A stretch of DNA of 47,775 bases, taken from sequence record PZ445409.1. One strand, written 5' to 3'. Shown here piece after piece: positions 1-47,775 of this stretch. The position numbers were made by a program, and so were the translations under genes. The stretch comes from a phage. Numbering within the stretch: the first letter of the stretch is position 1; each line of letters begins with the position of its first letter. Below the pieces are notes generated by a model. The model saw only the letters and a program-made list of their open reading frames with translations. It searched no databases and was not told where the DNA came from.

Positions 1-1569
1 ATGATCATATGGGAAGATTTGACGGCGGCGCAAAAGCGAGCCATTAAAGAAATCAGTGAGCATTCATTCGAAAAGATGATCAGAATCTGGTTCCAGTTAT
101 TGCAGGGGCAAAAATTCCAGAGTAACTGGCATTTTAGCTTATTGTGCAGTGAGGTAGAGAAGATCATCAATGGAGAGTCGCAGAATGTGATTTTCAATAT
201 TACGCCAGGTAGCGGTAAGACTGAGATTTTCTCGATCCACATGTCACCCTACGCGTCATTGAAAAGCCGGAAGGTGAGAAATCTTAACCTTTCGTTTAGT
301 GATGGCCTTGTCCAGCAAAACAGCAACCGGATAAAGGAGATTATTGGTTCTCCTGAGTGGCAAGAGCTATGGCCAGGAAAACTGGCAAAGGCGAGCGCTA
401 AAGATCTGATAGTCACCGAAGGCGGCAAGGTTAAATTGCAAGTTAACTCACGTTCTATTGGCGGCCAGGTAACAGGTTTGCGTGGTGGCTATATGGACGA
501 TGGTTTTACTGGTATGCTGGTTCTTGACGATCCAGACAAGCCGGATGATATGCTTTCTAAGGTAAAGCGTGAGGCTATCCACATGCGGTTAAAAAACACA
601 GTGCGATCGCGTCGAATGAAAGACACAACTCCGATTGTTATGGTGCAACAGCGACTACACGTTAATGATTCCACCTGGTTTATGCTTAATGGCGGGATGG
701 GTGGTATTGAGTTTAAAGTCGTGAGCATTCCGGCGCTGGTTACGAAAGAATACCGCGAAACGCTTCCTGATTGGTTGAAGCCTGAATTTGATCGTGATGT
801 GCTATCAAGTAAGCCAGTGATGATAGATGGCGTTGCTCATTATTCATTTTGGCCTGCAAAGGAAAGCGCGGAGGAATTGCTTGCATTGCGCAATGCAGAT
901 CCTTACACGTTCGCCAGCCAATACCAACAGCAACCAATCGCGCTGGGCGGGAACGTGTTTAAAACAGAGTGGTTCCAGTATTACGGCAGCGGCGAAAAAT
1001 GCGCACTACCAAAACCTGATCGCTTTGAATACACATTTATTACTGGAGATACCGCGCAGAAGGCCGGAGAGCTTAACGACTATTCAGTTTTTTGTTATTG
1101 GGGGATGTATAAGAATCGCGTTTACTTCATTGATGGCATTCGCGGAAAGTGGGAAGCGCCGGATCTTGAATTAAATTTTATTGCCTTCGTTAACCAGTGC
1201 TGGAAGCGCAATAAGGAGTGTGGCAGCTTGCGACGTATCCACATTGAGGATAAGGCCAGCGGCACGGGTTTGATTCAGGGGGCCAAAAAGAAGATCCCGA
1301 TTGATATAAATCCCGTTCAGCGAAGCAATGACAAGGTGACGCGAGCAATGGACGCCGCGCCAGTAATGAGGGCCGGACGTGTGGCACTGCCAGAAAATCA
1401 CCCCATGCTGCCTGAGATACTAGCAGAGGTTGCAGCATTCACTTTTGATGATTCTCATCCCCATGATGATATTGTCGATAATATAGTTGATGCTGTTAAC
1501 GTCGAAATGAATTTGGCAGATGATCCGGTAGCAAGGATGAAAAAGCTGGCAGGTCTACGCAATAAATAG
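1..1569 (+). CDS. terL: terminase large subunit
   Basis: 522-aa ORF; N-terminal P-loop-like PGSGKT and acidic DDPDKPDD motifs; ATG at 1-3 overlaps the terS stop reconstituted across the window ends; hairpin+T-run follows. Confidence 0.85.
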   Translation: MIIWEDLTAAQKRAIKEISEHSFEKMIRIWFQLLQGQKFQSNWHFSLLCSEVEKIINGESQNVIFNITPGSGKTEIFSIHMSPYASLKSRKVRNLNLSFSDGLVQQNSNRIKEIIGSPEWQELWPGKLAKASAKDLIVTEGGKVKLQVNSRSIGGQVTGLRGGYMDDGFTGMLVLDDPDKPDDMLSKVKREAIHMRLKNTVRSRRMKDTTPIVMVQQRLHVNDSTWFMLNGGMGGIEFKVVSIPALVTKEYRETLPDWLKPEFDRDVLSSKPVMIDGVAHYSFWPAKESAEELLALRNADPYTFASQYQQQPIALGGNVFKTEWFQYYGSGEKCALPKPDRFEYTFITGDTAQKAGELNDYSVFCYWGMYKNRVYFIDGIRGKWEAPDLELNFIAFVNQCWKRNKECGSLRRIHIEDKASGTGLIQGAKKKIPIDINPVQRSNDKVTRAMDAAPVMRAGRVALPENHPMLPEILAEVAAFTFDDSHPHDDIVDNIVDAVNVEMNLADDPVARMKKLAGLRNK

Positions 1570-1598
1570 CACTAATTGCTAAAAAGTTATATAATCAA

Positions 1599-1623
1599 GG
1601 CTGGATTTTTCCAGCCTTTTTTA
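1599..1623 (+). terminator. intrinsic terminator after terL
   Basis: Hairpin ggctggatttttccagcc followed by T-run. Confidence 0.5.
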
Positions 1624-1639
1624 TTATGGAGATTTGACT

Positions 1640-2932
1640 ATGAGCGAAAAAACAAGGCTAGTTAAGGCCGATGGATACAACGAGATTTTCAAGGGTAGCA
1701 AGGGCAATGGGCGTGTGGAGTTGCCTTTCTTTATGCAAGGGTTCGAATACACCACGCACGCTGATTTTTACATTCGCGACGGCCTAGCAAAACGAATTAT
1801 CGACGTTGTTCCAGAAGAAATGGTGACACCTGGATTTAATATTGATGGCGTGGAAGATGAGGAGAGTTTTAGATCTTTGTGGGATGAGAAGCGACTAAAC
1901 GATAAAATCATTGATGCGCTTTGCTGGTCGCGTCTTTTTGGTGGCGCGGCAATCGTGGCAATCGTTCAGGATGGCAGGTCGTTAAAGTCACCTGCAGCGC
2001 CTGGTGCAATCCTTGAAGATGTTCGCGTTTACGATCGCTTTCAGGTTCGCGTAGAAAAGCGAGAAACTAATCCACGCAAGGTGCGATATGGTGAGCCATT
2101 AATTTACACCATTTCACCTGGTGCGGACTTGCCAGAATATCAGGTTCACTATTCGCGAGTCTGTATTATCGACGGTGAGCGGCTACCAAATCAGCGACGT
2201 CAGTCAAATGATGGTTGGGGTGAGTCAATCCTGAATAAGCGATTGGTTGAGGCTATTTGTGATTACAACTACTGCGAAAACTTAGCAACTCAATTGTTGC
2301 GACGTAAGCAACAGGCAGTATGGAAAGCTAAAGGACTTGCCGATCTTTGTGATGATGATGATGGTGTTAACGCCGCACGTTTGCGCCTTGCTCAAGTTGA
2401 TGATGAGGGTGGCGTAGGTCGTGCGATCGGCATTGATGCGGAAGATGAGGAATATGATGTTTTAAATTCTGATATTTCCGGCGTCGATTCATTCCTGGAA
2501 AAGAAGATGGATCGCATTGTATCTCTTTCCGGCATCCATGAAATCATCCTCAAAAACAAGAACGTTGGCGGTGTTAGCGCGAGCCAAAACACGGCGCTTG
2601 AAACCTTCTACAAGCTGATCGATCGAAAGCGAAAGGAAGAATACAAACCAATCCTTGAATTTCTGATCCCGTTCCTGATTCAAGAGGAAGAATGGAGTAT
2701 TCAGTTTGCGCCGTTAAGCGTTCCCAGTGAAAAGGACCAGGCCGAGATCTTGAACAAGAATATTGATTCTTTGAGCAAGGCTATTGACGGTCAATTCATG
2801 GATACAGAGGAGGCGCGCGACACATTGCGAGCCATTGCGCCTAACGTTAAACTAAAGGACGGAAATAACATTAAATTACCTGAGCAGGACGTAGAGCCGG
2901 AGCCAGGAACAACCGAGGGTAGCAATCAATGA
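1640..2932 (+). CDS. portal protein
   Basis: 430-aa ORF directly after terL; GGAG RBS 8 nt before ATG 1640 (track ORF 1634 starts at TTG); size and position typical of portal. Confidence 0.7.
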   Translation: MSEKTRLVKADGYNEIFKGSKGNGRVELPFFMQGFEYTTHADFYIRDGLAKRIIDVVPEEMVTPGFNIDGVEDEESFRSLWDEKRLNDKIIDALCWSRLFGGAAIVAIVQDGRSLKSPAAPGAILEDVRVYDRFQVRVEKRETNPRKVRYGEPLIYTISPGADLPEYQVHYSRVCIIDGERLPNQRRQSNDGWGESILNKRLVEAICDYNYCENLATQLLRRKQQAVWKAKGLADLCDDDDGVNAARLRLAQVDDEGGVGRAIGIDAEDEEYDVLNSDISGVDSFLEKKMDRIVSLSGIHEIILKNKNVGGVSASQNTALETFYKLIDRKRKEEYKPILEFLIPFLIQEEEWSIQFAPLSVPSEKDQAEILNKNIDSLSKAIDGQFMDTEEARDTLRAIAPNVKLKDGNNIKLPEQDVEPEPGTTEGSNQ

Positions 2933-3684
2933 TAGTGAAAGGCGTCGTTAAACAATGGCGCTTTCCTGAAGCAAGCGAGCGGCAATTGCGCCGCTCAATT
3001 CAGGAGGCGATAAGGGATCTTGTTGTGCTGATGCGCAGCAAAACAAAGGGGATGAAATTTGACGCGGACACCGAAGAAATCAACGCCGCAGAGGATGAGA
3101 TTAGTAGCTTCGCGTTAAAGCTAATAGCTGGCATCGCCGCATCACTTCCGGTTATCGGCCTTGCTGTTTATAAATTCAACGCAAAGCAATTTATTAACGT
3201 AGCGAAATCATCGGGAGGTAAGTCAAATTCCGCCGTTATCATCCTTATGGCTATTGGGGCCAATGCGAATGAGAGTTGGTATAGGACGCTATACGGTCAA
3301 TGGCATGACATGACGATCGCATCTCTTCAAAAACTATTTGGAAACATCGTGTCTGACTGGTCAGCCAATATTAGATCGGCAAACTTTCGCGGAATGAGAG
3401 ATAGTCAGGTTAATGAATTGGCTGGTAAGAGATTTGCAGTGTATAGCTCTTGGGGTAAGACAAGGGCTGAAAATATCATAGGCGCTTGGAATAGTAGACT
3501 CATGCGACAGCGTCTTTATGATGCAAAAGTAACTCATTATTTTTGGCATGGTATGCTTGATGACAGAGAGCGATTACAGCATGTACAATGGGAAGGTAAG
3601 CGCATTGCGCTAGATTCTGAACATGATTTTCCTGGTGAGCCTTTCGGTTGTCGTTGTTGGGCCATACCAGATTGGAACAGTTAA
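2929..3684 (+). CDS. minor head / head morphogenesis protein
   Basis: 251-aa ORF, ATGA overlap with portal stop; conserved position after portal. Confidence 0.55.
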   Translation: MIVKGVVKQWRFPEASERQLRRSIQEAIRDLVVLMRSKTKGMKFDADTEEINAAEDEISSFALKLIAGIAASLPVIGLAVYKFNAKQFINVAKSSGGKSNSAVIILMAIGANANESWYRTLYGQWHDMTIASLQKLFGNIVSDWSANIRSANFRGMRDSQVNELAGKRFAVYSSWGKTRAENIIGAWNSRLMRQRLYDAKVTHYFWHGMLDDRERLQHVQWEGKRIALDSEHDFPGEPFGCRCWAIPDWNS

Positions 3685-3694
3685 GAGGTATTAA

Positions 3695-4810
3695 ATGAAA
3701 GCAAAACAAAGATTTGATAGCGCCAAAGTAAAGGCGCACTTTGATGATAACGGTTTTTTAGTTGATCGCCCTATCGTGGCGCGAATTGGTTTACAAGTCT
3801 ATCAGACTCCTTTCGGTGAGCGCAGAGAATTTCGTCCTGCGTCCGAAGTATTCAAGGCCGACTCACTCGCCACCTTCGCAGGTAAGCCAGTCACGGTTGG
3901 TCACGTTACGGTAACTCCAGAAAACGCCGAAAAGGTTGTGGTTGGTTCTTGTGCTGGCGCTGGTGTGCCGAACGGGATCGGCGTAGAGGTTCCGTTAAGC
4001 ATTTACTCAAAACGAGCAATCGAAAGCGCGAAGAAGCGAGACACTGCTGAAATTTCAGTTGGTTATACATCGGTTGATATTGATAAACCAGGCTGGGGCA
4101 ATAATAAAACTGGTGAGTACGTTTTCGATGAGGATGTTAGCGAAGACTGGAAACCTGATTCTCCTGATTGGGTTAAGTTTGATGCAATCCAGACTGAAAT
4201 CAAGGTAAACCACATCGCTTTAGTTTTCCGAGGTCGAGCCGGTATTGCAAAATTAAACCTTGATAGCCAGCAAGATTTTCCGTATAGTGACGACGTTATT
4301 AACAACAAAGAGGATCAAATCATGACTGTAAAAATTAAACTGGATGGCGCTGTAGAATTTGATGTGCCGAAAGCAGTTGCGGATCACATTGAAACGCTTA
4401 AAGCTGATGCCAAAGCACAGAAAGAAAAGGCGGATGGCCTGGAAGCTGAGCGCGATGCGCTGCAAACCAAAGTAGATGGCATTCAGGATCAGATTGATGC
4501 CGCAGTCAAGAAGGCCAAAGAAGATGCCGAGCAATATGCTCAATTAGTGGCAGACGCTAAAGAGTTAGGCATCAAGTGCGACGGCCTTGATGCGAAAGCA
4601 ATCAAGGTTGCATACATCAAAGAAGTTATGGGTAATGACGTTTCTGATAAAGCTGACGCCTATATCGAAACAGCTTTCGACATCGCCAAAAACTCTGATA
4701 AAATGGCGGCACAGCGTAAGAGCATTAAAGGTGACTCTTTCGCTAATGAAAAACAGGATGACGCAGGTTGCAAGCTGAATCCTAACGCTCGTTTTGAGAA
4801 ACTGAAATAA
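3695..4810 (+). CDS. head scaffolding / prohead protease-like protein
   Basis: 371-aa ORF with AGAGG RBS; C-terminal half K/E/A/D-rich predicted coiled coil; lies between portal-associated and capsid genes. Confidence 0.5.
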   Translation: MKAKQRFDSAKVKAHFDDNGFLVDRPIVARIGLQVYQTPFGERREFRPASEVFKADSLATFAGKPVTVGHVTVTPENAEKVVVGSCAGAGVPNGIGVEVPLSIYSKRAIESAKKRDTAEISVGYTSVDIDKPGWGNNKTGEYVFDEDVSEDWKPDSPDWVKFDAIQTEIKVNHIALVFRGRAGIAKLNLDSQQDFPYSDDVINNKEDQIMTVKIKLDGAVEFDVPKAVADHIETLKADAKAQKEKADGLEAERDALQTKVDGIQDQIDAAVKKAKEDAEQYAQLVADAKELGIKCDGLDAKAIKVAYIKEVMGNDVSDKADAYIETAFDIAKNSDKMAAQRKSIKGDSFANEKQDDAGCKLNPNARFEKLK

Positions 4811-4822
4811 GGAGTAATTAAA

Positions 4823-5332
4823 ATGGCTAAAATTGGAGCAAGTTATTTTGACACTATGGCGCGCGCGCTTCCTGGTCAGGTATCCGACACGTCGGCATAT
4901 AACATCGACGGCGCTTGCGTCCTTGACAAGGAAGACGGCATCCCAATCCTGGTTGGCGTGGCTGTTAAGCTAAAAGGCGTTGACTCAATGGGTAATAAGC
5001 TGATCGACGCTATTTCTGGTGGTGGTGATGTTCCTTATGGCGTTGGCATCCGCTCGCACTTTCAAACTACGGCTGATAATGGTCGAATGGTTTATGAGGC
5101 TGGCGGCGGAATCAACGTTATGACTGAGGGCCGTGTCTGGATGATTGGCGATGATTCCGATAAAAGCAAAAAGCCAGAATATCGTGATCCTGTAAAAATT
5201 GATGAAAACTCTGGCAAGGTGAAAAGTGCTGGCGCTATCAATACAAACTGGGTTTACACTGGCGATAAAACCACTTTTGGAACTGGCAATAATATGTTGA
5301 CTTTGTTTGAAGTTCAGGTCTTCCCAAGCTAA
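4823..5332 (+). CDS. head accessory/decoration protein (paralog 1)
   Basis: 169-aa ORF, AAGGAG RBS; shares YNIDG...GVxIRS...GxVW motifs with the next ORF; hairpin+T-run terminator at 5339-5363. Confidence 0.4.
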   Translation: MAKIGASYFDTMARALPGQVSDTSAYNIDGACVLDKEDGIPILVGVAVKLKGVDSMGNKLIDAISGGGDVPYGVGIRSHFQTTADNGRMVYEAGGGINVMTEGRVWMIGDDSDKSKKPEYRDPVKIDENSGKVKSAGAINTNWVYTGDKTTFGTGNNMLTLFEVQVFPS

Positions 5333-5338
5333 AATCAA

Positions 5339-5363
5339 GGCGCTCGCTTGAGCGCCTTTTTTA
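5339..5363 (+). terminator. intrinsic terminator
   Basis: Hairpin ggcgctcgcttgagcgcc + TTTTTT. Confidence 0.6.
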
Positions 5364-5382
5364 TTATGTAAGGAGAAATGAA

Positions 5383-6165
5383 ATGGCTAAAGATTATTCA
5401 TCTGTCATGGGTCTTTCTTGCCCTGGTTGTTTGGTTGATTCTACTCGCTACAATATTGATGGTACTGGCGTTTGTGGTTCTGAATCGATCATTGCTGGAA
5501 AGGTTGTTTTCTTTAAAGAAAGAGTTGAAGGTTACAACATATTTGTTGATCACAAAGAGGGTGACGCTGTGGTTGCTGGTGTTGCTATAAGGAGCAATAT
5601 CACGACAACGGTTAACGAGGAAGACGGATACTCTGACTATAAGGAAGGAGATTCTATCAACATTTTAACAAGAGGGGTTGTATGGTGCTTAACTCAAACG
5701 ATTGAGTCTGCGCCTGAGCATGGCGATCTTGTTTATGTTAACAATGATGGTTTTGTAGCAAGTAGTGATGGGGATGAAATCGTCGATGGCTGGATTTTTA
5801 CTGGTGACTTTTACAAGTTTGATGAAACAATGAACATAGTCGGAGTCAGAATAACGCCGCTTCATCATAGAAAATACCTTCTTACTGGTGCGATTATTGA
5901 GGCCGAAAATGGTTACGTAGAGGGAACAGAAACAATTGACAACGTTCAGCTAAAAGTAACCGTTGTTCCAACATGGGCTGACGACAAAACGGGGCAGTGG
6001 ACGATTACAAACGAGCAAGATCCAAAGGTTGCAAGCGTTAGTCGCACTGGCCTTGTAGTTCCTACTGGGGTAGGCGGACATGTTAATGTTAACTGGACTG
6101 CAAACGACGGTTCTGGAGTTGCTGATCAGTTTGACATAGTGTTCAGTAAAACAGTAGGCACTTAA
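5383..6165 (+). CDS. head accessory/decoration protein (paralog 2, C-terminal extension)
   Basis: 260-aa ORF, AAGGAG RBS 7 nt upstream; N-terminal half paralogous to 4823-5332; C-terminal about 90 aa beta-rich, possibly Ig-like. Confidence 0.4.
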   Translation: MAKDYSSVMGLSCPGCLVDSTRYNIDGTGVCGSESIIAGKVVFFKERVEGYNIFVDHKEGDAVVAGVAIRSNITTTVNEEDGYSDYKEGDSINILTRGVVWCLTQTIESAPEHGDLVYVNNDGFVASSDGDEIVDGWIFTGDFYKFDETMNIVGVRITPLHHRKYLLTGAIIEAENGYVEGTETIDNVQLKVTVVPTWADDKTGQWTITNEQDPKVASVSRTGLVVPTGVGGHVNVNWTANDGSGVADQFDIVFSKTVGT

Positions 6166-6191
6166 TGAATACCACAAAATAGATTTGCACC

Positions 6192-6208
6192 TTTAACAAA
6201 AAGTGCTA
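6192..6208 (+). promoter_or_regulatory. inverted copy of conserved element upstream of capsid gene
   Basis: TTTAACAAAAAGTGCTA flanked by TTGCAC (6185-6190) and TATCAT (6207-6212) with 16-bp spacing; followed by hairpin+T-run 6215-6241. Confidence 0.45.
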
Positions 6209-6214
6209 TCATGA

Positions 6215-6241
6215 GGCTGTTACTTGTTAACAGCCTTTTTT
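6215..6241 (+). terminator. intrinsic terminator/attenuator immediately upstream of capsid gene
   Basis: Hairpin ggctgtta-cttg-ttaacagcc + TTTTTT, 16 nt before capsid ATG. Confidence 0.5.
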
Positions 6242-6256
6242 ATAGGAGAAAAAATC

Positions 6257-7231
6257 ATGACAAAGAAAAAATATGATGAGCTAGACGCTTCCATTGTGTC
6301 TAATCACCTGCAATTGCAAGGTGTTAAGGGTGATGCTTCCGACATGGGTATTTGGACTGCTCAGGAGTTGCACAAAATCCGATCCACTGCTTACGAAAAA
6401 GAGTATCCAGCGGGTTCTGCGCTTCGCGTCTTCCCTGTCACCAATGAACTGAGCGACACCGACAAAACTTTCGAGTATCAGACTTTTGATAAAGTTGGTT
6501 ACGCGAAAATTATTGCAGACTACACCGACGACCTGCCGACCGTTGACGCTCTTATGACTTCTGAGTTTGGCAAAGTGTTCCGCATGGGTAACGCTTTCCT
6601 GATCTCAATTGACGAAATCAAAGCAGGTCAGCGAACTGGTAAAAGCCTTTCTACTCGCAAGGCTAACGCAGCGCAGAATGCACATGATCAGCTTATTAAC
6701 TTCCTGGTTTTCAAAGGTTCCAAGCCTCATAAGATCGTTTCCGTTTTCGATCATCCAAACCTGACTAAAATCACGTCAAAAGGATGGCTGAGTAAAGACG
6801 GAAACACAAAGTTTCCAGAAGTTGCAAGCGATGAGCTGGAGACTGCAATCGAAACGATCGAGGAAGTAACCAAAGGTCAGCATCGCGCGACTAACATCCT
6901 GATTCCGCCGTCTATGCGTAAAGTCCTTACGGTTCGAATGGAAAATACCACTGAAAGCTATTTGGAATACTTCCAGAAGCAAAACGACGGTATCACCATC
7001 GACTCCATTGCAGAGCTTGAGGATATTGACGGCAAAGGCACTAAAGGCTGCCTGGTTTACGAAAAAGATCCAATGAACATGAGCATTGAGATCCCGGAGG
7101 CATTCAATATGCTGCCTGCACAGCCGAAAGATCTGCATTTTAAAGTTCCTTGTACTTCAAAGTGCACTGGCCTTACAATTTACCGTCCGTTTACGATGGT
7201 TCTAATTACTGGCTTGAAAAAGGCTGCGTAA
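6257..7231 (+). CDS. major capsid protein
   Basis: 324-aa ORF starting at ATG 6257 with AGGAG RBS (track ORF 6224 starts inside a hairpin); position after decoration genes; strong terminator 7243-7272. Confidence 0.7.
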   Translation: MTKKKYDELDASIVSNHLQLQGVKGDASDMGIWTAQELHKIRSTAYEKEYPAGSALRVFPVTNELSDTDKTFEYQTFDKVGYAKIIADYTDDLPTVDALMTSEFGKVFRMGNAFLISIDEIKAGQRTGKSLSTRKANAAQNAHDQLINFLVFKGSKPHKIVSVFDHPNLTKITSKGWLSKDGNTKFPEVASDELETAIETIEEVTKGQHRATNILIPPSMRKVLTVRMENTTESYLEYFQKQNDGITIDSIAELEDIDGKGTKGCLVYEKDPMNMSIEIPEAFNMLPAQPKDLHFKVPCTSKCTGLTIYRPFTMVLITGLKKAA

Positions 7232-7242
7232 TTAGATAACAT

Positions 7243-7272
7243 GGGGAGCCTTAATGGTTCCCCTTTTTTTTA
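7243..7272 (+). terminator. intrinsic terminator after capsid gene
   Basis: Hairpin ggggagccttaatggttcccc + T9. Confidence 0.7.
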
Positions 7273-7289
7273 TTTACGGAGTACACAAA

Positions 7290-7556
7290 ATGAGCAAAAC
7301 TTTAAAACTTAAAGTAACTGGCGTTTGCATGATTATTATGAACGGTAAGCGTTATCATCCTGGTGATGAAATTGAAATTGAATCCGAACGCATTAATGAT
7401 TCCGCAATTGAATACCTGATCGCTCGCGGAGATGTGGAAGTTAAAGACAATTCAGAAATTAACGAGCAAATCAAGGAGAAAGCGGAGAAGAAGCGCAAAA
7501 AAGATCCTACCGAGGGTAAGAGCCGCAAAGAGCTAGAGGATGGCGGCGAATATTAA
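7290..7556 (+). CDS. hypothetical protein (lysine-rich C-terminus)
   Basis: 88-aa ORF from ATG 7290 with GGAG RBS; track start 7254 lies inside the upstream terminator. Confidence 0.5.
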
Positions 7557-7602
7557 TAATTGGGGCGCTTATGCGCCCTTTGTCACATCTGGAGAAAACA
7601 AA

Positions 7603-8022
7603 ATGGTAGATGAATTTTACACAGACGCTGAAATCATGCAGCAAATCGTAAAGTTAGCGCCGCCAATGCAACAAGTTGATCCCGATTTAATTGTGGCATG
7701 GATTGAGCTTGCTAAAGAGTTTGTTTGCAAAAAACGGTTTAAAAACTCATACCCGAAAGCGGTTGCGCTTTACACTCTTCACCTTATGACCTTAGACGGG
7801 GCAATGAAACAGGAAGGTGAAAGCGTAGAAAGCTATTCCCGCCGCGTTGCCTCGTTCACTCTGACTGGTGAGTTTAGTCAGACGTTTGATCGAATTTCTT
7901 CCGATACAAGCGGAAAGCAGATCCGACAAACGCCGTGGGGCAAAATGTACGAAGTGTTAAACCGTAAGCACGGTGGCGGCTTTGGCCTTGTGACTGGATT
8001 GCGCCGGAGATGCTGCCGATGA
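7603..8022 (+). CDS. head-tail connector/adaptor protein (positional)
   Basis: 139-aa ORF from ATG 7603 with GGAG RBS; position between capsid and tail genes. Confidence 0.4.
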
Positions 8023-8390
8023 ACTACAATGAGATTGCAAGAATGGCTACGGCTGGGATTAACTTTTTCAGCGACGCTAACGGTATGTTTAAGTGCATCA
8101 CGCAGCAGGGCGGAGTTGAGATTATCGGCGGAGAGGAAGTTACCAAGCCGGAGATTTCAGTGATGATAAAGGGGCTTGTTAGATCCCCTAGAACTAGAGA
8201 GGTTGACGGTGAAACAATCCGAGTAACCGACAAGTTGGGGATATTCACCAATGAAACTGAGATCAAAAATGGTTATCAGATTGAAATTGATGGCGAACGT
8301 TATGTTGTCGTTGAAGCAAGACCAGTCAGGCAGACTAACATCACGGCAGCTTATCGTCCGATATTAAGGAGGATTGCTGTGCATGGCTGA
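8019..8390 (+). CDS. neck / head closure protein (positional)
   Basis: 123-aa ORF; ATGA overlap with upstream stop; GGAG RBS. Confidence 0.4.
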
Positions 8391-8826
8391 TAATTATAAG
8401 ATCAGAGAATTTCACGGTGATATAAGCAGGTGGATTGATTCAGTAAGCAGCGGCCTTGTTGATTGCGTTGAAATGTTCGCGACAAACGTCCACGAGGATC
8501 TTGTAAATCGCTCGCCAGTTGATACGGGGCGATATAAAGCTAACTGGCAGATAACAGCAAACAAGCCGCCGCTATATGCGCTCAACCAATACGATCGCGA
8601 TGGTAGTAAAACCATTGCAGAAGGCAAGCGAGCAATATATGCAATCATGCGTGGCGGTGGCGCGGTGCGGTCAATCTATTTTTCAAACATGCTTATTTAC
8701 GCCAACGCGCTTGAATACGGTCATTCAAAACAAGCGCCGTCCGGCGTACTTGGAATCGTGGCGGTAAAGCTGCGATCTTATATGGCTAAGGCAATAAAGG
8801 ATTCGAGGGCAAAAAATGCACTATGA
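8383..8826 (+). CDS. neck / tail completion protein (HK97 gp10-like position)
   Basis: 147-aa ORF from ATG 8383 with AAGGAGG RBS; overlaps upstream gene by 8 nt. Confidence 0.4.
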   Translation: MADNYKIREFHGDISRWIDSVSSGLVDCVEMFATNVHEDLVNRSPVDTGRYKANWQITANKPPLYALNQYDRDGSKTIAEGKRAIYAIMRGGGAVRSIYFSNMLIYANALEYGHSKQAPSGVLGIVAVKLRSYMAKAIKDSRAKNAL

Positions 8827-9217
8827 TTTAATGTTGGCGGCAAGAAAGGCGCTGGCGGCTGAATATGAATCACGATTCAAGATCTCCTATGAAAACGTTG
8901 ATTTTGTACCGCCTGGAGACGGTTCTATGTGGTTAAAATTTGACTACATGGAAGCAGACACGGATCGCATATCTCTTGATAGAAAATGTGTTTCTTATAT
9001 CGGCTTGGTTCAGGTTGGAATTGTCATTCCTCCTGGCGGTGGCACTGATAACGCTCGTTTGCTGGCTAAAGAGATTGCGAGATTTTTCTATGATGGTAGA
9101 ATGTTTGAAACTGGCTATATTAGCGAGGGGGCAAACGTCCACGCATTACTAAAAAGTGAAACAGGTTGGTTCTTACCGATCCGTTTCAGTGTTAGGCTTG
9201 ACAAAAAGGAGGAATAA
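8816..9217 (+). CDS. tail terminator-like protein (positional)
   Basis: 133-aa ORF overlapping upstream gene by 11 nt; immediately before major tail gene. Confidence 0.4.
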   Translation: MHYDLMLAARKALAAEYESRFKISYENVDFVPPGDGSMWLKFDYMEADTDRISLDRKCVSYIGLVQVGIVIPPGGGTDNARLLAKEIARFFYDGRMFETGYISEGANVHALLKSETGWFLPIRFSVRLDKKEE

Positions 9218-9219
9218 TC

Positions 9220-9882
9220 ATGCACTTGCCTAATGGTTCTCAAATTTTCATCGGCGTTAATATGGGTGAGCCAATTAGCGCGACTCAAATCACCAATGCT
9301 GATGATCCTGTTTTTACAGCTACAAACACTCAAAGCATCAAAAAAGGTGCTTATGTTCTTATTGAAACATCTTCTTGGGGCAAACTTGTTAGTCGAGTGC
9401 TTCGAGTTAAGGAAGTATCAGATAATGTAAGTGTTACTCTTGAAGGTGTTAGCACTAAAGATACAAACGTATTTCCAGAAGGAGAGAACACAGCAACTTT
9501 CCGAGAAGTGAAATCTTGGGTGGAGGTTCCTTGCGTACAGGATCTTGCGCAGGACGGCGGCGAGCAACAGTATTACACTTATCAGTGTTTGGCTGATGAC
9601 CAGGAGCAGCAGTTGCCGACCTACAAGAGCGCCGTTTCTCTTACCTATACTTTCGCGCATGAGTATGATAATCCGATTTATCCGATCTTGCGCGAGGCTG
9701 AGGAATCCGGCGACGTGACCGCCTTGCGTATGTACGTGCCGAAAGCTAAAGAGATGCGTTGTTGGGCTGGCGTATTGTCTTTTAATGACATTCCGCAAAC
9801 CACTATGAACGAAATGGAAACTGTTTCCCTTTCCGTATCTCTGAAAGGTCGATTCACGTTCTTACCTTCTGACGTTAAGTAA
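9220..9882 (+). CDS. major tail (tube) protein
   Basis: 220-aa ORF, AAGGAGG RBS; precedes chaperone G/GT and tape measure; terminator 9888-9909 downstream. Confidence 0.6.
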   Translation: MHLPNGSQIFIGVNMGEPISATQITNADDPVFTATNTQSIKKGAYVLIETSSWGKLVSRVLRVKEVSDNVSVTLEGVSTKDTNVFPEGENTATFREVKSWVEVPCVQDLAQDGGEQQYYTYQCLADDQEQQLPTYKSAVSLTYTFAHEYDNPIYPILREAEESGDVTALRMYVPKAKEMRCWAGVLSFNDIPQTTMNEMETVSLSVSLKGRFTFLPSDVK

Positions 9883-9887
9883 AACAA

Positions 9888-9909
9888 GGGGCGTTGCGCC
9901 CCTTTTTTC
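9888..9909 (+). terminator. intrinsic terminator after major tail gene
   Basis: Hairpin ggggcgttgcgcccc + TTTTTT. Confidence 0.65.
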
Positions 9910-9948
9910 ATTCCTGTAAAATCAATCTATCAAATAAATTAATTCCAC

Positions 9949-9966
9949 TTTTAACAAAAAGTGCTA
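9949..9966 (+). promoter_or_regulatory. inverted copy of conserved element abutting RBS of chaperone G
   Basis: TTTTAACAAAAAGTGCTA ends 2 nt before AAGGAG RBS; 15 nt before ATG. Confidence 0.45.
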
Positions 9967-9981
9967 TAAGGAGATCTTGAG

Positions 9982-10299
9982 ATGGCAAAGATGAAACTAA
10001 CGTTAGGCCCACTGCCTGATTTTAAACTGCCTGTTTCTTTCGTGCTTCCAAATGGTGATGAGCAAGTTATTGTTTTCACTGTGCGCCACAAGAAGGCAAG
10101 CGAGATTCACGAACGATACACGGCAGAAAAGCCGATGAGCGACGTAGAAATGATCACCTTCCTTGCTTCCGGTTGGGATCTGGAAGATGAATTTAACGAG
10201 GAAAACGTTGCTAAATTGCTGGATTATTACCCTTCTGCGTCATTATCGCTGACTGGTCATTATATGAAAGCACTTGCGGGGCAGCGGGTAAAAAACTAA
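9982..10299 (+). CDS. tail assembly chaperone (G)
   Basis: 105-aa ORF immediately before tape measure; ends at slippery heptamer A_AAA_AAC (10290-10296) then TAA. Confidence 0.7.
   Translation: MAKMKLTLGPLPDFKLPVSFVLPNGDEQVIVFTVRHKKASEIHERYTAEKPMSDVEMITFLASGWDLEDEFNEENVAKLLDYYPSASLSLTGHYMKALAGQRVKN
10290..10296 (+). other. -1 programmed ribosomal frameshift slippery heptamer A_AAA_AAC
   Basis: Heptamer sits 1 codon before the G stop codon; -1 frame continues open to 10616. Confidence 0.65.
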
Positions 10300-10616
10300 A
10301 GCGGGCGGTTTACCTGTTTTACCTCAAGCCGCCAACTGACGCACAATTAGAGGCCGTCGGCCTATCCCGTTCAGACTACGAAGGGGAGGAGCCGCCGGAG
10401 GTAATTTTTGATGAATCAATGTTTCAATCTTGGGATCTGTTTTGCGCTATGCAGACGCAATGGAGATCGACTAGCGGCAGTGTGTATGGGTTCGACTATA
10501 ACGTTTTGCCTATGCTTTTTGACATTTACAAGATTGAGGATCGGGAGATGGCGCTAAATGATTTGCGCATCATGGAACAAAAGGCGCTAGAAATGATTCA
10601 TTCAAACAAAACATAA
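10296..10616 (+). CDS. tail assembly chaperone frameshift extension (T part of G-T fusion)
   Basis: -1 frame is open from the slippery site to 10616 with no stops (checked codon by codon 10290-10421); classic G/GT arrangement. Confidence 0.6.
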   Translation, partial: LKRAVYLFYLKPPTDAQLEAVGLSRSDYEGEEPPEVIFDESMFQSWDLFCAMQTQWRSTSGSVYGFDYNVLPMLFDIYKIEDREMALNDLRIMEQKALEMIHSNKT

Positions 10617-10637
10617 GCGCCGCGAGGCGCTTTTTTA
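10617..10637 (+). terminator. intrinsic terminator after G/GT
   Basis: Hairpin gcgccgcgaggcgc + TTTTTT. Confidence 0.6.
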
Positions 10638-10655
10638 ATATCTGGAGGTTTTAAA

Positions 10656-13337
10656 ATGGCTGAAAAATACGCTGGCCTAACGCTAGGCGTTGACGTGTCG
10701 CAGGTCAACAATGCTGTTAAATCATTGCAGCAATTCAAGAAGGCAAACGACGACGCAAAAAAAAGCGTTAATGAATTTGTTGATTCTGAGGTTGTGGCGC
10801 GACAGCAAGCAAAACAGCTTGCCGAAGAACTGGCGCGCCAGAAAGCAGAATTTAAGAAAATCCAGGAGTCAATTGATCCCACCGCATCAAAGATGGATAA
10901 GCTGCGAAAGACAGCGACACAGCTTGATGCGCTATGGAAAAAGGGCGTTGTTCCTGATCAGACTTTTTTTGAGCTTGGGGCAATTCTTGAGACGCAGCAA
11001 AACAAGCTGATCGCAACCAAAAAAGCGATGACAGAGGAAGGCCGCGCGGCGCTTGAGGAATCAAAGAACAAGGCGCGTGCAGCGGAAGAGGCTAAAAAAT
11101 TCGTCCAGGCTTTGCGTGAGCAGGAAGAAGCAGCAGGAAAAAGCAAGTCTGAATTGCTGGAAATGAAAGCGGCACAGCTTGGAGTTAGCCAGGAGGCAGC
11201 ACCTTACATCGCAAGACTGAAAGAGCAGGAAAAGCAGATCCAAAAACTTGGGATTTCTACAGGCCAATACAATCAAGCAATGAAGCTATTGCCAATGCAG
11301 ATCACAGACGTGGTGACTTCACTTGCTTCTGGTATGCCTGTTTGGCTGGTTGCAATCCAGCAGGGCGGACAGATTAAGGATTCTTTTGGTGGCGCATCCA
11401 ATGCTTTAAAAGCGTTGCTATCTTTCCTTAATCCGGTAAACGTTGCGTTTGGCTTGCTTTCCGGCACGCTGGCAATTGCTGCATATAATGCCTACAAAAC
11501 ACAGACAGAGTTTGAGGCAATTAAAAAAACCGTTCAGGAAACAACTGGCTTGACTGGTGATTTTGCCGAAAAGATTGCTACCGGAATCCAGGAGCTTTCC
11601 GACAAGACAGGCGAAAGCGCCGAAGATCTGGCAAAGGCTTACATCACCACGAAAGACGGCGCGAGCGAGGCGATTAAAAAACTGGTTGACGTTGGCATGA
11701 CTTATGATGACGCAAAAAAGAAAGTCAACGAGTACAAAGGCGCATCTAGCTTTGTTGGCCTGAATAACGACATTGCAAACCACAAAAATAAAATCCTTGA
11801 GTTGGGCGAGTCGTGGTATGAAGTTTTGAAAGCGAAGCGTGATTACGCTTCCCCGTCCGGCGGCCTGTTAGGTAAAGAGCTTGGCTATGTTAATCCTATG
11901 CTTAAGTTTGCACTTAACACTTATGAAGACATTGGAAAGGTCGTAAAAGATGCTAATAAGGACATGGCTGAACGAGCGGAGCGCATCGACAAAGAAAACC
12001 TGGCCTTGAACAGAGTGAGAGCAGCACAGGAGGCTTTAAACAAAGCCATTGAAGATCAGAAGGGTGTTGCGCGTTCGGCTGATGAAGAACTGAAAAAGCG
12101 TGCGGCTGAAAACGTGGAGTTCAGACGCAAAGAGCTTGAGGAGATCAAGAAGCAGGAGCAGAAAAAGAAAGAGGCTAAAGGCGGAATAGTTCGCGGCCCG
12201 ACTGAGCAGCTTGATAAAGAGTTGTACGTTTTAAAAGCGCAACTGGAAACGCTTAAAGAGCATCGCACTGTTAATGATGTTATTTCTCGCCAGCGTAAAT
12301 CTTTATGGAGCATCGAAAAGCAGATCGAGATCCTGGAGGATGCGCAGAGTAAGCGTAAATTGACCGGAGCGGAACAGGCGCTACTAAATGAGCAAAAATC
12401 CGTTTTGGAAATGGCAAGGCAAAAGGCTGAATTAGGGGATCAGATTGTTTTGCAGGAGCGCAAAAACAAGCTGGAGCAAGATAGCATTAAGTTTATCCGT
12501 GAAACGCAGGCGGCTATTGATGTGCTTGGCCTTAAGCAACTTGGCTACACTGAAAAGCAGATCGAGCGTGAGCTAGAGTTACGCAAGCTGCGCACCGACT
12601 ACGAGGCGCAAGGAGGAAGCGTTAGCGATGAAGTTTTTCAGCAAATGGAGGCGAAACTTAAGCAGTATTATCAGACACAGGATGAGGTTCAAGGCAACTG
12701 GTTGGCAGGAGCAAAAAACGCATGGGAGCTATTCGCGGAAGATGCAAACAATGCCTATGGCAATGTTCAGCAGATCGCAAGCGAGGCGTTAAACGGCCTT
12801 ACAAACCAATTAGCGAATTTTATCGCTACTGGCAAGGCAAACTTTAAAGACTTCTCGACGGCTATCATCAAAATGATTATTCAGATGATCACGAAAATGG
12901 TTGTCTTTAATGCGTTATCTGGCCTGATGGGTGGTCAAACCTGGACGATGGGGAGCTTGCTTAAGAACATTGGCGGATTTGCTGGCGGTGGATACACTGG
13001 CGACGGCGGGAAGTATGAGCCAGCCGGAATTGTCCATAAAGGTGAATTTGTCATGACGAAGGAGGCGACGCAGCGTATCGGGGTAGGCAACTTGTACCGC
13101 ATGATGCGAGGCTATGCTAACGGCGGCGTTGTTGGTAGTTACGGCTATACTGGCGGTGGCGCTGTCACTGGTGGAGCACCTCAATTTAACATCGGTGGGA
13201 TTGATGTTAGCATCAATAACGGCAGCGATCCGAAGGGCATCGAAACTGGCGTTAAGATGATCTTTACTGATATGATTAGACGTTCCTGTATGCAGGGCGG
13301 GGAGGTTTACGAATTTGTTATGAGCAAGCGAGGTTGA
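10656..13337 (+). CDS. tail tape measure protein
   Basis: 893-aa ORF, GGAGG RBS; long coiled-coil-rich sequence with Gly-rich C-terminal region; follows G/GT chaperone. Confidence 0.85.
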   Translation: MAEKYAGLTLGVDVSQVNNAVKSLQQFKKANDDAKKSVNEFVDSEVVARQQAKQLAEELARQKAEFKKIQESIDPTASKMDKLRKTATQLDALWKKGVVPDQTFFELGAILETQQNKLIATKKAMTEEGRAALEESKNKARAAEEAKKFVQALREQEEAAGKSKSELLEMKAAQLGVSQEAAPYIARLKEQEKQIQKLGISTGQYNQAMKLLPMQITDVVTSLASGMPVWLVAIQQGGQIKDSFGGASNALKALLSFLNPVNVAFGLLSGTLAIAAYNAYKTQTEFEAIKKTVQETTGLTGDFAEKIATGIQELSDKTGESAEDLAKAYITTKDGASEAIKKLVDVGMTYDDAKKKVNEYKGASSFVGLNNDIANHKNKILELGESWYEVLKAKRDYASPSGGLLGKELGYVNPMLKFALNTYEDIGKVVKDANKDMAERAERIDKENLALNRVRAAQEALNKAIEDQKGVARSADEELKKRAAENVEFRRKELEEIKKQEQKKKEAKGGIVRGPTEQLDKELYVLKAQLETLKEHRTVNDVISRQRKSLWSIEKQIEILEDAQSKRKLTGAEQALLNEQKSVLEMARQKAELGDQIVLQERKNKLEQDSIKFIRETQAAIDVLGLKQLGYTEKQIERELELRKLRTDYEAQGGSVSDEVFQQMEAKLKQYYQTQDEVQGNWLAGAKNAWELFAEDANNAYGNVQQIASEALNGLTNQLANFIATGKANFKDFSTAIIKMIIQMITKMVVFNALSGLMGGQTWTMGSLLKNIGGFAGGGYTGDGGKYEPAGIVHKGEFVMTKEATQRIGVGNLYRMMRGYANGGVVGSYGYTGGGAVTGGAPQFNIGGIDVSINNGSDPKGIETGVKMIFTDMIRRSCMQGGEVYEFVMSKRG

Positions 13338-13339
13338 TA

Positions 13340-13690
13340 ATGAAACTGGATCAGTTTAAGTGGTGTACGCAGGTTCAGAACGGCGGCGGGTCCATGACGT
13401 CATCAAATAACGATCGAGAGATTGCATTCGGTAACGGATACACACAGGTAGCATCTGGAGGCTTTAACACAATCCGGCGAGAGTTTAGCATTGTTTACGC
13501 TGGGATTGATTACAGAGATGTTGTCAAGTTCCTGAATGAGCACAGGCTAAAACCTTTCTTGTGGATCATGCCAGATGGAAGCCCTGGATTGTTTAGGGTG
13601 AAAAGCGGTAGCGTCGGGCTTACTCCGTTGTCGCCAACCGTTCAGGAAGTAAAAGCCACTTTTACGGAACAATTTACATCAATGCAGTAA
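13340..13690 (+). CDS. minor tail protein (lambda M-like position)
   Basis: 116-aa ORF from ATG 13340 (track start 13334 is TTG); directly after tape measure. Confidence 0.5.
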   Translation: MKLDQFKWCTQVQNGGGSMTSSNNDREIAFGNGYTQVASGGFNTIRREFSIVYAGIDYRDVVKFLNEHRLKPFLWIMPDGSPGLFRVKSGSVGLTPLSPTVQEVKATFTEQFTSMQ

Positions 13691-13695
13691 TTTAA

Positions 13696-13719
13696 AGCCG
13701 CCTTTGTGCGGCTTTTTTC
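13696..13719 (+). terminator. intrinsic terminator
   Basis: Hairpin agccgcctttgtgcggct + TTTTTT. Confidence 0.6.
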
Positions 13720-13752
13720 TTGATGTTACAATGAGCAAAAAGGAGGTAGAAA

Positions 13753-14514
13753 ATGGCTAATAAAGAATCAGGTAGAGTTGAATTTGAGAACTGCCTACAA
13801 AGTTTGTACCCAGGCGAAATTATAACGCTTGTAGAGATTGACGGGACGAAGTTCGGAGCAAATATTTACCGATTTCACAATGAAAACATCTCTTATACTG
13901 CCGAAGAATTAATGCAAGCGCAGCAAACTGGAATCTTGCCGCCGAAAGATATTATTTTCCAGGGTGAGGTTTACGGAGCGCGGCCTTTCGGTGTGAGCGG
14001 GATTAACTTCACAAGTAGCGGCAGGGCAGATAAGCCTCAGCTTATAGTGTCAAACCTTGACAGCAGGGTTAGCGCCATGATCAGAAATTACAATGGCATG
14101 ATGCAAGCAAAGGTGACTTTCTGGATTACGGCAAAGGAATTTATAGGAGAAGGCGGAGCAATCAAAGATGGCGCTTACAGAAAATTGGTTTATTACATTG
14201 AGCGCCCAAGCCAGTATAATAGAGAGGTGGCGAAATTTGATCTGACATCGCCTTACGATATGGATGGAATCATGATACCGCCGCGCATCACTCAAAGCGT
14301 TTGCTATTGGGCGCAAAGGGGATGGTACAGGAGCGGAAAGGGTTGCTCTTATAACGGATCGGCAATGTTCGATAAAGACAATAAGCCAGTAACAGATCCA
14401 TCACAAGACTATTGCGCCGGAACTGTAACGGCTTGCAAATTGAGATTCGGTCAGAAAAACGAATTGGATTTCGGCGGTTGCGCGGTGGCGTCACTGCTAC
14501 GGAGGAATCAATAA
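13753..14514 (+). CDS. minor tail protein (lambda L-like)
   Basis: 253-aa ORF with AGGAGG RBS; C-terminal Cys cluster (CYWAQ...CSYNG...CAGTVTAC) reminiscent of the gpL Fe-S motif. Confidence 0.5.
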   Translation: MANKESGRVEFENCLQSLYPGEIITLVEIDGTKFGANIYRFHNENISYTAEELMQAQQTGILPPKDIIFQGEVYGARPFGVSGINFTSSGRADKPQLIVSNLDSRVSAMIRNYNGMMQAKVTFWITAKEFIGEGGAIKDGAYRKLVYYIERPSQYNREVAKFDLTSPYDMDGIMIPPRITQSVCYWAQRGWYRSGKGCSYNGSAMFDKDNKPVTDPSQDYCAGTVTACKLRFGQKNELDFGGCAVASLLRRNQ

Positions 14515-15245
14515 TGATTAGTGCAAAAGTTAAACTTGAAATAATGCAGCACGTTAAAGAGGAATACCCTAAAGAGGCTTGCGGCGTCATAACTCAAAAA
14601 TCACGGGTACAGAAATATCACCGCATAACCAACGTGCATGACGATCCAGAAAATCATTTTGAAATGGACGCCGTAGAATACGCTGAATCGCTCGACAAAG
14701 GCGAATTAATCGCGGTGGTGCATTCCCATTGCGGGGATGGTGCTAGCACGATACCGAGCGCGCACGACTCATGTATGTGCGATGAAATGGGTGTGTCGTG
14801 GATTATAGTGTCATGGCCAGAAGGTGATATGAGAATTGTCGAGCCGCAGGAGAGGCCGCTTATCGGTCGCCCGTGGTCGCTGGGGTCGTTCGATTGCTGG
14901 GGTCTTATCATGGCATGGCATAAACAGCACGGAGTAGTATTGAATGACTTCCGAAAGCCTTACGAGTGGTGGAAGTCAGAATATGGTGAAAATCTTTACC
15001 AGGATAATTATTTGAAAGAGGGATTTGTTGAAACTAACGAGCCTCCAAAACCTGGTGATATGGTGATTATGCAGCTATCATCGCCAGTCTGGAATCATGC
15101 GGGGATTTATTTGGGTAACAATCAGCTATTACATCATGCGTTTGGAAAGCTATCTCGCATTGACTTGTATTCTGGATGGTATCAGGAGCACACTGTAAAA
15201 ATTTGCCGACATAAGGATCTGAAATATGACATTGAAAGTAATTAA
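14514..15245 (+). CDS. tail assembly protein K-like (JAB/MPN + NlpC/P60)
   Basis: 243-aa ORF from ATG 14514 (TAATG overlap); HSHCGDG...S..HD JAB-like motif and DCWGL...H Cys-His pair. Confidence 0.6.
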   Translation: MISAKVKLEIMQHVKEEYPKEACGVITQKSRVQKYHRITNVHDDPENHFEMDAVEYAESLDKGELIAVVHSHCGDGASTIPSAHDSCMCDEMGVSWIIVSWPEGDMRIVEPQERPLIGRPWSLGSFDCWGLIMAWHKQHGVVLNDFRKPYEWWKSEYGENLYQDNYLKEGFVETNEPPKPGDMVIMQLSSPVWNHAGIYLGNNQLLHHAFGKLSRIDLYSGWYQEHTVKICRHKDLKYDIESN

Positions 15246-15822
15246 GCTATCTGGTTCCCTGGGGCGTAGATTTGGCGTCTTTCACAAAATGGCGGTTGAC
15301 TCATACCCCGAAGCAATACGCGCGTTATCTTCCCAGGTTGAAGGGTTCAAAGACTACATGCAAAGCGAAGTTGGATCGCGCATGAAGTATGCTATATTCG
15401 TTGACGGTAAAAACATTGGTCAGCATGATGAAAAATCATGGAAGTGCGCGCGAGAGGTTAGAATAGTTCCTGTTCCAACTGGTTCTAAGTCCGGCGGCCT
15501 GTTCAATGTTGTTTTTGGTGCTGTAATTATGGCTACTGCGTTCATTACTGGCGGTGCAAGCCTGGCGGCTATGGGCGCTTTTGCATCTTCCGCATTTATG
15601 ATGGGTGGTGCTATCGCGCTTGGCGGTGTCATGCAAATGATCTCTCCGCAGCAGGGCGGAATGAAACTGCAAAGCCAATCAGCAGAAAACAAGCCTTCTT
15701 ACGCTTTCGGCGGCGCAGTAAATACCACGGCGGCAGGTTATCCGGTTCCTTTGCCATATGGATATAGGACAGTAGGCGGAGCGATCTGGTCGGCTGGCAG
15801 CTACGCAGAAGATAAAGCATAA
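15226..15822 (+). CDS. tail assembly protein I-like
   Basis: 198-aa ORF overlapping K by 20 nt; Gly/Ala-rich hydrophobic C-terminal half; position before J. Confidence 0.5.
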   Translation: MTLKVIKLSGSLGRRFGVFHKMAVDSYPEAIRALSSQVEGFKDYMQSEVGSRMKYAIFVDGKNIGQHDEKSWKCAREVRIVPVPTGSKSGGLFNVVFGAVIMATAFITGGASLAAMGAFASSAFMMGGAIALGGVMQMISPQQGGMKLQSQSAENKPSYAFGGAVNTTAAGYPVPLPYGYRTVGGAIWSAGSYAEDKA

Positions 15823-15829
15823 AAAAATA

Positions 15830-15851
15830 CCCGCCTTGCGCGGGTTTTTTT
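15830..15851 (+). terminator. intrinsic terminator before J gene
   Basis: Hairpin cccgccttgcgcggg + T7. Confidence 0.6.
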
Positions 15852-15900
15852 GTGCATTTATAATGTGCAAACCAAGAAACAGCACAAAAGGTTAAAAGTC

Positions 15901-18900
15901 ATGGCTAAATATATGATAAGCGGCAGTAAGGGCGGAAGCAAAAAGCCATACGTGCCAAAAGAGATGGAAGATAACCTGATCTCGATAAACAAGATTAAAG
16001 TTTTGCTGGCTGTATCTGATGGCGAGTGCGATCCAGATTTCACGTTGCGTGATCTTTATCTTGATGATGTTCCGGTTATTGCCAGCGATGGCACTGTTAA
16101 CTATGAGGGTGTAACGGCTGAATATAGACCAGGCACACAGACGCAAGATTACATCCAGGGGTTTACTGACACATCAAGCGAGGTGACAGTTTCGCGAGAT
16201 ATTACAACAGACAATCCCTATATTATATCTGTAACAAATAAAAATCTTTCTGCAATCAGAATCAAGATTCTGATGCCAGTTGGCATAAAACAGGAGGATA
16301 ACGGCGATCTTGTTGGTGTAAGGGTTCAATATGCTGTAGATATGGCTGTTGATGGCGGTTCTTATAACGAGGTTATGAGAGATGTAATTGACGGCAAGAC
16401 AAGATCAGGGTATGACCGCAGCAGAAGGATTGATCTTCCTAAGTTTGATGAGCGCGTTTTAATCAGAGTCAAGCGACTGACTCCAGATAGCACATCTTCA
16501 AAGGTTACTGATAAAATCAAACTGCAAAGTTACGCTGAGGTTGTGGATGCAAAATTCCGTTATCCTCTGACTGGCCTTGTATTCGTAGAATTTGACAGCG
16601 AATTGTTTCCTACACAAATCCCTAACATTTCTATAAAAAAGAAATGGAAGATTATTAATGTGCCAAGCAACTACGATCCAATATCAAGAGAATATCACGG
16701 GTCATGGGATGGGACTTTTAAAAAAGCGTGGTCAAATAATCCTGCATGGGTTCTTTATGATCTGGTAACTAATCAGCGTTATGGACTTGACCAGCGAGAG
16801 TTAGGAATACAGATCGACAAGTGGAGCTTATACGAGGCTGGTGTTTACTGTGATCAGAAAGTTCCAGACGGTAAGGGCGGTACAGAGCCTCGCTACCTAT
16901 GCGATGTGGTGATCCAGAATCAGGTTGAGGCTTATCAGCTAATCCGTGACATTTGCTCAATCTTTCGCGGAATGAGCTTTTGGAATGGTGAGAGCTTATC
17001 AATCGTGATTGATAAGCCGCGCGATCCATCATACGTGTTTACTAATGAAAACGTCATCAACGGTGATTTTCAGTACACAACCGCAAGCGAAAAAAGCATG
17101 TACACGCAGTGTAACGTGACGTTTGACGACGAACAAAACATGTATCAGCAGGACGTAGAGGGGGTTTTTGATACTGAGGCGGCATTACGATTTGGATACA
17201 ATCCAACAAGCATTACAGCGATCGGGTGTACACGCAGGAGCGAAGCGAATCGTCGCGGTCGGTGGGTTTTGAAAACAAACCTTAGAAGCACTACTGTAAA
17301 CTTTGCTACCGGACTAGAGGGGATGATTCCATCAATAGGTGATGTGATTGCTATCGCTGATAATTTTCAGAGTAGCAACCTAACGTTAAACCTATCGGGC
17401 CGAGTGATGGAAGTTTCAGGATTGCAGGTTTTCGTTCCGTTTAAGGTTGATGCTCGTCCTGGTGATTTTATTATCATCAACAAGCCGGACGGCAAGCCAG
17501 TTAAGCGCACGATCTCAAAGGTTAGCGCAGACGGAAAAACCATTGAGTTAAATATTGGATTTGGTTTTGATGTTAAGCCTGATACTGTTTTTGCGATTGA
17601 CCGTACTGACCTTGCGTTGCAGCAATACGTTGTGACAACTATCAGCAAGGGTGATGACGAAAATGAGTTTACCTATTCAATAACGGCTGTAGAGTACGAT
17701 CCGAACAAATACGACGAGATTGATTATGGAGTAAACATTGATGACAGGCCGACTTCAATTGTTCAGCCTGACGTAATGGCAGCGCCTGAGAACGTGCAAA
17801 TCTCATCTTATTCTCGCGTCGTGCAGGGTGTCAGCGTTGAGACTATGGTTGTGTCGTGGGAAAAAGTGCCTTATGCGTCACTGTATGAAATGCAATGGCG
17901 AAAAGGTGATGGCAACTGGCTAAATACGCCGCGCACAGCGAACAAAGAGACGGAAGTAGAAGGGATTTATTCAGGGAACTATCAAGTAAGGGTCAGATCT
18001 GTTTCAGCTTCCGGCAGTACATCAGCATGGTCGAAGATTGCAACAGCTTCCCTGACTGGTAAAGTTGGCGAGCCAGGCGCGCCAGTTAACTTAACCGCAT
18101 CAGATAATGAAGTTTTCGGCATTCGTATTAAATGGGGCATGCCAGAAGGAAGCGGAGACACGGCCTACATTGAGCTTCACCAGTCGCCAGACGGAACGGT
18201 TGAAAACTCAAGCCTGTTAACGCTGATCCCATACCCGCAATATGAATACTGGCACAGTACACTACCAGCGGGTCAGGTTGTCTGGTATAGAATCCGCAGC
18301 GTTGACAGAATCGGCAACGTTTCTAGCTGGACTGATTTTGTTCGTGGCATGGCATCAGATGATGTTGAATCTGTTTTAGGAGATATTCTTGATAAGATTT
18401 TTGATAGCGAAGCAGGGCAAGAAATCAAGGAGAACGCCATCGAAAGCGCGAACAAGATCAAAGACCAGGCGCAGGCAATAATCCAGAACGCTTTGGCGAT
18501 TGACGCTAACTTGAAATGGACGCGAGTACAGAACGGAAAGCGAAAGGCTGAATATGGTCATGCTGTTCAGTTGATCGCAAATGAGACTGAGGCGCGAGTA
18601 ACTCAAATCGAAGAATTGAGGGCTTCAATTGATGGCGAGATAACATCAAGCATCAAGACAGTGCAGGAGGCAATCGCCACTGAATCAGAGACACGAGCAA
18701 CTCAAATTCAGCAGCTTGATTCTAAATTCACAAAAGAAATTGACGGCGTGCGCAAGGACACTTCTGCAAGCATTAGCGATGTAAGGCAGACAATCACTAA
18801 CGAGTCAGAAGCGCGAGCGCAAGCGGTACAACAGCTTGATGCAAAATTCACCAAAGAGATTAATGATCTCAATGATGCAATCAAGGTTGACGTTGAGGCC

Positions 18901-19479
18901 AGCATTTCAGAAGTGAGACAAGCTATCGCCAACGAGGAGGAAGCACGAGTACAAGCTGATCAGGCATTAACAGCACGATTTGGAGACGTTGAATCTGCAT
19001 TGGTTGAAAAGTTGGATTCTTGGGCGAGCGTTGATTCAGTTGGTGCTAAGTACGCTATGAAACTTGGCCTTACTTACAAAGGCCAGCAGTACAGCGCAGG
19101 AATGGTAATGCAGCTTTCGCAGGGTTCATCCGGTCTTATCTCGCAAATTTTGTTTGATGCGAACAGGTTCGCCATTATGACTAGCTCTACTGGAGGGACT
19201 TTCACTTTGCCTTTCGTGGTTGAGAATAATCAGGTTTTCATTAATAGTCTTTTGGTGAAGAACGGTTCAATCACTAATGCGATGATCGGTAATGTTATTC
19301 AGTCGAATAACTTTGTTGCTGATCAGCAGGGGTGGAGGCTTGATAAGAATGGGCGATTTGAGAACTACGGATCTACGTCTGGAGAAGGTGCAATGAAGTT
19401 GACCAATGAAACGATAAGCGTACGAGACGCAAACGGGCAATTGCGCGTTCAGATTGGCAGGCTGACTGGTACTTGGTAA
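15901..19479 (+). CDS. central tail fibre / host specificity protein (J-like)
   Basis: 1192-aa ORF from ATG 15901 (track start 15850 is an alternative start); largest tail-tip gene after the M-L-K-I set. Confidence 0.8.
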   Translation: MAKYMISGSKGGSKKPYVPKEMEDNLISINKIKVLLAVSDGECDPDFTLRDLYLDDVPVIASDGTVNYEGVTAEYRPGTQTQDYIQGFTDTSSEVTVSRDITTDNPYIISVTNKNLSAIRIKILMPVGIKQEDNGDLVGVRVQYAVDMAVDGGSYNEVMRDVIDGKTRSGYDRSRRIDLPKFDERVLIRVKRLTPDSTSSKVTDKIKLQSYAEVVDAKFRYPLTGLVFVEFDSELFPTQIPNISIKKKWKIINVPSNYDPISREYHGSWDGTFKKAWSNNPAWVLYDLVTNQRYGLDQRELGIQIDKWSLYEAGVYCDQKVPDGKGGTEPRYLCDVVIQNQVEAYQLIRDICSIFRGMSFWNGESLSIVIDKPRDPSYVFTNENVINGDFQYTTASEKSMYTQCNVTFDDEQNMYQQDVEGVFDTEAALRFGYNPTSITAIGCTRRSEANRRGRWVLKTNLRSTTVNFATGLEGMIPSIGDVIAIADNFQSSNLTLNLSGRVMEVSGLQVFVPFKVDARPGDFIIINKPDGKPVKRTISKVSADGKTIELNIGFGFDVKPDTVFAIDRTDLALQQYVVTTISKGDDENEFTYSITAVEYDPNKYDEIDYGVNIDDRPTSIVQPDVMAAPENVQISSYSRVVQGVSVETMVVSWEKVPYASLYEMQWRKGDGNWLNTPRTANKETEVEGIYSGNYQVRVRSVSASGSTSAWSKIATASLTGKVGEPGAPVNLTASDNEVFGIRIKWGMPEGSGDTAYIELHQSPDGTVENSSLLTLIPYPQYEYWHSTLPAGQVVWYRIRSVDRIGNVSSWTDFVRGMASDDVESVLGDILDKIFDSEAGQEIKENAIESANKIKDQAQAIIQNALAIDANLKWTRVQNGKRKAEYGHAVQLIANETEARVTQIEELRASIDGEITSSIKTVQEAIATESETRATQIQQLDSKFTKEIDGVRKDTSASISDVRQTITNESEARAQAVQQLDAKFTKEINDLNDAIKVDVEASISEVRQAIANEEEARVQADQALTARFGDVESALVEKLDSWASVDSVGAKYAMKLGLTYKGQQYSAGMVMQLSQGSSGLISQILFDANRFAIMTSSTGGTFTLPFVVENNQVFINSLLVKNGSITNAMIGNVIQSNNFVADQQGWRLDKNGRFENYGSTSGEGAMKLTNETISVRDANGQLRVQIGRLTGTW

Positions 19480-19522
19480 AATCAAGGCGGGGCGTTTGCC
19501 CCGCATTTGTGGAGGTTTAATA

Positions 19523-19834
19523 ATGGCTGAATATGGAATCTCAACATGGGATGCAAACGGAAAATATAATAACTACGGCATCAAGCCATCAGTTGTTATT
19601 GGAATGTTCTCACTTTCTACAGGGCAGGTTTCTGGTAGTTATACATTTAACGTGCCTTCTGGATACAAGCTATCATACGCAATATCCCTTGATGAAGGGA
19701 GCAGCGCCGGAGATAGGAGAAAAATCACAATAGCAGGCAATACAGTTACGATCTCAAATGCTGGATCATCAATAGGCGCTGACATATGGCCTACAACAAA
19801 ATGCGATGTTATTGTTTTTTTGGAGACTGCATAA
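19523..19834 (+). CDS. hypothetical tail-associated protein
   Basis: 104-aa ORF with GGAGG RBS; N-terminus (MAEYG..) resembles that of the next ORF. Confidence 0.5.
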   Translation: MAEYGISTWDANGKYNNYGIKPSVVIGMFSLSTGQVSGSYTFNVPSGYKLSYAISLDEGSSAGDRRKITIAGNTVTISNAGSSIGADIWPTTKCDVIVFLETA

Positions 19835-20428
19835 ATGGCGCAATACGGAGCAAGTTTAAAATTATCAAATGGGAATGTTTTTGTTACTCCTGATGCAAGT
19901 CCTTTGTGTCTTTATAGGCGCATGACGCTAACGTCAAATTACCAATCAGTGACAATTCCATCCGGTAAGCCTGTCATGTATTTTTCACGTGACGCTGACG
20001 GAATATCAATGGCGTTTAGAAATTCAGCAACGGAATTGTTAGTGGGGCCAGGTAATGGAGTTGGTTACATTTTTACTATATTTACACCTTCTCTTCCTAA
20101 GTATGGGATGGGTATCTGGAATGCAGAAGGGCAATTGATATTGACCAACGAATCAAGGATTTTAACAGATCTTGTTAAGGTTGGCACGCCTGGGAATCAA
20201 GGAGGAATATATATAGATCAGACTCTTACAGGTTCTTATGCAATTGCTCCTCAATTGCTTGGCGCTATTGTAGGGATGGGATCTGCATCAATTTATGCGG
20301 CAACAAAATATAACGGAAGCACGACAAGAATTTATGGTAAGGTAGCAGGTCAGCCGCCAGGCGCTCAAGGTTATATTAATCATGGAAATATAATAACAGC
20401 AATCAAGACTGATATTTACGACCAATAA
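19835..20428 (+). CDS. hypothetical tail-associated protein
   Basis: 197-aa ORF starting right at upstream stop; Gly-rich; followed by bidirectional terminator. Confidence 0.5.
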   Translation: MAQYGASLKLSNGNVFVTPDASPLCLYRRMTLTSNYQSVTIPSGKPVMYFSRDADGISMAFRNSATELLVGPGNGVGYIFTIFTPSLPKYGMGIWNAEGQLILTNESRILTDLVKVGTPGNQGGIYIDQTLTGSYAIAPQLLGAIVGMGSASIYAATKYNGSTTRIYGKVAGQPPGAQGYINHGNIITAIKTDIYDQ

Positions 20429-20452
20429 AAAAAGGGGCTTACGCCCCTTTAT
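20427..20452. terminator. bidirectional intrinsic terminator between tail genes and cor
   Basis: A-run, hairpin ggggcttacgcccc, T-run. Confidence 0.6.
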
Positions 20453-20457
20453 CATTG

Positions 20458-20685
20458 TTACAAACTGCAATCAGCGTTTTTGAAGTTATCGACGCTTACC
20501 CACTGAAAATTAAACGGATAGCCAGCCTTAACCAGAGTCTGATCACCAACTCTTTTAGCACCAAAAATAGCGACAGAATATTCCATTCCACTATTTTCAT
20601 AAGTGGCTGTGCATTCACGTTTAGGCATATTTGCGCAACCAGTCAGAGCAACGGCGGCAATTAAAACGGCGATTAATTTTTTCAT
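20458..20685 (-). CDS. cor: Cor-like superinfection exclusion lipoprotein
   Basis: 75-aa ORF from ATG 20685 (AAGGAG RBS 8 nt upstream; track start 20691 is TTG); signal peptide with lipobox LTGC; about 55-aa mature protein; placement after tail genes as in T1/phi80/N15. Confidence 0.6.
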   Translation of the reverse strand: MKKLIAVLIAAVALTGCANMPKRECTATYENSGMEYSVAIFGAKRVGDQTLVKAGYPFNFQWVSVDNFKNADCSL

Positions 20686-20716
20686 CTTCAATACTCCTTA
20701 GTTGTTGTTGACTGTA

Positions 20717-20758
20717 ACTATACACGATCCGACAAGCTGGGTTTAGCAAAAAGTGCTA
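20717..20758 (-). promoter_or_regulatory. phage promoter unit upstream of cor (variant element + TATAGT)
   Basis: Minus strand TAGCACTTTTTGCTAAAC then 18 nt then TATAGT; AAGGAG RBS and cor ATG follow. Confidence 0.5.
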
Positions 20759-21128
20759 CATGTTATTTTTTGTTTTCCGGTGTTATCGGATTTAAGACGG
20801 CGTAAATTTAGCGCAAATTTTAGCCAACATAATAACAATAAATAATCAATAAAATAGATATATACATATAAAATCAATAGTTTATTTATTTATGTATGTA
20901 TATTTGTTTTTTCTTGTTATCTGTGTTCCTTGTGGTTTTGGTTGTTTGTGGTGATTTTTCTTTCTGAGTATCTGTATGTGCCATCATTCATGTGTATGTA
21001 TATAATCCGGCGTATCTGAGAGAACAAGGGAACAAGAAAAATAACACATATTAATCATTAACTTACGAGTCAAATTTGTTTTATTGCCATATGAGAACGT
21101 TTAGAAAACAGAAAAAACAAATCACCTA
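20759..21128. repeat. AT-rich regulatory region A with alternating Pu/Py (GTATGTATAT) blocks and T/G-rich core
   Basis: Noncoding; shares TTCCG-GATAAC elements, GTATsTATAT blocks, T/G-rich core and GGGAACAAGAAAAA (21028-21041) with region B in the same orientation. Confidence 0.5.
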
Positions 21129-21156
21129 TTGACTAAACGCATCAAATAGCTAAAAT
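21129..21156 (+). promoter_or_regulatory. sigma70-like promoter (TTGACT-16-TAAAAT) for recombination operon
   Basis: -35 at 21129-21134, -10 at 21151-21156; GAGGA RBS and ATG 21186 downstream. Confidence 0.55.
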
Positions 21157-21185
21157 GCAGGCATACCAACCAATGAGGACGAATC

Positions 21186-22247
21186 ATGAATAAATTTATG
21201 GCTTACACCAGCGCAGAAATGAGCAACGAGCTTTATCACGATCCAGAAGCATGGACGGCTGAATATGTTAGCGGTTCAAGTCTGGCAGAGATTTACAGCA
21301 CTTGCCCTGCTGCGTGGAAGTTCAAGCCTCGCGACGATAAGAGCAAGGCGCTCATTTTCGGTACGCAGTCGCATACCAACTTCGAAAGCAAGGATCTATT
21401 TAATAAAACTTACCGCCGTGCACCAGCGCCGGAAGACTTCAAAGAGTTAATCACAAGTCAAACGGCATTAGCTGCAAAGCTGAAATCTTTTGGCCTGAAA
21501 GGGACAAGCGGAAAGGCTTACCCCGACCTTATCAAAATGATGGTTGATTGTGGCGAAGACCTTAACATCATGTGGTTAATCGACATGATCGCAGAAAGCC
21601 AGGCCAGAGCCGACGGCGTACAGTTAATCGACGCGAAAGATTACGATGCTTGCGTGGCAATGCGCCAGGTTCTGGAATCCATACCGGAACATAACGCCTG
21701 CATGAACAGCCCGACGGCACAGCGTGAATTGTCGTTATTCGGCGAAATCAACGGCGTAAAAGTTAAAGTTCGATGTGATCACGTTGACGTAGTGAAAAAC
21801 GTCACCGCCACGCTGATTGATGGTTATGACGAAAAAGGTCAGCCAATTTGCCGCGATATTATCTATCCAGAAGCGGTTGTTATCACTGACTACAAAACAA
21901 CAATGAGCGCAAATCCGATGGAGTTTATGCGACTGGCTTACAACCACGGCTATTATCTGAAAATGGCGCTGCAACATGATTTATTCAGGAAGGCATATCC
22001 AGACGAGAAGCGCCCTGTAGTTATGCGCCTGTTAGCCCAGGAGAAGAAAGAGCCTTATTTGCCGTTGGCTTTCCGCATGAACAGCGAGCAATTGAAGATA
22101 GGCCGAGTCCAGTATGTTAGCGTGATCCAACAGTTTGCTATGTGCCAGCATCATGACGTATGGCCTGCGTATGCAAACGGTGAGCCGGAAGTTTGCTTGG
22201 ATACGCCTGAATTTGTGCGCCGACAGTTCAAGCAGTATCTGATTTAA
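21186..22247 (+). CDS. PD-(D/E)XK recombination exonuclease (RecE/YqaJ-like)
   Basis: 353-aa ORF, GAGGA RBS; D...VITDYKT nuclease-core-like motif; first gene after sigma70-like promoter 21129-21156; followed by Erf and SSB. Confidence 0.55.
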   Translation: MNKFMAYTSAEMSNELYHDPEAWTAEYVSGSSLAEIYSTCPAAWKFKPRDDKSKALIFGTQSHTNFESKDLFNKTYRRAPAPEDFKELITSQTALAAKLKSFGLKGTSGKAYPDLIKMMVDCGEDLNIMWLIDMIAESQARADGVQLIDAKDYDACVAMRQVLESIPEHNACMNSPTAQRELSLFGEINGVKVKVRCDHVDVVKNVTATLIDGYDEKGQPICRDIIYPEAVVITDYKTTMSANPMEFMRLAYNHGYYLKMALQHDLFRKAYPDEKRPVVMRLLAQEKKEPYLPLAFRMNSEQLKIGRVQYVSVIQQFAMCQHHDVWPAYANGEPEVCLDTPEFVRRQFKQYLI

Positions 22248-22323
22248 ACCGCACAAATAGCTAAACAAATGATTAGCGCGGTGTTATAATTCGCCGCGCA
22301 GGTTAACAAATAATGGATTAATT

Positions 22324-22977
22324 ATGCAGCTATCAGAGAAATTCGATCTTGTACTTCCGGCGCTACACAAAGCGCGTTCAATGTTTGTGAAGGTTAAAAA
22401 AGACCGACAAAACAGCCATCTGAAAAACCGTTACGCCACACTTGACGCTGTACTTGATGCAATAACTCCAGCGTTGATGGATAACGACCTAATGCTAATG
22501 CAGGACGGCAGCCGCATCGAAAATAACACGCTGCGAGTCGAAACAACAGTAATGCACACATCAGGTCAGTGGGTGAAATATTTCTTTGACATCCCAATTG
22601 TGAAGAATGATCCGCAAGGCGTAGGTTCTGCTTTCACCTATGGGCGACGTTATGCGGCGGCGGCAGCGTTCGGTTTAAGCCAGGCTGACGACGATGCGCA
22701 AATCGCTGTTAAGTCTGCGAACGACTGGAAACGCGATCTTGATAAATGTGAGTCAGTACCTGAATTGCAGGAAACATTCAAGAAAGCATGGAGCGCAAGC
22801 GATCCAGCAAGTAAACAGGTCGTTAAGGAACACTACGAGAAACGCAAAGCAGAAATCGAAATCGGCGGCGCGCGCGGTTTTAATCCAGCGCAACCAAAAA
22901 AGAATCTTGCAAGTGATTCCGTTGACACCGCAAAACATGAGCAAGTACAATCGGCTAACATCACCGATTTTGAATAA
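22324..22977 (+). CDS. Erf-family single-strand annealing protein
   Basis: 217-aa ORF; [18 protein letters not shown] motif typical of ERF proteins; between exonuclease and SSB. Confidence 0.65.
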
Positions 22978-23018
22978 AAACGGGGCGCTTGCGCCCCATT
23001 TTCATAGGAGAAAACAAA

Positions 23019-23465
23019 ATGCACGTAGTCACAGGAACGATCAGAAAAGAGCCATACACAAAAGAAGGACAAAGCAACTCCGGCGCTTACAAGATGTATA
23101 TTGTGGAATTGTCGGAGTCTATTAAAGACAGACAGAGTGGTGAACGGATATATTCAAACTATAGCGCAACGTTCTTCGCATCAAGCGATGCAATGCGTCA
23201 TTGGTATGATAACGCGTTGCAGGTTGGTAAAGTCGTTTCCATCTCTGCGGAAGTTCTACGCATCAACCAGCGCGAGCATAACGGTAACAACTATGTAACG
23301 TTGCAGATGGAACAACCACGACTGGTATTCAGCCAGCGCACCGAAGGACAGCAGCAACAGCAGAATCAAGGTGGATGGGGGCAACCGCAACAGCAGCATC
23401 CTCGCCAGCAACCACAGCAAAGCAATCAGCCGCCAATGAATTTTGACGACGACATTCCATTCTGA
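23019..23465 (+). CDS. ssb: single-stranded DNA-binding protein
   Basis: 148-aa ORF, AGGAG RBS; Gln/Gly-rich linker and acidic C-terminal tail ending DDDIPF, hallmark of SSB. Confidence 0.8.
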   Translation: MHVVTGTIRKEPYTKEGQSNSGAYKMYIVELSESIKDRQSGERIYSNYSATFFASSDAMRHWYDNALQVGKVVSISAEVLRINQREHNGNNYVTLQMEQPRLVFSQRTEGQQQQQNQGGWGQPQQQHPRQQPQQSNQPPMNFDDDIPF

Positions 23466-23499
23466 TAACAAAAGCCCCGCATATGCGGGGCATTTTTTT
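23466..23499. terminator. bidirectional intrinsic terminator between ssb and tail-fibre module
   Basis: A-run, hairpin gccccgcatatgcggggc, T7. Confidence 0.65.
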
Positions 23500-24193
23500 A
23501 GTCTAACGTGGTTGGTTTGTTTACCAGTGCCGCTACAACCGCTTTTAGCTCGTCAATTTCTTTTCTCATCTCCTCATTTTCCGCTTTCAGATTCTTGACG
23601 TGGTGAATCAGTGGAACAGTGAGGCGGTCATACATAACGCCTTCCGCCACCATGCCATTACTTGAAGCAATGGCAGGATCTTCTCCTTCTTGCAGCGGTC
23701 GCCAGTGAACGTACTCCGGCGCAACCTCTCCAACTTCCTCTGCAATCAGTCCGTACCATCCCCAATCTTTACGGTCGCTTTCACAAGTTGACCGATACCA
23801 CACAGGACGCATTTCAAGCATCAGATCCGCATATTCATCAATAACCGATTCTACGCTGCGCTTATAACGAGAAGAGGAAGTGGAGCGTAAAACTTGCGAA
23901 ACTCCAGCATTTGGATCAAGCCATAAGTTTGCTGATTGAGCGGTTGTGTTGAGTCTAAACAAATAAAATGCCTCGTTACCAGTCAGGGGGTAAAAACTGC
24001 CACTATACCTTCCGCTTTCCAACTCGGATGATAGATCAGTTTGTTTTAGATACGGTTTCAATTTATTTTCAACATCAGTAGTTGATGCTTTTCCGGCAAC
24101 ATCCTGTTTTAGTGTCGAAACATCCTGATTTATCGTAGAAACATCATTTTTTAGCTTCGTTATATCACTAGGTATAACAGTTACTGTAGCCAT
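23498..24193 (-). CDS. tail fibre-like protein with C-terminal intramolecular chaperone (S74-like) domain
   Basis: 231-aa ORF, AAGGAG RBS; C-terminus has SDRKDWGWYGLIAEEVGEVAPEYV segment and coiled coil typical of auto-cleaving fibre chaperone domains. Confidence 0.55.
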   Translation of the reverse strand: MATVTVIPSDITKLKNDVSTINQDVSTLKQDVAGKASTTDVENKLKPYLKQTDLSSELESGRYSGSFYPLTGNEAFYLFRLNTTAQSANLWLDPNAGVSQVLRSTSSSRYKRSVESVIDEYADLMLEMRPVWYRSTCESDRKDWGWYGLIAEEVGEVAPEYVHWRPLQEGEDPAIASSNGMVAEGVMYDRLTVPLIHHVKNLKAENEEMRKEIDELKAVVAALVNKPTTLD

Positions 24194-24205
24194 TTTCCTA
24201 ACTCC

Positions 24206-24484
24206 TTAAGCCCATTCTCTAATAGGCTGATCTAACTCAACCACGTAGTCGTTAAAAATTACGGCATCAAACTTATCATCAATGATTCGCACATTGACGA
24301 AATAGCCGTCGTTCTTTTGCGCAATCTCCTCGCCATCGTCAGATCGTGCAATTACTGTGTAAGTAGTGCCGATTACATCAAGCATGATAGCGTTTTGAAG
24401 CTCATCATTATCATGCCATTCGATTTCGTCCAGAAAGGCGGAAAACTCCGCCTTGTCTACAAATTTCAGTGTTAAATCGCGCAT
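24206..24484 (-). CDS. hypothetical small protein (fibre-associated)
   Basis: 92-aa ORF from ATG 24484 with TAATG overlap to tail fibre stop (track start 24625 lies inside the fibre gene). Confidence 0.45.
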   Translation of the reverse strand: MRDLTLKFVDKAEFSAFLDEIEWHDNDELQNAIMLDVIGTTYTVIARSDDGEEIAQKNDGYFVNVRIIDDKFDAVIFNDYVVELDQPIREWA

Positions 24485-26451
24485 TATACAATTTCCCCTA
24501 ATTGATGATCTGTTAATTCTTTGTGCCAAATACGCAAGTTCTTGACGTGTCCGAAAAGATGGAGTTCGCCTGTACTTGTTTGTCCGCCAATCCTTATAGT
24601 AGCCGTTGATACTATATATCTCCATTCCGTTTTTGTTTCGCTTGATATTCTGGCATTACTTACACAACAAGTATTGTAATCACTCTTTACTCTCATTCCT
24701 ATGATCATCTTTTTTAGTTTCGCATTCTCGTTAACCCTTCTGTTTGATTTACCTATATCGCAATAAGGGAATCCATCAGCATCGCCTTCGGCAGACCCGA
24801 AAGCAAGAATAATTCCCGCACCAGATTGATGACCTCCAGTATCGAAAACACGAGGCGCAGCATTTGGCGTTCTACTCCAGTTTTTATGAGCCTCCACAAG
24901 AACTGTAAACGGCAAATTGTAAAGGTTGTTTTTTATTGGCACTGTAACCATATCGCTTGCCCTTGTAACTGGCTTATCGCCAGTTACAATTAAAGACGAA
25001 GCAGATGATCCGTTTTCAACTTGGGCGGTAGCTAGAGTCATAAATTGACCTGCGGTAACATCCTGACCTTCCCTTGCTGCCATCTCAACGCGAGCATACA
25101 TCTTTATATCTTCTGGTGCTTTATATGTACCCTGGAATAATACCCATCCACCTGATTCCTGCTTCACATCATACGTCAACTTATTTCCTCCAGTCACATC
25201 AAGAGTGACAAGATCTAACATCACGTCAGCTATAAATGTGTTTCCCTGCCCATCAGGATTTAGCTTGGAGAATCGCAATCTTAACCTAACTGGTGAAGAA
25301 TATTCCTCGCCGATTCTTGCGCGTATTGAGATAGTACCATACTCACCATTCGCAACATCCACTACGCGAGATACACCAGTTGAAATTGCTGTAATCGGTA
25401 CAGTATCTTGACTTTCTTTATAAGTAAATTTAGCGGAAGTTATACCAAATTCATCTGTAGAATTAGCGGATACGTCCAACCTATTTAAGTTTCTATTCCA
25501 TTTGTCCGGTGAATTGCTATTACTGAAGTTGTTTGTTCTCTGCCCTTCAATCAGCAATCCATCTCTTTCAAAACGTGGTTCATCAATTGCTGCAACGGTA
25601 AGAATACCTGATTTGTTAATGTATGTTGCAGTTGATGCACGTTTAAATTTGACAATCTTGTCGCCCGGCATCGTGATCTCATCGTCACCTATGACAATCT
25701 TTTTGTATGACGGCGAGAATCCGGTAATCATATCCAGGGAATCATTAAATGGTATCCACACGTCCGGCAACGGTTGCAATAAGTCTTTGTAAGGTTCTGC
25801 GGCCTGCTTTGCGTATTCCTCCGCTTGATCTCGCGCACTTTCAGCTCCTGCCTTTGCAGTTTTCGCAGCGTCACGCGCGGATTCAGCGCCAGACTTTGCT
25901 GCTTCAGCGCCAGTCTTTGCAGTGTTTGCAGCGTCGCGCGCGGATTCAGCGGCAGCCTTTGCAGTATCAGCGCCTTTCTTGCTATTCGCTGCATTTGTTG
26001 CGCTTGTCTTCGCGCTATTCTCGCTGGTTTTAGCTGCCTGCTGGCTTGCTGCTGCTGCGTCAGCATTTGTCTTTACGTCTTCTTGGATCTTCTGTAGCTT
26101 ATCCCAATCAAAATCCTTGATGATCTCAATAAATCCAGCAAGCTCCGACTCTTTCCCCATGTAGTAGCGCAATGTTTCCGCTACGTCTTGCGCCAGGCCA
26201 TCAACAGTTAACGAGTCATGAAGCAAGATTATGTAGTCTGAACGGGGAACAACAGCACCACCAGTGGTGATTGCTCGAATGCTAGTATCGTTGACCACTT
26301 CGGTGATAACTGCGGCCTGTAGCGGCTGTGTCAGAAAAATAATGGTTGCGCCGGAACGGATCAGCGTTAACTGCTCACGCCAGTTCGTCCCGTAGCCAGT
26401 TATATAGCCTTGAGCGTCCATTGACGCTTGACCTTTGCGATAAATTGCCAT
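24484..26451 (-). CDS. side (L-shaped-like) tail fibre protein
   Basis: 655-aa ORF from ATG 26451 with AGGAGA RBS; Ala/Lys/Glu-rich coiled-coil segment after a conserved-looking N-terminal domain; beta-rich distal part. Confidence 0.65.
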   Translation of the reverse strand: MAIYRKGQASMDAQGYITGYGTNWREQLTLIRSGATIIFLTQPLQAAVITEVVNDTSIRAITTGGAVVPRSDYIILLHDSLTVDGLAQDVAETLRYYMGKESELAGFIEIIKDFDWDKLQKIQEDVKTNADAAAASQQAAKTSENSAKTSATNAANSKKGADTAKAAAESARDAANTAKTGAEAAKSGAESARDAAKTAKAGAESARDQAEEYAKQAAEPYKDLLQPLPDVWIPFNDSLDMITGFSPSYKKIVIGDDEITMPGDKIVKFKRASTATYINKSGILTVAAIDEPRFERDGLLIEGQRTNNFSNSNSPDKWNRNLNRLDVSANSTDEFGITSAKFTYKESQDTVPITAISTGVSRVVDVANGEYGTISIRARIGEEYSSPVRLRLRFSKLNPDGQGNTFIADVMLDLVTLDVTGGNKLTYDVKQESGGWVLFQGTYKAPEDIKMYARVEMAAREGQDVTAGQFMTLATAQVENGSSASSLIVTGDKPVTRASDMVTVPIKNNLYNLPFTVLVEAHKNWSRTPNAAPRVFDTGGHQSGAGIILAFGSAEGDADGFPYCDIGKSNRRVNENAKLKKMIIGMRVKSDYNTCCVSNARISSETKTEWRYIVSTATIRIGGQTSTGELHLFGHVKNLRIWHKELTDHQLGEIV

Positions 26452-26469
26452 CTGTAATTTTCTCCTGTA

Positions 26470-26488
26470 TAGCACTTTTTGCTAATGA
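26470..26488 (-). promoter_or_regulatory. inverted copy of conserved element abutting RBS of side tail fibre gene
   Basis: Coding (minus) strand reads TCATTAGCAAAAAGTGCTA then tACAGGAGA RBS then ATG at 26451. Confidence 0.45.
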
Positions 26489-26516
26489 CAACATTGAGAA
26501 TAGCAGTTTTGCAGGC

Positions 26517-26541
26517 AAAAAAAAACCCCGCATAAGCGGGG
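26517..26541 (-). terminator. intrinsic terminator (minus strand) after primase
   Basis: Plus strand A9 + ccccgcataagcgggg; on minus strand hairpin then T-run. Confidence 0.6.
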
Positions 26542-26557
26542 TAATACTAGCGGAGTT

Positions 26558-27487
26558 TTATAGCAGTGATTCGGGCTTGTAGAGTTTTCTTTCTACGCCC
26601 TGTTTAAAATTATCGTTAACAGGCATCATTATGTCAAGACCTCTTTCCTCTGCCGCGATTATCACATCACGATCATCTTTCCGGCAGACTACGCGCATTC
26701 TTCTTTCTCCTTTATATCTATGCGCAACCATTTCAAGATTTGAAGGAGTAAAGCAGGCCCACACCTCTTGACCAGTTGATAAATGAACATGCTGGGAATC
26801 AACCCAATCAAGGCACAAATATATCGTCTTATCTGTGCTACCTGTTTTAACAACAGACCCGCGCGTGTAGTCGCGAGCTAAAAACCAATCCTTTCCATCC
26901 TCATCAATGAAAAGCACGTTACACATTTCATCATCCAGCCCGTCATCATGCACCAGGTGACAAGGTAGCGCGTGAATGTATCGACCATCCTTGACGCCGC
27001 AATCATAATGACAACCTTCCGGCGGATATATCCCCTCATAAACGCTTAAAGGTGTGCGATCGAATTTTAATGTTTTTGCCATCACTTTTTCGCAGCATTC
27101 ATGACTTGCCTGTTTCCCGAACGAGTAACCAGAAGAACGCGAAGCGCGTTTGTTTGCTCTGATCCTGTAATCCTGCGGCACTTTTCCGAGGAAGCGACCC
27201 AAAATGTTGATGGCCTCGCTGTAAGGTTCGCCAGTTAATTTCATTAACCAACCGATCCCCGTGTCGTTACCGCACACGTTGCAGATCGCGCCGCCGTCGC
27301 CCTCTTCATTTAGCTTATCAGTCCATCTAAAACGATCCTTACCGCCGCAGTGTGGGCAAGGCTGATGCTTTTTGTTGAAAACATCGCTATGCAGTCCGCA
27401 AATGCTTTGTAGTGCTTCACGCCATAACCCCTTCATATATGGCAAAACATCTTCTTTCTGATAGGTCATAAAGTTTTCAGTATTCAT
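26558..27487 (-). CDS. DNA primase (zinc-ribbon + TOPRIM-like)
   Basis: 310-aa ORF from ATG 27487 with GAGG RBS after a terminator hairpin; CPHCGG...CNVCG zinc-binding motif and acidic IDEDG cluster. Confidence 0.55.
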   Translation of the reverse strand: MNTENFMTYQKEDVLPYMKGLWREALQSICGLHSDVFNKKHQPCPHCGGKDRFRWTDKLNEEGDGGAICNVCGNDTGIGWLMKLTGEPYSEAINILGRFLGKVPQDYRIRANKRASRSSGYSFGKQASHECCEKVMAKTLKFDRTPLSVYEGIYPPEGCHYDCGVKDGRYIHALPCHLVHDDGLDDEMCNVLFIDEDGKDWFLARDYTRGSVVKTGSTDKTIYLCLDWVDSQHVHLSTGQEVWACFTPSNLEMVAHRYKGERRMRVVCRKDDRDVIIAAEERGLDIMMPVNDNFKQGVERKLYKPESLL

Positions 27488-27542
27488 GGCAAACCTCAAT
27501 AAAAAAGCCCAGCAAATATTATCATTTCGCTGGGCCTTATCA

Positions 27543-28019
27543 TTAGCTATTCGTGCTGTTATCACCTTTGTAGAATCTTCCGCCTGGTTCGTAGTCTGAA
27601 TTTTTGACTACGCGCAACATTTCGTATTTGTCGCAACGGGTAGTAAGAGGCTTGCCGTTAGAATCAAACCGCAGATCTGGACGACAAAACGAGGCGCGGT
27701 ATCCTTTGCATCCATTATATTTGTAGTCGTTATGCACCTTTTGTGCTCCAGCGGCTGAAATCATACCACGCTTTCGCCATTGGTTAACAACTTGCTGAGA
27801 TACGCGCAGACGTCGAGCCATAGCAGGAACGCCGCCGTAATACTCGATCAGAATGTCAAGGCGAGATTTCAGGCTTGCTTTTACCTCATCTCGCAGGATA
27901 AGAAATCCGGTTCGATGTTTTCGTGGCTTTTTGTCTTTACCTCGTCGCGTTCCGTTGTTACCGTTAATAGTGCGCTTGTCGATCTCACCAGTAGACACTG
28001 CAATTCGTGCATCTTTCAT
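27543..28019 (-). CDS. XRE/Cro-like HTH DNA-binding protein
   Basis: 158-aa ORF with GAGGTGA RBS; helix-turn-helix GGVPAMARRLRVSQQVVNQWRKRG; Cys-rich C-terminal part; inverted copy of the conserved 19-bp element in its 5-prime UTR. Confidence 0.55.
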   Translation of the reverse strand: MKDARIAVSTGEIDKRTINGNNGTRRGKDKKPRKHRTGFLILRDEVKASLKSRLDILIEYYGGVPAMARRLRVSQQVVNQWRKRGMISAAGAQKVHNDYKYNGCKGYRASFCRPDLRFDSNGKPLTTRCDKYEMLRVVKNSDYEPGGRFYKGDNSTNS

Positions 28020-28031
28020 CTAGTCACCTCA

Positions 28032-28074
28032 TAGCATTTTTTGTTAAAACAGTTTATTGTAATGAGTCTATTAT
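28032..28074 (+). promoter_or_regulatory. phage promoter unit (19-bp element + 18-bp spacer + TATTAT)
   Basis: TAGCATTTTTTGTTAAAAC at 28032-28050, hexamer 28069-28074; 32 nt before helicase ATG. Confidence 0.6.
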
Positions 28075-28106
28075 ATACTCCAAATGGCATTTTTTAAAGG
28101 TTTAAG

Positions 28107-30104
28107 ATGATTCCAAATATCGAAAAACAAATATCAGCGTTAGGCGAGGCAGTAATAAAAAGCATCCAAGAGCGATTCACGGTTGGCAATATAGTGCCTT
28201 ATCCTTATCAGTGCGTTGCGTATGCCGAGATCGCAAAGCGCATGAAAAACTATGAGCATCCTTTCTTTGTTAAGGCTTCTGTGTCGGCTGGTAAAACATT
28301 GATGTTTGCGATGGTTGCGGCGCAATGCCGCAAGATGGGATTGAAAATGATGGTCCTTGCTCGCCAGGCTGAAATTGTTGATCAGGATTCAGAAGAGATC
28401 AGCAATCTTGGCGTGCCAAACTCAATCTATTGCGCCGGACTGAAAACAAAAAGCGCATACTTTCCGATCGTAGTCGGTTCTGAGGGCACTGTAGTAAACG
28501 GATTGTTTAAGTCGTTAGGTGATTATGTTCCGCACGTTATCGGTATTGATGAATGTCACCAGGTGGATTGGGAGGATCTCGCTGATGCGATAGAAAATAA
28601 TGAATCTTACCAGCAGATGACCACTAAGAAGGATTTGCCTGTACTGATTGGAGAAGAACAGCAATTTGATTCCAATGGCGATCCAATGTTCGGAACAGGG
28701 CGCACACAGTACACCGTAATAATCATGGAAATGATGCGCAGGTGTCGCGAGGCATACGGGCACGAATTGCGAATATTCGGTATGACTGGATCTGAGTTTC
28801 GCGGCGTGGTTCCAATACTGGTTGAAGATAAGAACAAAAAGGGATTCTGGCGTGAGCAGGTGACTAACATAGACACAAACTACTTAATCAAATTTGGTTC
28901 GGTAGTGCCAACAAATTTCGGCGACGTAGGCGACCTGGGGTATGACCTTTCAGAGTTCGAAGCCAGTAGCGAGGATGGCGTTTCAGACTTTGACGCTAAA
29001 ACATTGCGCAAGATGGAAGAAAAGATCCATCAAGACGCAACAATGACACAGAAAATCATGGCTAAAGTCCATGAGATATGCAAAGACAGGAACGGAGTTT
29101 TAGTTACATGCGCAGGGGAAAGGCACTGCAAGGAGGCAGCCGCCGCACTGCCGCCAGGCGTTGAATACAGGATCATAACTGGCAAGACTGGAGATAATCA
29201 GCGTAAAGAGTGGCTGAGGGAGGCATACGAGGGAAAAGTAAAATACATCTTCCAGGTACAGGCGCTTACCACTGGCGTTAACGTTCCGTTTTGGGATACT
29301 TCTGTAATACTGAGAAAGATAGGATCTCTAACATTGCTAATCCAGCTTTTGGGGCGCGGTATGCGACTGCTTAAGCAATGGCACATTGAGCAGGGATTCA
29401 AGAAAAAAGATCATCTTGTATTGGATTTTGCCGGTACTATGGATGAGTTAGGGGATTTGTATTTCGATCCAATCCTTGAGCAAGCGCAATTCCAAAAGAG
29501 ATTTACAAACGGGAAAGAGCCTAAGACTTGTCCGATATGTGGAACGCTAAACAGCTTTTACGCTCGCCGATGTATGCACGTAGACGATAACGGGAAGAGA
29601 TGCGAGCATTTTTGGACTTACAGAATTTGCGAGGACCAGGTAGATCCGAGAACGAAAAAGATAATCAAGCGCGGTTGCGGAACAAAAAACGACGTAGTGG
29701 CGAGAGTATGCCGTTGTTGCGATATTTCTCTTGTCGATCCTAACGAGAAGTTAAGCGGCAAGCACTACACCAAAAACGATTGGTGCAACGTTAAATCTTT
29801 CCGCGTTGATATGACGAAAAACCAGAAAGGAATTGTTTTTTGCTATGAGCTTGAGGCCAACGGCGACACGTTCAAGGCATACGAAAGATTTTTCCCTGAG
29901 TCAGAAAGCAACATTTGCCGGACGATATGGAGAAAAATAGCATTGCAGCACATACCGGATCGCAAGATTGCTGGTATGGTGGCGAGCTATAGAAATGCGC
30001 GTAAAATAATGTCATACGCTCATCACATCATGCCTCCTGTACGCGTAACGCATCGCAAAAACGGCAAAGGTGAGGATAACATTGCAAAACGGGAGTTTGT
30101 TTAA
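28107..30104 (+). CDS. superfamily 2 helicase
   Basis: 665-aa ORF; Walker A SAGKT, DECH box (VIGIDECHQ), C-terminal Cys-rich zinc-finger-like region; driven by promoter unit 28032-28074. Confidence 0.7.
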   Translation: MIPNIEKQISALGEAVIKSIQERFTVGNIVPYPYQCVAYAEIAKRMKNYEHPFFVKASVSAGKTLMFAMVAAQCRKMGLKMMVLARQAEIVDQDSEEISNLGVPNSIYCAGLKTKSAYFPIVVGSEGTVVNGLFKSLGDYVPHVIGIDECHQVDWEDLADAIENNESYQQMTTKKDLPVLIGEEQQFDSNGDPMFGTGRTQYTVIIMEMMRRCREAYGHELRIFGMTGSEFRGVVPILVEDKNKKGFWREQVTNIDTNYLIKFGSVVPTNFGDVGDLGYDLSEFEASSEDGVSDFDAKTLRKMEEKIHQDATMTQKIMAKVHEICKDRNGVLVTCAGERHCKEAAAALPPGVEYRIITGKTGDNQRKEWLREAYEGKVKYIFQVQALTTGVNVPFWDTSVILRKIGSLTLLIQLLGRGMRLLKQWHIEQGFKKKDHLVLDFAGTMDELGDLYFDPILEQAQFQKRFTNGKEPKTCPICGTLNSFYARRCMHVDDNGKRCEHFWTYRICEDQVDPRTKKIIKRGCGTKNDVVARVCRCCDISLVDPNEKLSGKHYTKNDWCNVKSFRVDMTKNQKGIVFCYELEANGDTFKAYERFFPESESNICRTIWRKIALQHIPDRKIAGMVASYRNARKIMSYAHHIMPPVRVTHRKNGKGEDNIAKREFV

Positions 30105-30523
30105 TGGCTATAACTGATAAAGGCGATTATCTTGAGTTTTACGAAAGGGATCCAACCGACACGAGAAGGGAAGTTAATCACCAGATAGATAGTTTTCAGT
30201 GGTTGACTTATGCTCATCCTTATTTGCTGGCGTGGCATACGGTAAACGAGAATGAGAAGTCTAAAGCAACGGCGATGATTGATCAGCAGTCCGGCTTGGT
30301 TAAGGGAGTAAGCGATTTCATCATCCTGATTGGTTTAAACGGAAAATATCCCTTTGCGGCGATTGAGATCAAACGAGTGAATAAATCAGGCAAGGGGAAA
30401 GCATCACCAGTCAGCGATGAACAAAAGGCTTTTTTGCGTCGCGTTCGCAGCTTAGGAGGATTCGCTGCGGTAGCCTACGGATTCAATCAGTTTAAGTTGG
30501 CTATTGAATACATGCTTAAATAG
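30104..30523 (+). CDS. VRR-NUC domain nuclease
   Basis: 139-aa ORF, TAATG overlap with helicase; PD-(D/E)XK-like DFIIL...EIKR...QKAFL. Confidence 0.6.
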   Translation: MAITDKGDYLEFYERDPTDTRREVNHQIDSFQWLTYAHPYLLAWHTVNENEKSKATAMIDQQSGLVKGVSDFIILIGLNGKYPFAAIEIKRVNKSGKGKASPVSDEQKAFLRRVRSLGGFAAVAYGFNQFKLAIEYMLK

Positions 30524-30563
30524 CACTTTTTGTTAAAACTGGCGCGATGGATTGCGCCATAAT
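30521..30563 (+). promoter_or_regulatory. phage promoter unit (element + spacer + CATAAT)
   Basis: TAGCACTTTTTGTTAAAAC begins with VRR-NUC stop TAG; hexamer 30558-30563; upstream of dam. Confidence 0.6.
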
Positions 30564-30603
30564 TCAATAACACGAGATGGCTTTTAATAGCGGAGAAATG
30601 AAA

Positions 30604-31329
30604 ATGGCTAAAGATATTTTAGATAAAGACACCCATGACGCATTCGTTAGCTTTGAGCAGTTGGAGAGAGAAACGTTTATAGGGAATGCCCTTACAACTG
30701 GAGGCCATTACCAGGCAGTAAAGCCAAATCAATATTATAAGGTAAGTGGCAACCGATACGCTGGAAGCACCACGCCGGACGTTGTGCGCGATATGTGGAG
30801 CACGCCTCAAGAGATTGTGGAGTGGATGGAATCAGAATTTGGTGAATACGATCTCGACGCGGCAGCAAGCCAGGAAAACGCAGTTTGCGAGAAGTTCTAT
30901 AGCAAGGAAACAAACTGCTTAAAGCGTTGGCGGGGTAGCAACAAGCACGTATGGCTTAACCCGCCGTACAGCAACCCAACTCCATTTATCAAGAAAGCAA
31001 TTGAGCAAATGGAGCACAACAACCAAATTGATGTTTTGTTGCCAGCCGACAACTCTACAGCATGGTTTTATGATGCGCAGAAAAACGCGGCTGAAATCAT
31101 CTGGATCACTGGCGAGGTTTACGAAGAGGGTGGAGTAGAATACTCCCGCACCGGAAGAATCGCCTTTGTGTCTGGATTGACTGGCGAGCCTGTACAGGGC
31201 AACAACAAGGGGGGCGTGATTTTTGTCATGCGAAAACTTAAAGAAGGCGAGGAGCAGAAAACGCGATACGTTAAGATCAGCGATATTTGCCCTTCTGTAA
31301 CCGAACGCCGCGCGCGCAAACGGAGCTAA
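30604..31329 (+). CDS. dam: DNA N6-adenine methyltransferase (Dam-like)
   Basis: 241-aa ORF from ATG 30604 (GGAG RBS 9 nt upstream; track start 30577); NPPY motif (WLNPPYSN); phage Dam family. Confidence 0.75.
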   Translation: MAKDILDKDTHDAFVSFEQLERETFIGNALTTGGHYQAVKPNQYYKVSGNRYAGSTTPDVVRDMWSTPQEIVEWMESEFGEYDLDAAASQENAVCEKFYSKETNCLKRWRGSNKHVWLNPPYSNPTPFIKKAIEQMEHNNQIDVLLPADNSTAWFYDAQKNAAEIIWITGEVYEEGGVEYSRTGRIAFVSGLTGEPVQGNNKGGVIFVMRKLKEGEEQKTRYVKISDICPSVTERRARKRS

Positions 31330-31333
31330 CACG

Positions 31334-31591
31334 ATGAAAAAAGAGAGAAGCGTTTATTTAAATGAAACTGGCGAATGGTTGTTATTTCGCGCTATGGTGT
31401 GCGATGCACTTGATAAAAATCCTAACGTGAAAAAGATGATTGATTGCGATCCGTGGGAATTTTCAAGCGCATTAGATATGAGCTTTGAGGAGACAAGAAA
31501 ACTCCCGCTTGAAAAATGGCACGAACAAATCAGAAATGACATGCAAGAGTTTGTTGATTCGTGGAATTTTCAGCACGGAATGATCCACTAA
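31334..31591 (+). CDS. hypothetical protein
   Basis: 85-aa ORF with GGAG RBS; its TAA stop is directly followed by promoter unit 31592-31634. Confidence 0.5.
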   Translation: MKKERSVYLNETGEWLLFRAMVCDALDKNPNVKKMIDCDPWEFSSALDMSFEETRKLPLEKWHEQIRNDMQEFVDSWNFQHGMIH

Positions 31592-31634
31592 TAGCACTTT
31601 TTGTTAAAACGCCCGGCCTAGTGTCGGGCATAAT
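31592..31634 (+). promoter_or_regulatory. phage promoter unit (element + spacer + CATAAT)
   Basis: Element directly after TAA stop; 18-bp spacer gcccggcctagtgtcggg identical to the minus-strand unit at 34810-34852. Confidence 0.6.
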
Positions 31635-31667
31635 TATTTCAACGAAGCAAACATGAGGAAATAAAAA

Positions 31668-31847
31668 ATGGTGGTATTCGATAAACGCGCTTTTAATCTT
31701 GCTCAAGAAGTAGCAAAAGGTTCAGTTGATGGCGGTTCAAAGGAAGGGTTCCAGTTTGATTGGGAGATCGCAATGTTTTTACTGAAAGTTGCATACGGTC
31801 ACGCGCCAATTGAACAAGCGGAGGCATATTATAAGCATGAAGGTTGA
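31668..31847 (+). CDS. hypothetical small protein (59 aa, not in ORF track)
   Basis: ATG 31668 with GAGGA RBS about 35 nt after the promoter hexamer; translated by hand, no internal stops; stop TGA 31845-31847 overlaps next ATG. Confidence 0.4.
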   Translation: MVVFDKRAFNLAQEVAKGSVDGGSKEGFQFDWEIAMFLLKVAYGHAPIEQAEAYYKHEG

Positions 31848-32079
31848 GCAAGGGAGAGAGGCGGTATGGAATCACGCTAAAGAATGCGGTATTGCCGACG
31901 ATATAAAGAAGATCGCGCAATACTTTGATATTGCAGATGTGAGCATAATTAGCGGTGATAAGATGACTTTCCTCAAGGAAAGGCCGCGAAAAATGGTAAG
32001 AGTTCCAGCAGTTCCAACAAAAATTGATTTCAAAGAGGCAATGGCTAAAATCCGAGAGCCTCGCAAATATTATAAATGA
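31837..32079 (+). CDS. hypothetical protein
   Basis: 80-aa ORF from ATG 31837 overlapping upstream ORF (track start 31789). Confidence 0.4.
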   Translation: MKVEQGREAVWNHAKECGIADDIKKIAQYFDIADVSIISGDKMTFLKERPRKMVRVPAVPTKIDFKEAMAKIREPRKYYK

Positions 32080-32173
32080 GGATAGTTATCATGTGGCGCT
32101 TGTTTGTTCTACCGTTACACGTTATCATCGCTGTTACAGTTATGTACCATATAGTAATGAGATAGGTAGCAGA

Positions 32174-33289
32174 ATGAAAAATGTAAAAATTACAGATGAG
32201 CAATTCAAGATCGAACGGGCGGCAGGTAAGACATATAAACAGATCGCTCAAGAGTACGGAATGAATGTGAGAAGCGTCGAGCGTCGCGCGGCGCGTCTTG
32301 CAAAGCAAGGACAGTTATCGACCATTGGAGCGCCTGGTTTTGGTGTTCATGGTGAGTCAGTAATGACCGACAAAGAAGGCAACATAATCCTCAAGTGGAC
32401 CAAAACCAGCAAGGACAAAGAGCAATTAGAAGCATTGATGCGCGCAGCAATGGAGGCGTTTAGCGAGGAAGTGCCGCGATTAGATCCAGTTCCATTGCAG
32501 GAGCGTGACTATAATGAAACGCTTTCATTGTATCCGATCTTTGACATGCACTTAGGCGCTATGGCCCATAAGCACGAATGCGGCGAAAATTGGGATACTG
32601 CGACGGCGGAGCGCGTTATGAATAACTTTATCGACTATGCTTTGATGTGCGCACCTGACAGTGAAAAGGCTGTTATCCTGATTGGTGGCGACATGCTTCA
32701 TAGCGATGGCCTGGAGGCTGTGACCCCTGCAAGCGGTCACGTACTTGATCAAGATAGCCGATATGCAAAATTGGTTTACGTTGCAATACGTGCAATGCGC
32801 CGCGCAATTAATAAAATGCTGTTAAAGCATAAACATGTTGAGGTCCAGATCGTTGAGGGCAATCACGACCAATCAGGAATGATTTGGCTACGCGCAGCAA
32901 TGGCGGCAGCATATGATAACGAGCCGCGCGTTTACGTTGATGTTTCTCCTCGCGTTGTTCACCACACGCAATACGGAAAAACTTTCCTTGCGTACCATCA
33001 CGGGCACACAGTGCGTAAACCGGAGACTTTGCTAATGATGTGCGCGTCAGATTGGCGGGAGGACTTCGGAAACTCAAAAACGATGTATGCGCACGTAGGG
33101 CACTGGCATCACCAGACCGTGACGGAAACGTCGCTTGGGATCGTGGAGGTACATAGCACCCTGGCGGCAAAAGACGCATACGCCGCGCGCGGTGGCTGGA
33201 GATCTCGACGCCGTGCAGCGGTTATCATTTACGACAAAGAGCATGGAGAAGTTGGGCGATTTGTTCACTATCCAGAAATGATGAATTGA
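32174..33289 (+). CDS. HTH domain fused to calcineurin-like metallophosphoesterase
   Basis: 371-aa ORF from ATG 32174; N-terminal sigma-70-region-4/resolvase-type HTH (KTYKQIAQEYGMNVRSVERRAARL); phosphoesterase motifs DMH, GGDMLHSDG, GNHD, GHWHH. Confidence 0.6.
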   Translation: MKNVKITDEQFKIERAAGKTYKQIAQEYGMNVRSVERRAARLAKQGQLSTIGAPGFGVHGESVMTDKEGNIILKWTKTSKDKEQLEALMRAAMEAFSEEVPRLDPVPLQERDYNETLSLYPIFDMHLGAMAHKHECGENWDTATAERVMNNFIDYALMCAPDSEKAVILIGGDMLHSDGLEAVTPASGHVLDQDSRYAKLVYVAIRAMRRAINKMLLKHKHVEVQIVEGNHDQSGMIWLRAAMAAAYDNEPRVYVDVSPRVVHHTQYGKTFLAYHHGHTVRKPETLLMMCASDWREDFGNSKTMYAHVGHWHHQTVTETSLGIVEVHSTLAAKDAYAARGGWRSRRRAAVIIYDKEHGEVGRFVHYPEMMN

Positions 33290-33335
33290 TGAATTTTTAT
33301 TTAAATCAATGACAAATTAAATCAAAAACTTGCAA

Positions 33336-33365
33336 AGGGGCGGCGTTTGTCGCCTCTTTTTTTTG
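33336..33365 (+). terminator. intrinsic terminator before lysis cassette
   Basis: Imperfect hairpin aggggcggcgtttgtcgcctct + T8. Confidence 0.5.
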
Positions 33366-33435
33366 TTTAAATTTTTATCATGTGCGTTTATTATGCGGTT
33401 AATATATTGACTTTAATTAATATGGAGCATTAAAA

Positions 33436-33651
33436 ATGAAAGATTTTATTAACGCAGCTACAGCCGGATCTGGCGGTTCATCTATCGCAAGCGCCGCTAC
33501 AGGTCAGTTAACCATTGCTATTGCCAGCTTTGTTTTAATGGCTGCATTCGGTGCGTGGGGTGCTTACCTTCGCTGGCGTGATAGTAAAAAATTCCACGAG
33601 GCGATCGAAAAAGGTGATATTCAAAAAGCTATTGAAATCAGGGGCAAGTAA
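33436..33651 (+). CDS. holin
   Basis: 71-aa ORF, GGAG RBS; Gly/Ala-rich hydrophobic segment then charged C-terminus; immediately upstream of endolysin with TAATG overlap. Confidence 0.55.
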
Positions 33652-34142
33652 TGAGCATCAAGAACAGGGTGGCGGCGGCGGCCTTTGGCGTTGCGGTTGC
33701 CTTGACTTCTCCACTTCTTGAAGAGATCGAAGGGGTAAGATACAAGCCATACAAAGATATTGCGGGAGTATGGACGGTTTGCGCAGGAATCACCGGACCA
33801 GATGTTATCCTGGGGAAAACGTACACTAAAAAAGAGTGTGATGCTTTGTTGGCTAAGCATATCCAGGTTGCTAAAAAGGAAGTTGACAAGCAGGTTAAGG
33901 TTGACATTCCTGATAGTATGCGTGCAGCAATGTACTCATTCACTTACAATGCAGGTGTGGGAGCTTTCAGAAATTCAACAATGCTGAAACTCATCAACCA
34001 GGGGAAATTAAACGAGGCTTGCGATCAGCTTTATCGTTGGACGTATTACCATAACCCCAAAACAGGAAAGCGCGAGAAGTCTAAAGGCTTACTTAACAGG
34101 CGCAAGGTCGAATACAAATATTGCACAATGGATCTGAAATGA
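33651..34142 (+). CDS. SAR endolysin (T4 lysozyme-like muramidase)
   Basis: 163-aa ORF; weakly hydrophobic Ala/Gly-rich N-terminal signal-anchor-release segment; E..D..T catalytic spacing (EEIEG..YKD..GVWT). Confidence 0.7.
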
Positions 34143-34534
34143 TGAAGAAATTTTTATTTACACCAATCGCAATGGCGGTGATCTTGTCTGGATGTTCAAG
34201 CGTTACGCCACTGACCGGATTAATCGGCAGTAAGCCGGAAATAACAGCACAGGCTGGCGCGGAGAACGTGAAGCAGACAGTTGGCATTACAGCAAAGCAG
34301 GACGCCAGCACAAAACAGGAAACCACAATAAAGGAATCTGCGGTTGACAAGGTGGACACGTCCAGCAAGAAGGATTTCACAACATCAACCATTCAGGCCA
34401 ATACCATCAAGGCAGACAAAATTCAGGTCGTGCAGGGTAATAACGGCAGATGGTACGATCCAATAATCATATGCATGGTTGTGTTCATTGTGCTGATTTG
34501 TCTTTACTGGAGGGAAAAGAAAAAGGAGGCTTAA
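34139..34534 (+). CDS. unimolecular spanin (u-spanin)
   Basis: 131-aa ORF overlapping endolysin stop; N-terminal lipoprotein signal with lipobox LSGC plus C-terminal transmembrane helix ([16 protein letters not shown]); T1 gp11-like architecture. Confidence 0.7.
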
Positions 34535-34550
34535 TGCCTCCTTTATTTTT
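34525..34550. terminator. bidirectional intrinsic terminator after spanin / after 34549-34773
   Basis: A-run, hairpin ggaggcttaatgcctcc, T-run; convergent genes on both sides. Confidence 0.65.
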
Positions 34551-34773
34551 ATGCGTCGGGCCACATATGAGTTTCGTTTGTTGGCTTGTTCGATTCGTCG
34601 TACTGCCTTACTTCAATGCTGCAAGTGTCGCCGTACAGTTCTGCAATCTTGCGCTCATTTTCAACCGCCGATTGCTCACTCCATCCAAAATCCCTGTCGT
34701 AAATTGTCGGTATTTCAGCAGAAGATCCGTTGTCATGATTATATACGCGAACTACTAAAAACTTGCTGGACAT
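34549..34773 (-). CDS. hypothetical protein
   Basis: 74-aa ORF with AAAGG RBS; first gene after promoter unit 34810-34852; ends at bidirectional terminator. Confidence 0.5.
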   Translation of the reverse strand: MSSKFLVVRVYNHDNGSSAEIPTIYDRDFGWSEQSAVENERKIAELYGDTCSIEVRQYDESNKPTNETHMWPDA

Positions 34774-34809
34774 AATTTTACCTTTTGGTTGTTTCGTTTC
34801 GATGAAACA

Positions 34810-34852
34810 AATATACCCGACACTAGGCCGGGCGTTTTAACAAAAAATGCTA
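34810..34852 (-). promoter_or_regulatory. phage promoter unit (element + TATATT)
   Basis: Minus strand TAGCATTTTTTGTTAAAAC + gcccggcctagtgtcggg + TATATT; inverted near-identical copy of 31592-31628. Confidence 0.6.
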
Positions 34853-35044
34853 TTCCATACGCTTTACCGTAACCAGTAATACACCATCATCATTGCATAA
34901 AACATGTTCAGTGGTGCTAAAAGCGCGCATATCTGAATAAAGTAGCGTAAGTAAAGCATGAATAAAATCCTCATGTGATATTGAATTTACGGCGCAGTGC
35001 TTCAAGATCTTGTCTATTAGCTTTTGCCTGGAACAATTCATCAT
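34850..35044 (-). CDS. hypothetical small ORF (alternative frame)
   Basis: 64-aa ORF whose TAG stop is the TAG of the conserved promoter element (as for several other genes); overlaps 3-prime end of 34971-35366 by 74 nt in another frame. Confidence 0.25.
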   Translation of the reverse strand: MMNCSRQKLIDKILKHCAVNSISHEDFIHALLTLLYSDMRAFSTTEHVLCNDDGVLLVTVKRME

Positions 35045-35366
35045 CGCCCATCTCCCCTATTCTCGCCATATCCCTGATCCAGTCGTTGCGCATACCATCC
35101 AGGCTATACAATTCGAATCCGAAAGGCCGCTTTGACGATCCTTTGGACCAGTATTTTCCGCAGACCCCATCTATATAACCAGCCGTCATCATTCTTGCGC
35201 AAAATTCCTTAGATGCAAGGCTGGCGAACATTCGCGGCGTAAGTCCGGCGGCCCGTGCGAGCCGCTCACATTCTCTATGCTGATAGATAAATTTGGCTAT
35301 GTGCTGCCTGTTAAACCAGTCGTATGACTCACACCATTTATACAGATCAAGCAAAAACATAATCAT
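34971..35366 (-). CDS. hypothetical protein
   Basis: 131-aa ORF; ATG overlaps stop of upstream ATPase gene (ATGA), indicating translational coupling. Confidence 0.5.
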   Translation of the reverse strand: MIMFLLDLYKWCESYDWFNRQHIAKFIYQHRECERLARAAGLTPRMFASLASKEFCARMMTAGYIDGVCGKYWSKGSSKRPFGFELYSLDGMRNDWIRDMARIGEMGDDELFQAKANRQDLEALRRKFNIT

Positions 35367-36946
35367 CCCAGCAGTATTGGATTGACAAAAATAACACCAT
35401 TAATCACACAAACATAATTTCTTTCTTCCAGCATTGGCAGCAAGTGCCCTTCTATCCTCTTCATTACGCCAGCCTGACCAACGAAAGGTTTTACCTTTCT
35501 CGCTGATTCGTACAGGGCGCGAATATTCAGGATCCCTTTGTTAGCCTTGCCGTGTCTAGTGATCAATTCAATCAATTTACCCATTTCAGCATCATCACCA
35601 GCATAACCAGAAGCATTGGCGGCGCTAATGTATGTTTTGCTCAATTCCTGAAACATGATCAGCGCCTCTTGCATTGTTTCCACGTCGATCTCTTTCGACT
35701 TCTGCGGGTATCCGGCAGGATTAAACCAGTTGCGGATAACATGCAGGACGGAAGCAAGCCTGATCACCTGTTTATCCATTTTACCCAGCGCACCGCGTAA
35801 CATTGTATGAGAATACTTTCCGCCGTCTGCAAGATGCGGTTCCATATCCTGGCGAGCAATGTTGAGCACTCGCATAGCTGAACGGCTTATTTTCAGCGAT
35901 ATATTTGATTCGCTCATGATGTTATGCACCAATTGATAATATTGGGCCTTCAATTCAGGATCCACCGCCTCATAGGTAGAATCACCATTTTCATCAATGA
36001 ATGAGCGACGGCCTAAGAATGATTCCTCACGGACCAACAAAAAGCGCTCACTCACACCGATACCGCGCGATCCAGCGTCCATGATTCCGCTTATCGTTTC
36101 ATCCTGGGCTATAACGCTCATACATCCAAGCGCGCGAAAACTCATGTTATTGTCAGCATTAGCACGGGCAATTGATACGTGACCATTATCCCACGCCTTA
36201 AGCACTAGCTCGCTGTTAGTCTTCCTTTCGCTATTGGCATAGGTCAAGCCTAACAGGCTGTTAATACTTGTTGCTTCGTCAGATATTACGGCAAAGTTAC
36301 CTTGCTTGTTGTTGATTTTCGCCAAGCCTTCTGGAGTGGTATCTGAAACAGGGAAAGTTATATCACACATCTTTTCCAGCTTCTCCTCCAGATCCTCTTT
36401 TTCCTGGTATAGAGATTCCATATCAGCGCCTGATCTTTCGCTTTTCATCTCCTTTGCAAGACCTGCCAACTTTGCCTGTATTTTCTTTCTTTCCTTGCGG
36501 CGTTGCTCGTTGATCTTCTCAACTTCCGCAATCATCGGAGCAATAGCCATACTGTTGATCGCAGATTTACCAGTTGACGGCGGCTGGCTTGTAACTACGT
36601 AAAGCGCAGTCGGCTGATCTGTTCCGTGGTAGTCAACTGTGAATCGACCAAGCATAGCGGCAGAAATACATCCGATAAAGTGCATGTAGGCCGATGATTC
36701 AGGGAATTGAACAGATCTCGCAAGATTGCGCGCCAGCTTACCAACTACATCAACATCATTCCCAAGTGAAATAACAGGGTAGCGGTCGTTACCGCCGTTA
36801 ATATCTTCCACCTGGCCCCAATAGCTTGAAGATTGGCGGTATCCGTTGGCCTGAATGGATACACGAACAGGGGAAATACCTTGAGATTCGGCGGTTTCAA
36901 TGATTTGTTTCGGTGATAACTGACTTGTTTCAAATGAAAAATTCAT
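35363..36946 (-). CDS. P-loop NTPase (DUF3987/primase-helicase-associated-like)
   Basis: 527-aa ORF with AGGAG RBS; deviant Walker A (QPPSTGKS), central charged coiled-coil segment; driven by promoter unit 36974-37016. Confidence 0.5.
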   Translation of the reverse strand: MNFSFETSQLSPKQIIETAESQGISPVRVSIQANGYRQSSSYWGQVEDINGGNDRYPVISLGNDVDVVGKLARNLARSVQFPESSAYMHFIGCISAAMLGRFTVDYHGTDQPTALYVVTSQPPSTGKSAINSMAIAPMIAEVEKINEQRRKERKKIQAKLAGLAKEMKSERSGADMESLYQEKEDLEEKLEKMCDITFPVSDTTPEGLAKINNKQGNFAVISDEATSINSLLGLTYANSERKTNSELVLKAWDNGHVSIARANADNNMSFRALGCMSVIAQDETISGIMDAGSRGIGVSERFLLVREESFLGRRSFIDENGDSTYEAVDPELKAQYYQLVHNIMSESNISLKISRSAMRVLNIARQDMEPHLADGGKYSHTMLRGALGKMDKQVIRLASVLHVIRNWFNPAGYPQKSKEIDVETMQEALIMFQELSKTYISAANASGYAGDDAEMGKLIELITRHGKANKGILNIRALYESARKVKPFVGQAGVMKRIEGHLLPMLEERNYVCVINGVIFVNPILLG

Positions 36947-36973
36947 TAAATCGACTCCTATTTGGTGCGGTGT

Positions 36974-37016
36974 ATGTTACCGCACCAATACTACCCTTAT
37001 TTGTCAAAAAGTGCTA
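36974..37016 (-). promoter_or_regulatory. phage promoter unit (variant element + TAACAT)
   Basis: Minus strand TAGCACTTTTTGACAAATA + 18 nt + TAACAT; upstream of ATPase gene. Confidence 0.5.
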
Positions 37017-37025
37017 TTTGATCCG

Positions 37026-37235
37026 CTAGATTGCAACCAGTAGGCGATCTGGCTGGCGGTCGCTGTAGCATTCTCCGGTTACATCATCCTTAAAAGTGAA
37101 GTAAAGCGACTTGTGATATGAATACCCAATCAGCCAACCTTCCGCAGTTCTCTTTATTGGCCTGACAATATCGCCAGGCTTGAAAGTTGCAGTTGTGGCG
37201 TGAGTTACTTTATATCGGTATTCACTGCGGATCAT
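37026..37235 (-). CDS. hypothetical protein
   Basis: 69-aa ORF; ATGA overlap with upstream gene. Confidence 0.5.
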   Translation of the reverse strand: MIRSEYRYKVTHATTATFKPGDIVRPIKRTAEGWLIGYSYHKSLYFTFKDDVTGECYSDRQPDRLLVAI

Positions 37236-37618
37236 GAATATTTGGCCTCAAAAAGATAAGAGTAACCAGCAGAGAATCCGACCTCCTCGCGGTAGAGCGT
37301 CCATCGGTCGCCGTCCTCATCGAAGACGTAACCAGCAACTGATCCAAGAACGCGACCCTGTTCGACCTGGTAACGCTTTCCAGCTTTAAAACTTTTTTTG
37401 GTTTTCACCCGGTGATCAACAAACGTACATAGAATCGTCTTTGCCTTGATAGTGCGGTATTCGTCCTGGTTGGCTGATTCCCACTTCGCGCCCTTAGCCA
37501 GCGCCTTAACCTGAAATTCCTCCACCTCGATCACGTCGTCGCTGCCAGCTACTTTTGTGTAAACAGTTTTATAGCGACAGTTCATCAATTTGTTGTCGGA
37601 ATTGCGGATAACTTTCAT
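37232..37618 (-). CDS. hypothetical protein
   Basis: 128-aa ORF with GGAG RBS; first gene after promoter unit 37651-37693. Confidence 0.5.
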   Translation of the reverse strand: MKVIRNSDNKLMNCRYKTVYTKVAGSDDVIEVEEFQVKALAKGAKWESANQDEYRTIKAKTILCTFVDHRVKTKKSFKAGKRYQVEQGRVLGSVAGYVFDEDGDRWTLYREEVGFSAGYSYLFEAKYS

Positions 37619-37650
37619 TTGATTTTCTCCAGTTGTTTTCGTTGAAACGC

Positions 37651-37693
37651 ATTATGCCCGACTCAAGGTAGGGCGTTTTAACAAAAAGTGCTA
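37651..37693 (-). promoter_or_regulatory. phage promoter unit (element + CATAAT)
   Basis: Minus strand element starts with methyltransferase-like gene stop TAG; hexamer at 37656-37651. Confidence 0.6.
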
Positions 37694-38377
37694 TTTTGAG
37701 TTTGCCTCAAATACGGCGCGAGCAAATCCTCGCGGAGTGAGGGAGCGTAGTTGCTTTGTTCTGGCAGACTTACCTCCTAAAAACTTCCAACCCCAAAAGA
37801 ACATTACTCCCTCATCATTGCGTAACGGCTTGCGTTCCGGTTCGGTAAATCCGTTGCCGCACCAGATAGCCGTCCTTTTTGTGTAGCCATCCTTTAGCGG
37901 CATCTTGGGGTGAAAAGATCCATCGGATTCGTCCAGGTAGTTACCAAAATCGCGCGGATTGAAATAAAAATCAGGCTTGCGCCATAGCGTTGATAGTCGG
38001 CCTACAGGATTCTCAGCCATCCAGGGAACACCGAAATGATTCCCGACAGTTTCAACCATGATTGCATTTTTGAGCGCGATCTGAATATCATCATCGCTTC
38101 GCACGTGCTTGCTTCCTGATTGGGCAAACATGGTGCAGTCTGGAAATCCAAATACAATATCTGGTTTTGGAATATCCATCTTACTGATTCTTTCAATGAA
38201 ATTTTCATCAATCCACATATTAACATAATGCAGATTTTCATTCTTCATCTTGATGAAATATTCGCCGTGATTTCCCTCATCAGCGTTAAAGCAATAGCAT
38301 TGATAGCCAGCCTTCGCATATTCAAGCAGCATGATTCCAGATCCATCAAACATTGAGTAAGCAACTTTATTTCCCAT
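37691..38377 (-). CDS. DNA C5-cytosine methyltransferase-like protein lacking a target-recognition domain
   Basis: 228-aa ORF from ATG 38377 (track start 38437 is TTG); motif I SMFDGSG, motif IV-like DIVFGFPDC, motif VI-like MAENPVG, motif X-like RSLTPRGFARA; no region long enough for a TRD; TAG stop is first triplet of promoter element. Confidence 0.55.
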   Translation of the reverse strand: MGNKVAYSMFDGSGIMLLEYAKAGYQCYCFNADEGNHGEYFIKMKNENLHYVNMWIDENFIERISKMDIPKPDIVFGFPDCTMFAQSGSKHVRSDDDIQIALKNAIMVETVGNHFGVPWMAENPVGRLSTLWRKPDFYFNPRDFGNYLDESDGSFHPKMPLKDGYTKRTAIWCGNGFTEPERKPLRNDEGVMFFWGWKFLGGKSARTKQLRSLTPRGFARAVFEANSK

Positions 38378-38894
38378 GATTTTTATGATACCCCAATTCA
38401 TTCTCGGCTTTACGTTTTGCGGCAACAGCATCCCCAAAACTGGAGAAACAACCTATATAAATCCTACTTCCTCGCTTTCCGCTTCCAACCCTTACAACCC
38501 ATTTGCCATGTTTATTTTTATGCACACCTGGTATGCCACTTGTATTGTTTTTCTGCTTTGATGTGTTTCGCATATTTCCTTTGTGATCTTTTAACTCAAA
38601 GTTTATTGCTCTGTTATCAGTCGTAATGTGATTTAAGTGATCAACCTCCATTCCTTCCGGTATAGGCCCATAGTGCATTTCATAGCATATTCTATGAACT
38701 TTCAGGTTGTAACGTTTTCCGTTTACAGTAAGTGCGGTTTCTAAATATCTGCCACCACTACCCAAAGAGCCAACCTCATTACCAGCATTGCAAGCATTCC
38801 ATTGTTTAACTCTTGATTGGTGAATATCTTTTCTTTCTTTCCAGAACAGCTTTCCAGTTTCTGGATTGTATGTAAAGTAATCGTGCCAATTCAT
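38367..38894 (-). CDS. HNH homing endonuclease with AP2-like DNA-binding domain
   Basis: 175-aa ORF with GAGGTGA RBS; HNH motif EVDHLNHITTDNRAIN; C-terminal GVHKNKHGKWVVRVGSGKRGSRIYIGCFSSF AP2-type fold signature; 3-prime end overlaps start of methyltransferase-like gene. Confidence 0.7.
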   Translation of the reverse strand: MNWHDYFTYNPETGKLFWKERKDIHQSRVKQWNACNAGNEVGSLGSGGRYLETALTVNGKRYNLKVHRICYEMHYGPIPEGMEVDHLNHITTDNRAINFELKDHKGNMRNTSKQKNNTSGIPGVHKNKHGKWVVRVGSGKRGSRIYIGCFSSFGDAVAAKRKAENELGYHKNHGK

Positions 38895-38902
38895 TCATCA
38901 CC

Positions 38903-39127
38903 TCAAAACGGAAAACAGCGAGGACAGCTAGGATCGAAATCGCATCCACAATCATTAACAATCATAGTTGGATCTGCAAATATTGCGCTTGATTCAAGAT
39001 TCATATCCATATCACCTAGCGCCTCATCAAGAGTCTTAATTTTATATGCCACTTCAAGCGCCGCCTCTTTATTTAGTCCAGCATCTTCTGCCATTTGAAG
39101 TCGCTCAAAAAAACCGTCTTGACTCAT
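38903..39127 (-). CDS. hypothetical acidic protein with C-terminal Cys cluster
   Basis: 74-aa ORF; ATG overlaps stop of upstream small membrane ORF; ends CGCDFDPSCPRCFPF. Confidence 0.5.
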   Translation of the reverse strand: MSQDGFFERLQMAEDAGLNKEAALEVAYKIKTLDEALGDMDMNLESSAIFADPTMIVNDCGCDFDPSCPRCFPF

Positions 39128-39240
39128 CGCATAATCCCCTTAATAACAGCCAAGATAATAGCCAGGCCAGCAGCAGTAACCAAAAATCCAACCGCGCCAA
39201 TAATCGAATAAAAAAAGAAATCAATAGCTTTATCTATCAT
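39124..39240 (-). CDS. small membrane protein (38 aa, not in ORF track)
   Basis: ATG 39240 with GAGGTGG RBS right after a minus-strand terminator; single hydrophobic helix; TGA overlaps next ATG. Confidence 0.4.
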   Translation of the reverse strand: MIDKAIDFFFYSIIGAVGFLVTAAGLAIILAVIKGIMR

Positions 39241-39282
39241 TTTCCACCTCATTTAAAAGGCGGCAAAACGCCGCCAGATTAA

Positions 39283-39510
39283 TTAAAGAGCGCGCCAACT
39301 TTGAATATAGAAATCGTTTTCTTCCAGTAATTCTTTTACCTGATCTTTATTGTATTTGCGCACCTTGCCGCCTGGATGGATACCAATAAGATAGCCGCCT
39401 TTGCCCTCGGTGATAGTGATTTGGCTAATTCCGCAGGACTTATCAAGTTTTACAGCCACGCGGTGATGAGCGTCAATAGTTGCCATAATGTTTAAAACTT
39501 TTGCTTTCAT
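39283..39510 (-). CDS. hypothetical protein
   Basis: 75-aa ORF with GAGGA RBS. Confidence 0.5.
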   Translation of the reverse strand: MKAKVLNIMATIDAHHRVAVKLDKSCGISQITITEGKGGYLIGIHPGGKVRKYNKDQVKELLEENDFYIQSWRAL

Positions 39511-39618
39511 TTAAATATCCTCAATTGAAATATGAATGACGTGGTGCTCTTTTTCCGTCGCCGCCGTAATGGTCATTTGCAACCGCCACCATCCAAGCGT
39601 TTTTGAAAATAAATAGCC

Positions 39619-39831
39619 TCATTTCTTATTTTTCAGCTTAAATTTATGACCTGGAAGACCAGCGCCAATATACCCATCGTTGTATTCCATCAAATAAAGG
39701 TGAATACCATTATCTGAAATTACATGAGGATCTTCTTTGAGATTTCCCATTAGTGGATATTCTTTTTCGCGCGTAAATTTCCAAATTGAGTTATAAGTTT
39801 CTACGCATTTAAGTTTTAATTGCTTTGCCAT
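39619..39831 (-). CDS. hypothetical protein
   Basis: 70-aa ORF; TAATG overlap with upstream gene. Confidence 0.5.
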   Translation of the reverse strand: MAKQLKLKCVETYNSIWKFTREKEYPLMGNLKEDPHVISDNGIHLYLMEYNDGYIGAGLPGHKFKLKNKK

Positions 39832-40028
39832 TAGATGATCTCCATGTATGTTTCAAAGCCATTTAACTTGAACAGGCCGTTTTCACACTTGCGCACGTTC
39901 CAGGTTAGGCCGGAGTGGTACGCTTCCATATCTTCAAGGTCAATGGTGATTTCAGCACCTTTCTTAAACAGACCTTTCTCATGAGACTTGTCGCGCTTGA
40001 TAACCTTAACGTCAACCTGCGTTTCCAT
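39831..40028 (-). CDS. hypothetical protein
   Basis: 65-aa ORF from ATG 40028 with GAGGA RBS 7 nt upstream (track start 40034 is TTG); first gene after promoter unit 40060-40102. Confidence 0.5.
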   Translation of the reverse strand: METQVDVKVIKRDKSHEKGLFKKGAEITIDLEDMEAYHSGLTWNVRKCENGLFKLNGFETYMEII

Positions 40029-40059
40029 TTTCAATTCCTCGTTCGTTGTCGATGCGTGT

Positions 40060-40102
40060 AATGTACAGGAATGCGAGGATTGAGTTTTAACAAAAAGTGC
40101 TA
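40060..40102 (-). promoter_or_regulatory. phage promoter unit (element + TACATT)
   Basis: Minus strand element 1 nt after TAA stop; hexamer followed by conserved ACACGCATC leader. Confidence 0.6.
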
Positions 40103-40103
40103 T

Positions 40104-40370
40104 TTAGTCCAGGAATTCGATTTCACGCTCTCCAGTTAACGGATCTACAAGCCAGAAGCCGAGCGCCTCACCGTAAACACCGCCATAGAATCCAAGCGCC
40201 GCCAGATCTTCACCTTTAACGAATGCCAGGTTTCCGCTGCGGCTTACGTGAGACACGTTAACGATAACCGGAAAGGTGCGATCCTTAAATGCAGGCATCA
40301 GGGCGTAACATCCTTTATTGAGCAAACGTGCTTTGCGCTTTACTGGAATAGGTGCATTGATACGTGCCAT
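40104..40370 (-). CDS. hypothetical protein
   Basis: 88-aa ORF with GGAGA RBS; ATGA overlap with upstream gene; stop directly followed by promoter element. Confidence 0.5.
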   Translation of the reverse strand: MARINAPIPVKRKARLLNKGCYALMPAFKDRTFPVIVNVSHVSRSGNLAFVKGEDLAALGFYGGVYGEALGFWLVDPLTGEREIEFLD

Positions 40371-40582
40371 CAGTTGATTCTCCCATACAGATCACAGACT
40401 TCGTTGATAAAATTGCTTTGCGCCCCTTTGTTGTCACGCTCAAGAATTGCGCGGCATTCAAACTTATGATTATGCACGATGACTACAACCATGTTTTCAG
40501 GCATTGAGCGGTTATAGCGTTGCGCATCACTGATTGAAACATCCATACCCATCTCACGGGCTTTCTTGATCACATCCAACAT
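40370..40582 (-). CDS. hypothetical protein (paralog of 40570-40836)
   Basis: 70-aa ORF from ATG 40582 with AGGAG RBS; C-terminal ..NKGAQSNFINEVC resembles ..IKGRADFINDVC of the upstream gene. Confidence 0.5.
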   Translation of the reverse strand: MLDVIKKAREMGMDVSISDAQRYNRSMPENMVVVIVHNHKFECRAILERDNKGAQSNFINEVCDLYGRIN

Positions 40583-40836
40583 TTTTTCTTCTCCTGCAAT
40601 AAGCAAACATCATTGATAAAATCAGCGCGGCCTTTAATGTTGCTGATGTGGAAAGTCTTTTCAGCGTACAGGCCATCACCTTCAATCACGATCATTACGC
40701 GAGTCGGTTTATTCACGGGCGCACATGAAAAGAGTGGGCGCACCGGAAGAAATTTAGTAGTCACATCCAGGTTATCCCTGGCCGCCCTGCAAAATGCCTC
40801 CGCCAGATCTAAATCATTTTCGGTAATCACCGCCAT
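40570..40836 (-). CDS. hypothetical protein (paralog of 40370-40582)
   Basis: 88-aa ORF; TAATG overlap with upstream gene. Confidence 0.5.
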   Translation of the reverse strand: MAVITENDLDLAEAFCRAARDNLDVTTKFLPVRPLFSCAPVNKPTRVMIVIEGDGLYAEKTFHISNIKGRADFINDVCLLQEKKKCWM

Positions 40837-41108
40837 TACTTCTTGATCTCCTCACTGATAAATTTCAGCACCCGGCGCAAGAAAACTTCGTTGTTGATAG
40901 TCGCTGGCAATTCTTCTTTCACCTCTTGCGGCAGATAGATATTGCCGTGCCAGGTCAAGCAATCGTAGTTGATACGATAAGAGCAAAGCCACTCGCAATC
41001 GTTATCTGCTTCCCAAATGCAGAGTTGCAGAACATCTCCTAAGTTCTCAACAGTCAGATCCAGACCGTGACGCTTAGCGAAATTGAAAGTGGTTTTGCTG
41101 ATGTTCAT
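40836..41108 (-). CDS. hypothetical protein (first gene of leftward operon)
   Basis: 90-aa ORF with AGGAG RBS, 30 nt after promoter hexamer at 41144-41149. Confidence 0.5.
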   Translation of the reverse strand: MNISKTTFNFAKRHGLDLTVENLGDVLQLCIWEADNDCEWLCSYRINYDCLTWHGNIYLPQEVKEELPATINNEVFLRRVLKFISEEIKK

Positions 41109-41143
41109 TTGCTATCTCCTGAGCGGTTTGTTTTGATGTGTGT

Positions 41144-41186
41144 AATGTACCCGATCAGGTGGCCTGAGTTTTAACAAAAAGTGCGA
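41144..41186 (-). promoter_or_regulatory. phage promoter unit (variant element + TACATT), first leftward promoter
   Basis: Minus strand TCGCACTTTTTGTTAAAAC + 18 nt + TACATT + ACACACATC leader; AGGAG RBS; ATG 41108. Confidence 0.6.
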
Positions 41187-41218
41187 TTTGACGGTTAGCG
41201 CCAGGATTGTGATAGAAA

Positions 41219-41306
41219 TAATCAAAAGTAATCATTCGTAATCAAATCACGTCAAAATGATGATTGCCTTTGCAAATTTGATGAGAAAAGTAATCACGTT
41301 TAATCA
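41219..41306. repeat. 10-bp-phased GTAATCA/TAATCA iteron-like repeats
   Basis: TAATCA at 41219, 41229, 41239 and at 41291, 41301 (exact 10-bp spacing within each set); partial inverted copy TGATTG at 41261. Confidence 0.5.
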
Positions 41307-41726
41307 TTGGTTGCAGTGGAGATAGTGAAACCTTCCCCTCTTGCCTCACTTTTCCGCCTGGCTGTCAGTGGTTGTTATGTTCCGTTTTCGCCTGTTCTTT
41401 TGTTGACCTTCCGCAAAATACGATAACAAAAAATAACAAACAATACCTATATAATACATTGAAAAATAAGGATTATTTATTTATATGTATCTATATATTC
41501 TCTTTTGTTATCTTGGTTATTGTGGTATTTGGTGGGGGTATATAGTTTTTGTGTATCTATATGTGTGTATGGGTATGTAGGGGCATATATATCTATATGG
41601 CACTTTCCGCGATAAAACTTCGATAACAAGCAATGATAACATTGATTTATAAGGAAAAATAACGCCCATATTGTTATTGTGCCACCATATAAAATTGATA
41701 AAACACGCGGGAACAAGAAAAAACAG
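41307..41726. repeat. AT-rich regulatory region B, paralogous to region A
   Basis: TTCCGC..CGATAAC at 41409-41427 and 41605-41627; GTATCTATAT blocks at 41487, 41553, 41589; T/G-rich core 41499-41545; GGGAACAAGAAAAA at 41709-41722. Confidence 0.5.
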
Positions 41727-41755
41727 TTGACACATTAAATAGCATTATTGATAAT
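41727..41755 (+). promoter_or_regulatory. near-consensus sigma70 promoter (TTGACA-17-GATAAT with TG) for rightward operon
   Basis: -35 at 41727-41732, extended -10 TGATAAT at 41749-41755; preceded by GGGAACAAGAAAAA element. Confidence 0.6.
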
Positions 41756-41783
41756 GCCCACACCTAACAACCAGGAGGTAGAA

Positions 41784-42248
41784 ATGAGCGAGCAATCATT
41801 CACTGACACGCTGCGCCGTGCCGCTATTATGCTTGCCAATGGCGAGGAAGAGACGATCAAGATTCCTGACGCGTATTTGCAGGTCCACATGTTCGGCAAG
41901 AAGTCGGCAAGCAATCCGGCGGCCTACATTCGCCAGATCATGAGTCGAGTGCCAGAAGTCGCCGAGCGGGGGCGTGTATCCGTTACACGTGGCGTTTACG
42001 GGCCGGAAGATGAAAACTTCGGTAGCACTTTCTACGAGGTGCGGATTGTTGAAGGCCGTCGCAAGGTTTACAACAAAGAGGCACTGGAAAGGGCAGTGCG
42101 CCAGGCTAAGCGCAAGGTTGCAGAGGCGATCATTGATATGTCACCAAACCTGGCAAACTATGCGCCGGAAGAGTATGAAACATTATCAAAGGCCGTCGCT
42201 GACTTTCACGCGATGATCAAAAAAACTTTCCTGGAGGATGAGCAATGA
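41784..42248 (+). CDS. hypothetical protein (first gene of rightward operon)
   Basis: 154-aa ORF from ATG 41784 with AGGAGG RBS, downstream of near-consensus sigma70 promoter 41727-41755. Confidence 0.55.
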   Translation: MSEQSFTDTLRRAAIMLANGEEETIKIPDAYLQVHMFGKKSASNPAAYIRQIMSRVPEVAERGRVSVTRGVYGPEDENFGSTFYEVRIVEGRRKVYNKEALERAVRQAKRKVAEAIIDMSPNLANYAPEEYETLSKAVADFHAMIKKTFLEDEQ

Positions 42249-42505
42249 AAAAGGCATTAATCGGCGTTTTGGTGGCAATGACACTCCTGACCGGATGCGA
42301 AAAGGCATCAGAATCAACGGTTGTCGTAGGCGTGGAGTCAGATTTCAAAGTCGGTCGCCTGTTCACTGTTGACGGATGCACAGCATACAGATTCTATGAT
42401 AACGGTCGCGCGATCTATTACACCAGTTGCAAAGGCGCAACGGATAGCACGTACAACAGCGGAAAGAACGTAATGCACCAGCAAGTCACAACAGATATTA
42501 AATAG
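42245..42505 (+). CDS. putative lipoprotein
   Basis: 86-aa ORF, ATGA overlap; signal peptide with lipobox LLTGC; small Cys-containing mature domain. Confidence 0.6.
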   Translation: MKKALIGVLVAMTLLTGCEKASESTVVVGVESDFKVGRLFTVDGCTAYRFYDNGRAIYYTSCKGATDSTYNSGKNVMHQQVTTDIK

Positions 42506-42545
42506 CACTTTTTGCAAAAACAGATTGTCGGGCTTGCGGTATAGT
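42503..42545 (+). promoter_or_regulatory. phage promoter unit (variant element + TATAGT)
   Basis: TAGCACTTTTTGCAAAAAC begins with lipoprotein stop TAG; hexamer 42540-42545. Confidence 0.55.
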
Positions 42546-42576
42546 AAGCCCATCAACAACAAACGAGGATTAAATC

Positions 42577-42840
42577 ATGGCTAACAAGATCGAATTTTTT
42601 AAAGCGGTAGACATTATTGATGGCGCGCCTAGCTTCTTTGCCATCCATTCTATTGACGGCAAGGATATTGGGTACAACGTTATCCGTCGAGATGGAATCT
42701 CAAAACTTAGTGACCTGGTAGGTCATGTTGTGGCAAACGGGAAATGTGCATGGCCCGATTCGCCACGAGAGCCACGCCGCCGCGACATGGTAGAGCCTGT
42801 TCTGCTTTACACGCTGGTAGTAGAAGGAGAAAATAAATGA
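42577..42840 (+). CDS. hypothetical protein
   Basis: 87-aa ORF with GAGGA RBS after promoter unit 42503-42545. Confidence 0.5.
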   Translation: MANKIEFFKAVDIIDGAPSFFAIHSIDGKDIGYNVIRRDGISKLSDLVGHVVANGKCAWPDSPREPRRRDMVEPVLLYTLVVEGENK

Positions 42841-43022
42841 TTTGGTTACTTGCTTTTTTGGTTGTTTTTCTTTACATTTCAGGCTTGTTTACGTTCCGCG
42901 CGTTGGTGAAATATTCTTACACGACAGACAAAGACGATAAAATCGTTCTCGCTTTCTGGTTTGTTTGGGTGTGGTTAGCAATTTACGAGATCATCAGAGA
43001 CAAACAGAAATTTGAGTGGTGA
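42837..43022 (+). CDS. small membrane protein
   Basis: 61-aa ORF, ATGA overlap; two hydrophobic helices. Confidence 0.5.
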   Translation: MIWLLAFLVVFLYISGLFTFRALVKYSYTTDKDDKIVLAFWFVWVWLAIYEIIRDKQKFEW

Positions 43023-43081
43023 TTCTTGCTATGGCGCATTCATGCAGTGCGCCATGTTGAGAAAACCTAAAGGGGGAAATG

Positions 43082-43213
43082 ATGCGTAACTTTGAAAAAA
43101 TCATTACCAAAAAGAAGCGTCGCGGGTACGATGAGCATGTGGAGCTTGTGAAAAAGCAACGCAAGAAGCGCGGGAAAAAATTTAATGCGATTTTTCGCTA
43201 TGGAGATCATTAA
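43082..43213 (+). CDS. hypothetical small basic protein (not in ORF track)
   Basis: 43-aa Lys/Arg-rich ORF with AAGGGGG RBS; translated by hand. Confidence 0.35.
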   Translation: MRNFEKIITKKKRRGYDEHVELVKKQRKKRGKKFNAIFRYGDH

Positions 43214-43215
43214 TC

Positions 43216-43806
43216 ATGAAACGAGACATTATCATCCTTAATGGGCCGCCAGGTTGCGGGAAGGACACTATTGCAGCTTACCTAACGGGCCATCGTTACC
43301 CTGCTGTCAAGGCGTCATTCAAACAGCCGATGTTCGATATTGCTTTTTCTATGCTGGGCGTGTACCGATACGATGAATTTATGGACCTGTACAACGACCG
43401 AGAGCAAAAAGAAAAGCCTCAAGTTATCTTAGGCGGCAAGTCACCTCGACAATTCATGATCTGGATTAGCGAGGATGTAATGAAGCCAGTTTTTGGGGAT
43501 CACTATTTCGGGCGTCGAATGGTTGAAGAGATTCACGAGATGTACCGAGATTTGGCGGTTGTGATCAGTGATGGCGGATTCCCCGAAGAAATCAAGCCGC
43601 TGGTTAAGGCAGGGCATGAAGTGCATATTTGCCGATTGCATCGCGACGGCTTCACGTTTGCTGGCGATTCGAGAGACTACATTGACCTGAGCGGTTATCA
43701 CTATCGAATCCATCACTATGATTTCCACTTGCAGGACGGTAAGCCGGAGCTGGCTGTAAGCGAGATCGTCAATGCAGTCAAATGGAAGCACACACAGATT
43801 AAATAG
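43216..43806 (+). CDS. P-loop kinase, deoxynucleoside monophosphate kinase-like
   Basis: 196-aa ORF; N-terminal ILNGPPGCGKDT P-loop as in phage dNMP kinases; TAG stop is first triplet of promoter element 43804-43846. Confidence 0.5.
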   Translation: MKRDIIILNGPPGCGKDTIAAYLTGHRYPAVKASFKQPMFDIAFSMLGVYRYDEFMDLYNDREQKEKPQVILGGKSPRQFMIWISEDVMKPVFGDHYFGRRMVEEIHEMYRDLAVVISDGGFPEEIKPLVKAGHEVHICRLHRDGFTFAGDSRDYIDLSGYHYRIHHYDFHLQDGKPELAVSEIVNAVKWKHTQIK

Positions 43807-43846
43807 CACGAATTGCTAAACGCGGGGTTATCGGCCCCGCTATAAT
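43804..43846 (+). promoter_or_regulatory. phage promoter unit (variant element + TATAAT)
   Basis: TAGCACGAATTGCTAAAC begins with kinase stop TAG; hairpin gcggggttatcggccccgc; hexamer 43841-43846. Confidence 0.55.
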
Positions 43847-43876
43847 GCTCACATCAACAATCAAGAGGAAATCACA

Positions 43877-44257
43877 ATGGTTAACATCAGAAAAATTCGC
43901 GTCGGCACTAAATTCTTAGTTACTTACGCAATTCCAGATAGCGGAATGAAGAAGGGCCAGATTGTTAAGGTTGATAGCAAAAGGTTCGGAATCCCTGGTA
44001 TCAATGGCTATCTAATCAATAAAGATCTTGGATTCGACGGCTTCGCTATCCGTGCGCTTGAGGGTATTGTTGCAACTCTTAAACGAATTACTAATCATCG
44101 CGGCTGCCCAATCAAGACGATTAAAGCGCCAATAAATTACGGCAAACTGGATAATCGTCGAATCCGCCGCCTGGCGCGTAACGCGTTAAAATTCCGTGGC
44201 GTAGGCGATGATTTCTACTATGGATACAAGAGGATTGCGCGCAATGCTGGGAAATAA
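43877..44257 (+). CDS. hypothetical protein
   Basis: 126-aa basic ORF with AGAGGA RBS after promoter unit. Confidence 0.5.
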   Translation: MVNIRKIRVGTKFLVTYAIPDSGMKKGQIVKVDSKRFGIPGINGYLINKDLGFDGFAIRALEGIVATLKRITNHRGCPIKTIKAPINYGKLDNRRIRRLARNALKFRGVGDDFYYGYKRIARNAGK

Positions 44258-44356
44258 CAATAAAGCAACGAATCCTAAGCCACCTTTTGATTTTCATTCC
44301 GCAATGATTGCGGTATTATCAATGCTACTTTTTCTTTATAGCATGAGGGCGCTACT

Positions 44357-44620
44357 ATGGTTTTTAACGCATTGAAACGACTGTTTAAGCCGGAATACCG
44401 GATCGTTGCTTGCACAGAATGCAAGATTTATTATCTGCAACGCCGCCGCGTTATTAGTGGGGATTGGGAATATCTGACGGATGATGCTTTCGGCTTTTGG
44501 GCTATGGAGTTCAATAGCTACAGCGAAGCGCTCGAATACGCTAAAAAGTTGCACAAGTTCAGACCTTACAAGCTGCGTTTGCTGGTTGTCAAAAAGTGCG
44601 ACGTATGGGATCACGAATGA
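44357..44620 (+). CDS. hypothetical protein
   Basis: 87-aa ORF with GAGGG RBS; hairpin then TATTAT 38 nt upstream. Confidence 0.5.
   Translation: MVFNALKRLFKPEYRIVACTECKIYYLQRRRVISGDWEYLTDDAFGFWAMEFNSYSEALEYAKKLHKFRPYKLRLLVVKKCDVWDHE
44586..44601 (+). promoter_or_regulatory. inverted copy of conserved element 15 nt before ATG 44617
   Basis: TTGTCAAAAAGTGCGA lies inside the 3-prime end of ORF 44357-44620. Confidence 0.35.
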
Positions 44621-44793
44621 AAAGAGTAATTATCACCTTTATTGCCCTTATCGCTGGTTCCCACTTGGCATATGGGTATAGCGGCATTGTTGAGTCAATC
44701 GGCGGAATGATTATCTTCCTAGCTGGCGCATGTTACGGCTACGGCGATGGATTTAAAAACGGCAAGCGTTACATCCTGACCGGGAAGAAATAA
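44617..44793 (+). CDS. small membrane protein
   Basis: 58-aa ORF from ATG 44617 (ATGA overlap); two Gly-rich hydrophobic helices. Confidence 0.45.
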   Translation: MKRVIITFIALIAGSHLAYGYSGIVESIGGMIIFLAGACYGYGDGFKNGKRYILTGKK

Positions 44794-44835
44794 TGTTTAA
44801 TCGCGCCGCTTCGGTGGCGCTAAAAGGAGGAAAAA

Positions 44836-45123
44836 ATGGCTAAAAGCAATCGTAAGATGTTGATTAACGCATTCGAAAAGGCAGCGCTTGAGCGTGGCTG
44901 GAATGACTCATTTCACACGGCAAACTGTATCCGCCGTTACGGATTCAAGAGTTGTCGCTCATGGGCGCGAGAAATGGCTTCATGGTATGATCTTGATGCG
45001 CATTACCTTGATATGGATTGCGCCCTGGTTGAAATGATTGAGCAGGCAGCACTAGAGAATCGACCATTAACGCAATATGATTTTGACGATTTTGTGCGCG
45101 ATGAAATCTATTACATGAGCTAA
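44836..45123 (+). CDS. hypothetical protein
   Basis: 95-aa ORF with AAGGAGG RBS preceded by a UUCG-tetraloop hairpin (44803-44820). Confidence 0.5.
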   Translation: MAKSNRKMLINAFEKAALERGWNDSFHTANCIRRYGFKSCRSWAREMASWYDLDAHYLDMDCALVEMIEQAALENRPLTQYDFDDFVRDEIYYMS

Positions 45124-45166
45124 TAGCACTTTTTGTTAAAACTTCCGCAAGGGCATTTGGTAAAGT
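45124..45166 (+). promoter_or_regulatory. phage promoter unit (element + TAAAGT)
   Basis: TAGCACTTTTTGTTAAAAC directly after TAA stop; hexamer 45161-45166. Confidence 0.5.
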
Positions 45167-45198
45167 GCCCTTATTGAAGCGAAACAGAGGAAAGCGCA

Positions 45199-45411
45199 AT
45201 GAAAATTAAAATCACCAAAATCGACACCATCAACGGCGACGGATCAATCACTCTTGAGCAATGCGGTTTGGTTGTTGGTGATGTGCTGGAGGTTGACGGT
45301 CATTTCAGCGACGGATCTTATTGTGTTATTGCGCCGCGTAACAGCGAGTTTATCAAGGCTGGCGACAATATTAGTGTTAACCATGACGAATGCGAGGTAG
45401 TAGAAGAATGA
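45199..45411 (+). CDS. hypothetical small acidic protein
   Basis: 70-aa ORF, about 14 Asp/Glu vs 5 Lys/Arg; after promoter unit 45124-45166. Confidence 0.5.
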   Translation: MKIKITKIDTINGDGSITLEQCGLVVGDVLEVDGHFSDGSYCVIAPRNSEFIKAGDNISVNHDECEVVEE

Positions 45412-45671
45412 TCACGATTAACCTGTCAGAGCAGCAAGCGCGCGTTATGTTAGCGGCCTTTGGCTGGCGAGATGATGACGGCATCCAGGCAACTGTTAAA
45501 ATTCCTGAGACGGTAGCGCGTGAAGTTTTTAACCAGATTGAACACGCATTTGTTCCTGTTGGCACTGATCAGGCAGAAACAGCGGCTTGGTTCGGAGAGA
45601 ACGGATACAGAGATCAGCAAGTCGAAAACTGGAAGCGCATAAACGAGACTATGGAGGAATCAGGTTTATGA
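45408..45671 (+). CDS. hypothetical protein
   Basis: 87-aa ORF from ATG 45408 (ATGA overlap). Confidence 0.5.
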   Translation: MITINLSEQQARVMLAAFGWRDDDGIQATVKIPETVAREVFNQIEHAFVPVGTDQAETAAWFGENGYRDQQVENWKRINETMEESGL

Positions 45672-45982
45672 TTTACATTCACTACTACCAAATCGGAACT
45701 AACGAGAACAAAAAAGAGCATCGTTTCATCCACGATGATTTGGACAAGGCAAAGGCACAGCAACAGGTTTTAGGCGGCGTCATTCAGGCTTTTGAGCCTA
45801 TAGAAGATATTGAGTACCGCGAGCATTTAAAAGATGTTGTTATTGATGAGATCTCTTGCTTGATTGATGATATGACAAATCACGGCCCTGGTTCCACGTG
45901 GGAAGACGCAGGATCTGTAACGTGGGACAAGGCCAAAATTAAGACGCTAAACAACTTTCGAGAGATTCTCGACGGTTTTTAA
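45668..45982 (+). CDS. hypothetical protein
   Basis: 104-aa ORF from ATG 45668 (ATGA overlap). Confidence 0.5.
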   Translation: MIYIHYYQIGTNENKKEHRFIHDDLDKAKAQQQVLGGVIQAFEPIEDIEYREHLKDVVIDEISCLIDDMTNHGPGSTWEDAGSVTWDKAKIKTLNNFREILDGF

Positions 45983-46052
45983 TTAAAAACGCATAGCCGT
46001 TAGAGCGCCTCAATCGCATTCTAACGAGCTATTTTTCTGGTAAGGTGATTTA

Positions 46053-46181
46053 ATGGATGAGTACAAACAACCTTCGCAGTGGTGCAAAGAGAAGCAAGAA
46101 GAGGCGCTGGAGCGCGGAGATGTGGAAGAAGCTATGAACTATTTCAAACTTGCGGAAGAATGGAAGGGGAGAGGATACTGA
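46053..46181 (+). CDS. hypothetical small protein (42 aa, not in ORF track)
   Basis: ATG 46053 with AAGGTG RBS; stop TGA shares its A with next ATG. Confidence 0.35.
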   Translation: MDEYKQPSQWCKEKQEEALERGDVEEAMNYFKLAEEWKGRGY

Positions 46182-46411
46182 TGTTCGGCATGAATGAGGC
46201 GCAATTCAACGCAGCTAAACGCCAGGCTAAAAAGTGCGGCGAGGCGATGAAAGCTGATGTGGAAAAGCGCGGGAAGTATGTTGATGAAGTAATGAAGGGC
46301 ATCATTGCAGAACACTACCAGCCAATCGCGCCAATGTTGACGATCACTCAATTCATTTGGCTATGTGGTTACTTGCGTGGACGTTGGGGGAACGCTTTCG
46401 ACAGGGAATGA
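46181..46411 (+). CDS. hypothetical protein
   Basis: 76-aa ORF from ATG 46181 (in frame with track ORF 46079-46411). Confidence 0.45.
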   Translation: MFGMNEAQFNAAKRQAKKCGEAMKADVEKRGKYVDEVMKGIIAEHYQPIAPMLTITQFIWLCGYLRGRWGNAFDRE

Positions 46412-46440
46412 TTGACAACTCTTTCCTGATTGGTTAGCAT
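46412..46440 (+). promoter_or_regulatory. sigma70-like promoter (TTGACA-17-TAGCAT)
   Basis: -35 at 46412-46417, -10 at 46435-46440; followed by 130-nt structured leader. Confidence 0.5.
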
Positions 46441-46573
46441 GGCGTCGTTTACATAAGAGCGGCTTAGTCCGAACGCGTGACGCGATAGTCACACAACAAC
46501 GGCGATATGCAGGAGGTTTTTGCAATGCAAAATAATCCGTAAGACGTATCGCCTTTTTTAATGGAGATTCAAA

Positions 46574-46807
46574 ATGATCAAATACAAATTAACCGTTTCT
46601 TTCCGTGATACCGTTATTCATCCTTTCTACAATAGCTTTGTTAACAGCTTTACAGTAGAAGTTACAGAGGATCAGCTAGACGGTGACGAAACTTGCATTT
46701 CTATTGGAAATGTTGCTTACCCGATTCACAACATTACCAGCATTAAGCGTGAGGTTGTCGCTGATGAATTACAAAGTGAAGATGAAGATCCGGCGAATGG
46801 GGCGTAA
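46574..46807 (+). CDS. hypothetical acidic protein
   Basis: 77-aa ORF with GGAG RBS downstream of sigma70-like promoter and leader hairpin; acidic C-terminus. Confidence 0.5.
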   Translation: MIKYKLTVSFRDTVIHPFYNSFVNSFTVEVTEDQLDGDETCISIGNVAYPIHNITSIKREVVADELQSEDEDPANGA

Positions 46808-46949
46808 TTGCCAATCATGCAAACAGGAATATGAATGCGTAGTTGATGCTCTTGATGAACTGGAAGCAGTAGCAAAAGCAAAAGAGCAATCGGGCGCTAA
46901 TCCTGAAACACATCAATTTTCAATTAACCTTGTGAGGGCTTTACAATGA
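46764..46949 (+). CDS. hypothetical small protein (start uncertain)
   Basis: 61-aa ORF in frame with track ORF 46683-46949; GAGG RBS before ATG 46764; overlaps upstream gene; CxxC...C motif. Confidence 0.35.
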   Translation: MNYKVKMKIRRMGRNCQSCKQEYECVVDALDELEAVAKAKEQSGANPETHQFSINLVRALQ

Positions 46950-47170
46950 TCGCATTATCTTTCTGCATTGGTTTTATCATGGCTATCATTATCTTTTCCG
47001 TTGTCATGCGCTTTGCTTATAAGTTCGTTATTAATAAAGGCTGGTACGCTTCTGCAATCTGGAGCGAAAAACAAAAGAAATGGCTTGTACGTGGTCAATA
47101 CCTGATGATCGGAAGCAAGATCCTAAATTCCATTCGAGCCAAAGATGGAAAAGTAAAATATACAGCTTAA
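46946..47170 (+). CDS. small membrane protein
   Basis: 74-aa ORF, ATGA overlap; N-terminal hydrophobic helix; followed by terminator 47177-47199. Confidence 0.5.
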   Translation: MIALSFCIGFIMAIIIFSVVMRFAYKFVINKGWYASAIWSEKQKKWLVRGQYLMIGSKILNSIRAKDGKVKYTA

Positions 47171-47176
47171 AAATTA

Positions 47177-47199
47177 CCCGCCGCACGGCGGGTTTTTTA
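47177..47199 (+). terminator. intrinsic terminator before terS
   Basis: Hairpin cccgccgcacggcggg + TTTTTT. Confidence 0.65.
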
Positions 47200-47248
47200 T
47201 TGCCCGTTGTCTGGTATAATCAGGCATCTAACCAAAGGAGGATTAATA

Positions 47249-47775
47249 ATGGCTAAAAATGTTGAGCCTGCTGTAAAGGCATTAAATTTCAAAGAGTTAT
47301 ACAATAAAACTTATGGCGATATTGTCACGCTAAACAACCGCCACAAGTACACGCCGGAACAGGTTTTTGATATGGCGATCCGCTATTTCACTTGGGCCGA
47401 AGAGAATCACATCCAGGCGGCTGAAACTGCTTCCTTTCAGGGTGACGTGTACGAGAGCAGAGTTTACAAGCCTCGCGTTTTCACGGTAAACGGATTCAGC
47501 TTGTATCTCGGCGTTACTGAGGCGGCTGTAAGCAAGTGGCGTAAAGAGCCTGGATTCTGCGATGTGATGGAGTTTGTTGATAAAGTAATTTACGAGCAAA
47601 AATTCCAGCTTGCGGCAAATAACATGATTAACGCTGGATTTATCGGTAAAGAGATCGGAGTGGAGAAGCCAGCAACAGTGAGCGTTGAAGCGAGCGCGGC
47701 AGCTAATGCAAGCATTGACGCAGTAACTGCCGATGAGGTGAAAGAGGCTGTGATTGATATTCTGGAGCAACTTTA
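47249..47775 (+). CDS. terS: terminase small subunit (3-prime end completed by nt 1 of window)
   Basis: ATG 47249 with AAGGAGG RBS; open to window end (175 codons + TA); HTH-like FSLYLGVTEAAVSKWRK; final TA plus nt 1 gives TAA overlapping terL ATG. Confidence 0.7.
   Translation, partial: MAKNVEPAVKALNFKELYNKTYGDIVTLNNRHKYTPEQVFDMAIRYFTWAEENHIQAAETASFQGDVYESRVYKPRVFTVNGFSLYLGVTEAAVSKWRKEPGFCDVMEFVDKVIYEQKFQLAANNMINAGFIGKEIGVEKPATVSVEASAAANASIDAVTADEVKEAVIDILEQL

What the first reader, a model, noticed from the sequence alone, without database searches (positions are those of the whole stretch)
31592..33289. Operon of two small ORFs plus an HTH-fused metallophosphoesterase, directly upstream of the lysis cassette
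Promoter unit 31592-31634 drives a 59-aa ORF (31668-31847, absent from the ORF track), an overlapping 80-aa ORF and a 371-aa protein whose N-terminus is a sigma-70-region-4/resolvase-type HTH and whose C-terminal 250 aa carry calcineurin-like phosphoesterase motifs (DMH, GGDMLHSDG, GNHD, GHWHH), resembling Mre11/SbcD-type nucleases more than PPP phosphatases. A DNA-binding HTH fused to a metallophosphoesterase suggests a targeted nuclease or phosphodiesterase (host DNA degradation, recombination processing or signalling-nucleotide hydrolysis). Direct GTTATCAT repeats lie in the 95-nt leader before the gene (32080-32173).
Basis: partly seen in the sequence, partly recalled or inferred. Interest (0 to 1): 0.6.

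Follow-up and report, generated by a model that had tools for sequence, protein, structure and literature searches.

The report
Phage HTH-fused Mre11-like phosphoesterase operon
A T1-like coliphage carries a small operon whose main product joins a DNA-binding helix-turn-helix to an apparently active Mre11/SbcD-like metal-dependent phosphoesterase; the gene is real and found in thousands of phages, but databases already list it and nobody has tested what it does.

Summary
The window is a Drexlerviridae (Warwickvirus) genome, 99.6% identical to phage tonijn. Positions 31592-33369 form one transcription unit:
- a stereotyped promoter cassette;
- ORFs of 59 and 80 aa;
- a previously unnoticed, conserved 24-aa hydrophobic mini-ORF inside the supposed "leader";
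- a 371-aa protein;
- a strong terminator ahead of the lysis genes.

The family is PHROG 704 ("DNA repair exonuclease"). It has more than 5,000 clusters at 50% identity and occurs in 2,047 phage records, none characterised. It has no capping domain and no Rad50/SbcC partner, and its gene neighbourhood varies, so the lysis adjacency carries no functional meaning.

The "promoter unit" is the published 21-nt Drexlerviridae repeat. It resembles PeSL cassettes and also occurs in a T4-like Slopekvirus.

Best reading: a stand-alone, DNA-tethered Mre11-like nuclease of the phage DNA-metabolism gene class. Fold and domains are shown; substrate and role are inferred. Interest is modest.

The parts
31590..31635 (+). 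Promoter cassette. It comprises the 21-nt Drexlerviridae repeat (core TAGCACTTTTTGTTAAA, 31592-31608), a 22-nt spacer holding the GC hairpin GCCCGGCCTAGTGTCGGGC (31611-31629), and the -10-like CATAAT (31629-31634). The stop codon of the upstream 85-aa ORF (31589-31591) abuts the repeat.
   Evidence: There are 16 copies in the window against 1.6 expected. Spacing to the -10-like hexamer and to the next start codon is fixed. The element is published as an unexplained 21-nt repeat in phage TLS (PMC11447400). The terminator scan also flags the hairpin.
31668..31847 (+). 59-aa ORF of unknown function, with a GAGGAA RBS.
   Evidence: ORF list. phrog_2180 at E 4e-15. Annotated as gp30 in tonijn. No Pfam, NCBIfam or PADLOC match.
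31837..32079 (+). 80-aa ORF of unknown function; its start overlaps the end of the 59-aa ORF by 11 nt.
   Evidence: phrog_2817 at E 1.6e-34. Annotated as gp31 in tonijn.
32091..32165 (+). Unannotated 24-aa hydrophobic mini-ORF, MWRLFVLPLHVIIAVTVMYHIVMR, with a GAGGA RBS 8 nt upstream. It occupies the supposed 'leader'. The GTTATCAT copy at 32121 lies inside it; the copy at 32085 spans its RBS spacer and start codon.
   Evidence: Hydrophobic ORFs of 23-25 aa (GRAVY 1.5-1.9) sit at the same position in PGN590, Klebsiella vB_Kp_H02, PCEc3 and T1, although the DNA is only about 62% identical. As RNA the leader does not fold better than shuffled sequence (z 0.64).
32174..32308 (+). N-terminal HTH domain of the 371-aa protein (residues 1-45; helices 8-16, 21-28, 32-44).
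32339..32470 (+). Family-specific beta-hairpin plus long helix (residues 56-99) with invariant S62, G69, W75 and near-invariant K77, D81. It has no structural match of its own.
32519..33289 (+). Metallophosphoesterase domain (residues 116-371) plus stop codon. Motif residues are D124-x-H126, G-D173-x-x-H176, G-N230-H231-D232, H276 and G-H310-x-H312. A conserved but low-pLDDT loop spans residues 177-200.
33334..33369 (+). Intrinsic terminator closing the operon: an 11-bp stem, a 4-nt loop and the tail TTTTTGTTTA.
34793..34854 (-). Near-twin of the promoter cassette (89% identical over 62 nt, with the same 19-nt hairpin) on the opposite strand beyond the lysis genes. It faces a 74-aa ORF. It is related to the operon but not part of it.
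   Evidence: (I1).

Best explanation
The operon belongs to the phage's DNA-metabolism (early/middle) gene class.

Shown:
- Its main product has two parts: a small resolvase/LuxR/sigma-4-type HTH, and a catalytically intact binuclear metallophosphoesterase whose fold and motif II (G-D-x-x-H) are closest to the Mre11/SbcD/PolD-DP1 nuclease branch.
- It has no capping domain and no Rad50/SbcC partner.

Inferred:
- The HTH, or another nucleic-acid-binding module in relatives, tethers the enzyme to DNA.
- The metal centre (probably Mn2+) then cuts phosphodiester bonds in DNA as an exo- or endonuclease. Likely substrates are DNA ends, nicks or branched intermediates arising during phage replication and recombination, or host DNA.
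- It acts on its own.
- Transcription starts at the repeat-type promoter cassette at 31592-31634 and stops at the terminator at 33334-33369. The lysis genes are therefore a separate unit.
For: - Identity and operon structure.
- Selection on catalysis: D124, H126, D173, N230, H231, H276 and H312 are invariant in both alignments (126 homologues, and 59 more divergent representatives). H176, D232 and H310 are invariant in the 126 and nearly so in the 59. The enzymatic activity is therefore under selection.
- Sequence: in the PDB profile search, the only hits to this domain are T. maritima Mre11/SbcD, aligning tDlHlG to SDWHLG and lgDflHsDg to TGDLLHSRN.
- HTH.
- Exchangeable N-terminus: in relatives the N-terminal module is replaced by LysR, MarR, Fis or GerE-type HTHs, or by a zinc ribbon, while the enzyme core is kept. 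This fits an exchangeable nucleic-acid-targeting module.
- Co-regulation: the same repeat-type promoter precedes the helicase and Dam genes.
- Neighbourhood: neighbours are the helicase, VRR-NUC and Dam genes. In the temperate phage mEp021 the homologue lies between replication genes and the DnaB helicase. A Campylobacter homologue follows DNA ligase.
- Homing endonucleases: HNH or homing-endonuclease genes repeatedly flank the gene. By general knowledge they favour conserved, important targets.
Against: - No member has been assayed. The database names ('DNA repair exonuclease', 'proof-reading exonuclease', 'phosphoesterase') are similarity guesses.
- The sequence matches to Mre11 are not significant (E 0.65).
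- This protein scores below the Pfam Metallophos gathering cut-off (16.8 against 21.5 bits).
- There is no capping domain and no Rad50 partner, so Mre11-type mechanics cannot simply be assumed.
- Gene context is heterogeneous, including tail-gene and lysis/terminase neighbourhoods. No conserved pathway can be read from it.
- The phage already encodes RecE-like, Erf and VRR-NUC functions.
Confidence: 0.45

Rival explanations
1. It is a transcription factor. The HTH binds phage promoters (for example the 21-nt repeat or the 19-nt hairpin palindrome, or late promoters) and switches gene classes. The phosphoesterase domain acts as a sensor or co-regulated enzyme, as in BirA- or NadR-type HTH-enzyme fusions.
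For: - The HTH is of the sigma-4/LuxR class.
- In several phages the gene sits at the early/late boundary: before lysis in T1-like phages, before terS in Dhillonvirus, and downstream of NinG (where lambdoid phages carry ninI and Q, from general knowledge) in a lambdoid-like contig.
- The repeat-type promoters lack a -35 element at the normal distance, so they could need a factor.
- Some depositors call the homologue 'transcriptional regulator'.
Against: - All catalytic residues are under strict conservation, unlike pseudo-enzymes.
- HTH-less homologues exist.
- The repeat is absent from the loci fetched around the gene in Dhillonvirus, Jerseyvirus, mEp021, Proteus, Vibrio and metagenomic carriers.
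- The repeat occurs with identical architecture in a T4-like Slopekvirus, which points to recognition by host machinery.
- The gene itself is driven by such a cassette.
Confidence: 0.15
2. It is a counter-defence phosphodiesterase that destroys host immune signalling nucleotides (cyclic oligonucleotides, cNMPs, ADPR-derived signals). The HTH is used for autoregulation or is incidental.
For: - The gene behaves like a mobile accessory cassette with variable context.
Against: - The nuclease-branch folds score higher and align over more residues.
- An N-terminal nucleic-acid-binding module is kept across the family even though its type changes.
- There is no PADLOC or other defence-related match.
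- The family is near-universal in strictly lytic Drexlerviridae and is targeted by homing endonucleases. That is more typical of core functions.
Confidence: 0.1
3. It is a nucleic-acid end-healing enzyme: a 2',3'-cyclic phosphodiesterase or 3'-phosphatase acting on broken RNA or DNA together with the phage polynucleotide kinase. The model is the metallophosphoesterase domain of bacterial Pnkp.
For: - In Klebsiella vB_Kp_H02 and phage PCEc3 the gene is immediately followed by a polynucleotide kinase gene.
- A Campylobacter homologue follows DNA ligase.
- There is a weak NCBIfam hit to the ligase-associated PdeM (E 0.0045, far below its cut-off).
Against: - In this window and in tonijn the kinase gene is about 12 kb away.
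- The adjacency is absent in most other lineages.
- The PdeM match is not significant.
Confidence: 0.1

Closest known systems
Mre11 / SbcD nuclease subunits (and the PolD DP1 3'-5' exonuclease)
   Different: - No C-terminal capping domain; the protein ends with the catalytic domain.
- No Rad50/SbcC ATPase gene in any of the contexts examined.
- It has an N-terminal HTH plus a beta-hairpin/helix module that Mre11, SbcD and DP1 lack.
- Sequence similarity is not significant (E 0.65).
- A family-specific conserved loop spans residues 177-200.
PHROG 704 / VOG9929, the 'DNA repair exonuclease / putative phosphoesterase' of T1-like, Jersey-like, Dhillon-like and other phages
   Same: This protein is a full-length member (E 1e-148). 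It is 99.7% identical to tonijn gp32 and 55% to the T1 homologue. TLS gp66, named 'proof-reading exonuclease', lies directly upstream of the TLS holin and so appears to be the same gene.
   Different: Nothing differs; it is the same family. The family name is an unverified similarity-based label.
Lambda NinI / PPP-family Ser/Thr phosphatases
   Same: They belong to the same superfamily. In lambda, NinI also lies near the lysis genes (from general knowledge).
PeSL composite promoter-terminator cassettes of T4-like phages (PMC2839356, PMC4122927) and the 21-nt TLS repeat (PMC11447400); this comparison concerns the 'promoter unit'
   Same: - Short stereotyped cassettes combine promoter elements with a GC stem-loop.
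- They are repeated before many small early genes.
- The TLS consensus aaATAGCACnnnTTGnTAAAA matches the element here.
- The same cassette occurs in the T4-like Slopekvirus phiKp_1.
   Different: - Published PeSL promoters have a 17-nt spacer. Here the TTGNTA to -10 distance is fixed at 22 nt and the hairpin sits inside that spacer.
- Promoter activity has not been shown experimentally.

Membership tests
Calcineurin-like metallophosphoesterase superfamily (Pfam PF00149 clan) | Five motifs supplying the binuclear metal site: D-x-H, G-D, G-N-H-[DE], H, G-H-x-H | tested here: met
   D124/H126, D173, N230/H231/D232, H276 and H310/H312 are present and invariant in 126 homologues.
Calcineurin-like metallophosphoesterase superfamily (Pfam PF00149 clan) | Alpha/beta sandwich fold | tested here: met
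Calcineurin-like metallophosphoesterase superfamily (Pfam PF00149 clan) | Score above the Pfam gathering threshold | tested here: not met
   16.8 bits against a cut-off of 21.5. 18 of 59 relatives match at E <= 0.01. The family is a divergent branch.
Calcineurin-like metallophosphoesterase superfamily (Pfam PF00149 clan) | Metal-dependent phosphoester hydrolysis | not testable with these tools
   Needs biochemistry.
Mre11/SbcD nucleases | Nuclease-type catalytic domain with a histidine in motif II (G-D-x-x-H) | tested here: inconclusive
Mre11/SbcD nucleases | Capping domain following the nuclease domain | tested here: not met
   The model ends with the catalytic domain at residue 371. The extra elements are N-terminal.
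Mre11/SbcD nucleases | Rad50/SbcC ATPase partner encoded alongside | tested here: not met
   None is present in the near-identical tonijn genome (all but its last ~1.6 kb inspected) or in 15 other contexts.
PPP Ser/Thr phosphatases (lambda NinI type) | GDxVDRG and GNHE motifs | tested here: not met
Tri-helical HTH of the resolvase / LuxR-GerE / sigma-70 region 4 class | Three-helix HTH fold resembling known DNA-binding domains | tested here: met
Tri-helical HTH of the resolvase / LuxR-GerE / sigma-70 region 4 class | Sequence-specific DNA binding | not testable with these tools
   No target site could be inferred. The repeat is absent from the fetched loci of non-Drexlerviridae carriers.
Sigma-70 family sigma factors | Region 2 (-10 recognition and core binding) in addition to region 4 | tested here: not met
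   Only a region-4-like HTH of about 45 residues is present; the rest is the enzyme.
PHROG 704 | Full-length profile match | tested here: met
   E 1.3e-148, residues 5-370 against profile positions 3-389 of 390.
PeSL-type composite promoter/stem-loop cassettes (for the promoter unit) | Repeated cassette that combines a promoter with a GC stem-loop upstream of small early genes | tested here: met
   16 copies, with a -10-like hexamer at fixed spacing in 12 of them and GC hairpins in many spacers. The same cassette occurs in a T4-like phage.
PeSL-type composite promoter/stem-loop cassettes (for the promoter unit) | Sigma-70-type -35 and -10 elements with a spacer of about 17 nt | tested here: not met
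   The spacer is 22 nt in all copies. The published PeSL consensus uses N17.

The most novel reading that the evidence does not exclude
The family could be a new class of stand-alone phage nuclease, made of an Mre11-like core aimed by an exchangeable DNA-binding module. In T1-like phages it might recognise the repeat-type promoter/stem-loop cassettes, either to regulate them or to cut and recombine at them and so drive cassette shuffling. Alternatively, it might be the still unassigned host-DNA-degradation function of classical T1 genetics; that function is recalled from memory and could not be checked in the paper library.
Probability: 0.07. Interest if true: 0.75.

Novelty: new variant of a known kind. 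Interest (0 to 1): 0.38.

Why it matters
This HTH-phosphoesterase is one of the most widespread phage enzymes with no known function. It is found in 2,047 deposited phage genomes and in more than 5,000 protein clusters at 50% identity. It occurs in model and therapeutic phages (T1, TLS, Klebsiella Webervirus, Salmonella Jersey-like phages) and in common E. coli prophages. Databases give it contradictory names: DNA repair exonuclease, proof-reading exonuclease, phosphatase, transcriptional regulator.

Showing that it is an Mre11-like nuclease that works without Rad50 and is targeted by a swappable DNA-binding domain would do two things. It would correct thousands of annotations, and it would add a new architecture to the Mre11/SbcD branch. 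As it stands, the finding is a solid annotation refinement rather than a surprise.

Tried and rejected
- PDB sequence search with the single protein found nothing. The profile search gave only non-significant hits.
- NCBIfam and PADLOC were uninformative.
- Rfam search of 31000-35000 found nothing credible.
- The leader does not fold better than shuffled sequence, so an RNA element was rejected in favour of the mini-ORF.
- GTTATCAT is enriched genome-wide (10 copies against 1.6 expected). The two 'leader' copies lie within or at the start of the mini-ORF, so they were not pursued as binding sites.
- The small ORFs flanking the Jerseyvirus homologue are not homologous to the 59-aa and 80-aa ORFs here. 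No conserved small partner exists outside the Drexlerviridae.
- Literature searches for a characterised member, for T1 host-DNA-degradation genetics, for Drexlerviridae transcriptomes and for phage Tn-seq gave nothing on this gene.
- The afdb50 fold library was unavailable.
- The BFVD search returned only uncharacterised phage proteins.
- A sigma-54-like reading of the repeat (TAGCAC-N3-TTGC against TGGCAC-N5-TTGC, the latter recalled from general knowledge) was considered. It was rejected because of the wrong spacing and the conserved -10 element.
- A functional link to the lysis cassette was rejected because of the terminator and the variable synteny.
Full report
**What the window is**

The region 31300-33400 is 99.6% identical to Escherichia phage tonijn (Drexlerviridae, Tempevirinae, Warwickvirus). 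It is 97-99% identical to many other T1-like coliphages. Gene order follows tonijn: primase, regulator, SNF2-type helicase, VRR-NUC, Dam, three small ORFs, 'DNA repair exonuclease', holin, endolysin, spanin.

**Check of the observation**

- 59 aa at 31668-31847.
- 80 aa at 31837-32079, overlapping the first by 11 nt.
- 371 aa at 32174-33289.

The two small ORFs are conserved phage protein families (phrog_2180 at E 4e-15, phrog_2817 at E 2e-34). They are annotated in tonijn, so they are real genes of unknown function. They have no Pfam, NCBIfam or PADLOC match. The motifs DMH, GGDMLHSDG, GNHD and GHWHH are present.

tonijn annotates the large gene from GTG 32093 (398 aa). Alignments of 17, 59 and 126 homologues all begin at ATG 32174, and most depositors use that start.

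**The 'leader' is coding**

I aligned the 95-nt gap with the same gap in PGN590, Klebsiella vB_Kp_H02, PCEc3 and T1. DNA identity is only about 62%. Each phage nevertheless has a 23-25-codon ORF at the same place, with an RBS, encoding a strongly hydrophobic peptide (GRAVY 1.5-1.9). Four of the five end in ...Y.(I/V)(I/V)M.

In the window this ORF runs from ATG 32091 to TAG 32165 and encodes MWRLFVLPLHVIIAVTVMYHIVMR. One GTTATCAT repeat lies inside the ORF; the other spans its RBS spacer and start codon. As RNA the region folds no better than shuffled sequence (z 0.64), and Rfam finds nothing. The operon therefore has three small ORFs, and the third is a likely membrane micropeptide that nobody has annotated.

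**The promoter unit**

- The sequence at 31592-31634 is one of 16 copies of TAGCACNNNTTGNTAAA in the window, against 1.6 expected by chance.
- In 12 of 16 copies a TAnnnT or CATAAT hexamer lies exactly 22 nt after TTGNTA.
- In 10 of 16 copies an RBS plus start codon follows at +73 to +83.
- The spacer often contains a GC hairpin whose sequence differs between copies.
- The same layout, with a conserved CATCGAAAC-like 5' leader, holds in T1, PGN590, vB_Kp_H02 and PCEc3.

This element is already published. The TLS re-annotation paper describes 18 intergenic copies of aaATAGCACnnnTTGnTAAAA. It leaves the function open, suggesting stoperator, enhancer or UP element, and notes only three canonical sigma-70 promoters in TLS (PMC11447400).

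A blastn search finds the element in 1,136 phage records, mostly from Klebsiella and Escherichia hosts. Some are roughly 175-kb T4-like phages. In the Slopekvirus phiKp_1 the cassette has the identical architecture in front of a small early-type gene. The closest described concept is the PeSL composite promoter-terminator cassette of T4-like phages (PMC2839356, PMC4122927). PeSLs, however, have a 17-nt spacer.

The 19-nt hairpin GCCCGGCCTAGTGTCGGGC lies inside the spacer. A near-twin of the whole cassette sits on the minus strand at 34793-34854.

The simple sigma-70 scan does not call this promoter. It does call the hairpin as terminator-like, and it finds a strong terminator at 33334-33359 followed by a T run, just after the large gene. 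A separate promoter-like site lies at 33366-33394, ahead of the holin. The operon is thus a self-contained unit and the lysis cassette is another.

**The protein: sequence**

- Pfam gives only sub-threshold hits: Sigma70_r4_2 on residues 17-41 and Metallophos on 143-297.
- PHROG 704 ('DNA repair exonuclease') matches end to end at E 1e-148.
- A profile search of 1.84 billion cluster representatives finds 5,151 clusters at E <= 1e-3 and 1,288 at E <= 1e-30. Most are 370-420 aa and match over nearly the full length.
- tblastn finds the gene in 2,047 phage records. These include Escherichia, Klebsiella, Salmonella, Vibrio, Campylobacter, Flavobacterium, Rhodobacter and Ruegeria phages. It is also in the common temperate mEp021-group coliphages and E. 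coli prophages.
- Across 126 homologues, D124, H126, D173, H176, D178, N230, H231, D232, H276, H310 and H312 are invariant. In 59 more divergent representatives the metal ligands D124, H126, D173, N230, H231, H276 and H312 remain invariant. The enzyme is under selection to stay catalytic.

**The protein: structure**

- AlphaFold2 with the 126-sequence alignment gives pLDDT 87 and pTM 0.72.
- The model has three helices (8-16, 21-28, 32-44), a beta-hairpin (56-80), a long helix (82-99), and then the phosphoesterase sandwich from residue 116 to the C-terminus.
- The best-conserved stretch of the family, H176 to K199, is the least confident part of the model. This suggests a mobile substrate-binding loop.
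- Vps29 and LpxH score about 13, cNMP and glycerophosphodiesterases about 12, and PPP phosphatases about 9.
- A profile search of PDB sequences gives only weak hits. For the enzyme part they are T. maritima Mre11/SbcD, aligned over motif I (SDWHLG) and motif II (GDLLHS) at E 0.65.
- Among relatives the N-terminal module scores as Sigma70_r4, GerE, LysR, MarR, Fis and other HTH types. In one member a zinc ribbon replaces it. A Campylobacter homologue lacks it.

The HTH appears to be an exchangeable targeting module on a conserved enzyme core that starts at about residue 50.

**Why it is not simply an Mre11**

There is no capping domain after the catalytic domain. No Rad50/SbcC-like gene appears in the tonijn genome (all but its last ~1.6 kb inspected) or in any other context examined. 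Sequence similarity is not significant. It may work like an Mre11-type nuclease, but it is not a member of that system.

**Genomic context**

- T1-like phages: after helicase/VRR-NUC/Dam and before lysis. The gene is sometimes separated from lysis by a homing endonuclease (T1) or by a polynucleotide kinase.
- Dhillonvirus: between the endolysin and terS.
- Jerseyvirus: an opposite-strand mini-cassette inside the tail genes.
- N4-like vibriophage: near the RNAP2 gene, two genes downstream.
- mEp021: between replication genes and DnaB.
- Metagenomic contigs: among tail genes, after lysis genes, or after NinG.
- Vibrio K198: between lysis and head genes.
- Campylobacter: after DNA ligase.

No partner gene is conserved. 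HNH or homing-endonuclease genes recur next to it. The adjacency to lysis in this window therefore carries no functional meaning.

In this phage the operon shares its promoter type with the helicase and Dam units. That places it in the DNA-metabolism expression class.

**Mechanism**

- Shown: the domain identities, an intact metal site under selection, operon boundaries predicted from sequence, and the absence of a Rad50 partner.
- Inferred: that the HTH tethers the enzyme to DNA, that the substrate is DNA, and that the role lies in processing replication or recombination intermediates or in DNA degradation.
- I put about 0.45 on a DNA-nuclease function.
- Rivals are a transcription regulator (0.15), a signalling-nucleotide phosphodiesterase (0.10) and an end-healing phosphoesterase working with Pnk (0.10). 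The remainder is unassigned.
- The regulator idea, and specifically binding to the repeat or the 19-nt hairpin, is weakened in two ways. The repeat is absent from the loci fetched around the gene in carriers outside the Drexlerviridae. It is present in a Slopekvirus, which suggests host RNA polymerase recognises it.

**Literature**

No paper in the library characterises a member. TLS gp66, directly upstream of the TLS holin gp67, is called 'proof-reading exonuclease' by similarity only. Searches on T1 genetics, Drexlerviridae transcriptomics, mEp021 and phage Tn-seq gave nothing on this gene.

**Verdict**

The feature is real, correctly located and largely correctly interpreted at the domain level. 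It is already catalogued under guessed names and has not been characterised experimentally. Relative to characterised systems it is a new architectural variant of the Mre11/SbcD-type metallophosphoesterases: HTH-fused, stand-alone and without a capping domain. Interest is modest (0.38). It is worth a biochemical look because of its sheer prevalence, but it would not surprise a specialist.

Noticed in passing
window 32091-32165 (+); also L008 2414-2488, L009 2411-2488, L010 2414-2488, L003 4919-4990: An unannotated, conserved 23-25-aa hydrophobic mini-ORF lies between the 80-aa ORF and the phosphoesterase gene in five divergent Drexlerviridae. It is probably a membrane micropeptide. It is not annotated in any of the four related records inspected (tonijn, PGN590, vB_Kp_H02, T1).
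   Followed up: partly
window, 16 sites: 1567, 6208(-), 9966(-), 20758(-), 26470, 28032, 30521, 31592, 34852(-), 37016(-), 37693(-), 40102(-), 41186(-), 42503, 43804, 45124: The repeat-type cassettes have a fixed 22-nt gap between TTGNTA and the -10-like hexamer (in 12 of 16 copies). That is too long for a normal sigma-70 promoter. The gap often contains a GC hairpin of non-conserved sequence, and a conserved CATCGAAAC-like 5' leader follows. How such promoters are recognised is unexplained.
   Followed up: partly
L018 1501-1580 (Klebsiella phage phiKp_1, Slopekvirus); other ~175-kb T4-like phages: A cassette with the identical architecture (repeat, 22-nt spacer with hairpin, TATAGT, conserved leader) occurs in T4-like myoviruses of the same hosts. 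This suggests a promoter cassette shared or exchanged between unrelated phage families, similar to PeSLs.
   Followed up: partly
window 6192-6208 (-) and 9950-9966 (-): Two repeat cassettes lie antisense within the plus-strand head and tail gene block, between gp01 and the major head gene and between the major tail gene and the tape-measure chaperone. They may drive antisense transcripts or act as protein-binding sites independent of orientation.
   Followed up: no
window 31589-31599 and 30517-30527: The 5' end of the repeat (TAAATAG or TAATAG) supplies the stop codon of the upstream ORF. This is what one would expect if the cassettes are mobile modules that terminate whatever precedes them.
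   Followed up: no
L003 6207-6689; L011 7121-7624; L015 6010-6519; L007 1720-2028 and 3963-4400: HNH or homing-endonuclease genes recur immediately next to the phosphoesterase gene in T1, mEp021 and two vibriophages.
   Followed up: no
window, 10 sites including 32085, 32121, 32913(-), 33221: The octamer GTTATCAT occurs 10 times against 1.6 expected, with four copies within 1.2 kb in and around the phosphoesterase gene. No explanation was found beyond coding context.
   Followed up: partly
BFVD hit A0A291LBL0 (Klebsiella phage vB_KpnM_KpV79): A phage named as a myovirus ('vB_KpnM') carries a 153-aa fragment 41% identical to part of this protein. This hints at exchange of the gene, or pieces of it, between Drexlerviridae and large myoviruses.
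   Followed up: no
L003 4488-4530 (T1): A repeat-like sequence (ATAGCATTAATTGCTAAA, then 22 nt, then TAGCAT) lies inside the T1 homologue of the 80-aa ORF. It could be an internal promoter or a coincidence of the coding sequence.
   Followed up: no

Follow-up and report, generated by a model that had tools for sequence, protein, structure and literature searches.

Do two almost identical promoter-like sequences, lying in inverted orientation on either side of a block that holds the lysis genes, allow a phage to flip the segment between them, or have they come to resemble each other in another way? We asked this of the window, that is, the whole 47,775-nt stretch of phage DNA analysed (record PZ445409.1), which represents a Warwickvirus (T1-like, Drexlerviridae; Tempevirinae) with 99.3% identity to Escherichia phage tonijn. 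The near-identical inverted 37-bp cores described in an earlier sequence-only reading are real: copy A (31592-31628, plus strand) is TAGCACTTTTTGTTAAAACGCCCGGCCTAGTGTCGGG, copy B (34852-34816, minus strand) is TAGCATTTTTTGTTAAAACGCCCGGCCTAGTGTCGGG, and 36 of the 37 positions are equal, the sole mismatch falling at position 6 of the 19-mer. The longest exact run between them is 31 nt, compared to 19-23 nt for any other family pair in the window, and a repeat search traces the inverted match over 62 nt, at 89% identity (31590-31651 / 34793-34854). Their spacers agree at 18/18 positions, against a median of 6/18 over the 12 window family members having an in-register -10 hexamer. This identity exceeds the family consensus and chance by far.

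Both copies fit the 21-nt intergenic repeat for which the consensus aaATAGCACnnnTTGnTAAAA was published in Drexlerviridae (PMC11447400), A as AATAGCACTTTTTGTTAAAAC and B as AATAGCATTTTTTGTTAAAAC. The repeat was described for TLS, where 18-21 copies are intergenic, oriented with transcription and placed about 76 nt upstream of start codons, and was also noted in T1, Rtp and Rogue1; its function was left open as a stoperator, an enhancer site or a UP element (PMC11447400). The window shares the consensus and has about 16 copies, likewise intergenic and aligned with transcription. From the start of the 19-mer to the ATG there are 76 nt for A, 79 nt for B and 75 nt for C, on the strand of the downstream ORF in each case. 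Copy C is a third copy (19-mer 37693-37675, minus strand) whose spacer, GCCCTACCTTGAGTCGGG, is 14/18 identical to those of both A and B, so the earlier statement that other copies have unrelated spacers was wrong. A, B and C are of one stem type (GCCCGRC/GTCGGGC) with freely varying loops. The published account treats the repeat alone, whereas here it reads as part of a fixed cassette with a hairpin spacer, a -10 and a CA, and A, B and C form a subtype with one stem in common. As homogenised members of a known repeat family, the A/B pair carries little weight by itself. The features of the locus, with the recombination module and copy C, are:

21186-23465, plus: recombination module, comprising a RecE-like exonuclease (21186-22247), an Erf-like annealing protein (22324-22977) and SSB (22989-23465), all plus
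31590-31610, plus: copy A 21-nt repeat, predicted -51 to -31 (consensus match), starting immediately 3' of the orf85 TAA stop codon
31611-31629, plus: copy A spacer stem-loop GCCCGGC-CTAGT-GTCGGGC (MFE -14.3, z -2.03; covariation across sites A, B and C), 7-5-7 with one G.U pair, its final base being the first base of the -10 hexamer
31629-31634, plus: copy A -10-like hexamer CATAAT (family alignment)
31641, plus: predicted start of copy A, the A of the conserved CA
31668-33289, plus: operon behind A (ORFs, annotation of relatives), with orf59 (31668-31847), orf80 (31837-32079) and the HTH-phosphoesterase or 'DNA repair exonuclease' (about 32093-33289)
33334-33359, plus: strong intrinsic-terminator-like hairpin in the phosphoesterase/holin gap (terminator scan)
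33366-33394, plus: sigma70-like site TTTAAA-17-TATTAT, 3' of that hairpin
33436-34534, plus: lysis genes (ORFs, annotations of relatives), with holin (33436-33651), endolysin (33651-34142) and u-spanin (34139-34534)
34522-34544, both strands: bidirectional terminator AAAGGAGGC-TTAAT-GCCTCCTTT (scan of each strand)
34549-34773, minus: orf74 (phrog_27210), predicted sole gene driven by copy B
34803, minus: predicted start of copy B, an A
34810-34815, minus: copy B -10-like hexamer TATATT (family alignment)
34815-34833, minus: copy B spacer stem-loop GCCCGGC-CTAGT-GTCGGGT (MFE -13.2, z -2.23; antisense strand only -7.1), followed by the U-rich stretch UAUAUUUGUUU
34834-34854, minus: copy B 21-nt repeat (consensus match), in which TAG is the stop codon of the upstream orf64 (34850-35044, minus)
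37651-37695, minus: copy C cassette heading orf128, with repeat (37695-37675), stem-loop GCCCTAC-CTTGA-GTCGGGC and CATAAT

Downstream of the repeat, a hexamer with A2 and T6 lies exactly 18 nt away in 92% of 136 unique 19-mer matches (background 7.4%), as do the -10 hexamers of A and B. Three further positions are conserved across 142 cassettes, namely G-14 (129/142), C-1 (126/142) and A+1 (124/142); the resulting CA, 6-7 nt past the hexamer, is the sole pointer to the start. Within A and B there is no -35 hexamer 16-18 nt upstream of the -10, cassette positions -35 to -30 read AAAACN, and a promoter consensus scan called neither copy. A canonical sigma70 promoter was rejected for both, as TTGTTA, the sole hexamer resembling a -35, is 21 nt away from the -10. 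As no usable -35 hexamer is present, initiation probably depends on a factor that reads the 21-mer. The cassette would thus consist of the conserved 21-nt repeat, an 18-nt spacer, a -10 hexamer and the conserved CA start and leader, and T1-like phages (Drexlerviridae) would put such an intergenic promoter cassette before most of their operons.

This layout recalls class II activator-dependent sigma70 promoters, examples of which are those with CRP or FNR sites centred at -41.5 and the Mor- and C-dependent promoters of Mu, which have no -35. The cassette, too, has a good -10 and no -35 at a workable spacing, and its partial dyad TAGCA-N5-TG(T/C)TA is centred near -42; it differs in that the element is only partly symmetric and the start is a predicted one. 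The 21-mer resembles the Lrp consensus. Host Lrp was dropped as its reader since a Keio screen of the T1-like phage LL5 shows other genes to be required, only LPS genes, tolC, secB and ppiB, which includes no host transcription factor and marks a second difference from class II promoters (PMC7229145). The searchable literature yielded no mapped start, 3' end or binding factor for T1-like phages, and on their promoters and transcriptomes nothing past the TLS paper (PMC11447400).

With the features placed in this way, A would drive orf59, orf80 and the phosphoesterase and B would drive orf74, as convergent units that both end within the block. Two of the earlier claims hold here: convergent promoter-like cassettes of one repeat family do surround a block ending at a bidirectional terminator, and that terminator, common to the two convergent transcription units, was found on both strands. 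To call A and B promoters of the lysis cassette, however, was inaccurate, as A heads orf59, orf80 and the phosphoesterase. The holin gene has a strong terminator and its own promoter-like site in front of it, so A does not serve directly as the promoter of lysis; the phage Sip record has a terminator annotated at the place orthologous to 33334-33359. A Pfam search of the small flanking ORFs gave no families.

The inverted arrangement had suggested that RecE/Erf or host RecA could use the 31-37-bp inverted repeat to flip the 3.2-kb segment, yielding two isomers. The repeat is indeed inverted, its 31-nt perfect run is about as long as the shortest homology that Red- or RecA-type recombination needs, and the phage recombination proteins on which the proposal drew are encoded (RecE-like, Erf-like, SSB). 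After a flip within the cores, each unit would still have a cassette in front of it and run in the same direction as its neighbours, so the flip would probably be viable. Despite this, no isomer was seen. When synteny was read by tblastn in 50 related loci, the order dam+, orf85+, orf59+, phosphoesterase+, holin+, endolysin+, spanin+, orf74-, ydbL-, helicase- was fixed in 48/50, and the orientation of the A-B segment relative to its left flank was unchanged in 50/50. The A-B spacing is 3258-3261 nt in 17/17 Warwickvirus genomes, and 96 to 127 phage records are colinear over 31000-35500. Synthetic queries for the predicted inversion junctions were never covered beyond 57-59% in 50,697 phage records. 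In metagenomes and IMG/VR, where contigs were scanned for the core pattern and then typed by their flanks, all 15 matches have parental flanks and none has hybrid ones. Moreover, the pair is identical in only 6/17 Warwickvirus genomes, no rearrangements were seen at other family pairs with 19-23 nt of in-register inverted identity (24 nt at most with flanks), and no site-specific invertase is annotated in the examined records of relatives. In common with the Mu G, P1 C and Hin/Gin/Cin invertible segments, and with the isomers that arise by recombination at long inverted repeats, this is a phage segment bounded by an inverted repeat; unlike them, its repeat of 31-37 bp is part of a promoter family and related genomes show no second orientation. 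We therefore consider inversion very improbable, and the claim of a 3.2-kb inversion is left unsupported by the fixed loci and the missing junctions. The sequence-only reading had named two outcomes as telling against its proposal, of which one was found, a fixed orientation in related genomes, and the other was not, as the identity reaches beyond the family consensus.

On comparative grounds, the 18-nt spacer of the cassettes is not filler but encodes a GC-rich stem-loop kept by compensatory changes. Among 77 unique spacers the mean MFE is -7.35, versus -3.01 for shuffles, and the sense strand is the more stable in 49 spacers, versus 23 with the reverse; the spacers in these tests are phylogenetically non-independent. 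In a covariation alignment with hand-chosen rows, 96.4% of cells pair in register, versus 45% or less when slid, with double compensatory changes in 3/7 stem pairs and G.U alternating with A-U at one pair. Loops include GAAA, GAGA, TTCG and TACG, and one hairpin class has 10-16-nt loops holding the -10 and no U-tract. Within the window, 8/9 strong hairpins adjoin the stop codon of a co-directional upstream ORF, and 4/6 hairpin-less cassettes have no such ORF adjoining. The stem-loop most likely acts in RNA, as a 3'-end hairpin (partial terminator or stabiliser) of the upstream co-directional operon, so that each cassette would end one transcription unit and start the following one.

A parallel exists in rho-independent terminators and 3' stabilising hairpins lying across the promoter that follows, as a GC-rich stem-loop follows the stop codon by about 20 nt and in some genera the spacer is a textbook mini-terminator (AAAAC-CCGC-TTCG-GCGG-GTTTTGT). 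The A and B hairpins, with 7-bp stems holding 5-6 GC pairs, were flagged as terminator-like by a loose scan. The cassette differs from intrinsic terminators in that its U-tract comes only from the AT-rich -10 region: 3' of the stem, A has AUAAUUAUUU (6/10 U, none proximal) and B has 8/11 U, both atypical tracts, and tracts such as that of A are weak for an intrinsic terminator. A nut-like boxA/boxB antitermination site, brought to mind by the GNRA-like loops, was rejected, as a single genome has different loops and stems from one site to the next. Separately, symmetric changes in a palindrome are also expected of a co-evolving dimeric operator.

An operator would account for the A/B identity by selection and not by copying, if GCCCGRC-N5-GYCGGGC bound a dimeric regulator of A, B and C. 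This imperfect palindrome occupies the classic repressor position between the upstream element and the -10, its stems are kept at three sites and its middle 5 nt are free to vary, as in operators, the symmetric changes in other genera could reflect co-evolution with the regulator, and HTH proteins are present (the regulator at 27543-28019 and the N-terminus of the phosphoesterase). Nearly all other cassettes of the same genome have different palindromes, however (GGCGCG.., CCAGGT.., GCCGGAT.., CGGGTC..), so many regulators would be needed. We judge a shared operator unlikely, given also the sense-strand G.U asymmetry and the RNA tetraloops, the hairpin class whose loops enclose the -10, the association of hairpins with upstream co-directional gene ends, and the occurrence of every A/B allele combination in viable genomes.

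The alleles at A and B suggest how the spacers, with their RNA hairpins, became alike. Other genera have ACCCGAT-CTTGT-ATCGGG at B and (T)GCCCGGC-GAAA-GTCGGG at A; in Hanrivervirus, one loop is common to A and B. The Warwickvirus B sites form a series that begins at TCCCGAC-CTTGT, which differs from A at 3 positions, passes through hybrid alleles and reaches 18/18 identity, and each changed B base takes the state of A, including A's G.U mismatch. The identical tract is flanked by site-specific bases, TAGCAC and CATAAT at A and TAGCAT and TATATT at B. The A and B spacers agree fully in the window, while 5-6 of 18 positions separate its B from that of Hanrivervirus, and the A/B stem is found again at site C in MatMar and A14b. 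Each of the four a1/a2 x b1/b2 combinations occurs, and mosaic breakpoints lie inside cassettes in tunus, the a2 group, JLBYU16, JLBYU19 and IMGVR7. Because A equals B in few genomes, all allele combinations occur and breakpoints fall within cassettes, short-tract gene conversion between A and B is likely. As the variant B allele sits in a haplotype that is about 8% diverged on both sides, its 3/18 differences are no significant local excess, and the case for conversion, a comparative one, stands on the direction of change and the paralog pattern and not on substitution density.

By this route, B's loop and two further bases would have become A-like in the window's lineage through short-tract non-reciprocal copying, either gene conversion or template switching via about 13 nt and 8 nt of flanking identity, an exchange over short homology that the RecE-like/Erf-like/SSB machinery could mediate. 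The 31-nt perfect inverted repeat would then be a by-product of cassette homogenisation and no inversion switch. The pattern resembles concerted evolution of dispersed repeats by gene conversion, in which paralogous sites are alike within a lineage and orthologues differ between lineages, except that conversion here would span a very short tract, of about 10 nt at the least and 31 nt at the most, and the evidence is comparative.

Plain common descent offers another history, with B or its hairpin a recent, undiverged duplicate of A and the variants imported by recombination without ongoing conversion. The four allele combinations and the breakpoints in cassettes do imply that alleles are shuffled between genomes, and the variant B allele comes in a diverged haplotype. 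Site B, however, has its own hairpin, -10 (TATATT) and leader and is old, being found in several genera, and is therefore no recent duplicate; in addition, the A-like tract is confined between two site-specific markers, the signature of a short conversion patch, and the hybrid alleles b3 and b4 exist. This history thus also seems unlikely. Of the earlier suggestion of duplication or conversion, the part that fares well is conversion, in that non-reciprocal copying best explains the identity, given the alleles and the paralog pattern. Taken as a whole, paralogous A/B cassettes homogenised by short-tract copying, with a dual hairpin and promoter role and no inversion, would be the best explanation of the locus, to which we give a probability of roughly two in three.

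Exchange of segments, which had also been proposed, is seen in the form of between-genome crossovers at the A/B cassettes, and the visible evolutionary role of the cassettes would be to serve as crossover points for module exchange among co-infecting phages. In having mosaic junctions within conserved cassettes, these genomes resemble mosaic phage genomes with boundary 'linker' sequences. We put forward a wider reading tentatively, at clearly less than even odds: the 21-nt repeat may form the upstream half of a 'stop-and-restart' cassette, a composite that combines RNA polymerase recruitment, a 3'-end hairpin and a homology linker. In such a cassette, the partly dyadic element near -42 would bring host RNA polymerase to a promoter with no -35, probably with the help of a phage protein (the conserved Cro/YdaS-like regulator, for example); the 18-nt spacer would double as an RNA 3'-end hairpin for the upstream operon; and the cassettes would act as homology linkers that move modules, even single hairpins, between sites and genomes. 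If this is true, the A/B twin is the freshest visible case of such copying. The family-wide result, comprising the fixed 18-nt distance to the -10, the conserved start dinucleotide and the spacer hairpin with its compensatory changes, gives the question that the literature leaves open on the 21-base repeats in T1-like phages a form that specific experiments can address. Such phages are frequent contaminants in laboratories and are also candidates for use in therapy, and a defined portable promoter-terminator cassette with known crossover points would aid their engineering. Copy C itself lies on a mosaic module that tonijn is without and that is common to MatMar and the A14b group.

This T1-like coliphage, which across 31000-35500 is 99.3% identical to Escherichia phage tonijn (Drexlerviridae, Tempevirinae, Warwickvirus), carries about 16 copies of a cassette in which the 19-mer TAGCACTTTTTGTTAAAAC is followed by a variable spacer of 18 nt, then by a -10-like hexamer, a leader of about 30 nt, a ribosome-binding site and an ATG. 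A "21 nt direct repeat" aaATAGCACnnnTTGnTAAAA with this 19-mer as its core has been described in TLS, where 18 intergenic copies are oriented with transcription about 76 nt before start codons and only three sigma70-like promoters were found; the repeat was also noted in T1, Rtp and Rogue1, and its function was left as an open question (PMC11447400). Our literature search yielded neither mapped promoters nor a transcriptome for any T1-like phage. We find that two of these cassettes, A and B, are best explained as two (really three, with a copy termed C) related members of this known family, and that the pair is neither an inversion device nor a lysis promoter pair. By itself the pair is of low interest; it is the anatomy of the family (fixed spacing between repeat and -10, a conserved start dinucleotide, a covarying spacer hairpin and crossovers inside cassettes) that offers concrete, testable hypotheses for the published question. 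The features concerned are as follows.

31592-31628, plus strand: cassette A, after the stop codon of orf85, heading orf59, orf80 and the HTH-phosphoesterase gene
33334-33359: strong terminator-like hairpin between the phosphoesterase and holin genes
33366-33394: sigma70-like site after that hairpin, followed by the holin, endolysin and u-spanin genes
34522-34544: bidirectional terminator
34852-34816, minus strand: cassette B, overlapping the orf64 stop codon and predicted to drive only orf74, toward the 34522-34544 terminator
37693, minus strand: cassette C

Over the two stretches listed above, A and B differ at a single base (C/T at position 6), and in a repeat search of the window the inverted match ran to 62 nt with 89% identity. 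The spacers of A and B agree at 18/18 positions, against a median of 6/18 for the 12 members in the window whose hexamer is in register, and the two copies share an exact run of 31 nt, compared with 19-23 nt for every other family pair in the window. The inverted near-identity pointed out by the sequence-only reading is real, non-random and well beyond the family consensus. Its statement that other copies have unrelated spacers was wrong, as the C spacer matches A at 14/18 positions and B likewise at 14/18. The identical pair is also carried by tonijn and FritzSarasin/Bas04, and by a metagenome contig (L058, ULUX01022366.1).

The A and B units face each other and enclose a bidirectional terminator, as had been proposed. 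Their assignment as promoters of the lysis block did not hold: A is not directly before the lysis genes, because orf59, orf80 and the phosphoesterase gene, the 33334-33359 terminator and the 33366-33394 sigma70-like site intervene. The Sip record has an annotated terminator at the place orthologous to the 33334-33359 hairpin. The phosphoesterase belongs to the PHROG "DNA repair exonuclease", and orf74 to phrog_27210, which has no assigned function. In a relative, vB_Eco_mar001J1 (H17/H18), an HNH endonuclease gene is inserted in the A-B segment, so that the match breaks into two colinear parts.

The pair had further been viewed as a substrate that phage recombination proteins could use to invert or exchange the 3.2-kb segment. 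Such proteins are indeed encoded (a RecE-like exonuclease, an Erf-like annealing protein and SSB). Inversion was rejected, with spacing, colinearity, junction searches and flank searches all against it. The orientation of the A-B segment, a comparison suggested at the outset, is fixed across 50 related loci. The 31000-35500 region matched colinearly, in one place and with at least 80% coverage, in 96 records by megablast and 127 by blastn; A-B spacing is 3258-3261 nt in 17/17 Warwickvirus genomes; and gene order and strands are the same in 48/50 loci, even where amino-acid identity falls to about 50% (tblastn). The two exceptions differ in the right-hand block, which represents a different, older rearrangement and leaves the A-B segment unaffected. 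In one (L034, IMGVR_UViG_2974728900_000001, Rogue1-like), homologues of ydbL, helicase and orf128 lie on the lysis-gene strand; in the other (L038), the helicase alone does so. When two synthetic inversion junctions of 637 nt each were queried against 50,697 phage records, coverage reached 57-59% at best, equivalent to one flank plus the core. Among 15 metagenome and IMG/VR matches to the shared core, 11 had A-left/A-right flanks, four had B-left/B-right flanks and none had hybrid flanks. Assembled genomes and contigs therefore show no sign of inversion, although rare isomers within a phage population could escape assemblies.

To explain why A equals B, spacer alleles were compared across genera. 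Site B is old: its orthologous sites have their own hairpin (ACCCGAT-CTTGT-ATCGGG), hexamer (TATATT) and leader (TGTTTCATCGAAACGAA). In other genera, site A carries (T)GCCCGGC-GAAA-GTCGGG or a compensated variant, and in Hanrivervirus its loop is CTTGT, the same as at B. In 17 Warwickvirus genomes, site A has the loop CTAGT or ATTTT, and site B reads GCCCGGC-CTAGT (identical to A), TCCCGAC-CTTGT, GCCCGAC-CTATT or TCCAGGC-CTAGT; all combinations of A and B alleles are present, and the spacers are identical at 18/18 positions in only 6/17. MatMar has GCCCGGC-TTATA at site B, and the same stem occurs with different loops at site C of the window, MatMar and A14b. Where B equals A, every altered base takes the state of A, its G.U mismatch included, and the identical tract is bounded by site-specific bases (TAGCAC/CATAAT at A, TAGCAT/TATATT at B). 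This pattern fits repeated short-patch copying between sites, in which the B hairpin would recently have been overwritten by that of A. The haplotype that carries the variant B allele is about 8% diverged on either side of it, so the density of changes alone proves nothing about conversion. Of the duplication or gene conversion originally suggested, conversion is retained as likely, B probably having taken A's bases within a bounded tract, and a recent duplication of B is judged unlikely given the age of the site. The C/orf128 module (about 36950-37765) is mosaic, with 95-98% identity to MatMar, Jahat_MG145, BEBK14 and the A14b group but about 70% to tonijn and to most Warwickvirus genomes; its C stem is mismatched in the window (GCCCTAC; GCCCGAC in MatMar).

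The proposed exchange also survives in one form, as crossovers between genomes at orthologous cassettes. Variable-site maps place a mosaic junction of tunus at the 5' edge of the A 19-mer, and a replaced orf59 module (61% amino-acid identity) starts in the A loop in seven genomes. Breakpoints fall between the A loop and leader in JLBYU16 and within the B leader in JLBYU19 and IMGVR7.

Family-wide conservation was examined in a pool of the window and 66 further loci, drawn from 21 GenBank phages and from contigs of IMG/VR and metagenomes. An A2/T6 hexamer, with a background frequency of 7.4%, stands exactly 18 nt downstream of 92% of 136 unique 19-mer matches and 17 nt downstream of 5%. At positions outside the search constraint, 142 unique cassettes have near-invariant AA at -52/-51, G at -14 (129/142), a C-A dinucleotide 6-7 nt past the hexamer (C in 126/142, A in 124/142) and the leader consensus A(T/A)CGAAAC.AA. 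Judged by sequence, this fixed spacing and these conserved positions amount to promoter geometry. A canonical sigma70 promoter was rejected for A and B: the sole -35-like hexamer, TTGTTA, lies 21 nt from the -10, and a consensus promoter scan of the window called neither cassette, which points to a non-canonical, probably factor-dependent promoter. Within the 19-mer lies a partial dyad, TAGCA-N5-TG(T/C)TA; with the conserved A taken as +1, its center is near -42, a position that would resemble that of a class II activator site. Found in all family members (31592-31606 in A) and perfect in TTGCTA variants, the dyad is absent from the TLS account of the repeat (PMC11447400).

Nearly all spacers have their own GC-rich hairpin, which shares its last base with the start of the hexamer. 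In another class the hairpin is longer and the -10 sits inside its loop. Across 77 unique spacers, mean MFE was -7.35 kcal/mol versus -3.01 for shuffled sequences, and sense was more stable than antisense in 49 cases and less stable in 23, with p-values inflated because these sequences are not independent. With 20 distinct site A, B and C sequences aligned, the 7-5-7 register leaves 96.4% of cells paired, compared with at most 45% when it is slid. At these sites, 3/7 stem pairs show compensatory double changes (e.g. GCCCGGC/GTCGGGC to GCCCCGC/GTGGGGC or GCCAGGC/GTCTGGC) and one pair switches between A-U and G.U. Loops include GAAA, GAGA, TTCG and TACG, and some genera have a textbook mini-terminator at site A (AAAAC-CCGC-TTCG-GCGG-GTTTTGT).

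In the window, 8/9 strong-hairpin cassettes adjoin the stop codon of an upstream ORF that runs in the same direction, and 4/6 hairpin-less cassettes lack such an ORF. Gene ends and cassette starts are fused at most hairpin-bearing cassettes, the stop codon abutting or overlapping the TAG of TAGCAC (e.g. 31589-31594, 34850-34852). Folding energies are -14.3 kcal/mol for the hairpin of A and -13.2 kcal/mol for that of B (z about -2 in each), with only -7.1 kcal/mol for the B antisense strand; a terminator scan flagged both hairpins as terminator-like. The most economical reading of the spacer is a 3'-end RNA hairpin that would partially terminate or stabilise the transcript of the upstream operon and would be nested within the promoter of the next operon; this step is uncertain, as U-tracts are weak and one hairpin class lacks them entirely. 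The B leader (34786-34809, minus strand) has a second small hairpin, UUUGUUUC-AUC-GAAACGAA, kept at site B across genera and positioned at the 5' end of the predicted orf74 transcript.

Additional repeats were observed elsewhere in the window. A 61-nt AT-rich repeat (20882-20942 and 41473-41533, 70% identical) occupies what look like divergent intergenic regions adjoining the hairpin-less members at 20758 and 41186 (both minus strand), and could be regulatory or origin-related. About 20 GenBank "Campylobacter phage" records (UNVERIFIED; L051 MG065640.1, H46, H47, H125-H129) are T1-like Hanrivervirus coliphage genomes, probably contaminants or mislabelled. Finally, the 663-aa tail-fibre ORF (24484-26475, minus strand) contains a repeat rich in alanine and lysine, encoded by two tandem 63-nt copies (25840-25965, 84% identical).

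What the first reader, a model, noticed from the sequence alone, without database searches (positions are those of the whole stretch)
34850..36946. Deviant-Walker-A ATPase with a translationally coupled partner and an overlapping alternative-frame ORF
The 527-aa protein (35363-36946) has a noncanonical P-loop (QPPSTGKS) and a central charged coiled-coil segment. Given that primase and helicase are encoded elsewhere, its role is unclear (DUF3987-like). Its stop overlaps the ATG of a 131-aa ORF (ATGA). A 64-aa ORF in another frame (34850-35044) overlaps that gene's 3-prime end by 74 nt and ends on the TAG of the downstream promoter element, a position used as a genuine stop by several neighbouring genes.
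Basis: partly seen in the sequence, partly recalled or inferred. Interest (0 to 1): 0.45.

Follow-up and report, generated by a model that had tools for sequence, protein, structure and literature searches.

The report
T1-like phage MCM-type helicase operon
This is an ordinary three-gene unit of a T1-like coliphage, already in the databases: an MCM-like (DUF3987) helicase, a small winged-helix protein, and a real 64-residue gene whose start lies inside the end of the gene before it.

Summary
The window is a Drexlerviridae (Warwickvirus) phage, about 97% identical to published genomes that annotate the same three genes.

- **131-aa partner.** It is a winged-helix protein found only in this phage family.
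- **64-aa ORF.** It is a real gene. It occurs in 73 of 84 related loci, always in the +1 frame, always from an ATG inside a conserved Asp-Asp/Glu pair of the upstream gene. Its dN/dS is about 0.03-0.15 outside the overlap. The overlap ranges from 17 to 146 nt because the upstream tail varies. The gene is missing from the T1 and KP1801 records.
- **"Promoter element" ending in TAG.** This is the direct repeat already described in phage TLS.

What the 131-aa and 64-aa proteins do remains unknown.

The parts
36999..37017 (-). Variant copy of the family-wide direct repeat (ATAGCACTTTTTGACAAAT), directly upstream of the helicase gene. A -10-like TAACAT (36974-36979) follows at the usual 18-nt distance from the motif. 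Likely the promoter region of the three-gene unit.
   Evidence: The motif register is the same as in the other copies. Promoter function is inferred, not shown.
35363..36946 (-). 527-aa DUF3987 / MCM-like AAA+ (SF6) helicase. Walker A QPPSTGKS is aa 121-128 (36563-36586). A helical hairpin spans aa 127-192. Walker B is ISDE, aa 221-224. SERF (aa 299-302) resembles the MCM SRFD arginine finger. A C-terminal winged helix covers about aa 450-527.
34971..35366 (-). 131-aa (or 129-aa from the ATG at 35360) winged-helix protein, abutting the helicase stop. The conserved core ends at ...DDELF (about aa 112). The last ~19 aa are a variable read-on tail that overlaps the next gene.
34850..35044 (-). 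64-aa conserved small gene in the +1 frame. Its first 74 nt overlap the 3' end of the winged-helix gene. A GGGGAG Shine-Dalgarno lies at 35052-35057, 7 nt before the ATG.
   Evidence: phrog_9539, E 1.6e-25. tblastn finds it in 678 phage records down to ~40% identity. It is present in 73 of 84 loci, always in the +1 frame. dN/dS is about 0.03-0.15 in the non-overlapping part. The anti-SD duplex is -8.3 kcal/mol.
34810..34853 (-). Direct-repeat copy ATAGCATTTTTTGTTAAAA (34835-34853), whose TAG is the stop of the 64-aa gene. It is followed by an 18-nt spacer holding a hairpin (34815-34833) and a -10-like TATATT (34810-34815). Likely the promoter of the next gene (74 aa, 34549-34773). The hairpin plus T-run also fits a terminator-like pattern.
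   Evidence: The repeat is described for phage TLS in PMC11447400. Its function is untested.

Best explanation
The region is one transcription unit of a T1-like (Drexlerviridae) lytic phage, bounded by two copies of the family's intergenic direct repeat.

**Gene 1** encodes a DUF3987 protein, an AAA+ ATPase of the MCM-like (SF6) kind with a C-terminal winged helix. It most likely forms a ring and acts as the phage's replicative DNA helicase. In that role it would work with the separately encoded DnaG-type primase and the host polymerase, since the phage encodes no polymerase of its own. This role is inferred.

**Gene 2** abuts the helicase stop codon and encodes a small winged-helix protein. 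I infer that it is a DNA-binding or helicase-associated accessory factor.

**Gene 3** (64 aa) is a genuine protein-coding gene. It is translated from its own ATG, which lies inside the conserved ...S/G-D-D/E-E-L-F... end of gene 2, in the +1 frame. The part of gene 2 beyond that point is an unconstrained read-on tail of variable length, and that variability is why the overlap is long here (74 nt).

QPPSTGKS is the family's normal P-loop variant.
For: **Family and fold (shown)**
- Pfam DUF3987, 151 bits.
- Walker A, Walker B and SERF are invariant across 27 homologues down to 35% identity.
- The model ends in a winged helix, as described for DUF3987 helicases (PMC4889955).

**Activity of the family (from the literature)**
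- PriCT-DUF3987 AgaPH is an oligomeric, ATP-dependent, Walker A/B-dependent 5'->3' helicase (PMC11724360).

**Replication role (inferred)**
- The gene is found across the family, including T1, Webervirus, Tlsvirus and Rtp-like phages, and in 925 phage records in total.
- In the distant phage KlebP_265 it sits beside the primase and the SF2 helicase.
- The only other helicase in the window is SF2.

**Gene 2**
- A confident AF2 winged-helix model.

**Gene 3**
- Protein-level conservation in 678 records.
- Constant length of 63-67 aa (73 aa in one clade), constant frame and constant ATG in 72 of 72 tblastn-positive loci, with an in-frame stop 1-7 codons upstream of that ATG (one truncated locus, L034, differs).
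- dN is 0.05-0.6 while dS is saturated or 0.9-3.8 outside the overlap.
- The Asp codon supplying the AT of the ATG is always GAT, although GAT:GAC is 64:32 elsewhere in the gene.
- The upstream tail is 6-48 aa long, cannot be aligned between clades, and is absent where gene 3 is absent.
- Every stand-alone relative among 1.84 billion representative proteins is 49-69 aa long. No fusion proteins were found.
Against: - No experiment exists on any Drexlerviridae member, so helicase activity, ring formation and an essential replication role are all inferred.
- The primase is 8 kb away, not adjacent as is typical for DUF3987 genes.
- No MCM-type N-terminal OB/zinc domain is evident in the model's secondary structure. 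No helix-2 insert is evident either.
- AgaPH runs 5'->3', the opposite of MCM. "MCM-like" therefore describes the fold, not necessarily the mechanism.
- I recall older genetics reporting that T1 DNA synthesis needs host elongation functions. I could not retrieve that work, and it could limit the phage helicase's role.
- Eleven of 19 representative lineages have no convincing Shine-Dalgarno before the small ORF. Webervirus has none at all. How the small ORF is initiated there is unexplained.
- The functions of the 131-aa and 64-aa proteins are unknown. There was no Pfam, NCBIfam, PADLOC, PDB or profile match.
Confidence: 0.72

Rival explanations
1. The 64-aa frame is not translated from its own start. 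Instead it is reached by a programmed +1 (or -2) ribosomal frameshift from the winged-helix gene, giving a ~170-aa fusion protein. This would resemble the two-product arrangements of dnaX or of phage tail chaperones.
For: - The frame relation is +1 in all 73 loci and the overlap is always present.
- More than half of the lineages lack a good Shine-Dalgarno before the ATG.
- The gene 2 tail looks like non-functional sequence.
Against: - The ATG is conserved at a synonymous site of gene 2, which uses GAT every time.
- A stop in the small frame lies 1-7 codons upstream of the ATG, so any shift would have to happen inside the overlap. The overlap can be as short as 17-35 nt.
- I saw no slippery motif shared between clades in the few overlap sequences I read by eye, and the gene 2 stop sits at a different position in each clade. 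No systematic motif search was run.
- No fused homologue exists among 1.84 billion representative proteins.
- Eight of 19 lineages, including this window, do have a strong Shine-Dalgarno at correct spacing.
Confidence: 0.07
2. The DUF3987 protein is not the replicative helicase. It would instead be an accessory AAA+ ATPase, for example a MoxR/RavA-like remodeller, an anti-defence factor or a recombination motor, with replication relying on host DnaB.
For: - The curated T1 record calls it only a "putative ATPase" with RavA similarity.
- The gene lies among small early genes, far from the primase.
Against: - The model has a C-terminal winged helix and an MCM-like SERF finger.
- A DUF3987 family member has demonstrated helicase activity.
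- The gene is adjacent to the primase in KlebP_265.
- There is no PADLOC match beyond a coiled-coil artefact.
Confidence: 0.18
3. The 64-aa ORF is a chance open frame with no product.
For: It is absent from the T1 and KP1801 annotations and from all 11 Rtp-like loci. It has no known domain.
Against: - tblastn conservation reaches ~40% identity in 678 records.
- The frame stays open at constant length in lineages whose synonymous sites are saturated.
- dN/dS is far below 1 in the 39-45 codons that overlap nothing.
- It matches phrog_9539 at E 1.6e-25.
Confidence: 0.03

Closest known systems
DUF3987 (PF13148) helicases of phages and mobile elements, e.g. AgaPH (PriCT-DUF3987) of Seonamhaeicola; Kazlauskas et al. 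2016 SF6 group
   Same: - A full-length Pfam match.
- The Walker A variant, the Walker B DE pair, the AAA+ core and a C-terminal winged helix.
- Encoded by a virus that also carries a primase.
   Different: - No PriCT or primase domain is fused.
- The primase gene is not adjacent here (8 kb away).
- The N-terminal ~80 residues have no recognisable domain.
- The protein is followed by a clade-specific winged-helix protein and a small protein.
- Activity is untested.
Archaeal/eukaryotic MCM (SF6) replicative helicases
   Same: - A similar P-loop flavour (xxPSTGKS here against GDPGTAKS, the latter from memory).
- SERF here against the MCM SRFD arginine finger.
- A C-terminal winged helix.
   Different: - No Pfam MCM match.
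- No OB-fold or zinc N-terminal domain is evident.
- A long helical hairpin is inserted after the P-loop helix.
- No clear helix-2 insert.
- The characterised DUF3987 member moves 5'->3', opposite to MCM.
- Sequence identity is only 10-18%.
SCCmec Cch and SaPI5 Pri-Rep (MCM-like helicases of staphylococcal mobile elements)
   Different: Cch belongs to a different Pfam family (DUF927, per PMC5862659); I did not check the family of SaPI5 Pri-Rep. Both are weaker structural matches than MCM proper, and their partner genes differ.
Out-of-frame overlapping gene pairs in phages (overprinting and internal starts)
   Same: A downstream gene starts inside the 3' end of the upstream gene in another frame. 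One frame is strongly constrained and the other is relaxed.
   Different: The start position is fixed across a whole phage family while the overlap length drifts from 17 to 146 nt. The overlapped part of the upstream gene appears dispensable, since it is absent in Rtp-like phages.
TLS/T1 21-nt direct repeats (aaATAGCACnnnTTGnTAAAA; PMC11447400)
   Same: The same consensus, the same orientation relative to transcription and the same position upstream of genes. The window holds 16 copies.
   Different: The published work left the function open (stoperator, enhancer site or UP element). Here I additionally note a -10-like hexamer at a fixed 18 nt after the repeat, and the use of its TAG as a stop codon.

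Membership tests
DUF3987 (PF13148) SF6-type helicase family | Significant full-length match to the Pfam model, above the gathering score | tested here: met
   E 5.8e-44, 151.2 bits against a cut-off of 27. Residues 82-431 align to model positions 3-350 of 364.
DUF3987 (PF13148) SF6-type helicase family | Conserved Walker A (GxxxxGK[ST], with variation) and Walker B (DExx) | tested here: met
   QPPS(T/A/S)GKS and (I)S(D/A)E are conserved in 27 homologues at 35-91% identity. The motif definition comes from PMC11724360.
DUF3987 (PF13148) SF6-type helicase family | [quoted passage not shown] | tested here: met
   The AF2 model shows H451-468, E472-474, H475-482, H494-508, E512-515 and E518-521 at pLDDT about 90. 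The feature is described in PMC4889955.
DUF3987 (PF13148) SF6-type helicase family | Fusion to, or immediate adjacency with, an AEP or DnaG primase | tested here: not met
   The primase is at 26558-27565, about 8 kb away. Adjacency is seen only in the distant relative KlebP_265. This is a frequent association, not an obligatory feature.
DUF3987 (PF13148) SF6-type helicase family | ATP-dependent DNA unwinding as an oligomer | not testable with these tools
   Shown only for AgaPH (PMC11724360).
MCM proper (PF00493) | Sequence match to the MCM AAA+ domain model | tested here: not met
   No MCM family appears among the Pfam hits at E <= 1.
MCM proper (PF00493) | MCM-type AAA+ fold | tested here: met
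   [not shown]
MCM proper (PF00493) | N-terminal OB-fold/zinc DNA-binding domain and a helix-2 insert | tested here: inconclusive
   The model's first 100 residues are short helices and coil. No beta-hairpin is seen between strand 2 and the Walker B strand, and a helical hairpin (127-192) follows the P-loop instead. This was judged from secondary structure only.
Deviant Walker A ATPases (ParA/MinD/NifH) | Signature lysine in KGGxxGK[ST] | tested here: not met
   The motif is QPPSTGKS, and the fold matches are AAA+, not SIMIBI. The family definition is from established knowledge.
   No such family appears in Pfam, PHROGs, NCBIfam or the PDB searches.
Anti-phage defence proteins (PADLOC) | Match to a defence-system model | tested here: not met
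   Only a marginal coiled-coil hit to JetC, E 0.012.
Winged-helix proteins (131-aa protein) | H1-H2-H3 plus a beta-hairpin wing topology | tested here: met
   [not shown]
Genuine overlapping protein-coding gene (64-aa ORF) | Purifying selection on the alternative frame and conservation in diverged relatives | tested here: met
Programmed +1 frameshift product | A conserved shift site and no independent start | tested here: not met
   A conserved ATG with a stop just upstream. No fusion homologues were found. No slippery site shared between clades was seen on reading the overlap in four phages, but no motif scan was run.

The most novel reading that the evidence does not exclude
The helicase, winged-helix protein and 64-aa protein would form a self-contained origin-recognition and helicase-loading module. 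It would be specific to Drexlerviridae and built around an MCM-type helicase that has to cooperate with a bacterial DnaG-type primase and host Pol III. The family-wide, position-fixed internal start of the small gene would tie its synthesis to ribosome traffic through the winged-helix gene, which would explain why several lineages have no Shine-Dalgarno sequence. Such coupling would set the ratio of the two partners.
Probability: 0.15. Interest if true: 0.5.

Novelty: already known. Interest (0 to 1): 0.2.

Why it matters
The value is mostly practical.

- **Naming.** The gene should be called an MCM-like (DUF3987, SF6) helicase, not an enigmatic ATPase.
- **Annotation.** A 63-67-codon gene conserved across most of the Drexlerviridae is missing or truncated in reference annotations. 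It is absent from T1 (AY216660) and KP1801, and truncated in phSE-2. The "YdbL" label attached to its neighbour has no profile support in the window's copy.
- **Replication biology.** T1-like phages may pair an archaeal/eukaryotic-type helicase fold with a bacterial primase and the host polymerase. Nobody has tested this in this phage family, and T1 is an easy system in which to do so.

Tried and rejected
**Searches that found nothing useful**
- NCBIfam for six local proteins: no hits.
- PADLOC: only a coiled-coil artefact.
- Sequence search of the PDB with the 527-aa protein: only coiled-coil noise. Profiles of the 131-aa and 64-aa families: nothing.
- Profile-profile comparison of the small-protein family against the helicase and the winged-helix families, testing the idea that it is a paralogous winged helix: no relation.
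- Pfam on 15 small-protein homologues: no consistent family.
- Exhaustive phmmer of the small protein, looking for fusions with the winged-helix protein: none. The four large hits are repetitive junk proteins.
- Looking for the two partner genes next to distant DUF3987 genes (KlebP_265, Vibrio phage D82): absent. The 63-aa ORF after the KlebP_265 helicase is unrelated.
- Iterons or origin-like repeats within 34400-37800: none.
- Literature on the host dna-gene requirements of T1: nothing retrievable.

**Analyses that were inconclusive**
- An ungapped codon-position control in the upstream gene was spoiled by register shifts between clades, so I did not use it.

**Readings considered and rejected**
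- The hairpin after the 64-aa ORF as a simple terminator. It lies inside the fixed 18-nt spacer of a repeat/-10 unit that recurs upstream of genes. A promoter is the better reading, although a dual role is not excluded.
Full report
**What the window is.** The 2.2-kb stretch is 97% identical to many published E. coli phages of the Drexlerviridae, subfamily Tempevirinae, genus Warwickvirus (FritzSarasin, tiwna, vB_EcoS-95 and others). In FritzSarasin the same three ORFs are annotated with the same boundaries, including the 74-nt overlap: bas04_0046 "putative helicase", and bas04_0045 and bas04_0044, both "hypothetical". The genome map is typical of a T1-like phage. It has terminase, head and tail genes, a RecE/Erf/SSB block, a DnaG-type primase, an SF2 helicase, Dam, a lysis cassette and a leftward block of small early genes.

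**Checking the observation.** All coordinates are right, on the minus strand.
- The 527-aa ORF (35363-36946) starts at an ATG preceded by GGAG.
- Its TGA overlaps an ATG (ATGA). The start conserved among homologues is the Met two codons later, 2 nt after the stop.
- The 64-aa ORF (34850-35044) overlaps the 131-aa ORF (34971-35366) by 74 nt, in the +1 frame.
- QPPSTGKS is residues 121-128.

**The ATPase.**
- Pfam gives a full-length DUF3987 match (E 5.8e-44). PHROGs gives phrog_2373 "DNA helicase" (E 1e-243).
- In an alignment of 27 homologues down to 35% identity, several motifs are invariant or nearly so: QPPSxGKS, the Walker B SDE, AQDE, SERF and RGxxGKxDK.
- An AlphaFold2 model built on that alignment is confident (pLDDT 88.8, pTM 0.86). 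It shows a small N-terminal helical region, an AAA+ core in which the helix after the P-loop is extended into a 65-residue antiparallel helical hairpin (127-192), a beta-hairpin just before the sensor-1 strand, a lid, and a C-terminal winged helix.
- Foldseek against the PDB returns MCM subunits as the top 25 hits.

This agrees with the literature. Kazlauskas et al. 2016 linked phage DUF3987 proteins to MCM (SF6), noted their C-terminal winged helix and their association with primases, and proposed them as replicative helicases (PMC4889955). A 2025 study showed that a PriCT-DUF3987 protein is an oligomeric, Walker A/B-dependent 5'->3' helicase (PMC11724360).

The "charged coiled-coil" is part of the Pfam domain. 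The match is collinear over 350 residues with no large insertion. The P-loop is a family-typical variant and has nothing to do with ParA-type "deviant" Walker A motifs.

The gene is present throughout the family, in T1, Webervirus, Tlsvirus and Rtp-like phages, and in 925 phage records overall. In the distant phage KlebP_265 it lies next to the primase and the SF2 helicase. The second helicase in the window is SF2 (ResIII plus Helicase_C) and so is not an obvious hexameric replicative enzyme. I therefore read the 527-aa protein as the phage's probable replicative helicase. That last step is inference, because no Drexlerviridae member has been tested.

**The 64-aa ORF.** It matches phrog_9539 (E 1.6e-25). 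tblastn finds it in 678 phage records, 492 of them below 60% identity, including T1 at 45%.

I collected 84 loci: 80 IMG/VR contigs plus T1, KP1801, phSE-2 and the window. The results were as follows.
- The ORF is present in 73 loci. It is always in the +1 frame relative to the upstream gene.
- It starts at an ATG embedded in the conserved ...(S/G)-D-(D/E)-E-L-F... motif of that gene. A stop in its own frame lies 1-7 codons upstream of the ATG in all but one truncated locus (L034, 13 codons).
- Its length is constant at 63-67 aa, or 73 aa in one clade.
- The overlap varies: 17, 35, 41, 56, 59, 71, 74, 77, 89 or 146 nt. The cause is that the upstream gene runs on for 6-48 poorly conserved residues after ELF.
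- The 11 Rtp/Jk06-like loci lack the small gene. In them the upstream gene stops right after ELF(S/A).
- Outside the overlap, dN is 0.05-0.6 while dS is saturated or 0.9-3.8, so dN/dS is about 0.03-0.15. Inside the overlap dS falls to 0.35-1.1, as expected for dual coding.
- The Asp codon that supplies the ATG is GAT in every lineage, although GAT:GAC is 2:1 elsewhere in the gene.

Together this shows a real gene with its own conserved start. The small frame is the constrained one, and the tail of the winged-helix gene is the passenger.

A strong Shine-Dalgarno precedes the ATG in the window (GGGGAG, 7-nt spacer, -8.3 kcal/mol) and in 8 of 19 lineages. It is absent in others, notably Webervirus. 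Initiation there is unexplained.

A +1 frameshift fusion is unlikely, for three reasons. I saw no slippery motif shared between clades on reading the overlaps, although I ran no formal motif scan. The gene 2 stop sits at a different position in each clade. And no fused homologue exists among 1.84 billion representative proteins.

The protein has no detectable relatives of known function. It is not annotated in the T1 and KP1801 records and is truncated in phSE-2.

**The "promoter element".** The TAG that ends the 64-aa ORF belongs to ATAGCA(C/T)TTTTTGTTAAAA. This matches the 21-nt direct repeat already reported for phage TLS and noted in T1 and Rtp, whose function is undetermined (PMC11447400). 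The window has 16 copies at 2 or fewer mismatches against 0.11 expected.

In most copies I inspected, a -10-like hexamer (CATAAT, TACATT, TATAGT, TATATT or TAACAT) follows 18 nt after the repeat (17 in one copy), and a Shine-Dalgarno plus start codon follow some tens of nt later. That is a promoter-like layout with an unusual upstream element. A variant copy containing TTGACA lies directly upstream of the helicase gene. The three genes are therefore bracketed by two such units.

The consensus scan also flags the hairpin in the downstream spacer as terminator-like. An identical 18-nt spacer occurs at 31611-31628.

**Verdict.** It is an MCM-like DUF3987 helicase, a winged-helix protein and a conserved small overlapping gene. 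The modest new points are:
- family-wide evidence that the small ORF is real;
- the fixed internal start combined with a drifting overlap;
- the gaps in the reference annotations.

Noticed in passing
window, 16 sites (e.g. 1566, 9949, 28031, 30520, 31591, 34835, 36999, 37676, 40085, 41169, 42502, 45123): The TLS-type direct repeat ATAGCACnnnTTGnTAAAA occurs 16 times against 0.11 expected. In most copies inspected a -10-like hexamer follows 18 nt later (17 in one), and the spacer often contains an inverted repeat. This looks like a phage-specific promoter class in which a conserved upstream box replaces a normal -35. The published description leaves the function open.
   Followed up: partly
window 6191-6209, 9949-9967, 20741-20759 (minus strand): Three copies of the repeat point against the direction of the surrounding plus-strand structural genes. 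If the repeats are promoters, these would drive antisense or leftward transcripts.
   Followed up: no
window 31598-31635 (+) and 34810-34846 (-): Two repeat units share an identical 18-nt spacer (GCCCGGCCTAGTGTCGGG) that forms a hairpin. A third unit, at 37650-37687, is similar. This suggests recent copying of whole promoter units, or a shared operator.
   Followed up: no
L003 (T1, AY216660.1) 3477-3677; L004 (KP1801) 3474-3677; L005 (phSE-2) 3489-3686: The conserved 65-67-codon small gene is not annotated in the T1 and KP1801 records and is annotated only as a truncated 45-aa CDS in phSE-2. In KP1801 the upstream gene is annotated with a 48-residue out-of-frame-looking tail.
   Followed up: yes
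phage collection, records MG065643, MG065665, MG065675 and about 18 others: About 21 records named "Campylobacter phage" (host C. jejuni) carry this T1-like module at 72-88% protein identity to coliphages. They look like Drexlerviridae and may be mislabelled or contaminants.
   Followed up: no
window 38367-38894 (-): A 175-aa HNH_3 endonuclease ORF (Pfam E 6.7e-15) overlaps the listed TTG start of the downstream ORF 37691-38437 by 71 nt. That downstream ORF corresponds by position to the gene annotated as a Dcm-like methyltransferase in FritzSarasin, although it gave no Pfam hit here. It may be a homing-endonuclease insertion. I did not compare it with relatives.
   Followed up: no
window 34971-35366 (-) and homologues: Several GenBank records name this protein, or the 64-aa one, "YdbL". 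The window's copies of both proteins match no Pfam or NCBIfam model, so the name appears to be a propagated annotation error.
   Followed up: partly
window 36961-36983 (-): A perfect 8-bp inverted repeat (GGTGCGGT...ACCGCACC) brackets the -10-like TAACAT upstream of the helicase gene. It could be an operator or an RNA 5' hairpin.
   Followed up: no

What the first reader, a model, noticed from the sequence alone, without database searches (positions are those of the whole stretch)
37691..38894. HNH-AP2 endonuclease translationally coupled to a TRD-less C5-methyltransferase-like protein
The 228-aa protein (37691-38377) carries C5-cytosine methyltransferase motifs in canonical order: motif I SMFDGSG, motif IV-like FGFPDC (PDC where PCQ is expected), motif VI-like AENPVG and motif X-like RSLTPRGFARA. 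It is far too short to contain a target-recognition domain. Its start overlaps the 3-prime end of an HNH endonuclease with an AP2-type DNA-binding domain (38367-38894). A methyltransferase core without a TRD and with a shifted catalytic Cys could be a nonspecific or nucleotide-level modifier, a noncatalytic DNA binder, or the protective partner of the adjacent endonuclease in a minimal homing or restriction-like pair. Its stop codon is embedded in a promoter unit, so it is an integrated, expressed gene.
Basis: partly seen in the sequence, partly recalled or inferred. Interest (0 to 1): 0.65.

Follow-up and report, generated by a model that had tools for sequence, protein, structure and literature searches.

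The report
Phage Dcm methylase plus homing endonuclease
The short methylase-like gene belongs to an already described family of minimal phage DNA cytosine-5 methyltransferases (the "phage Dcm" that sets off the bacterial retron Ec86 defence), and the endonuclease in front of it is a selfish homing gene that inserted there, not its working partner.

Summary
The window is a complete T1-like coliphage genome (Drexlerviridae, Tempevirinae). Both ORFs exist as described, on the minus strand, with an 11-nt overlap. The 228-aa protein has a confident C5-cytosine DNA methyltransferase fold (best matches DNMT3B/3A, M.HhaI). It is 45% identical over its full length to the phage K42/KarlJaspers-type "Dcm". 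That enzyme was reported to put 5mC on retron Ec86 msDNA and to trigger that defence. The catalytic Cys, the ENP Glu and the motif VIII Lys are almost invariant in 247 relatives, so an active enzyme is likely. The family really does lack a classical TRD and motif X.

Two details are wrong. The Cys is in register (P-to-D substitution at a variable position), and RSLTPRGFARA is motif IX, not motif X.

The HNH protein is an I-HmuI-like HNH plus AP2 homing endonuclease. It sits in a 538-nt cassette that replaces 22 nt in otherwise 97%-identical phages. The cassette takes over the methylase's ribosome-binding site and supplies a new start codon. Close copies occur in 12 phage records, against about 1,500 records with the methylase, so a restriction-like pair is not supported. 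The promoter claim was not confirmed. This is an ordinary new member of known kinds; the enzyme's true sequence specificity remains unmeasured.

The parts
37691..38377 (-). Minimal phage C5-cytosine DNA methyltransferase ('phage Dcm' family), 228 aa. The ATG at 38377 is chosen by homology with endonuclease-free alleles. In-frame upstream starts exist at 38401 (ATG) and 38437 (TTG).
38336..38356 (-). Motif I (SAM binding), SMFDGSG, residues 8-14
   Evidence: FDGSG conserved; aligns with FSGAGG of M.HaeIII
38135..38152 (-). Motif IV, FGFPDC, residues 76-81. Catalytic Cys81 is in register with Cys71 of M.HaeIII and Cys82 of K42-type Dcm. Followed by a low-confidence flexible loop, residues 83-92.
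   Evidence: Cys in 245 of 247 sequences
38000..38017 (-). Motif VI, AENPVG, residues 121-126 (ENV-type Glu122)
   Evidence: Glu in 247 of 247 sequences
37871..37885 (-). Motif VIII-like YTKRT, residues 165-169 (Lys167 and Arg168 correspond to K175 and K176 of K42 Dcm)
   Evidence: bioRxiv 10.1101/2023.08.16.553469
37715..37747 (-). Motif IX, RSLTPRGFARA, residues 211-221. The protein ends 7 residues later, so there is no motif X.
38367..38894 (-). Free-standing HNH-AP2 homing endonuclease gene, 175 aa
38568..38702 (-). HNH_3 catalytic (beta-beta-alpha metal) domain, residues 65-109
   Evidence: E=6.7e-15; I-HmuI 3e-8; 1u3e E=1.8e-4
38394..38543 (-). AP2/ERF-type DNA-binding domain, about residues 118-167
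   Evidence: PF00847 in aligned homologues; WRI1 1e-9, TEM1 5e-5, ERF1 4e-3; three strands plus a helix
38363..38900 (-). 538-nt homing-endonuclease cassette. In BEK7 and A13a this position holds 22 nt: the spacer plus the first five methylase codons (MKQKI). The cassette supplies replacement codons MGNKV.
38367..38377 (-). 11-nt overlap ATGGGAAATAA: the methylase start lies inside the HNH 3' end. This is the likely site of termination-reinitiation coupling (inferred).
38901..38904 (-). GAGG Shine-Dalgarno sequence. It precedes the methylase ATG in endonuclease-free phages and precedes the HNH ATG here.
   Evidence: The K42 escaper mutation 9 bp upstream of dcm falls on the equivalent G (inference).
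38903..39127 (-). Conserved 74-aa gene of unknown function (phrog_9323) that forms the upstream border of the insertion site

Best explanation
Two independent elements lie side by side.

(1) The 228-aa protein is an active, orphan, SAM-dependent DNA cytosine-5 methyltransferase of the minimal 'phage Dcm' family. It has motifs I, IV, VI, VIII and IX on a Rossmann-type core, only about 40 residues where a TRD would be, and no motif X. It is made early in infection and methylates cytosines in phage DNA, and incidentally in host and retron DNA. The presumed benefit is protection from restriction. Methylation by a family member is what retron Ec86/Eco1 senses.

(2) The 175-aa protein is a free-standing I-HmuI-like HNH homing endonuclease with an AP2 DNA-binding domain. 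Its 538-nt cassette inserted exactly at the 5' end of the methylase gene. It took over the methylase's GAGG ribosome-binding site and replaced the first five codons with its own 3' end. The methylase is now most likely translated by termination-reinitiation at the ATGGGAAATAA overlap.

Shown: fold, family membership, residue conservation, cassette boundaries, sporadic distribution. Inferred: catalytic activity of this allele, its sequence specificity, translational coupling, homing activity.
For: Methylase:
- phrog_757 E=3.5e-77.
- AlphaFold2 pLDDT 88.5, pTM 0.88.
- Foldseek top hits are DNMT3B/3A at E about 1e-7.
- 45% identity, E=3e-71, full length, to the tonnikala/K42-type Dcm. Its C82, E128, K175 and K176 are exactly the residues mutated in the paper and align with C81, E122, K167 and R168 here.
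- The paper reports 5mC on msDNA by LC-MS that depends on those residues, and escape mutants in dcm.
- Cys, Glu-Asn-Pro, Lys and Thr are invariant or nearly so in 247 relatives.
- Bacterial copies lie in prophage replication modules without a nuclease.
- CCWGG and GATC are not depleted in a genome otherwise purged of 6-bp palindromes. This is weak and only compatible.

Endonuclease:
- HNH_3; profile hits to I-HmuI and to AP2 domains; model and Foldseek.
- Precise 538-nt versus 22-nt replacement relative to BEK7 and A13a, with 97% identity downstream.
- HNH copies of 90% identity or more in 12 records, against 31 records with this methylase allele and 1,493 with the family.
Against: - No methylation data exist for this allele. 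It has Asp instead of Pro before the catalytic Cys.
- The CCWGG specificity of the characterised relative was inferred from E. coli Dcm and from msDNA mutants, not measured on genomic DNA.
- Pfam PF00145 scores only 14.4 bits, below its 22-bit cut-off, and NCBIfam gives nothing.
- Translational coupling and endonuclease activity are untested.
- All HNH-positive phages found carry this methylase allele, so some linkage exists, although co-conversion during homing explains it.
Confidence: 0.8

Rival explanations
1. The HNH endonuclease and the methylase form a minimal restriction-modification or toxin-antidote-like pair. The methylase protects phage DNA from the adjacent nuclease, which attacks unmethylated host or competitor DNA.
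For: Adjacency with an 11-nt overlap. Every close HNH copy found lies next to this methylase allele. HNH genes also sit near family members in Dhillonvirus-like phages.
Against: The methylase occurs without the HNH in 94-97% identical alleles and in about 1,500 phage records, against 12 for the HNH. The HNH belongs to the I-HmuI/AP2 homing class, whose relatives sit at many unrelated loci. The junction is a clean cassette insertion. Prophage copies lack nuclease neighbours.
Confidence: 0.06
2. The protein is catalytically inactive. It would be a DNA- or SAM-binding protein that has lost methyl transfer because the Pro-Cys dipeptide is altered and the TRD and motif X are missing (a DNMT3L-like decoy or regulator).
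For: PDC replaces the canonical PC. There is no TRD or motif X. The Pfam score is below threshold.
Against: Cys81, Glu122, Asn123, Pro124, Lys167, Thr169 and Arg211 are invariant or nearly so over 247 diverse sequences, while the residue before the Cys varies freely (P, D, S, E, V). The PPC-type relative with the same minimal architecture was reported active in vivo. Inactive paralogues such as DNMT3L lose these residues (established knowledge).
Confidence: 0.05
3. The enzyme methylates something other than duplex phage DNA at CCWGG. Candidates are tRNA or other RNA (DNMT2-like), single-stranded or hairpin DNA, a much shorter or degenerate motif, or it transfers a group other than methyl.
For: Only about 40 residues are available for target recognition. 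The best structural neighbours are DNMT3 enzymes, which read just CpG. Another structural neighbour is a C5-carboxymethyltransferase, 8yf3. In the K42 study, msDNA had little 5mC in cells without the phage enzyme; the host strain MG1655 is known to carry its own dcm (own knowledge), which hints that the phage enzyme differs from host Dcm in substrate or specificity.
Against: 5mC was the product detected by LC-MS for the relative, and CC-to-AA, AC or CA changes in the msDNA CCTGG abolished defence. DNMT2 and RNA m5C enzymes score lower than DNA enzymes. No CmoA-like carboxy-SAM synthase gene is annotated in the nearly identical phage Kalemo, though the window's own ORFs were not scanned for one.
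Confidence: 0.09

Closest known systems
Phage K42 / KarlJaspers-type 'Dcm' (236 aa), the trigger of retron Ec86/Eco1 (bioRxiv 10.1101/2023.08.16.553469; cited as established in PMC12916289)
   Same: Same family and same genomic slot in Tempevirinae, between the 74-aa and 128-aa genes. 45% identity over the full length. Same minimal architecture. The catalytic Cys, Glu and Lys align.
   Different: Only 45% identical. FPDC instead of FPPC, and 8 residues shorter. Here it is preceded by a homing endonuclease. Neither activity nor retron triggering has been tested for this allele.
DNMT3A/DNMT3B catalytic domain
   Different: 12-16% sequence identity. DNMT3 retains motif X and about 50 more residues, and works as a multimer with regulatory domains. 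This is a resemblance of fold, not orthology.
Classical bacterial C5 methyltransferases (E. coli Dcm, M.HhaI, M.HaeIII; Pfam PF00145)
   Different: No TRD of 80-115 residues, no motif X, ENP instead of ENV, and below the Pfam gathering score.
I-HmuI-like HNH homing endonucleases with AP2 domains (free-standing phage homing endonuclease genes)
   Same: HNH_3 catalytic domain, similarity to I-HmuI, C-terminal AP2 fold, sporadic presence, intergenic cassette.
   Different: I-HmuI is intron-encoded and uses different C-terminal DNA-binding modules. The cleavage site and the nicking or cutting behaviour of this enzyme are unknown.

Membership tests
Phage minimal Dcm family (phrog_757; K42 Dcm) | Full-length sequence homology to characterised or annotated members | tested here: met
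   phrog_757 E=3.5e-77; 45% identity, E=3e-71, residues 1-228 against 1-236 of the K42-type allele
Phage minimal Dcm family (phrog_757; K42 Dcm) | Residues shown to be needed in K42 Dcm (C82, E128, K175, K176) are present | tested here: met
   C81, E122 and K167 are present; R168 replaces K176, a position that is K 167 / R 42 in the family
Phage minimal Dcm family (phrog_757; K42 Dcm) | Produces 5-methylcytosine in DNA; triggers retron Ec86 | not testable with these tools
   Experimental; reported only for the K42 allele
C5-cytosine DNA methyltransferases (PF00145 superfamily) | Class I Rossmann-type methyltransferase fold most similar to C5 DNA methyltransferases | tested here: met
C5-cytosine DNA methyltransferases (PF00145 superfamily) | Motif I FxGxG, motif IV catalytic Cys, motif VI ENV Glu | tested here: met
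   FDGSG, FPDC and ENP; in register with M.HaeIII and conserved. The Pro of the PC dipeptide is Asp here.
C5-cytosine DNA methyltransferases (PF00145 superfamily) | Pfam gathering score reached | tested here: not met
   14.4 bits against a cut-off of 22; only residues 8-96 match
C5-cytosine DNA methyltransferases (PF00145 superfamily) | Variable target-recognition domain between motifs VIII and IX, and motif X (GNxV) at the C-terminus | tested here: not met
   36-45 residues between motifs VIII and IX, 8-12 residues after IX, and no GNxV. About 115 residues separate VIII and IX in the E. coli Dcm sequence.
HNH-AP2 homing endonucleases | HNH (beta-beta-alpha metal) nuclease domain | tested here: met
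   PF13392 E=6.7e-15; I-HmuI 3e-8 by profile and 1.8e-4 by fold
HNH-AP2 homing endonucleases | AP2/ERF DNA-binding domain | tested here: met
   Not detected by Pfam in the query. The family profile hits AP2 structures at 1e-9 to 4e-3, aligned homologues carry PF00847, and the model has the AP2 topology.
HNH-AP2 homing endonucleases | Sporadic presence or absence at a fixed site between conserved genes | tested here: met
   538-nt cassette against 22 nt in BEK7 and A13a; 12 records against 31
HNH-AP2 homing endonucleases | Cleaves the endonuclease-free allele and is preferentially inherited | not testable with these tools
   Needs an in vitro cleavage assay and mixed infections
Type II restriction-modification pair | Nuclease and methylase co-inherited and sharing specificity | tested here: not met
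   The methylase is widespread without the nuclease. Shared specificity could not be tested.

The most novel reading that the evidence does not exclude
The TRD-less, motif-X-less phage Dcm family does not copy host Dcm (CCWGG). It would recognise its target in a different way: a very short or degenerate motif, DNA structure such as hairpins or single strands, or recognition through dimerisation as in DNMT3. The two 45%-identical alleles (PPC type and PDC type) that replace each other at the same locus in Warwickvirus would then differ in specificity, or in visibility to retron Eco1, as part of an arms race. The homing endonuclease would spread one allele by co-conversion.
Probability: 0.2. Interest if true: 0.5.

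Novelty: new member of a known kind. Interest (0 to 1): 0.25.

Why it matters
As it stands this is routine annotation. The same gene pair is deposited in GenBank at about 90% DNA identity over the 2.5-kb region, annotated as cytosine methyltransferase plus HNH endonuclease, and the methylase family has a published role as the trigger of retron Ec86/Eco1.

Two points remain useful:
- The family is probably the smallest C5 DNA methyltransferase architecture in wide circulation, with about 1,500 phage records. How it selects targets without a TRD or motif X has not been measured.
- The junction is a clean example of a homing endonuclease gene taking over a resident gene's ribosome-binding site while re-supplying its start codon. 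This explains overlaps that look like functional coupling.

Tried and rejected
- NCBIfam gave no hit for either protein.
- A profile of the methylase family against PDB sequences found nothing meaningful.
- hhalign of the family against the single E. coli Dcm sequence aligned only motif IV, with low probability. Segment-wise local alignment was used instead.
- Pfam AP2 was not detected in the query or in its isolated C-terminal part. This was resolved with a family profile and a structure model.
- A guessed accession for phage KarlJaspers (MZ501056) turned out to be an unrelated T4-like phage. The K42-type allele was identified instead through tonnikala/FritzSarasin and the residue numbering.
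- A promoter scan and a repeat search did not support the 'promoter unit'.
- No second copy of the HNH or of the methylase exists in the window.
- Pfam scans of ten longer family members were run to look for a fused TRD. None has a fused DNA-binding or TRD-like domain; two carry selfish elements instead (intein, HNH_2).
- Literature searches found no methylome for a phage carrying this family.
- Motif-count statistics are compatible with CCWGG protection but cannot discriminate.

Full report
**Context.** The window matches T1-like coliphages of the Drexlerviridae, subfamily Tempevirinae (Warwickvirus and Hanrivervirus), at 90-97% DNA identity. Comparison with phage Kalemo shows it is a complete, circularly permuted genome of about 47.8 kb that starts at the large terminase gene. 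The two genes of the finding lie on the minus strand in the early/replication region. They sit between a conserved 74-aa gene and a 128-aa gene, upstream of a DUF3987 helicase.

**Observation.**
- ORF 37691-38377(-) encodes 228 aa and ORF 38367-38894(-) encodes 175 aa.
- The methylase ATG (38377) lies 8 nt before the HNH stop codon TAA (38367-38369). The overlap is ATGGGAAATAA.
- The four quoted peptides are present in the stated order.

Two details need correction.
- The Cys is not displaced. phmmer aligns GFPDC with GGPPC of M.HaeIII without a gap, and BLASTP aligns FPDC with FPPC of a related phage allele. The difference is Pro to Asp at the residue before the Cys. In 247 family members that position is P 112, D 89, S 23, E 11, V 8, while the Cys is present in 245.
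- RSLTPRGFARA aligns with RRLTPRECARL of E. coli Dcm, which is motif IX. Motif X (FGNSVVVP) has no counterpart, and the protein ends 7 residues later.

The statement that the stop codon sits in a promoter unit was not reproduced. The consensus scan finds no sigma-70-like site on the minus strand in 37000-39600. The TTGTTA…CATAAT pair is 22 nt apart, and the 34-nt stretch occurs only once in the window.

**What the 228-aa protein is.**
- Pfam PF00145 scores only 14.4 bits, below its 22-bit cut-off, and NCBIfam gives nothing.
- PHROG 757 'DNA methyltransferase' matches at 3.5e-77.
- The protein database holds 816 homologues, nearly all of 215-245 aa. A profile search of 1.8 billion cluster representatives finds 1,792. 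tblastn finds the family in 1,493 phage records: T1-like, Webervirus, Dhillonvirus, rV5-like, phAPEC8-like and others.
- An AlphaFold2 model built on 65 sequences is confident (pLDDT 88.5, pTM 0.88). The only disordered stretch, residues 83-92, directly follows the Cys. In known C5 methyltransferases the mobile catalytic loop sits at this position (own knowledge).
- Foldseek's best PDB matches are DNMT3B/3A catalytic domains, E about 1e-7.
- E122-N123-P124, Y165, K167, T169, R211 and G217 are invariant or nearly so.
- The segment between motifs VIII and IX is 36-45 residues, and the tail after motif IX is 8-12 residues, throughout the family. About 115 residues separate those motifs in the E. 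coli Dcm sequence.

**Link to published work.**
- A bioRxiv paper (10.1101/2023.08.16.553469) isolated escape mutants of Drexlerviridae phage K42 (KarlJaspers strain) on retron Ec86. All mapped to a 711-bp 'dcm' gene.
- Expressing that Dcm was toxic only with the retron. A C82A/E128A/K175A/K176A mutant was inert.
- LC-MS found Dcm-dependent 5mC on the msDNA.
- Mutating the msDNA CCTGG abolished defence. Later papers cite this as established.
- The 711-bp gene at the same locus of phage tonnikala is about 99% identical in BASEL phage FritzSarasin, where it is annotated 'Dcm-like C5 cytosine methyltransferase'. It has Cys, Glu, Lys and Lys at exactly positions 82, 128, 175 and 176.
- The window's protein is 45% identical to it from end to end (E=3e-71), with C81, E122, K167 and R168 aligned.

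The protein is thus a divergent member of an experimentally studied family. The CCWGG specificity in that paper was taken over from E. coli Dcm and supported by msDNA mutants. It was not measured on genomic DNA.

**What the 175-aa protein is.**
- Pfam HNH_3 matches residues 65-109 (6.7e-15).
- Pfam AP2 is not detected in the query.
- Full-length homologues at 36-41% identity carry PF00847 at the aligned position.
- A profile of 63 family members hits AP2 domains of WRI1 (1.1e-9), TEM1 (5e-5) and ERF1 (4e-3) with its C-terminal part, and I-HmuI (3e-8) with its central part.
- The AlphaFold2 model (pLDDT 88.9) shows three strands and a helix at 124-167. Foldseek returns I-HmuI and AP2 domains.

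HNH-AP2 is confirmed.

**Relationship between the two genes.**
- Phages BEK7 and A13a carry the same methylase allele (96.9% and 93.9% amino-acid identity) directly after the 74-aa gene.
- Anchoring on CCGTTTTGAGG and GCTTACTCAATG, these phages have 22 nt where the window has 538 nt (38363-38900). Downstream identity is 97%.
- The 22 nt are the spacer plus codons MKQKI. The cassette ends with ATGGGAAATAAAGTT, which supplies MGNKV.
- The GAGG that precedes the methylase ATG in endonuclease-free phages now precedes the HNH ATG. The K42 escaper mutation 9 bp upstream of dcm falls on the equivalent G, which is consistent with this being the functional Shine-Dalgarno sequence (inference).
- HNH copies of at least 90% identity occur in 12 phage records, against 31 with this methylase allele.
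- More distant relatives of the HNH lie at unrelated loci, for example between tail genes in Kalemo.
- Other homing endonuclease genes are inserted one or two genes downstream in BEK7 and BEK12A.
- Family members of the methylase elsewhere carry an intein or an HNH_2 domain.
- Bacterial copies (Serratia, Bdellovibrio) sit in prophage replication modules with no nuclease next to them.

The overlap is best read as the way a selfish cassette keeps the downstream gene expressed, not as a two-gene functional system.

**Weak supporting context.**
- The genome also encodes a Dam-like NPPY methyltransferase at 30604-31326(+).
- GATC (278 observed, 283 expected) and CCWGG (105 observed, 116 expected) are not avoided.
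- 6-bp palindromes are almost absent: GAATTC 1 against 12 expected, GATATC 0 against 12, CAGCTG 0 against 8.

This is compatible with self-protection of those two motifs, but it is equally explained by growth on dam-positive, dcm-positive hosts.

**Verdict.** The methylase is a new, divergent member of a known family of phage orphan C5 methyltransferases. The endonuclease is an ordinary free-standing HNH-AP2 homing endonuclease. The restriction-like pairing is not supported. Open questions are the real specificity and recognition mode of this minimal enzyme, and whether the PDC-type and PPC-type alleles differ. These two alleles replace each other at one locus with about 97% identical flanks.

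Noticed in passing
window 30604-31326 (+): A second orphan methyltransferase, Dam-like with an NPPY motif, 98% identical to the 241-aa 'DNA methyltransferase' of phage Kalemo.
   Followed up: partly
whole window: The window appears to be a complete, circularly permuted genome of about 47.8 kb. It starts exactly at the large terminase gene and ends at the small terminase gene, by comparison with Kalemo.
   Followed up: partly
whole window: Strong avoidance of 6-bp palindromes (GAATTC 1 against 12 expected, CTGCAG 1 against 11, GATATC 0 against 12, CAGCTG 0 against 8, GGTACC 0 against 2.6) and of CCSGG (7 against 18) and CTAG (33 against 63). GATC and CCWGG are at expectation.
   Followed up: partly
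window 37691-38900 compared with L002 (MatMar) and L005 (tonnikala): Two methylase alleles only 45% identical in protein (FPDC type and FPPC/K42 type) occupy the same slot within one phage genus, and the flanking genes are about 97% identical. This is a sharp mosaic boundary. All HNH-positive phages found carry the FPDC type.
   Followed up: partly
P0263 and P0214 (relatives of the methylase): One family member is interrupted by an intein (Hint plus LAGLIDADG, 548 aa) and another carries an HNH_2 domain (348 aa). The methylase gene is a recurrent target of selfish elements.
   Followed up: partly
L003 (BEK12A) 2223-2744 and L009 (BEK7) 2606-3124: Other homing endonuclease genes are inserted one to two genes downstream of the methylase in close relatives. 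In BEK12A the insertion truncates or splits the 128-aa gene. The window has an intact 128-aa gene at 37232-37618.
   Followed up: no
window 38886-38896 and 38393-38403 (-): An 11-nt direct repeat, GAATGAATTGG, lies at the start and near the 3' end of the HNH ORF. Each copy contains ATGAATTGG (M-N-W). The downstream copy gives an in-frame alternative start for the methylase, which some GenBank records use. About 0.2 such repeats are expected by chance in 1.2 kb.
   Followed up: no
L006 (MG065679.1) and similar records: About 39 'Campylobacter phage' records (UNVERIFIED) are classified as Drexlerviridae and are more than 90% identical to coliphages. The host label looks doubtful.
   Followed up: no
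window 39259-39275 (-): A GC-rich hairpin followed by a T-run (GGCGGCGTTTTGCCGCC TTTT) looks like an intrinsic terminator. It lies between the 75-aa gene and the 42-aa gene upstream of the locus.
   Followed up: no

What the first reader, a model, noticed from the sequence alone, without database searches (positions are those of the whole stretch)
41109..41783. Divergent early control region B (675 bp noncoding) with repeated elements and Z-DNA-like Pu/Py blocks
This is the largest noncoding stretch. It separates the leftward operon (promoter unit 41144-41186) from the rightward operon (sigma70 promoter TTGACA-17-TGATAAT at 41727-41755). Between them lie 10-bp-phased GTAATCA repeats, two TTCCGC...CGATAAC elements (41409-41427, 41605-41627), three GTATCTATAT alternating purine/pyrimidine blocks flanking a T/G-rich core (41499-41545), and GGGAACAAGAAAAA directly upstream of the -35. 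The combination looks like an origin of replication and/or a multi-operator early switch region.
Basis: partly seen in the sequence, partly recalled or inferred. Interest (0 to 1): 0.55.

Follow-up and report, generated by a model that had tools for sequence, protein, structure and literature searches.

The report
T1-like phage control and packaging hub
This 675-base gene-free stretch of a T1-like coliphage is a real, conserved control hub: it holds two outward-facing promoters, the spot where DNA packaging starts in related phages, and a 420-base repeat-plus-AT-rich module, present twice in the genome, that is a candidate for the family's still unmapped replication origin.

Summary

The window is a Warwickvirus (Drexlerviridae, T1-like). 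All relatives examined keep a 673-783-nt gap at this position. The gap has three parts.

1. A leftward promoter unit (41144-41187). It is one of 15 copies of the family's "21-nt repeat". That repeat matches the MarA/SoxS/Rob marbox consensus perfectly, with the class II spacing seen at micF.
2. A ~170-nt cassette (41196-41366) carrying 10-bp-phased TAATCA repeats. Genome ends reported for T1, TLS, MSK and SU57 map to the matching place, so this is the probable packaging start (pac).
3. A ~420-nt module (41367-41783) that is a paralogue of the other large gap (20752-21183). It has phased TGTTAT/ATAACA repeats around one of the two least stable AT-rich stretches of the window, then a G/T-skewed stretch, and it ends in the sigma-70 promoter.

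The packaging function was missed, and the Z-DNA idea is not supported. All the elements are of known kinds. The module duplication and the marbox match were not found in the literature I could search.

The parts
41109..41143 (-). Predicted 5' leader and ribosome-binding site (CTCC 41117-41120 = GGAG on the minus strand) of the first leftward gene (start codon 41108-41106). Predicted transcription start is near 41136.
   Evidence: An almost identical leader follows the repeat copy at 40085. The transcription start is inferred from the -10-like hexamer and was not measured.
41144..41149 (-). -10-like hexamer TACATT of the leftward promoter P_L.
   Evidence: It lies exactly 20 nt after the marbox core. 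The same offset carries TANNNT in 9 of 16 repeat copies (p = 1.6e-13) and CATAAT in 3 more.
41169..41187 (-). Family-wide '21-nt direct repeat' ATCGCACTTTTTGTTAAAA. Its core, 41170-41184, is a perfect marbox consensus (GCANNWWNTGNNAAA) centred near -41 of P_L.
   Evidence: The consensus and class II definition come from PMC12052159. The spacing is identical to E. coli micF. This stretch is 80-90% conserved across genera.
41196..41366 (+). Cassette absent from the paralogous region A; probable packaging-initiation (pac) region and left genome end. It contains TAATCA x3 (41219-41244, 10-bp phase), TGATTG (41261-41266), the inverted repeat ATTGCCTTTGCAAAT (41263-41277), TAATCA x2 (41291-41306) and the purine-rich GTGGAGATAGTGAAAC (41316-41331).
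   Evidence: Reported ends in relatives lie 162 nt (T1), 195 nt (TLS), 206 nt (haarsle contig break), 221 nt (MSK, PhageTerm) and 239 nt (SU57, PhageTerm plus coverage step) from the leftward start codon. That corresponds to roughly window 41270-41350. TGATT/AATCA density here is the highest in the window, 7 per 120 nt against a mean of 0.64. This block is 96-97% identical in 59 records, with a mosaic boundary at 41376.
41367..41783 (+). ~420-nt module, a paralogue of window 20752-21183 (region A, upstream of recE).
   Evidence: Local alignment score 151, against 32 +/- 5 for shuffles. It still exceeds all 200 block shuffles that keep local composition (z 6.5-8.2). The same A-B paralogy is found in T1, TLS, haarsle and MSK.
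41373..41438 (.). Left repeat set: phased TGTTnn repeats (TGTTAT 41373, TGTTCC 41378, TGTTCT 41393, TGTTGA 41401), the TTCCGC...CGATAAC element (41409-41427), and ATAACA x2 in 10-bp phase (41423, 41433).
   Evidence: ATAACA/TGTTAT occurs 12 times in the 851 nt of the two modules against 36 times in the remaining ~46.9 kb, an 18-fold enrichment. Tandem Repeats Finder gives period 10 at 41423-41445. The arrangement is conserved in paralogues and orthologues.
41414..41513 (.). AT-rich core and candidate DNA-unwinding element. It includes the conserved CCTATATAATAC (TATAAT at 41450-41455) and GGATTATTTATTTATATGTATCTATAT.
   Evidence: Second least stable 100-nt stretch of the window (-1.04 kcal/mol per step; window mean -1.365, sd 0.07). 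The least stable is the matching core of region A. About 90% identical between Warwickvirus and Hanrivervirus, where the module as a whole is ~70%.
41484..41600 (+). G/T-skewed stretch (78% G+T, about 5% C). It contains TGTTATC (41506), GTATCTATAT at 41487 and 41553, and ATATCTATAT at 41589.
   Evidence: the two most G/T-skewed 100-nt windows are 20880 (region A) and 41484. Across genera the composition is conserved while the sequence is not.
41605..41677 (.). Right repeat set: TTCCGCGATAAAACTTCGATAAC (41605-41627), ATAACA at 41623 and 41636, and TGTTAT at 41672.
   Evidence: It is a direct-repeat counterpart of the left set; region A has CCGGCG...GAGAACAAGGGAACAAG at the matching place.
41709..41755 (+). 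Rightward early promoter P_R: A-tract GGGAACAAGAAAAAACAG (41709-41726), -35 TTGACA (41727-41732), 17-nt spacer, -10 GATAAT (41750-41755).
   Evidence: It is conserved in Hanrivervirus and TLS. TLS authors list the homologue as P01, one of three sigma-70 promoters they predicted. Promoter activity was not measured.
41773..41786 (+). Ribosome-binding site AGGAGG (41773-41778) and start codon (41784) of the first rightward gene, a DUF7174 protein.

Best explanation
The stretch is a three-part cis-acting hub of a T1-like phage genome.

(a) Leftward promoter, 41144-41187. This promoter has no usable -35 element. In its place sits a perfect marbox centred near -41. Host RNA polymerase is therefore expected to be recruited by a MarA/SoxS/Rob-type activator, as at class II promoters such as micF.

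(b) Packaging cassette, 41196-41366. The 10-bp-phased TAATCA/TGATT cassette is the packaging start. Terminase would bind there late in infection, cut the concatemer nearby (about 41270-41350) and fill heads rightwards.

(c) Duplicated module, 41367-41783. It ends in the strong sigma-70 promoter P_R, which starts early rightward transcription. Upstream, phased TGTTAT/ATAACA repeats bracket the AT-rich core. I take this to be one of two replication origins: a phage protein on the repeats, helped by the negative supercoiling between the two divergent promoters, opens the AT core.

What is shown: the sequence features, their conservation, the paralogy, and the mapped ends in relatives.
What is inferred: activator dependence, terminase binding, the cut position in this particular phage, and all of the origin function.

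My sub-probabilities:
- promoters real: 0.9
- P_L works as a marbox-type unit: 0.55
- pac lies in or next to the cassette: 0.7
- the module is an origin: 0.4
For: Conservation. A 673-783-nt non-coding gap is kept between the same two gene families in three subfamilies.

Promoters. See for P_R. For P_L, together with PMC12052159 and PMC8811837.

Packaging.
- The T1 record starts 162 nt from the leftward gene and annotates a terminal repeat at 1..2800.
- The TLS pac site was mapped by restriction digests to the start of its record.
- The MSK PhageTerm terminus is at 36,862, forward direction.
- The SU57 end was placed by PhageTerm plus an abrupt step in read coverage.
- All four ends fall beside or within TGATT-type repeat clusters.
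- The cassette is missing from paralogue A.

Origin-like module.
- The paralogy is significant under stringent controls.
- In T1, MSK and TLS, the two copies within a genome are more alike than orthologues across subfamilies.
- The two modules hold the two least stable and the two most G/T-skewed stretches of the window.
- The repeats are enriched and helically phased.
- No origin has been identified for T1-like phages.
Against: - No end-mapping or replication data exist for this phage.
- The T1 and TLS record starts may be accurate only to tens of bases, and the haarsle end is merely a contig break.
- In this genus most repeats point the opposite way (AATCA) from those in T1, TLS and MSK (TGATT).
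- TerS identity simply follows taxonomy, so there is no co-variation that ties TerS to any repeat.
- The module sits exactly where promoter-upstream and regulator sites are expected, and P_R is part of the duplicated unit. A purely transcriptional role would explain the paralogy equally well.
- There are no DnaA boxes and no recognisable initiator gene next to either module.
- Similarity of the AT core to the oriC 13-mers is not significant.
- No activator binding has been shown for the marbox match.
Confidence: 0.4

Rival explanations
1. The 420-nt module is only a transcriptional control region. It would be an extended upstream region of the early sigma-70 promoter, duplicated together with it. 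The TGTTAT/ATAACA repeats would be operators or enhancer sites for a phage regulator that switches early transcription on or off. A candidate is the Cro/YdaS-like HTH protein at 27543-28019, which has its own sigma-70-like promoter. The AT-rich and G/T-rich DNA would supply curvature or UP-like function. Replication would start elsewhere or by recombination.
For: - Both modules end in canonical sigma-70 promoters. In TLS these are two of only three that the authors predicted, and the third drives the regulator.
- The window has the corresponding sites at 41727, 21129 and 28098.
- The regulator is an HTH protein.
- T1-like phages carry RecE/Erf recombination genes, so recombination-driven replication is conceivable.
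Against: - The best-conserved part of the module is the AT core 230-300 nt upstream of P_R, not the promoter-proximal DNA.
- No repeat overlaps the -35 or -10 element, which is where repressor operators usually sit.
- The repeats are direct and phased rather than the palindromes expected for Cro-type dimers.
- The extreme strand skew has no obvious transcriptional role.
Confidence: 0.3
2. The TAATCA array is not the packaging site. It would be an operator or upstream activating array for the leftward promoter, or a binding array for a nucleoid protein. The real pac recognition sequence would lie elsewhere in the gap or elsewhere in the genome.
For: - The array lies at about -80 to -170 of P_L.
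- Repeat orientation differs from T1, TLS and MSK.
- Hanrivervirus and T1 carry different repeats (TTATTCC/GGAATA) at the same place although their TerS proteins are not especially alike.
Against: - Four independently reported ends in relatives map within or next to this block.
- The paralogous leftward promoter in region A works without any such array.
- The MSK/SU57 mosaic boundary coincides with the reported SU57 end.
Confidence: 0.2
3. The gap hides a small protein gene or a structured non-coding RNA.
For: ORFs of 57-79 codons exist in the gap, and some GenBank records annotate hypothetical proteins there.
Against: - The ORFs shift frame between 97%-identical phages and are absent or different in other genera. 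They are the expected by-product of a stop-poor C/A-rich strand.
- No Rfam family matches.
- Folding energies are no better than shuffles.
Confidence: 0.04
4. The alternating purine/pyrimidine blocks form Z-DNA or cruciforms that act as the functional element.
For: Short TA/TG alternating runs are present, the longest being 14 nt at 41558-41571.
Against: - The GTATCTATAT blocks are not strictly alternating.
- The runs are A/T-rich, which favours melting over Z-DNA according to general knowledge of Z-DNA energetics.
- Ten other runs of comparable length occur elsewhere in the window.
- Single-strand folding of the cassette and of the core is not significant.
Confidence: 0.03

Closest known systems
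Left genome end / pac region of coliphage T1 (NC_005833, position 1) and of TLS, MSK and SU57
   Same: Same place in the gene order: between the leftward small-gene operon and the rightward DUF7174-type gene. The gap is 700-783 nt in those phages. It has the same marbox-type leftward promoter, TGATT-type repeats around the reported end, the same AT-rich block further right, and rightward packaging. The site lies 6-9 kb upstream of terS.
   Different: The repeat sequence and its orientation are genus-specific. No end has been mapped for this phage or genus. The recognition sequence itself has not been defined in any member; TLS authors picked AGATTT only by its resemblance to P22 pac.
Phage P1 pac site (hexanucleotide repeats flanking the cut; from my own knowledge of the P1 literature, not checked here)
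   Same: Two clusters of a short repeated hexamer (3 + 2 copies here), helically phased, flank a central region of about 45 nt. Several relatives have GATC sites beside the reported end.
   Different: P1 pac lies inside the small-subunit gene and its hexamers contain GATC. Here the site is far from terS, and this phage's cassette has no GATC.
Iteron-plus-AT-rich origins, especially two-copy systems (SPP1 oriL/oriR, P4 ori/crr, lambda ori; from my own knowledge, not checked here)
   Same: Short repeats phased at about 10 bp, in both orientations, bracket an easily melted AT-rich stretch. Two related copies lie about 20 kb apart in one genome and evolve in concert.
   Different: No initiator protein is identified. 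Neither copy lies within or beside a recognisable initiator gene. No DnaA boxes. Nothing shows that replication starts here.
Class II marbox promoters of E. coli (micF, lpxC, lpxL, rfaY)
   Same: Perfect match to GCANNWWNTGNNAAA, forward orientation, centre near -41, 20 nt between the marbox core and the -10 hexamer exactly as in micF, and no good -35 element (PMC12052159; PMC8811837).
   Different: It is carried by a phage in 15-21 nearly identical copies per genome. Dependence on MarA, SoxS or Rob is untested. The upstream ATA and the T-run are far more uniform than in host marboxes.
The 21-nt intergenic direct repeats of phage TLS (aaATAGCACnnnTTGnTAAAA; PMC11447400)
   Same: The same element. 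P_L of this region is one copy of it.
   Different: The TLS paper leaves the function open, suggesting stoperators, enhancers or UP elements. The fixed 20-nt distance to a -10-like hexamer and the marbox identity are added here.

Membership tests
Sigma-70 promoter (P_R) | -35 and -10 hexamers close to consensus with a 16-18 nt spacer, placed upstream of a gene | tested here: met
   TTGACA-17-GATAAT is an 11/12 match, 29 nt upstream of the start codon, and one of three such sites in the window. It is conserved in Hanrivervirus and TLS.
Sigma-70 promoter (P_R) | Transcription start demonstrated | not testable with these tools
   No transcript 5'-end data for any T1-like phage were found in the searchable library.
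Class II marbox promoter (P_L) | Match to the marbox consensus GCANNWWNTGNNAAA | tested here: met
   41170-41184 (-) is a perfect match. The window has 15 perfect matches against 1.58 expected.
Class II marbox promoter (P_L) | Forward orientation, overlapping the -35 position, centre between -36 and -55 | tested here: met
   The core reads in the direction of the gene. There are 20 nt to TACATT, the same as micF's 20 nt to TAGAAT, which puts the centre near -41.
Class II marbox promoter (P_L) | Binding of and activation by MarA, SoxS or Rob | not testable with these tools
   Needs band-shift assays and a host lacking rob, marA and soxS. No MarA-like gene was found in the phage, so a host factor would be required.
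pac site of headful-packaging phages | The first-headful virion end maps to the site | tested here: inconclusive
   Met for relatives (T1, TLS, MSK, SU57). No read data or end mapping exist for this phage.
pac site of headful-packaging phages | Recognition by the small terminase subunit | tested here: inconclusive
   A repeat cluster is present, but the TerS-versus-repeat co-variation test gave no signal.
pac site of headful-packaging phages | Location within or next to terS, as is usual in P22, SPP1, Sf6 and P1 | tested here: not met
   terS lies about 9.4 kb downstream in tiwna, 8.4 kb in T1 and 6.1 kb in haarsle. This is a usual feature rather than a defining one, and the T1 family is a known exception.
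Iteron-type replication origin | Cluster of repeated short binding sites | tested here: met
   ATAACA/TGTTAT is enriched 18-fold and phased at 10 bp. T1 and TLS have lineage-specific variants of the repeat. This is a sequence feature only.
Iteron-type replication origin | Adjacent easily unwound AT-rich element | tested here: met
   41414-41513 is the second least stable 100-nt stretch of the window, and the paralogue holds the first.
Iteron-type replication origin | Cognate initiator protein, usually encoded nearby | tested here: not met
   The flanking genes are DUF7174 and a protein of unknown family. The phage helicases, primase and HTH regulator are encoded elsewhere, and none is a recognised initiator.
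Iteron-type replication origin | Replication starts there | not testable with these tools
   Needs marker-frequency sequencing, 2D gels or an origin-test plasmid.
oriC-type (DnaA-dependent) origin | DnaA boxes TTWTNCACA | tested here: not met
   None in the region; 4 in the whole window against 5.9 expected. The alignment to the oriC 13-mer region is not significant.
Z-DNA-forming tract | Long strictly alternating purine/pyrimidine run, preferably CG or TG | tested here: not met
   The longest run is 14 nt and A/T-rich, the listed blocks break alternation, and similar runs occur elsewhere.
Structured non-coding RNA | Rfam match or folding better than shuffles | tested here: not met

The most novel reading that the evidence does not exclude
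The 420-nt module and its twin at 20.75-21.18 kb would be the two long-sought replication origins of T1-like phages, a pair like oriL/oriR. Each would sit between divergent promoters whose firing helps melt the AT core, and one would abut the packaging start. At the same time the family's repeated promoter element, including this region's leftward promoter, would be a genuine class II marbox. Most phage transcription would then be wired to the host MarA/SoxS/Rob stress regulators.
Probability: 0.2. Interest if true: 0.75.

Novelty: new member of a known kind. Interest (0 to 1): 0.5.

Why it matters
T1-like phages are classic, very common laboratory and industrial contaminants. Yet recent papers on SU57 and TLS still report that the origin was not found, that the pac sequence is undefined, and that the function of the 21-nt repeat is an open question.

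This region, with its paralogue, turns all three into specific and cheap experiments:
- two defined ~100-nt AT cores with flanking repeats to test as origins;
- a ~170-nt cassette to test as the packaging signal, which would be useful for transduction tools and for orienting genome records;
- a host-activator hypothesis for phage promoters that a rob/marA/soxS mutant host would test directly.

If none of these holds, the region is still an ordinary divergent promoter gap.

Tried and rejected
- DnaA boxes and consensus IHF sites: none in the region.
- Rfam, tRNA and tmRNA searches: nothing credible.
- RNA and single-strand DNA folding: no better than shuffles.
- Hidden ORFs: not conserved.
- I tested whether the phage 'transcriptional regulator' is a P4-alpha-type origin-binding domain. 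It matches Cro/YdaS-type HTH proteins instead.
- I tested whether TerS co-varies with the TTATTCC/GGAATA repeats shared by T1 and Hanrivervirus. TerS identity simply follows taxonomy.
- Similarity of the AT core to the oriC 13-mers: score 39 against a shuffle maximum of 50, not significant.
- Copies of the region in E. coli chromosomes or plasmids (for example satellites borrowing the pac site or origin): none.
- Solved-structure relatives of the DUF3987 helicase, the primase and DUF7174: none by sequence.
- Literature search for a T1-family origin, transcript map or marbox link: nothing found. The original T1 genome paper is not held, so I could not check how its position 1 was set.
- Chi-like TGGTGG motifs in the G/T-rich stretch were considered. 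I dropped them because they match Chi at only 6 of 8 positions and are oriented the wrong way to protect the left end. This was reasoning only.
Full report
**Identity and context.** The window is a T1-like siphovirus. The stretch 41000-41900 is 97% identical to Escherichia phage tiwna and 14 other records (Drexlerviridae, Tempevirinae, Warwickvirus). The finding lies between the first gene of a leftward operon (40836-41108) and the first gene of a rightward operon (41784-42248, DUF7174). The window opens with a 522-codon ORF (1-1569) that corresponds to tiwna's large terminase gene. The small terminase gene lies in the ~3 kb of genome that the window does not include.

**Checking the observation.**
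- The gap is non-coding. Its 57-79-codon ORFs change frame and length between 97%-identical phages and differ across genera. There is no tRNA and no credible Rfam match. Folding is no better than shuffles.
- It is the largest true gap. The next is 494 nt at 20692-21185.
- The TAATCA array (41219, 41229, 41239, 41291, 41301) is far from chance. None of 20000 Markov simulations reached five copies within 90 nt, and Tandem Repeats Finder gives a period of 10.
- The 'Z-DNA-like' label is weak. The GTATCTATAT blocks are not strictly alternating. The longest perfect run is 14 nt and A/T-rich, and similar runs occur elsewhere.

**The gap is a conserved feature of the family.** A gap of 673-783 nt separates the same two gene families in tiwna, tonnikala, vojen, pSf-1, haarsle, TLS, T1, MSK and SU57. 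Conservation is mosaic:
- The first ~82 nt are 80-90% identical across genera.
- 41109-41376 is 95-97% identical in 59 records.
- 41377-41783 is about 98% identical in only 15 records and about 70% identical in Hanrivervirus.

**Part 1, the leftward promoter.** This is the 21-nt direct repeat described for TLS, whose function its authors list as an open question.
- The window has 19 matches with up to 3 mismatches, against 2.8 expected. I analysed the 16 with at most 2 mismatches; in 11 of them a ribosome-binding site and start codon follow 50-66 nt after the repeat on the same strand.
- Nineteen bases after the repeat there is a -10-like hexamer. It is TANNNT in 9 of 16 copies (p = 1.6e-13) and CATAAT in 3 more. 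The repeat therefore spans about -51 to -33 and is not an ordinary -35 element.
- Its core, GCACTTTTTGTTAAA, is a perfect match to the published marbox consensus GCANNWWNTGNNAAA (PMC12052159). There are 15 perfect matches in the window against 1.6 expected, and these are the repeat copies.
[quoted passage not shown] In E. coli micF, a class II marbox promoter with the activator centred at about -41 (PMC8811837), the marbox GCACTGAATGTCAAA is also followed by exactly 20 nt and then TAGAAT.
- The same elements abound in T1, TLS, MSK, SU57 and vojen.
- I found no MarA-like gene in the phage.
- The inference, untested, is that these promoters, P_L included, use a host MarA/SoxS/Rob-type activator.

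**Part 2, the cassette 41196-41366.**
- The T1 reference record begins inside the homologous gap, 162 nt from the leftward start codon, and annotates 1..2800 as the terminal repeat.
- The TLS record begins 195 nt from the leftward start codon, at a pac site located by restriction mapping.
- PhageTerm placed the MSK terminus at 36,862 in the forward direction, which is 221 nt into its gap.
- The SU57 record, opened at an end supported by PhageTerm and an abrupt step in read coverage, starts 239 nt in.
- A haarsle contig ends 206 nt in.
- The SU57 authors state that pac lies in this untranslated region in T1-like phages but was not identified.
- In T1, TLS and MSK the ends fall among TGATT repeats. 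T1's position 1 lies inside a GATGTGATTGTTGC direct repeat.
- In the window the matching place holds the densest TGATT/AATCA cluster of the whole sequence, 7 in 120 nt against a mean of 0.64, though mostly in the opposite orientation.
- MSK and SU57 are 97% identical up to the SU57 end and diverge right after it. In the window's own group the mosaic boundary is at 41376.
- I therefore assign packaging initiation to this cassette, with a probability of about 0.7. The first cut is expected near 41270-41350, with packaging running rightward.
- TerS identity follows taxonomy, so co-variation gives no extra support.

**Part 3, the module 41367-41783.** A scan of the window for extreme composition gave an unexpected result.
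- The two most AT-rich and least stable 100-nt stretches lie in this gap (41414) and in the other large gap (20815). So do the two most G/T-skewed stretches (41484 and 20880).
- The two gaps align over about 420 nt, 20752-21183 against 41367-41783. The score is 151 against 32 +/- 5 for shuffles.
- The score still exceeds every one of 200 shuffles confined to 10-nt blocks, which keep the local composition.
- The same paralogy exists in haarsle, TLS, T1 and MSK. In T1, MSK and TLS the two copies within a genome are more alike than orthologous copies across subfamilies: 121, 172 and 145 against 40-92 for T1 and MSK. The copies therefore evolve in concert.
- The shared layout, from left to right:
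  1. three or four TGTTnn repeats at 9-10-bp intervals;
  2. a CCGGCG/TTCCGC...GATAACA element;
  3. two ATAACA copies in 10-bp phase;
  4. the AT core, with CCTATATAATA and TTATTTATTTAT;
  5. TTGTTATC;
  6. about 100 nt of G/T-rich DNA;
  7. a second CCGCG...GATAACA-type element;
  8. an A-tract;
  9. the sigma-70 promoter.
- ATAACA/TGTTAT is 18-fold enriched in the modules. T1 uses TGTAACA/TGTTACA instead (6 copies against 0 in 23 kb), and TLS uses GTGAAC/AGAACA types.
- Region B therefore equals a region-A-type unit (leftward marbox promoter plus module) with the pac cassette inserted between the two.

**What the module does.** Two readings compete.
- *Origin.* The layout of phased short repeats in both orientations around an easily melted core, with two concerted copies, resembles iteron-type origins and two-copy systems such as SPP1 oriL/oriR or P4 ori/crr (my own knowledge, not checked here). 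The core lies between divergent promoters, where negative supercoiling should favour opening (inference). No origin is known for the family.
- *Transcription only.* Each module ends in a canonical sigma-70 promoter. In TLS these are two of only three that the authors predicted, and the third drives the HTH regulator and primase. The repeats could therefore be regulator sites for an early switch.
- Against the transcription-only reading, the best-conserved segment is the AT core 230-300 nt upstream of P_R, and no repeat overlaps the core promoter.
- Against the origin reading, there are no DnaA boxes and no recognisable initiator nearby. The resemblance to the oriC 13-mers is not significant, and there are no replication data.
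- I put the origin at about 0.4, a purely transcriptional role at about 0.3, and other architectural roles for the remainder.

**Comparison with what is known, and novelty.** That pac lies in this gap is already stated for T1-like phages, so that part is known at the level of the region. The promoters, a pac cassette and an iteron/AT-rich element are all known kinds of element. I did not find the following in the literature I could search:
- the decomposition of the gap into these three parts;
- the duplication and concerted evolution of the 420-nt module;
- the fixed spacing of the family repeat from a -10-like hexamer, and its identity with the marbox.

The original T1 genome paper could not be read.

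**Verdict.** This is a real, conserved, multi-function control region. Interest is moderate. Nothing here is categorically new, but the region makes three open questions about a classic phage family directly testable.

Noticed in passing
window 1569, 6192, 9950, 20742, 28034, 30523, 31594, 34836, 37000, 37677, 40086, 41170, 42505, 43806, 45126 (15-nt cores): The family's '21-nt direct repeat' (function listed as an open question for TLS) matches the MarA/SoxS/Rob marbox consensus GCANNWWNTGNNAAA perfectly in 15 copies, against 1.6 expected. Each copy points toward the downstream gene. A -10-like hexamer follows 20 nt after the core, exactly as at E. coli micF, which is class II geometry. The same holds in T1, TLS, MSK, SU57 and vojen. 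No MarA-like gene is found in the phage. This suggests host Rob/MarA/SoxS-dependent phage promoters.
   Followed up: yes
window 20692-21185: The second-largest non-coding gap, between a cor-like leftward gene and recE, is a paralogue of 41367-41783. It holds the least stable and most G/T-skewed DNA of the window, a leftward marbox promoter (20742-20756) and a rightward TTGACT-16-TAAAAT promoter (21129-21156). It is conserved and mostly unannotated in 156 phage records, including Klebsiella, Enterobacter and Hafnia phages.
   Followed up: partly
GenBank MG0656xx records (hits H48-H52, H64-H69, H176-H187): About 15-18 records named 'Campylobacter phage' with host Campylobacter jejuni carry these T1-like coliphage regions at 70-75% identity. 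Their naming or host assignment looks doubtful.
   Followed up: no
window 41376/41377; L009 and L018/L019 (MSK against SU57, about nt 237 of the gap): Mosaic (recombination) boundaries coincide with the end of the pac cassette. MSK and SU57 are 97% identical up to the reported SU57 end and then diverge. In the window's group, 59 records share 41109-41376 but only 15 share what follows. Packaging-generated DNA ends may be recombination hot spots.
   Followed up: partly
T1 record NC_005833, about 95-115 (L002): T1 carries a second leftward marbox-type repeat (TTTTAGCAAAAAGTGCTAT) inside its gap, to the right of record position 1. In T1 the reported genome end therefore lies between two tandem leftward promoter elements.
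   Followed up: no
window 22922-22951 (+) and 26637-26609 (-): The only other 11/12 sigma-70 consensus matches in the window lie inside coding sequence: upstream of the ssb-like ORF, and inside the 3' part of the primase gene upstream of the side tail fibre gene.
   Followed up: no
window 1566-1640: The repeat copy just after the large terminase gene is atypical. TATAAT follows after only 5 nt, and a terminator-like hairpin (AAGGCTGG...CCAGCCTTTTTT) comes next, instead of the usual 19-nt gap and leader.
   Followed up: no
window 41736-41749 and 21143-21150: The spacers of both rightward sigma-70 promoters contain AAATAGC, the first half of the marbox-type repeat. The second half is missing, and the motif is not conserved in Hanrivervirus region B.
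   Followed up: no
window 41459-41520 against E. coli oriC (L024 83-136): The AT core aligns with the oriC AT-cluster and 13-mer region (ATTGAAAAATAAGGATTATTTATTTAT against ATTAAAAAGAAGATCTATTTATTTAG). The score of 39 is within the range of shuffles (maximum 50), so this is a lead only.
   Followed up: partly
relatives' gaps (T1, TLS, haarsle, vojen): Two to three GATC (Dam) sites cluster 20-50 nt to the left of the reported ends in T1, TLS and Hanrivervirus. They are absent from the cassette of this window and from MSK. The phage encodes two adenine methyltransferases.
   Followed up: no
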